Origin: a virus
IMG/VR virus record: IMGVR_UViG_3300045988_000107
Location: 1 to 5,691 of that record
Reading direction: 5' to 3' (one strand)
DNA length: 5,691 nt
Shown: positions 1-5,691 of the stretch, piece after piece
How positions within the stretch are numbered: the first letter of the stretch is position 1
Layout of the letters: each line of letters begins with the position of its first letter
Translations under genes and position numbers: made by a program
Notes under the pieces: model-generated
Databases searched by the model: none
Told to the model about the DNA's origin: nothing
What the model saw: the letters and a program-made list of their open reading frames with translations, nothing else

Positions 1-77
1 TACGGCTTTTCTTAAGTCGTTGATGGTTGCTGCGGTTACTGCTCCTAGATTTGCGCCTAAGTATGCCGTGTCTGCGG
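1..77. repeat. Terminal direct repeat, left copy (circular-closure overlap)
   Basis: The 77 nt TACGGCTTTTCTTAAG...CCGTGTCTGCGG are identical to 5615..5691, compared base by base. They lie inside the VP1 reading frame. Confidence 0.97.
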
Positions 78-936
78 TTGACCCTCCCGGCAGTGTGACA
101 CCTACTGCTGTGCTTGATCTGTCTCCGTTGTTGCTGTTTTGAATTCCTGCTCTCGCTTGCGTGTTGAAGAAGATTTCCGTTTTGTTGAGTGCCGTTCCAA
201 ATATTGTGAGCTTTTCGTCTTTGTATAAGCCGACAGGTGCATTACCTTCCATCGGCAGTGTTACTGCCGGCCCGCGCTGAGGATAAGGCATACAGCTTGT
301 GAAGTAGTCGTGAAATTTGTTTACAGGTAACAGGTTTCCGCCTCTGTACGCGTTGTTTTCCGCTGTCTGCACCTCATTTTCGTCTCCAAATCCGTATTCT
401 ACGCTTGCATCGTCTGTTTTTAATACTGCTGCGTTATCTACGTTTTCATCTCTGAAAAATTCATTCCAGATTTTTACATACGCTCTTATGGGTAGTGCGT
501 TAATGCTAAATCCTTTTTTAATTTTGGTCGGTACTCCCATATAGTCTAGTATTGATCTTTCGTGTGGTTTTGGTTCTGCATCCGTTCCTTTGATATTGAT
601 TTTCGGTACTGTGTATTCTTTTTTTGGCATCCATGGCGTTTCTTCTACTTCTCCCATGAAGTATTTGAAGTTGTCCCACAGAATTCTGTTAGGACAATAG
701 AAGTAGTAGAAGTCAATGAATGCATCGTCCATCACCGGATACTTCGGTGTGCTCATTCGAATGATTGCTGCTGTATTTACGTTGAAGGTATCGCCCGGTA
801 ATACCTCGTCAACATAAAATGGAATCAGCTTGCCGGAATCGAACGTTGTTAAAATTGTCTGGTCGCGGCTGAACCGCGTTCGACTTGCTTTCATTTCCGG
901 AATCTGGTTAAAGTGTCTTTCGTTGTTTCGATTCAC
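1..936 (-). CDS. VP1: Major capsid protein VP1 (Microviridae), 5-prime part: start codon plus first 312 codons. The gene crosses the circular junction and continues from 5614 down to 4898.
   Basis: I translated all 312 minus-strand codons from GTG at 936..934 to base 1 and found no stop. AGGAGG lies 7 nt upstream of the GTG. An in-frame stop at 957..955 leaves no upstream ATG. The downstream ATG at 894 has no SD and would remove conserved residues. Product starts MNRNNERHFNQIPEMKASRTRFSRDQTILTTFDSGKLIPFYVDEVLPGDTFNVNTAAIIRMSTPKYPVMDDAFIDFYYFYCPNRILWDNF, which matches the conserved microvirus capsid N-terminal signature (TTF..G.LIP....EVLPGDTF). It is absent from the ORF track because it runs off the window edge. 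Confidence 0.92.
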   Translation of the reverse strand, partial: MNRNNERHFNQIPEMKASRTRFSRDQTILTTFDSGKLIPFYVDEVLPGDTFNVNTAAIIRMSTPKYPVMDDAFIDFYYFYCPNRILWDNFKYFMGEVEETPWMPKKEYTVPKINIKGTDAEPKPHERSILDYMGVPTKIKKGFSINALPIRAYVKIWNEFFRDENVDNAAVLKTDDASVEYGFGDENEVQTAENNAYRGGNLLPVNKFHDYFTSCMPYPQRGPAVTLPMEGNAPVGLYKDEKLTIFGTALNKTEIFFNTQARAGIQNSNNGDRSSTAVGVTLPGGSTADTAYLGANLGAVTAATINDLRKAV

Positions 937-938
937 TT

Positions 939-1331
939 TTATTCCTCCTTTGCTTCAGGTTCTGTTTTTGGTTCTGCTGCTGCCATTTTTTGCATTTCTT
1001 CAAGTTTCATGGCGTTTGCCTGTGCGGTCGCTACCATACGATGATACTCGTGAATGTTCTGCGGAAATTCTGTAATATCTGTGTATGTATCGTTTAATGC
1101 TCCTTCCGACAGATTTTTCAGAAACTGCGGGTCAAAACTTGCTTTTCGGACAATGCTTTTGATATCGCACTCATCCGCATAGCTTTCAATTTCCTGTTGG
1201 ATGTCGATTGGTGCAGTTTCTTGCAGTACTTCTTTTCCTTTTTCGTCCTTTGTCCAAACGTATTGTTTTTGCTCTTTTTCTCCCGGGTTAGAAAAGAAGG
1301 GCTTTCGCCCTTCTTCGTATCGTTTATTCAT
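939..1331 (-). CDS. VP3: Internal scaffolding protein VP3 (gokushovirus type), 130 aa
   Basis: Track ORF. GGGAGGG lies 8 nt upstream of the ATG. It sits immediately upstream of VP1; its TAA stop is 2 nt before the VP1 GTG. The protein is acidic, and its DECDIKSIVRK segment matches the (D/E)ECDIN.I..K motif I recall from gokushovirus VP3 scaffolds. Its start overlaps the preceding gene by 8 nt. Confidence 0.7.
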   Translation of the reverse strand: MNKRYEEGRKPFFSNPGEKEQKQYVWTKDEKGKEVLQETAPIDIQQEIESYADECDIKSIVRKASFDPQFLKNLSEGALNDTYTDITEFPQNIHEYHRMVATAQANAMKLEEMQKMAAAEPKTEPEAKEE

Positions 1332-1563
1332 CCGCTTTACCCTCCCATGCCTTATCGTTCATGTTCTGGAATTCGCCGGTTTCATCTTCAAACGTTGCCA
1401 GTTTATAGCCTACGTAATCGTTCGGGGACTGCCCGATGAACGTGCTCTTGTCTTTCTGCATCACGTTGCACATCCGTGCGAACGTTTCGTTGTTTTTGCT
1501 TTCACCTACCCATGCATAACATTTTGCTACCTTGTCGTAGATGCCGTAGTAACTGTGAGTCAT
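1324..1563 (-). CDS. VP5: VP5/ORF5-like small nonstructural protein (gokushovirus type), 79 aa
   Basis: Track ORF. AGGAG lies 8 nt upstream of the ATG. The pattern IYDKVAKCY...NNETFARM...SPNDYVGYKLATFEDETGEF resembles the (I/V)YD.VA..(F/Y)...N...A.R.F...P.D(Y/F).LY.(I/L)G.FD..TG pattern I recall for gokushovirus ORF5 proteins. Position upstream of VP3 is typical. The assignment is from memory and not searched. Confidence 0.55.
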   Translation of the reverse strand: MTHSYYGIYDKVAKCYAWVGESKNNETFARMCNVMQKDKSTFIGQSPNDYVGYKLATFEDETGEFQNMNDKAWEGKADE

Positions 1564-1580
1564 TTTTTTTCTCCTTTCTC

Positions 1581-1703
1581 TTAGAGCCTGATTCCGCCAC
1601 GCATAGGTTTTTGGCTGAGGTTGATAGTTTTCGTCTTTCGTGCGGTTACGTTGAACATGCGGCGGTCTTTTGCGCCGCTCATCTTCTTACGATGTTGTGC
1701 CAT
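1581..1703 (-). CDS. ORF8: Small basic DNA-binding protein (gokushovirus ORF8, functional analogue of phiX174 J), 40 aa
   Basis: Not in the ORF track (too short); found by hand translation. ATG at 1703..1701, AAGGGAG 8 nt upstream, in-frame stop upstream at 1721..1719, TAA at 1583..1581. Product MAQHRKKMSGAKDRRMFNVTARKTKTINLSQKPMRGGIRL has 12 Lys/Arg in 40 residues. It ends in the PMRGGIR(L/F) C-terminal signature of gokushovirus ORF8 proteins. It overlaps the upstream 75-aa ORF by 17 nt. An alternative internal start at 1682 would give 33 aa. Confidence 0.75.
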   Translation of the reverse strand: MAQHRKKMSGAKDRRMFNVTARKTKTINLSQKPMRGGIRL

Positions 1704-1914
1704 CGTTGTACTCCCTTCTCATTAGTTCCATTTCGATTGCGTTTGCAAAGTCTTTCATCTGCCATATTTCATCTAGCAGTTTCTTTGCATCTTCAATATT
1801 GGATACTTTGCGTAACATTTTGTATTCTTTATCGATTTCTTTATATTTTCGATTGATCAGTTCTTCCAATGCGTCTGTGGTGCTGTCTCTGACATTCCAG
1901 CTTGTCCTTGTCAT
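1687..1914 (-). CDS. Hypothetical protein, 75 aa, charged and predicted helical, no recognisable family
   Basis: Track ORF. AGGAG lies 6 nt upstream of the ATG, inside the end of the preceding 40-aa ORF (GAAAAGGAGTAAAAAATG). Packing is tight on both sides. Sequence is rich in K/E/D heptad-like segments (EELINRKYKEIDKEYKMLRK). No transmembrane stretch and no motif I recognise. Confidence 0.6.
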   Translation of the reverse strand: MTRTSWNVRDSTTDALEELINRKYKEIDKEYKMLRKVSNIEDAKKLLDEIWQMKDFANAIEMELMRREYNDGTTS

Positions 1915-1917
1915 TTT

Positions 1918-2040
1918 TTACTCCTTTTCTTTTTCGTTGATGCTATCGTGCAGTGCATGATAGATTTCGTCAAGCTTTTCAAGGATGTCCATCATGAGAC
2001 GGATTGCCTGTTTGACGTCCTTAATCGAAATAAGTGCCAT
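1918..2040 (-). CDS. Hypothetical small protein, 40 aa, amphipathic and helical-looking
   Basis: Not in the ORF track; found by hand translation. The ATG at 2040..2038 starts 2 nt after the peptidase TAA (2044..2042). AGGGGG lies 6 nt upstream. TAA at 1920..1918 lies 3 nt before the next ATG (1914). Product MALISIKDVKQAIRLMMDILEKLDEIYHALHDSINEKEKE. It exactly fills the gap between two supported genes, which argues for coding, but it is short and has no recognisable homology. Confidence 0.45.
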   Translation of the reverse strand: MALISIKDVKQAIRLMMDILEKLDEIYHALHDSINEKEKE

Positions 2041-2041
2041 G

Positions 2042-2431
2042 TTATACCCCCTTTCTGTAGGTTTTGGTACGCGTGTCAATGTGTACCCATGTTTTGTACA
2101 CGATGATGCCGCAGCCAGACGGAATGATTTTGTTTAGTTTGTTGGCAATTTCTTTTGCGGTCATGCCTTCAATCCGAATGTCTGCCGCCATTCCTCGCAT
2201 GTGGTATGAGTACTTTGCACCGCCTACTTCTTTATTCCTTGGTGGGGTCCTGTATCCGCTGTTTATGTATACCGGCCTTCCGACTTGGTTTCTAAGGATA
2301 TCCAGGATTGATACTAAATAGCTATCGATGAATACGACTTGCGAACCATCTTTGCACGCAAATTCTCGCACTTTAAAGTGCTGCCCTACTTTTTCGTTTG
2401 CGTCTGTGTCCATTATGTAGCTTTTAATCAT
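2042..2431 (-). CDS. Zinc D,D-/L,D-peptidase of the M15 family (Peptidase_M15_3 / M15A-like), a putative peptidoglycan hydrolase (endolysin), 129 aa
   Basis: Track ORF 2042..2440 begins at a TTG. I prefer the in-frame ATG at 2431..2429, with AGAAAGG 9 nt upstream and abutting the TTG. Motifs: FKVREFACKDG, NSGYRTPPRNKEVGGAKYSYHMRGMAADI (H-x6-D zinc ligands) and WVHIDTR (third His ligand). This is the layout of M15-type cell-wall peptidases found in many phage endolysins. No N-terminal signal peptide or transmembrane segment is visible. Confidence 0.85.
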   Translation of the reverse strand: MIKSYIMDTDANEKVGQHFKVREFACKDGSQVVFIDSYLVSILDILRNQVGRPVYINSGYRTPPRNKEVGGAKYSYHMRGMAADIRIEGMTAKEIANKLNKIIPSGCGIIVYKTWVHIDTRTKTYRKGV

Positions 2432-2440
2432 TTTTGTCAA
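2412..2440 (-). promoter_or_regulatory. Candidate sigma70-type promoter P2 overlapping the first codons of the peptidase gene
   Basis: Minus strand has TTGACA (2440..2435, 6/6), a 17-nt spacer, then CATAAT (2417..2412, 5/6). This is the best consensus match I found in the window. The predicted start near 2405 lies downstream of the peptidase start codons. Promoters inside upstream genes are normal in phiX174-type microviruses. Confidence 0.35.
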
Positions 2441-2456
2441 CCTTTCTCTCGATTCT

Positions 2457-2485
2457 ATTCTACCCTATGTCAATAGCCTTTTCAA
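2457..2485 (-). promoter_or_regulatory. Candidate sigma70-type promoter P1 upstream of the peptidase gene
   Basis: Minus strand has TTGAAA (2485..2480), a 17-nt spacer, then TAGAAT (2462..2457). The predicted start near 2450..2449 would give a short leader containing the AGAAAGG SD of the peptidase gene. Each hexamer matches consensus at 5/6. A match of this quality is expected by chance about once in a window this size, so the support comes mainly from its position. Confidence 0.35.
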
Positions 2486-2678
2486 TATTTTTTGAGGATT
2501 GTAATAATTTGTAACTTTTTTCCTGCTCCTTTGTTTTGAGTGGCGCTTTAGCGCCTTGCCGTATGGAGCGCAGCGGAATGCGGCTTAATCCATTCCTTTT
2601 TAGCGCTGTGCGCGTTTTCAACACTTTCAACACTTTCAACAGGTTTTCCACAAAATGTTGTACAATGATTTTCGTCAT
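2460..2678 (-). CDS. Doubtful ORF, 72 aa, lying in the noncoding region; probably not a gene
   Basis: Track ORF. It is the only minus-strand ORF without a convincing SD (GAAAG at best). Its ATG sits in the loop of the CGTCA-TTT-TGACG palindrome. Its N-terminal VENLLKVLKVLK is the translation of the TTTCAACA iterons, which also occur outside the ORF. It spans GC-rich hairpins, and its TAG overlaps a candidate -10 box. Listed only for completeness. Confidence 0.2.
   Translation of the reverse strand: MTKIIVQHFVENLLKVLKVLKTRTALKRNGLSRIPLRSIRQGAKAPLKTKEQEKSYKLLQSSKNIEKAIDIG
2542..2613. other. Cluster of GC-rich stem-loops in the noncoding region
   Basis: Three elements. GGCGC-TTTA-GCGCC at 2542..2555. 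GGAATG-CGGCTTAATC-CATTCC at 2575..2596. An enclosing stem GCGCAGCG (2568..2575) with CGCTGTGCGC (2604..2613) that has a 2-nt bulge and shares base 2575 with the inner stem, so the two cannot both form at full length. Read directly; no energy calculation was possible. Confidence 0.5.
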
Positions 2679-2790
2679 TTTGACGAACTTTCAACATTTC
2701 AACAAGTTTTCAACAAAACTTTCAACAGTGTATTTCTCTTTTAATTTTCGTTTCATCGTTAAAATTTATTACTTTTCAACTTTTCCACAG
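2615..2790 (+). repeat. Iteron array: about ten same-orientation copies of T3-4C(A/C)ACA in three clusters
   Basis: Perfect TTTCAACA starts at 2616, 2625, 2634 (cluster A) and 2689, 2697, 2708, 2720 (cluster B). TTTTCCACA is at 2644..2652 and 2781..2789. TTTTCAAC is at 2773..2780 (cluster C). Higher-order 22-nt repeat: 2634..2655 TTTCAACAGGTTTTCCACAAAA versus 2697..2718 TTTCAACAAGTTTTCAACAAAA (20/22). A related TTTTCAATA lies at 2479..2487. Confidence 0.9.
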
Positions 2791-2793
2791 CCT

Positions 2794-2808
2794 CTACTAC
2801 TACTACTA
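2794..2808. repeat. Trinucleotide microsatellite (CTA)5, reading (TAG)5 on the coding strand
   Basis: CTACTACTACTACTA read directly from the sequence. It lies between iteron cluster C and the AT-rich/GC-rich element. Confidence 0.9.
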
Positions 2809-2822
2809 CAACAAGTTAATAT

Positions 2823-2876
2823 TATATCGCGCGTGCGCGCGTGCGCGCTATCGCGCGTGTGCGCATGTGCGTTATA
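2823..2876. repeat. Tandem pair of about 24-nt alternating pyrimidine-G tracts, forming an imperfect palindrome flanked by TATAT/TTATA
   Basis: Unit 1 at 2828..2851 is CGCGCGTGCGCGCGTGCGCGCTAT. Unit 2 at 2852..2875 is CGCGCGTGTGCGCATGTGCGTTAT. They share 20/24 identity as direct repeats. Each contains a 21-nt perfectly alternating Py-Pu run (2828..2848 and 2852..2872). It is by far the most GC-rich patch in an otherwise AT-rich noncoding region. Confidence 0.9.
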
Positions 2877-2885
2877 GATTATTTG

Positions 2886-2903
2886 ATAGACTGAATAGAC
2901 TGA
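2886..2903. repeat. Perfect tandem 9-mer ATAGACTGA x2
   Basis: ATAGACTGA occurs at 2886..2894 and 2895..2903. A partial third copy, ATAGATTA, is at 2874..2881. Confidence 0.85.
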
Positions 2904-2927
2904 TACATGGAGCCTTTAGGCGACAAA

Positions 2928-2959
2928 AGCCCAGTACCTTACTTGATAGGTACTGGGCT
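2928..2959 (-). terminator. Candidate intrinsic terminator downstream of VP4 (end of the single transcription unit)
   Basis: On the minus strand, starting 12 nt after the VP4 TAA: AGCCCAGTACC, loop TATCAAGTAA, GGTACTGGGCT. This is a perfect 11-bp stem with a 10-nt loop, followed by TTTGTCGCC. The T-run is short (CTTTTG counting the last stem base). The T-run exists only in the minus orientation. Confidence 0.5.
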
Positions 2960-2970
2960 AGGTGACACCG

Positions 2971-3990
2971 TTAGAGTGTCCCCCTCTTCTTCATCTGCTT
3001 CTTTATCACCCTTTCTTTTGTCTCGCATTGTTCTGCAAAGTTTGCGTTTTCATACTTTAGCCTGTTTTCTGCTATGACTGCTGCTTGTCTGTTTTGCTTA
3101 ATTCTCCACAATCTTTGTGGGTTTTCGGCTTCCATCATCTTTTCATAATAACGTGGAATTTGTGCGTGTTTTCCGTTTGTACATTGGATGTATCCTTGTC
3201 TCCATATCTCTTCCTTGTGCTCTTGGTAATAGTGGTCTCCCAGTCCCGGTTTTAGGCTCATACATGCGAATGGTTTTTGTTGGCCTAATTCGTAGTATTT
3301 GTTTGCTTTTTTCCCGTCTATTTCGTACATTTTTTTTGTGACGTATCCTGCAACATATCTGTATGTTTCTGGAACTGCTTGTGCTATCTGTATTTGACCC
3401 ATGCCCCATATGTTTTCTAGCCATTGACTTGTGAAGTATCCGTTGTGATGGATTTTATACAGGTTTTCAAGGTCTGTTGGTTTCCATCCATATAGAATCA
3501 TGTGGTAGTGTGGTCTTGCTGTCTGTTCTCCATACTCTCCTGCTACAAAATAGCGTAATTTGCCCTTGTAAGCCTTCCTGAGACGTTTTAGAAACTTTTG
3601 AATGTCTGGAAACAGTAACGTTTGGACGCTTTCTGGGCGTTTCTCTCCTGGCTTCCAGACGTATTGTACTTTTCGCATGATTTCGCCTGTTTTGAGTATC
3701 ATTCCTGGTACGTGTTCGTCATTATAAGTTAGTGTAATAAACCATACTTCTTCTCTTGGATAGTCTCGTGCTTCTAATTCTATACGTGTTGTCCAGTCCT
3801 CTCTCTGTCTTATTCTGCATCCGATGCACTGCCCGCATGGTATCAGCATTACATCTTTTCTAAACATCAAATCTTCATATTTTAGCTGTTTTCCCACTAA
3901 CTGAGAATAGCGGGAGAGTGAGTACACCCTCCCGCTAATGTTTTTGTCGTTAGGGTTGTACAGCCTTATTAATGGCTTGTAACAACTCAT
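2971..3990 (-). CDS. VP4: Replication initiation protein VP4 (rolling-circle HUH endonuclease, phiX174 gpA superfamily), 339 aa
   Basis: Track ORF. AGGTGA lies 9 nt upstream. The ATG overlaps the VP2 stop as ATGA. Motifs: PCGQCIGCRIRQREDW (Cys cluster typical of gokushovirus VP4), WFITLTY (motif 1), RPHYHMILYG (HUH motif 2) and RYVAGYVTKK (motif 3, two Tyr three residues apart as in phiX174 gpA). Stop TAA at 2973..2971. Confidence 0.93.
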   Translation of the reverse strand: MSCYKPLIRLYNPNDKNISGRVYSLSRYSQLVGKQLKYEDLMFRKDVMLIPCGQCIGCRIRQREDWTTRIELEARDYPREEVWFITLTYNDEHVPGMILKTGEIMRKVQYVWKPGEKRPESVQTLLFPDIQKFLKRLRKAYKGKLRYFVAGEYGEQTARPHYHMILYGWKPTDLENLYKIHHNGYFTSQWLENIWGMGQIQIAQAVPETYRYVAGYVTKKMYEIDGKKANKYYELGQQKPFACMSLKPGLGDHYYQEHKEEIWRQGYIQCTNGKHAQIPRYYEKMMEAENPQRLWRIKQNRQAAVIAENRLKYENANFAEQCETKERVIKKQMKKRGTL

Positions 3991-4859
3991 CTTAAGTAAT
4001 CACCTGGCCTTCTTTTTTCTCCGTAGGACCCTGTTTTGTTCTGAGGCGCTTGATAGTTGTTCTTTTGGTCGCCCCTTTTTGTGTCGCTCTTTTTTGGTAC
4101 GTTTTTGTCAATGGCTTCGCCTGTGTCGTCTCCAATTTCGGTTAGCGTTTTCTGCAGTCCGTATGGACTCATGTGTGTACTGCTGAGCATTTGCTGCCAA
4201 CTTTGTGCCGCATTGAACCAGTCGCTTTTACTCCAACTGCTGCTTTCGTATGCGTTAGGTACAAATCCTCCGCTTCGGCTTACTCCTAGTGCACTGCTGC
4301 TTGCAAGTCCCATACTTGCTCCACTGATTGTTCCTGCACTTCCTCCCGGTGTGCTTGCGCCGCCGTTTGCGAATGCTAAGATAGGGTTAAGCCCTGCTTT
4401 TTTCATGTCCTCAACGGCTCGCTGGTACGCTGTGCTAGACATGTGTTCTTGCCATTCACGGTTTGCTAGGGCTTCTGCGCTGTTGTAGTTCATGGCAGTG
4501 CTGTTTTCAATGTGGTTATATACGCCTTGCATAATTGACTGTAATGTATTGTAACCCATCTGTTTTAGCATACTTTGGCTGTTGTACTTGGCTTGCATGG
4601 CGCTTTCTTGCCCTTGATATGCATATGCCTGTTTTAGCCATTCATCAACCTGTTGTACGTTGGTACCCGATTGGCTTCCGCTTTCGGAGTGTCCGCCGCC
4701 CTGGCTTGTGCTGCCGCCGCTACTTTGGCTATTGCCTGTCTGCCCCCATCCGCCAAACGCTCCAGCTACGTTTTTAGCTGCTCCTGCAAAATTTCCGATT
4801 GTGCTTGCTACGTTTCCCGCTACGTTTAGTGCTGTTAAGAGCCCAGATAATCCACTCAT
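3987..4859 (-). CDS. VP2: Minor capsid / DNA pilot protein VP2, 290 aa
   Basis: Track ORF. The central segment NSAEALANREWQEHMSSTAYQRAVEDMKKAGLNPILAFANGGASTPGG matches the conserved gokushovirus VP2 core (..ERMSNTAYQRA.EDMKKAGLNP.LA..). It sits directly downstream of VP1, as is typical. The N-terminus is Gly/Ala-rich and is followed by a Gly/Ser/Gln low-complexity linker. Confidence 0.9.
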   Translation of the reverse strand: MSGLSGLLTALNVAGNVASTIGNFAGAAKNVAGAFGGWGQTGNSQSSGGSTSQGGGHSESGSQSGTNVQQVDEWLKQAYAYQGQESAMQAKYNSQSMLKQMGYNTLQSIMQGVYNHIENSTAMNYNSAEALANREWQEHMSSTAYQRAVEDMKKAGLNPILAFANGGASTPGGSAGTISGASMGLASSSALGVSRSGGFVPNAYESSSWSKSDWFNAAQSWQQMLSSTHMSPYGLQKTLTEIGDDTGEAIDKNVPKKSDTKRGDQKNNYQAPQNKTGSYGEKRRPGDYLR

Positions 4860-4860
4860 T

Positions 4861-4887
4861 TAAAAATAGCCCGGATTTCTCCGGGCT
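4861..4887 (-). terminator. Candidate partial terminator (attenuator) hairpin between VP1 and VP2
   Basis: The minus strand between the VP1 TAA (4900..4898) and the VP2 ATG (4859) reads GAAAGGAGGA-AGCCCGG-AGAAAT-CCGGGCT-ATTTTTAA-ATG. This gives a 7-bp GC-rich stem (4887..4868) with a 6-nt loop, followed by ATTTTT. Confidence 0.5.
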
Positions 4888-4897
4888 TCCTCCTTTC

Positions 4898-5691
4898 TTA
4901 CAGCTTGTACAAGCCCGGTACGCTGTACAACGGCATCCGTCTTGTCGTTTTGTTTGCTACGCGGATAGCTCCGAAAAATTGCGGCTCATTCTCCACGATG
5001 AGTGTTCGCGCAATTTCGTTTTTGCTTTCTTGCATCCAGCCTTGCGATAGTGTTGGTACGGTTGAATAATTGTCTGCGTAGTGCCAGAAATCTAACGTTC
5101 CTGTTGCGTTGCTTCGCATGAGGCCGCTTACCCGGTTTGGTTTCATTCGGTAGTCCGCCCAGGCCTCCTGGTAGCCGAACGTTTCTTCGTCCGTTGTATT
5201 GCCGGTCAACATGATTTCCTTTTTCTTTACGGGCTGTTCGCCTAGATTTGCAAACTGCGGTACATAGTAGTCCAGTCTGTCTTTTCGGCTCCAGAAACGC
5301 TCCAAGCCCTGCTGATAACTGCGATTGTGTCGCACACAACAGACACCAATTACAAACCCATGCTCTTCAAAAGATTTGGTAAAAGAGCTTTCGTTTATCG
5401 GCGTCACTGACATTGCACCAGTTTCGCCCAGCGATGACTTATCGTTTTCCGCTGTCTGCACGATTTGGTTGATATTGATGTGATATCTTCCGCCGCCCAG
5501 GTATTCTGGAATCTGTACCGTTTTGTCGCTGATAGTTACATTCCACAGTGCTTGTACCTGTTCGCGGTATCGGCTGCCGCCTCGTGCGAGCGCTTCGTAG
5601 TACTGCTGTACTGCTACGGCTTTTCTTAAGTCGTTGATGGTTGCTGCGGTTACTGCTCCTAGATTTGCGCCTAAGTATGCCGTGTCTGCGG
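4898..5691 (-). CDS. VP1: Major capsid protein VP1, 3-prime part. Same gene as 1..936; bases 5615..5691 duplicate 1..77.
   Basis: The frame is continuous with 1..936 across the junction (position 1 equals 5615; 936 nt is exactly 312 codons). Hand translation upstream of track ORF 4898..5461 is open to the window end: ...TAATINDLRKAVAVQQYYEALARGGSRYREQVQALWNVTISDKTVQIPEYLGGGRYHININQIVQTAEND... This carries the conserved capsid motifs INDLR, ARGG.RY and PEYLGG. The M shown at 5461 in the track is an internal GTG (Val). Stop is TAA at 4900..4898. The whole gene is 1653 nt, 550 aa, on the 5614-nt circle. Confidence 0.92.
   Translation of the reverse strand, partial: ADTAYLGANLGAVTAATINDLRKAVAVQQYYEALARGGSRYREQVQALWNVTISDKTVQIPEYLGGGRYHININQIVQTAENDKSSLGETGAMSVTPINESSFTKSFEEHGFVIGVCCVRHNRSYQQGLERFWSRKDRLDYYVPQFANLGEQPVKKKEIMLTGNTTDEETFGYQEAWADYRMKPNRVSGLMRSNATGTLDFWHYADNYSTVPTLSQGWMQESKNEIARTLIVENEPQFFGAIRVANKTTRRMPLYSVPGLYKL
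5615..5691. repeat. Terminal direct repeat, right copy (circular-closure overlap)
   Basis: Identical to 1..77. The unique genome length is therefore 5614 nt. Confidence 0.97.

Follow-up and report, generated by a model that had tools for sequence, protein, structure and literature searches.

Gokushoviruses rank with the most abundant phages of the mammalian gut; Clostridiales are the predicted hosts of gut Gokushoviridae. Genes for Peptidase_M15_3 enzymes have been described in gut gokushoviruses together with a proposed endolysin role (Roux et al., 2012, PMC3394797), and the same role has since been put forward again (Kirchberger, 2020, 2022). As an earlier note on the DNA analysed here had stated, these papers place M15-type peptidases in a minority of metagenomic microviruses. 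The peptidase and its proposed function have thus been known since 2012, and GenBank relatives carry the annotation "peptidase M15". The human-gut Gokushovirinae with such enzymes (PMC3394797; the "Human gut gokushovirus" records KX513868, KX513876 and KX513877; the "Gokushovirus WZ-2015a" records KT264791 and KT264793; and the MG945xxx records of pig-faeces Microviridae) encode peptidases that share 60–89% identity with the one described below. Their accessory slot has the order VP4 - peptidase - orf40 - ... - VP3 - VP1 and their homologue affiliation is of the Faecalibacterium type, both as in the present virus, which differs from them in nothing of substance and is another member of the group.

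Outside the microviruses, the nearest homologues are the annotated endolysins of the Faecalibacterium phages FP_Toutatis (AUV56799) and Lelie (XAI97673). These single-domain M15 proteins have 137 aa, resemble the microvirus enzyme in positive charge and are about 45% identical to it along their full length. Their genes are directly followed by two genes for transmembrane (TM) proteins, presumptive holins with mean Kyte-Doolittle hydropathies over 19 residues (KD19) of 2.5–2.6 and 1.9, which the microvirus lacks. Many Clostridia prophage peptidases are longer (200–290 aa) and carry extra domains that are likewise missing from the microvirus enzyme.

Two further systems resemble this one in function. 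The Tainavirinae microvirus Ebor also carries an accessory wall hydrolase, Gp7, whose peptidoglycan hydrolase activity has been verified by zymogram (PMC11980548). Ebor belongs to another subfamily and infects a diderm host, Rhodobacter. Its genes include one for a 45-aa predicted membrane protein, Gp1; none was found in the present clade. Protein E of phiX174 and other single-gene lysis (Sgl) proteins answer the same need, the lysis of a host by a very small genome that has no multi-gene cassette. However, they inhibit precursor synthesis by non-enzymatic means and are usually anchored in the membrane and overprinted, while the peptidase belongs to an enzyme family and is free-standing, horizontally acquired and soluble, with no TM segment.

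Genome context of the peptidase gene

The stretch of DNA that was analysed (the window; 5,691 nt, IMG/VR record IMGVR_UViG_3300045988_000107) is a complete circular microvirus genome of 5,614 nt with a terminal redundancy of 77 nt. Pfam matches to Phage_F, Chlamy_scaf, Phage_ORF5 and Rep make up a gokushovirus gene set. VP1, the VP2 pilot, the VP4 Rep, the VP3 scaffold and ORF5/VP5 all lie on one strand, the arrangement that, in a circular genome of about 4.5–6 kb, was taken to define the Gokushovirinae type. Over 87% of the genome, the virus is about 83% identical to KX513868 at the nucleotide level. The coordinates of its relevant features are collected in Table 1. VP4 forms the upstream boundary of the slot that carries the peptidase, and the order VP4 - M15 - orf40 is identical in relatives L001–L010. 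The view of the earlier note that the enzyme is accessory cargo in a gokushovirus is borne out.

Table 1. Features of the accessory slot and its surroundings (positions in the window)
Feature	Coordinates	Strand	Evidence or remark
VP2 DNA pilot protein, 290 aa	3987..4859	minus	PHROG 8742 "pilot protein", E=5.6e-122
VP4 replication initiator	2971..3990	minus	Pfam REP_ORF2-G2P, E=6e-17
Intergenic region 5′ of the peptidase gene	2432..2970		Repeat finder: TTTCAAC iterons, GCGCGTGC tract, hairpin
Promoter-like TTGAAA-17-TAGAAT	2457..2485	minus	Promoter scan, 10/12 matches; consensus match only
Shine-Dalgarno GAAAGG	2441..2446	minus	9 nt 5′ of the peptidase ATG at 2431 (start-context listing)
Predicted M15_3 (M15A-type, LAS-fold) zinc peptidoglycan peptidase CDS	2042..2431	minus	Pfam, PHROG, AF2, Foldseek, dN/dS
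SGYRTP motif, residues 58–63, with invariant Y60 and R61	2243..2260	minus	Alignment, for all three motifs; coordinates of WVHID confirmed in the sequence
SYHMRGMAAD motif, residues 75–84; H77 and D84 as first two zinc ligands (H-x6-D)	2180..2209	minus	
WVHID motif, residues 115–119; H117 as third zinc ligand, D119 invariant	2075..2089	minus	
orf40, 40-aa amphipathic-helix ORF	1918..2040	minus	Strong Shine-Dalgarno AGGGGG; conserved
orf75, 75-aa hydrophilic ORF without a TM segment	1687..1914	minus	Strong Shine-Dalgarno AAGGAG

The peptidase gene ends in a TAA codon (2042–2044), and the ATG of orf40 follows 1 nt past this codon, in translational coupling with it. With a TTG start the peptidase ORF would extend to 2042..2440 on the minus strand and encode 132 aa. 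The earlier placement of the gene at 2042–2431 with a 129-aa product is upheld by the spacing between the Shine-Dalgarno sequence and the ATG, by the TTG directly abutting that sequence, and by the length of most close public homologues, which is exactly 129 aa. The product has a mass of 14.6 kDa and a pI of 9.7, and the promoter-like sequence adjoins the gene on its 5′ side. Within the intergenic region, the GCGCGTGC tract has an 8-nt period and occupies 2817–2872, a 12-bp hairpin lies at 2928–2959, and the stretch 2612–2826 retains about 80% nucleotide identity to otherwise divergent gokushoviruses. A 72-aa ORF at 2460–2678 is probably not a gene, judging from its sequence: it has no Shine-Dalgarno sequence, its N-terminal part alone is conserved, and it overlies the DNA iterons.

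Family, fold and maintenance of the predicted enzyme

The peptidase matches the Pfam profile Peptidase_M15_3 (PF08291) with E=1.6e-22 and 80.2 bits, far above the cut-off of 23.2, over profile positions 2–108 of 108, and PHROG 894 "endolysin" with E=8e-41. All three motifs of the M15 ligand layout are present, and an alignment of 35 sequences with identities down to about 38% shows no variation at R61, H77, D84, H117 or D119. The AF2 model has a pLDDT of 97.6 and a pTM of 0.90. Its best solved match in Foldseek is 1lbu, the DD-peptidase of S. albus (probability 1.00, TM 0.63), followed by VanXYc, VanY, ChiX, LdcB and Ply500 and also by the RB49 and LysECD7 endolysins, while tailed-phage peptidases from BFVD superpose on the model at TM 0.93–0.96. 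The profile score, the zinc ligands with the conserved Arg (S-x-Y/F-R) and the LAS/hedgehog-DD-peptidase fold all agree with Peptidase_M15_3/M15A. Profile and model together confirm that 2042..2431 encodes a predicted Peptidase_M15_3/LAS-fold zinc peptidase whose ligand layout is complete, as the earlier note had read from the motifs.

The zinc D-Ala-D-Ala carboxypeptidase 1lbu of S. albus G (MEROPS M15A) has the fold and the H-x6-D...H zinc site in common with the peptidase, and its R138, H154 and D161 correspond by alignment to R61, H77 and D84. Overall identity is only 21%, with the TM score as above, and 1lbu has an N-terminal wall-binding domain and a secretion signal that the viral enzyme lacks. 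The LAS-fold group to which both belong further includes VanX/VanY, ChiX, LdcB, Ply500, T5/RB49-type endolysins and the hedgehog N-domain. The L,D-endopeptidase MepK (YcbK) of E. coli (Peptidase_M15_2/DUF882) has a related domain (PF05951, E=3.4e-8). Orthology with MepK was rejected, as the match to NCBIfam NF053624 (E=3e-13) reaches 49.9 bits against an equivalog cut-off of 185; the viral peptidase also differs from MepK in having no export signal.

The peptidase gene is functional and long-resident as judged from its sequence record. Its dN/dS is 0.08–0.16, its base composition and third-position usage are those of the viral genome and unlike those of the Faecalibacterium phage homologue, and its close protein clusters (90% identity) number more than 1,500, mostly on contigs of 5.4–6.0 kb. 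A non-functional hitch-hiker or a chance ORF, which the accessory status of the gene might by itself suggest, has next to no probability and is refuted by these conservation data: besides the low dN/dS, the catalytic residues are invariant, the Shine-Dalgarno sequence is good, the length of 129 aa is held across those clusters, and in composition the gene has come to match the virus fully.

The peptidase travels as a module apart from VP1 (r=0.28; an example is 91% versus 42% identity), and the nearest relatives of the peptidase differ from those of the genome backbone, which points to module exchange. This mobility is hard to square with a specific capsid-packaged partner and bears on the idea that the enzyme sits in or on the virion and opens the thick wall locally for DNA delivery rather than for release. 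The thick wall of a monoderm host would be an entry barrier, in tailed phages M15A domains also occur as fused parts of large structural proteins, those of the tail hub (Gp5-like) among them, and traces of the wall hydrolase Gp7 occur in Ebor virions (PMC11980548). However, the Gp7 traces are compatible with contamination, and the peptidase is a free-standing 14.6-kDa protein with no fusion to VP1 or VP2, encoded in a non-structural slot that is bounded by VP4 and the small ORFs. The tailed-phage proteins closest to it are, moreover, annotated endolysins adjoining TM-protein genes. A function in entry is accordingly regarded as improbable.

Hydropathy search for a membrane partner

Membrane proteins were sought in the coding-strand frames by Kyte-Doolittle hydropathy, with a 19-mer mean of 1.6 as threshold and with stop-free 17-aa windows at the same value, a scan that recovers hydrophobic TM segments and would miss amphipathic or weakly hydrophobic membrane-active proteins such as the Gly-zipper-like N-terminus of VP2 or orf40. 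As a positive control it recovered the TM neighbours of the endolysins in the Faecalibacterium phages and a same-strand TM ORF within 1.2 kb at 23 of the 25 Clostridia prophage loci with full flanks. None of the window's coding-strand ORFs of at least 20 aa reached the threshold (highest KD19, 1.43), and of the stop-free 17-aa windows in all coding-strand frames, whatever the start codon, none exceeded 1.54. TM-like stretches were absent from every coding-strand frame in 11 of 12 GenBank relatives, and the 71 IMG/VR relatives yielded no credible TM-protein candidate. Ten of the IMG/VR genomes do hold a 17-aa window with a hydropathy of at least 1.7: the six highest each lack a start codon or Shine-Dalgarno sequence or are artefacts of joined contig ends, and the other four are segments without TM character, for instance the peptidase core and the iteron ORF. 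The coding strand is poor in T (18%), and the lack of hydrophobic stretches in alternative frames is therefore in part a compositional expectation and not a biological signal.

The peptidase itself has no signal peptide or SAR domain in its sequence or model. Its N-terminus, MIKSYIMDTDANEK, is hydrophilic, and residues 2–6 form an integral beta-strand of the fold (pLDDT 98). Of a canonical holin-endolysin pair, the window thus contains a muralytic enzyme of a phage endolysin family (PHROG 894; 45% identity to the Faecalibacterium phage endolysins), and the hydropathy search found no membrane protein in the same genome. The claims of the earlier note that the enzyme has neither export signal nor TM segment and that the genome offers no holin candidate now extend to the coding-strand frames of about 90 genomes. 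Its further claim that the VP2 N-terminus (KD19 1.17) is the sole membrane-like segment in a real gene holds when the buried core of the peptidase is set aside. A lysis partner embedded in another frame, one of the explanations that it had offered, was rejected, as neither the overlapping nor the antisense frames show conservation and no coding-strand frame contains a TM-like stretch. Sense frames overlapping the peptidase gene are interrupted by 3–17 stops each in the relatives, the one exception being the +2 frame of L010 with a single stop. On the plus strand, a hydrophobic 85-aa ORF (2064–2321) lies antisense to the peptidase gene in frames that are broken differently in each relative. This ORF and the other hydrophobic plus-strand ORFs were rejected; the strand contains 37.5% T, and hydrophobic codons arise from its composition.

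Neither of the two small ORFs beside the peptidase gene is a specific partner. From its distribution, orf40 is a clade-wide gene: it was found by tblastn in 34 microvirus records at a coverage of at least 80%, and five genomes without a peptidase carry it at 69–72% identity. A homologue of orf75 occurs in the same peptidase-less genomes (in L015, a 68-aa ORF; BLASTP E=6e-7). These five relatives, which form a fairly distant subclade (VP4 identity 47–48%), share the orf40, VP8-like, ORF5, VP3, VP4 and VP2 genes with the virus, and none of their coding-strand ORFs of at least 25 aa reaches a KD19 of 1.6. That no lysis or membrane gene can be recognised is a general and already noted property of gokushoviruses, peptidase-less relatives included. 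What is added to the old finding of the peptidase is this negative result, that hydropathy reveals no credible TM protein in the coding-strand frames of about 90 genomes of the clade; with both flanking ORFs not specific to the peptidase, the holin question is sharply posed.

Microvirus pilot proteins insert into membranes. This property could make VP2 the equivalent of a holin, with excess pilot protein inserting its Gly/Ala-rich N-terminal helix (encoded at about nt 4746–4859) late in infection and the peptidase escaping through the lesion. The segment is among the most hydrophobic of the coding strand in the window and most relatives (KD19 0.9–1.6), its first 27 residues are uncharged, and it shows small-xxx-small spacing. 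Even so, its hydropathy lies below the usual TM threshold, the peptidase-less relatives have the same feature, which is hence not specific to this system, and VP2 is not known to take part in lysis in any microvirus; such a role is doubtful at best.

Proposed role in host lysis

With neither leader nor TM partner across about 90 genomes, the enzyme might lyse the host on its own. It could act from the cytoplasm as a VanX/VanXY/VanY-like DD-peptidase on precursors that end in D-Ala-D-Ala (UDP-MurNAc-pentapeptide or the dipeptide) and starve cross-linking as an enzymatic "protein antibiotic", or a host pathway, perhaps one peculiar to Clostridia, could export it without a signal peptide. Small lytic phages generally use single effectors that act from the cytoplasmic side on the peptidoglycan precursor pathway, and the best solved-structure matches of the peptidase are the DD-peptidase 1lbu and then the soluble VanXYc and VanY. 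Against this, the roughly 45% identical single-domain homologues in the holin-containing cassettes of tailed phages must accumulate in the cytoplasm without premature lysis, and no sequence feature sets the microvirus enzymes apart from them. Cationic charge was considered as a sign of membrane activity and discarded, being +9 here and +10 in the holin-associated Toutatis enzyme. Since Sgl proteins by definition have no bacteriolytic enzyme activity, a self-sufficient enzyme would also be a class without precedent. We therefore consider it unlikely that the leaderless M15 peptidase is a new enzymatic single-gene lysis effector for monoderm hosts that needs no membrane partner. If it were, the single-gene-lysis concept would take in an enzymatic effector as well as Gram-positive-type hosts, with a compact lytic module against Clostridia as a by-product, and the virus, with only about ten genes and no TM protein found, would be a minimal system for a partner-free lysis pathway.

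The reading that we prefer, with a probability of roughly 55%, is that an active, soluble M15A/LAS zinc peptidase made in the cytoplasm serves as an endolysin derived from tailed phages of Clostridia and acts after a membrane breach that is common to the clade. An endolysin role is suggested by the enzyme family, the PHROG assignment, the homology to the Toutatis and Lelie enzymes, the TM neighbours of the homologues and the earlier literature. That the trigger would be clade-wide is suggested by the peptidase-less relatives, which also lack a membrane-protein gene. If the peptidase merely follows such a trigger, as we judge more likely, the finding is an ordinary one.

In this proposal, the gene would have been captured long ago from tailed phages of Oscillospiraceae/Faecalibacterium-like Clostridia and then exchanged among gut gokushoviruses. 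The gene has a Shine-Dalgarno sequence and an ATG of its own for translation of a bare 129-aa catalytic domain, in whose modelled fold H77, D84 and H117 are the zinc ligands; the enzyme would cut peptide stems or cross-links of the wall, with a bond specificity that is presumed. Having no leader, in a genome without a holin, it would probably wait in the cytoplasm until the lysis trigger compromises the membrane; once released, it may rapidly take apart the thick wall of the host, a monoderm member of the Clostridia, and free the progeny. No integrated copy was found in bacterial genomes, where the best match (50% identity) lies in prophage-like Clostridia loci. A Clostridia host is suggested by the nearest cellular homologues of the peptidase, which are almost all from Clostridia, by the hosts predicted for Gokushoviridae, and by the strong AGGAGG-type Shine-Dalgarno sequences that precede most genes of the virus.

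Genome context and identity of the peptidase

The virus is a gokushovirus; among GenBank genomes, 'Human gut gokushovirus' KX513868 comes closest to it (~83% nucleotide identity across 87% of the genome). The first and last 77 nt of the window (1-77 and 5615-5691) form an exact direct repeat where the circular assembly overlaps itself, and the record therefore holds a complete unit of 5,614 nt with 44% GC. The minus strand carries every gene. Because the VP1 gene spans the circle junction, ORF lists of the linear window give only the C-terminal 187 aa of the protein. Between the VP1 stop and the VP2 start, a GC-rich hairpin followed by TATTTTT resembles, in sequence, an intrinsic terminator or attenuator.

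Features of the circular genome in window coordinates
Feature	Coordinates	Strand	Remarks
VP1 major capsid protein	936..1 joined to 5614..4898	minus	550 aa, GTG start, Pfam Phage_F
VP1-VP2 hairpin	4869-4886	minus	GCCCGG-AGAAAT-CCGGGC
VP2 pilot protein	4859..3987	minus	
VP4 replication initiator	3990..2971	minus	
VP4-peptidase intergenic region	2432-2970		540 nt
72-aa ORF	2460-2678	minus	probably not protein-coding
Peptidase	2431..2042	minus	
40-aa ORF	2040..1918	minus	MALISIKDVKQAIRLMMDILEKLDEIYHALHDSINEKEKE
75-aa ORF	1914..1687	minus	
VP8-like ORF	1703..1581	minus	40 aa, basic
ORF5/VP5	1563..1324	minus	
VP3 scaffold	1331..939	minus	Chlamy_scaf

The 129-aa gene model of the earlier note is correct. 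A GAAAGG Shine-Dalgarno (SD) sequence lies 9 nt 5′ of the ATG at 2431, an alternative upstream TTG abuts this GAAAGG, and most close homologues have exactly the same length. The product matches Pfam Peptidase_M15_3 over its full length (E=1.6e-22) and an 'endolysin' family in PHROGs (E=8e-41). Residues Y60, R61, N66, S75, H77, G80, A82, D84, G108, H117, and D119 are invariant when 35 single-domain homologues are aligned, down to about 38% identity, and the SGYR, H-x6-D, and H-x-D motifs named in the earlier note fall on these positions. H77, D84, and R61 line up with H154, D161, and R138 of 1lbu, the PDB entry for the zinc DD-peptidase of Streptomyces albus G, in which H154 and D161 are zinc ligands. 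AlphaFold2, run on 40 aligned sequences, gives a model of very high confidence (pLDDT 97.6, pTM 0.90). Among solved structures, 1lbu matches the model best (probability 1.00, TM 0.63), followed by VanXYc, VanY, hedgehog N-domains, ChiX, LdcB, Ply500, and the RB49 and LysECD7 endolysins, a set that jointly defines the LAS fold predicted for the peptidase. Tailed-phage 'peptidases' are the best matches in a viral model library (TM 0.93-0.96). Both the original observation and the M15 identification hold.

The protein has no export signal; its N-terminus, hydrophilic throughout the scan, makes up one beta-strand of the predicted fold. The charge is high (+9, pI 9.7), as in the holin-associated enzyme of Faecalibacterium phage Toutatis (+10). 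Values of dN/dS against seven relatives (0.08-0.16) point to strong purifying selection, and conservation refutes the idea that the gene is a non-functional passenger, which we consider extremely improbable. What the data show is a conserved zinc peptidase with a LAS fold, soluble and leaderless, that belongs to an endolysin family.

Distribution and exchange of the peptidase gene

Such peptidases have been described before in this virus group, where they are common. Of 81 assembled Microviridae, 11 were reported to carry M15_3 genes, and five of these 11 are Gokushovirinae; the study showed that the genes arose through horizontal transfer, pointed out that homologues in bacteria and phages have holin neighbours, and suggested that the product serves as an endolysin (Roux et al., 2012; PMC3394797). 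Most marine Occultatumvirinae isolates carry an M15 peptidase. In Ebor, the wall hydrolase has been confirmed by zymogram, and a small membrane protein is additionally present (PMC11980548). In a recent survey, 21% of phage genomes were annotated with 'endolysin alone'. More than 1,500 clusters (90% identity) match the peptidase at E <=1e-5, the top 120 at 84-93% identity, and the wider family comprises 13,856 representatives at 50% identity.

Outside microviruses, the nearest homologues are Faecalibacterium phage endolysins. With each bacterial species represented by a single genome, the nearest cellular homologues (35-50% identity) were nearly all from Clostridia, namely Oscillospiraceae, Faecalibacterium, Oscillibacter, Intestinimonas, Flavonifractor, Lachnospiraceae, and Peptococcaceae, and no bacterial copy was close enough to represent an integrated form of the virus. 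Roux et al. (2012) arrived at this affiliation too and speculated about Gram-positive hosts. Gut Gokushoviridae are predicted to infect Clostridiales (Shah et al., 2023), and the strong AGGAGG-type SDs ahead of most genes are compatible with a Firmicutes-like host. Base composition and third-position usage of the peptidase gene are indistinguishable from those of the viral genome, unlike those of the Faecalibacterium phage homologue, which indicates that the acquisition is old.

Across 83 genomes from loci L001-L012 and L080-L159, identity of the peptidase to the window is only weakly coupled to that of VP1 (r=0.28); in relative L099 the peptidase is 91% and VP1 42% identical, and in L010 these values are 47% and 75%, respectively. 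This indicates that gut microviruses have repeatedly exchanged the peptidase module, and module exchange has been reported for another microvirus pair (Kirchberger et al., 2022). A virion-associated entry enzyme would be plausible at the family level, where M15A domains also occur on tail-hub proteins, but the independence from VP1 and the free-standing gene in a non-structural position make this role improbable here.

Search for a membrane partner and possible routes to the wall

No transmembrane (TM) protein is encoded in the genome, in line with the earlier note, which saw no holin candidate. All coding-strand ORFs of at least 20 aa in the window stay below a Kyte-Doolittle (KD) 19-mer mean of 1.6, and no stop-free 17-aa window in the three coding-strand frames, with or without a start codon, exceeds 1.54. 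Eleven of 12 peptidase-carrying GenBank relatives likewise lack a TM-like coding-strand stretch. The exception is Dulem virus 195 (PP511409), a more distant microvirus with a T-rich coding strand (32% T), in which an annotated 35-aa hypothetical protein directly after VP2 (2593-2700) has a clear TM segment (LLLFFMVLIVLSCVPGLIL); some peptidase-bearing lineages may therefore possess a holin-like partner. Among near-complete IMG/VR relatives, 61 of 71 are without any 17-aa window at KD >=1.7, and the six highest-scoring of the other ten all lacked a start codon or SD or were contig-end-joining artefacts. The scan detects TM genes where they are expected. In Faecalibacterium phages Toutatis and Lelie, the homologous endolysin (~45% identity) has two TM proteins directly behind it, one of 131 aa whose TM segment is N-terminal (KD 2.5-2.6) and one of 105 aa whose TM segment is C-terminal (KD 1.9). 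Of 25 Clostridia genome loci with full flanks, 23 have a same-strand TM ORF within 1.2 kb, a rough tally in which ORFs in alternative frames are counted too.

A partner embedded in another frame, one of three explanations offered in the earlier note, was discarded. The overlapping sense frames of the peptidase gene contain 3-17 stops in every relative but L010, whose +2 frame has a single stop. An 85-aa hydrophobic antisense ORF of the window is not conserved, as the antisense frames are interrupted at differing positions from one relative to the next. The lack of TM-like stretches in overlapping frames is partly a compositional expectation. In the window and loci L001-L010, L015-L019, and L080-L159, the virion-sense strand is strongly enriched in A and depleted of T (37.5% A and 18.3% T in the window, with ~14% T at third positions; coding strand of the clade 17-19% T), so that hydrophobic codons are scarce in all frames and the complementary strand is full of spurious hydrophobic ORFs.

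The 40-aa ORF, which starts 1 nt past the peptidase stop behind a strong SD, has an amphipathic-helix pattern. It is kept in 34 microvirus records, including peptidase-less ones, and is unannotated in nearly all GenBank relatives; copies of 69-72% identity in five M15-less gokushoviruses (L015-L019) led to its rejection as a partner. The 75-aa ORF was rejected on similar grounds, since peptidase-less relatives encode a homologue of it (L015 4350-4556; 36% identity over 36 aa, pairwise E=6e-7). The homologue lies upstream of the 40-aa ORF in those genomes and the 75-aa ORF downstream of it in the window, indicating local gene-order rearrangement in the accessory region. In the peptidase-less relatives, no coding-strand ORF of at least 25 aa reaches a KD19 of 1.6. 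In one of them, KT264799, a 24-aa hydrophobic ORF (MVDVIQSIAIMLLSIAVIINAKRR; 3972-4046) occupies the slot between VP4 and the 40-aa ORF, with a strong SD (AAAGGAG) and a preceding terminator-like hairpin and T-run. Not found in the other four, it is a candidate small membrane peptide and possibly an alternative lysis gene.

We favour, at a probability of roughly 55%, an endolysin role in which the peptidase would build up in the cytoplasm and reach the wall only once some clade-wide trigger compromises the membrane. Peptidase-less relatives would need the same trigger, and the enzyme would then speed breakdown of a thick Clostridia wall. The membrane lesion might instead be made by the Gly/Ala-rich N-terminus of VP2, to which we give little credence. 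It also seems unlikely that the peptidase is a self-sufficient enzymatic lysis protein, acting like VanXY on cytoplasmic D-Ala-D-Ala precursors or exported without a leader.

The intergenic repeat region

Repeats are densely packed in the gap that separates VP4 from the peptidase, notably at 2612-2790, 2817-2872, and 2928-2959. The gap contains at least nine TTTCAAC iterons (coding strand GTTGAAA), an alternating purine-pyrimidine tract GCGCGTGC in five overlapping copies with an 8-nt period, and a perfect 12-bp hairpin just past the VP4 stop. The 72-aa ORF listed in the earlier note overlies the GTTGAAA iterons, hence its 'VENLLKVLKVLK', and is unlikely to be a protein-coding gene: it has no SD, and its conservation in relatives is confined to the N-terminal part. 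Positions 2612-2826 share ~80% nucleotide identity with otherwise unrelated gokushoviruses, one match being inverted, and the repeat region is probably an origin or regulatory element.

Follow-up and report, generated by a model that had tools for sequence, protein, structure and literature searches.

A repeat array in gut gokushoviruses probably copies the DnaA unwinding module of bacterial chromosome origins

The 530-nt non-coding region of a gut gokushovirus contains an array of ten short repeats that are probably binding sites for the host initiator DnaA and that, together with the sequence to their right, probably copy the basal unwinding system of a bacterial chromosome origin. What comparison shows is the identity of their motif with that of host origins, their architecture and conservation, and their interchange with canonical boxes. 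That DnaA binds and opens the phage DNA, with the consequences that opening may have, is what we infer from these resemblances. Replication of the Microviridae is understood from phiX174, i.e., from an HUH initiator, a nick site and host primosome signals, and our literature search found no report tying Microviridae or gokushoviruses to DnaA boxes, DnaA-trios or oriC. A conserved and seemingly complete DnaA unwinding module in a widespread clade of mammalian-gut gokushoviruses would imply dependence on, or manipulation of, the master initiator of the host.

Results

Genomic context of the array

The window, i.e., the whole stretch of DNA that was analysed (5,691 nt), represents a circular gokushovirus genome of 5,614 nt. 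Its clade comprises at least 119 contigs of IMG/VR and a set of GenBank genomes obtained from faeces of human, pig and rhesus; mink and raccoon are further listed hosts, and the GenBank records of the phage group name no bacterial host. The features of the region are given in Table 1. A copy related to the array, TTTCAATA at 2480–2487, overlaps the -35 element of the promoter-like site on the - strand, as had been described before. The hairpin next to the gene of the initiator VP4 folds with z = -4.4 and the change of its stem in relative L008 is compensatory; it may serve as a rolling-circle nick site or as a terminator. In some recombinants (hits H13–H17) the non-coding block moves together with VP4, and the PHROG matched by VP5 bears a DNA-binding annotation. 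A search of Rfam on both strands (E ≤ 1) gave 0 matches, which speaks against a known structured RNA, and the single-strand fold of the GC hairpin region at 2518–2614 is not significant (z = -0.98).

Table 1. Features in and around the non-coding region, in positions of the window.
Feature	Position	Strand	Remarks
Promoter-like TTGAAA-17-TAGAAT	2457..2485	-	upstream of peptidase M15 gene
GCGCTGTGCGCG	2603..2614	.	left boundary of inverted unit
DnaA-box cluster A	2616..2652	+	TTTCAACA 2616–2623, 2625–2632, 2634–2641; TTTCCACA 2645–2652; spacing 9, 9, 11 nt
Conserved element between clusters A and B	2653..2688	+	small palindrome CGTCA-TTT-TGACG
DnaA-box cluster B	2689..2727	+	TTTCAACA 2689, 2697, 2708, 2720; spacing 8, 11, 12 nt
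AT-rich spacer	2728..2772	.	about 81% A+T (81.4% over 2731–2773)
Tandem trio-proximal boxes	2773..2789	+	TTTTCAACT 2773–2781, TTTTCCACA 2781–2789
GC-rich spacer GCCT	2790..2793	+	4 nt, proximal box to trios
(CTA)5	2794..2808	+	five DnaA-trios (3'-GAT-5') on - strand
AT-rich 18-mer CAACAAGTTAATATTATA	2809..2826	+	83% A+T; candidate unwinding element
(CGCGCGTG)n alternating purine–pyrimidine tract	2825..2875	.	right boundary of inverted unit
Hairpin	2928..2959	.	12-bp stem, conserved 8-nt loop; 12 nt past VP4 stop
VP4, HUH rolling-circle replication initiator	2971..3990	-	PF23343, 6e-17

Ten boxes in one orientation

The 8-mer TTTCAACA occurs seven times on the + strand (from 2616, 2625, 2634, 2689, 2697, 2708 and 2720) and is absent from the rest of the window, against 0.34 copies expected by chance; seven or more were found in 0 of 200 shuffles. 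Three variants with one mismatch on the same strand (TTTCCACA at 2645 and 2782, TTTCAACT at 2774) complete an array of ten boxes in a single orientation, with no inverted box copies in the window. These counts reproduce those of an earlier reading of the same sequence (the preliminary description), as do the 22-nt higher-order repeat (2634–2655 and 2697–2718, identical at 20/22 positions) and the A+T content of about 80% in 2731–2773 (Table 1). The columns of cluster A are 90–100% conserved (66 unique relatives), and its triple of boxes is also present in the oriC regions of hosts, where box-to-box spacing peaks at 9 and 11 nt as in the phage. The place of the element between clusters A and B is taken in a distant clade by another palindrome, TGCACAAA-GGT-TTTGTGCA.

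The relaxed consensus TTWTNCACA is of the E. coli type and is matched by two of the ten copies. As the preliminary description had stated, TTTTCCACA fits it at 2644–2652 and 2781–2789, and TTTTCAACA at 2615–2623 and 2707–2715 departs from it at one position. The remaining copies had been taken for boxes with two mismatches, which is true of a comparison with the E. coli consensus only, TTTCAACA being itself a box type of the dnaA–dnaN region (see below). Since so few copies match TTWTNCACA and 29 of 92 relatives have no match at all (in an automated survey that includes five mis-oriented blocks and one chimeric block), the E. coli-type consensus is not the conserved unit.

A box–spacer–trio unit follows the array

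To the right of the array the window reads TTTCAACT-TTTCCACA-GCCT-(CTA)5-CAACAAGTTAATATTATA, with 12 nt between the distal box and the first trio. The (CTA)5 run, 4 nt after the last box, and the AT-rich 18-mer had been missed by the preliminary description. The basal unwinding system (BUS) of oriC consists of tandem boxes, a GC-rich spacer and at least three trios 3'-GAT-5', with the first trio about 4 bp from the proximal box and no more than 16 bp from the best box (PMC8287927), and with the boxes positioned 5' of the CTA strand (PMC10201434); the trio sequence of C. difficile is given in PMC7561715. Each of these published elements is present in the window. The polarity of the trios was checked and agrees with 5'-CTACTATTACTTCTACTA-3' of B. 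subtilis (distal end 3') and with host origins. The + strand of (CTA)5 also reads as TnnT repeats of the type recognised by DnaD in Bacillus (motif definitions in PMC8287927, PMC7561715 and PMC10201434). None of 20,000 Markov-simulated genomes produced the box–spacer–trio pattern.

The AT-rich 18-mer is short and directly followed by a GC-rich tract; in the clade whose VP4 is 54% identical, the AT-rich stretch is about 30 nt long. An origin-like layout had previously been built on the other AT-rich tract, at 2731–2773. This part of the proposal is not supported: the spacer at 2728..2772 is the least conserved stretch of the module and does not lie at the position of an unwinding element, which is held by 2809–2826. 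In many relatives the spacer is an imperfect hairpin or palindrome whose stem sequence differs.

Conservation and variation among relatives

The search for the motif in related microviruses shows that the boxes are strongly conserved. Conservation is 95.5% in box columns, 93% in the trios and 96% in the AT stretch after the trios, against 77.7% in other columns, and the gap between box and other columns was reached in 0 of 214 circular shifts. The box–spacer–trio unit can be seen in 65 of the 66 unique relatives, and the exception (L003) has a trio run of degenerate form, CTATTACTACTCCTA. The 8-mer TTTCAACA is the same in relatives with VP4 at 54%, 78–82% and 86–96% identity. Where it varies, canonical boxes can take its place: homologous sites of L201 hold TTTTCCACA or TTTTTCACA, and seven relatives carry an exact TTATCCACA at the site of 2707–2715.

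The box cluster and the box–trio unit are both absent from four outgroup microviruses whose VP4 (30–38% identical) and VP5 are related, so the module is specific to the clade of the phage. A scan of IMG/VR for TTATCCACA-N(2–16)-CTACTACTA gave 84 matches; on contigs of microvirus size the matches have one box each, are mostly within long ORFs and look like chance, and we rejected a canonical-box version of the module in other microviruses. Most of the large IMG/VR contigs with a triple of TTTCAACA resemble in-frame coding tandem repeats. The genes adjoining the array of L166 gave 0 Pfam matches.

The same boxes and trios in host origins

Among 185,579 species genomes, a scan for triples of TTTCAACA at close spacing found at least 120 loci, with the cluster located between dnaA and dnaN in at least 12 of them, including Oscillospiraceae and Ruminococcus (gut Clostridia); Pfam confirmed DnaA and the beta clamp at two of the dnaA–dnaN loci. 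The presence of the motif in these loci is given by construction, whereas the search did not require it to lie between dnaA and dnaN or to adjoin trios. Across nine dnaA–dnaN regions no other 8-mer is as frequent as TTTCAACA, which has 71 copies against one of TTATCCACA, and it fills the box slot beside trios in Clostridia, Mesoaciditoga and Anaerolineae. The comparison with the oriC boxes of candidate hosts thus identifies TTTCAACA as the dnaA–dnaN box type of gut Clostridia.

The resemblance extends to the whole unit. One host origin (L219) reads TTTCAACAgTTTCAACAcccc(CTA)5 followed by AT-rich sequence and another (L225) reads TTTCCACAgTTTCAACAtacc(CTA)5, while the dnaA–dnaN region of L244 is identical to the window at 29 of the 32 positions in 2776–2807, which cover the end of the distal box, the proximal box, the spacer and the trios. 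The tandem motif of the trio-proximal boxes is found in the dnaA–dnaN regions of L244, L280, L219 and L225. The two boxes are 8 nt apart in the phage, a geometry common to L244 and L280, against 9 nt in L219, and host spacers are CCCC, GCCC or TACC against GCCT in the phage. A blastn comparison of the non-coding region with the host loci returned only motif-bearing stretches of 19–33 nt and no extended homology, and we rejected direct capture from a host origin on these grounds. From position and geometry, DnaA presumably recognises TTTCAACA in these bacteria, and the motif points to Clostridia of the Oscillospiraceae/Ruminococcus type as hosts of the phage group.

The unit is inverted as a block in one lineage

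In one viable and diversified lineage, boxes, trios and AT-rich stretch are inverted as a single block; the hairpin at 2928..2959 lies outside of it. The (CGCGCGTG)n tract at the right boundary is present in all relatives, with variable length and sequence. Inverted genomes are scattered on the VP4 tree and monophyletic on the tree of the segment itself. This pattern indicates a single old inversion with later recombination instead of a switch, and we rejected a recurrent inversion akin to phase variation. A dif/XerCD-like reading of CAACAAGTTAATATTATAT-CGCGCG was also discarded, the arms matching poorly in a comparison by eye.

Discussion

A proposed mechanism for opening the replicative form

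If the module works as its cellular counterparts, it would act on the double-stranded replicative form. ATP-DnaA would fill the ten boxes, whose spacing of 8–12 nt would set neighbours about one helical turn apart, and would then oligomerise from the proximal pair onto the trio strand (5'-TAG-3' repeats, - strand). The duplex would open at 2794–2826, exposing a + strand that bears the TnnT repeats recognised by DnaD in Bacillus. Most likely, opening would lead to helicase loading; alternatively, it may assist VP4 or drain the DnaA pool of the host. Helicase loading could give replication or maintenance of the replicative form without the phage initiator. A rolling-circle phage has no obvious need of a second, DnaA-type origin, which speaks against this reading.

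A further-reaching version, which we advance tentatively and regard as somewhat doubtful, is that the replicative form would be a working minichromosome of the oriC type: theta replication, fired by host DnaA through loading of the host helicase and timed by the cell cycle, would proceed independently of VP4, and rolling circle would serve only to make progeny single strands. Were it true, a family held to be "strictly lytic" would gain a plasmid-like carrier state without integration, and the mimicry of origins would offer a readable signature of the host for uncultured phages.

Alternative roles of the repeats

The preliminary description had proposed that the array recruits or titrates host DnaA. 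Recruitment is upheld by the host-type motif, the swap with canonical boxes and the box–trio unit; what came with it on the AT tract, the primosome and the poor quality of most boxes is not. Titration belongs to a broader alternative, in which DnaA binds the array and the origin stays silent: the boxes would be a sink that lowers free DnaA, as datA does in E. coli, and that disturbs host initiation once multiplied by the copies of the replicative form, or sites where DnaA acts as a transcription factor and couples the expression of phage genes to the replication state of the host. Ten boxes in the same orientation on a multicopy replicative form, with the sole good promoter-like site 130–330 nt downstream, would suit either role, and the evidence for DnaA binding (host motif, interchange) applies equally to both. 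Such roles need boxes alone, however, and leave unexplained why GC spacer, five trios and AT-rich 18-mer are so strictly conserved in the geometry of an unwinding system, and the inverted lineage has altered the distance and orientation of the array to the promoter. We therefore consider them unlikely, if less so than the readings that follow.

It is considerably less plausible that the repeats are iterons for a phage protein, as the preliminary description had offered; the candidates would be VP4 or, alternatively, the small DNA-binding VP5. They are direct repeats 140–310 nt from a conserved hairpin beside the VP4 gene, the non-coding block can co-travel with VP4 and VP5 matches a DNA-binding PHROG. 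Yet the 8-mer is identical where VP4 is only 54% identical, showing no co-variation with the initiator; the motif equals the box of cellular origins and swaps with canonical DnaA boxes. The trios would have no place in such a scheme, and the outgroups have related VP4 and VP5 without the array.

Two other readings seem very improbable. In the first, another host regulator would bind the motif, e.g., the sporulation regulator Spo0A, whose box TGTCGAA is one base off TGTTGAA on the - strand of the motif. In the Bacillus origin the boxes of Spo0A and DnaA overlap, and phage phi29 pauses during sporulation via Spo0A boxes. Nevertheless, the consensus C is missing from the mismatch position in every copy of the window, variants in relatives shift toward the DnaA consensus TTATCCACA and not toward TTCGACA, and the motif fills the slot of the DnaA box beside trios in host origins. 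In the second, the array would direct complementary-strand synthesis from the packaged single strand, for instance through a DnaA primosome on a box hairpin, which had also been suggested before. In the common orientation of the module, the gene-sense strand, presumed to be packaged, does have the DnaA-binding trio strand 5' of the boxes. Against this, the fold of the module is not significant (z = -1.66, - strand), the boxes are mostly unpaired and, pointing in the same direction, cannot pair with one another. The inversion of the whole unit argues against a single-strand signal, as the inverted lineage would package the complement and yet persisted and diversified.

The inversion likewise argues against an array of -35-like elements or promoters for downstream genes (the operator of the preliminary description), a scarcely credible reading. 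In its favour, TGTTGAAA contains TTGAAA and the array includes one weak match to a promoter (2694→2665, 9/12), but nine of ten copies lack a -10 partner and the copies of the inverted lineage face away from the genes.

Relation to known systems

With DnaA as the probable ligand, the closest relatives of the module are cellular. The BUS of B. subtilis (DnaA-boxes 6 and 7 plus trios) and oriC2 of C. difficile have the same layout of elements (PMC8287927, PMC6669920, PMC7561715). The likeness includes further boxes of the same orientation upstream, and the versions between dnaA and dnaN in Oscillospiraceae and Ruminococcus are nearly identical to that of the phage. In contrast, the phage module sits in a 5.6-kb ssDNA phage that encodes a rolling-circle initiator, with no adjoining dnaA or dnaN; its AT-rich stretch is 18 nt and GC-capped, its ten boxes all point one way, and its function is read from sequence.

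Other replicons differ more. Among CRESS-DNA viruses and at the nic/bind loci of pMV158, direct repeats also stand near a hairpin beside the gene of an HUH initiator, but there they co-vary with the initiator, whereas the phage repeat is constant over 54–100% VP4 identity and equals a motif of cellular origins. The origins of P1 (oriR), pSC101, F, R6K and RK2 use host DnaA through boxes; they have their own initiator with iterons, and one to few canonical DnaA boxes act as helpers. In the phage the boxes are themselves the iterons, a Rep-type theta initiator is lacking and a trio element is present. The phiX174 origin, a 30-nt site inside gene A, and the primosome assembly site of that phage are replication signals of Microviridae, and the "A site" of R6K and pBR322 allows DnaA-dependent priming on single-stranded DNA. 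Unlike these, the phage module has no box-bearing hairpin, lies outside any gene and tolerates inversion. The datA locus of E. coli is a cluster of DnaA boxes outside oriC that titrates DnaA, and differs from the phage module in having neither trio nor unwinding unit.

On the bacterial side, the origins of several lineages appear to be built from a non-canonical (N)TTTCAACA box. Origin finders keyed to TTATCCACA would under-score them.

Genome layout and composition of the module

The window (5,691 bases) covers a circular genome, 5,614 nt in length, plus a 77-nt overlap that appears as a terminal direct repeat, and all its genes are on the - strand. In GenBank its nearest matches, ~83% identical, come from gokushoviruses of the human and pig gut. 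The gene-sense strand is presumably the packaged one, as in the family generally.

The 8-mer TTTCAACA occurs seven times in the window, only on the + strand and always within 2616–2727, when 0.34 copies are expected by chance; three one-mismatch copies bring the array to three clusters. This motif count agrees with the preliminary description, which had reported seven exact copies and three variants in one orientation and three clusters. Its higher-order repeat (20/22 identity), its two TTTTCCACA copies and the AT richness of 2731–2773 (81% A+T as computed) were also found as described. It overlooked what lies to the right of the last box: a run of CTA triplets beginning four bases past the box, followed directly by an AT-rich 18-mer and then by a GC-rich alternating tract. 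Positions 2773–2826 read TTTTCAACT/TTTTCCACA-GCCT-(CTA)5-CAACAAGTTAATATTATA. All relatives have the alternating purine–pyrimidine tract (CGCGCGTG)n that caps the AT-rich stretch, but its length and sequence differ among them; it might be liable to Z-DNA or cruciform formation.

Features of the window, with the unit of one inverted relative and three host origins
Feature	Position	Strand	Remarks
Terminal direct repeat	1–77 and 5615–5691		77 nt; basis for circularity
Peptidase M15 endolysin	2042–2440	-
Non-coding region	2441–2970		the one large such region; carries the array; in gene sense, upstream of endolysin and downstream of VP4
(CTA)5	2794–2808
AT-rich stretch	2809–2826		18 nt, 83% A+T
Alternating GC tract	2825–2875
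Post-VP4 hairpin	2928–2959		12-bp stem, 8-nt loop; 12 nt past the VP4 stop
VP4, HUH initiator	2971–3990	-	PF23343, 6e-17
VP2	3987–4859	-
VP1	wraps both window ends	-
VP5		-
VP3 scaffold protein		-
Three small ORFs		-
Inverted unit, relative L008	4210–4430 of L008
Host origin beside dnaN, L219			TTTCAACAgTTTCAACAcccc(CTA)5aacatatatac
Host origin beside dnaN, L225			TTTCCACAgTTTCAACAtacc(CTA)5actatatac
Host origin beside dnaN, L280			acTTTTCAACTTTTTCCGGCTCC(CTA)4ctgttaaaatatatcgc

The module resembles bacterial replication origins

By definition, the basal unwinding system of bacterial origins combines a single or double DnaA box with ~4 bp of GC-rich spacer and three or more DnaA-trios of the consensus 3'-GAT-5' (PMC8287927), the boxes being 5' of the complementary CTA strand (PMC10201434). 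In Bacillus, the CTA strand is 5'-CTACTATTACTTCTACTA-3' and doubles as the DnaD recognition element (PMC10201434), and the trio sequence of C. difficile is 5'-CACCTACTACTATTACTACTATGA-3' (PMC7561715). In its sequence, the segment 2773–2826 fits this definition.

In 185,579 species genomes we looked for TTTCAACA in groups of three, with gaps within 14 nt. At least 120 loci matched, and the cluster was located between dnaA and dnaN in at least 12 among the matches listed, where the organisms include uncultured Oscillospiraceae, Ruminococcus, Eubacteriales and gut Clostridia (Pfam confirmed DnaA and the beta clamp at two dnaA–dnaN loci). A random 8-kb window of a ~3-Mb genome would cover the dnaA–dnaN interval ~0.3% of the time. 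The host loci were chosen for the TTTCAACA motif; its position and the adjoining trios were not selection criteria. When the motif was compared with the oriC boxes of candidate hosts, TTTCAACA dominated: it is the commonest 8-mer of nine dnaA–dnaN intergenic regions (71 copies and 13 inverted ones, versus one TTATCCACA). One of the host regions, L244, is identical to window 2776–2807 at 29 of 32 positions, and phages and hosts share box-spacing maxima at 9 and 11 nt. Boxes of the TTTCAACA type also adjoin trios outside Clostridia, in Mesoaciditoga (L266), Anaerolineae (L214) and Chloroflexota (L259), which makes (N)TTTCAACA a lineage-spread variant occupying the DnaA-box slot in several phyla.

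In 8/8 DnaA proteins encoded beside TTTCAACA-type origins (L219, L225, L243, L244, L258, L280, L288, L308), the signature for DNA binding is RDHST(I/V)VY, whereas the solved DnaA proteins of E. coli, B. subtilis and Aquifex have RDHTTV(I/L)HA. The proline aligned with E. coli P423 is missing, by eye, in those of L244, L219 and L280. The altered signature may underlie the altered box. We infer the host of the phage from the motif alone.

Conservation and interchange of the boxes among relatives

The array and its flanks are kept near base-for-base in KX513868, KT264791, MG945334 and MG945233, also when additional ORF cassettes come between the array and the endolysin gene. Conservation in related microviruses extends to genomes with VP4 78–82% identical and to an IMG/VR clade with VP4 merely 54% identical; the triple repeat is on at least 119 IMG/VR contigs, and VP4 has at least 230 relatives in that database. 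Among 66 unique versions, identity to the window is 95.5% in box columns, 93% in trio columns, 96% in the post-trio AT stretch and 77.7% in all remaining columns, a difference reached by 0/214 circular shifts of the column labels. The AT-rich tract 2731–2773, previously read as the AT-rich part of an origin layout, is not upheld in this role and is the least conserved part of the module. Homologues of the spacer 2728–2772 frequently form a hairpin whose stem sequences differ and which contains a conserved ACGTTAA (z down to -7.7 in relatives L004 and L029, only -1.1 in the window). The array is missing from four outgroup microviruses (VP4 30–38% identical), and the module was thus acquired by this clade.

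Canonical boxes replace the variant ones at homologous sites. In a rhesus virus (L201) these sites are TTTTCCACA or TTTTTCACA, with five TTWTNCACA matches, and seven unique genomes of the 54% clade have, with orientation retained, a perfect caacaagTTATCCACAaaa at the site homologous to 2707–2715 (caacaagTTTTCAACAaaa in the window). A TTWTNCACA match is absent in 29 of 92 relatives in an automated survey, with five mis-oriented blocks and a chimeric contig counted among the 29; the conserved unit is thus the host-type box rather than the E. coli consensus. Spo0A would be a rival binder, its box being one base off the motif, but the relatives' variants drift to the DnaA consensus. The proposal that the repeats are iterons for a phage protein is disfavoured, since the motif is unchanged at 54% VP4 identity and has the identity of cellular origins.

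An inverted lineage

Five distinct IMG/VR genomes (L008, L011, L033, L039, L058) carry the segment homologous to ~2615–2826 in inverted form. The segment comprises each of the three box clusters together with spacer, trios and AT-rich stretch, whereas VP4, the post-VP4 hairpin, the GC tract, the GC hairpins 2520–2612 and the promoter serve as the reference for its orientation. Quasi-palindromic GC runs bound it: GCGCTGTGCGCG at one end, (CGCGCGTG)n at the opposite end. Inverted segments group as one clade in a tree built from the segment but are dispersed in that of VP4, a pattern that indicates one ancient inversion, after which VP4 and the non-coding block recombined. Tolerance of the inversion suggests that the module is a self-contained unit able to work in either orientation to the genes and the hairpin, and makes a strand-specific signal on packaged DNA or a promoter array unlikely.

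A putative origin-unwinding module in the replicative form

We conclude that the array and its right flank probably form a complete mimic of an origin-unwinding system. The earlier proposal that the array recruits host DnaA is thereby sustained and sharpened, given the origin-type box, its geometry, its conservation and the interchange with canonical boxes; sequence comparison also shows independence from VP4. Host DnaA would occupy the ten boxes on the double-stranded replicative form, spread onto the 5'-TAG-3' strand starting at the proximal pair, and open the duplex at 2794–2826. The favoured outcome would be helicase loading, leading to VP4-independent replication or maintenance of the replicative form; we infer the binding, the opening and its consequences from these comparisons. 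This would place a chromosomal-origin unwinding module in a rolling-circle ssDNA phage. In the literature covered, which is incomplete, nothing links Microviridae or gokushoviruses to DnaA boxes, trios or oriC.

The array might titrate DnaA; the trio and AT unit, being complete, speaks for opening over mere titration. It is also possible that DnaA bound there controls transcription, or that the module assists VP4; since the inversion is tolerated, close cooperation with the hairpin, 120 nt off, is less likely and autonomous function more so. A single-strand initiation site, where DnaA would assemble a primosome, was rejected on folding (z = -1.66) and on the inversion. The -35-like elements once proposed are unlikely to form a promoter array, as nine of ten copies have no -10 partner, and a known RNA family is not supported, with no Rfam match on either strand.

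Neighbouring elements

Nearly all the relatives compared share the 8-nt loop of the post-VP4 hairpin, and the stem in L008 shows a compensatory change (C:G to A:T). On the + strand the loop is ACTTGATA, the 8-mer known from the nick-site region of phiX174, but this is the antisense strand; TTATTTGATAG, another copy much like it, is at 2879–2889. The hairpin is a candidate rolling-circle nick site or terminator. The GC-rich block 2520–2612 has small hairpins on the - strand (GGCGC-TTTA-GCGCC and GGAATG…CATTCC) and faces the genes in the same way whichever orientation the module has; the 54% clade has other hairpins at this place, including GGCGC-GGT-GCGCC. The block may be a complementary-strand origin, but its fold is not significant (z = -0.98).

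Beyond microviruses, a 126-kb viral, phage-like contig (L166, IMG/VR 3300000304_000005) has ten GTTTTCAACAG repeats at 6518–6650, within a stretch of >2 kb with strong A/C skew and without ORFs of at least 100 aa; no trios adjoin them and the neighbouring ORFs lack Pfam matches. The canonical TTATCCACA-TTATCCACA-gccc-(CTA)3+ followed by AT-rich DNA occurs in many large "viral" IMG/VR contigs of 9–160 kb (including L324, L336, L338, L348, L386, L388 and L401), with no dnaA signature in the fetched stretch; these could represent origins of phages or phage-plasmids, or else contaminating bacterial DNA. In L055 (4100–6500), microvirus sequence ends ~50 nt downstream of the post-VP4 hairpin, around position 4110, beyond which there are tailed-phage genes (Mu F-like, portal, terminase), and the contig is probably a chimeric assembly. 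In three relatives (L001 4060–4480, L002 1540–1900, L004 4140–4560), one to three extra small ORFs separate the endolysin gene from the conserved non-coding block; a promoter-like TTGACA…TATAAT belongs to each ORF, and this gap looks like an accessory-gene hotspot.
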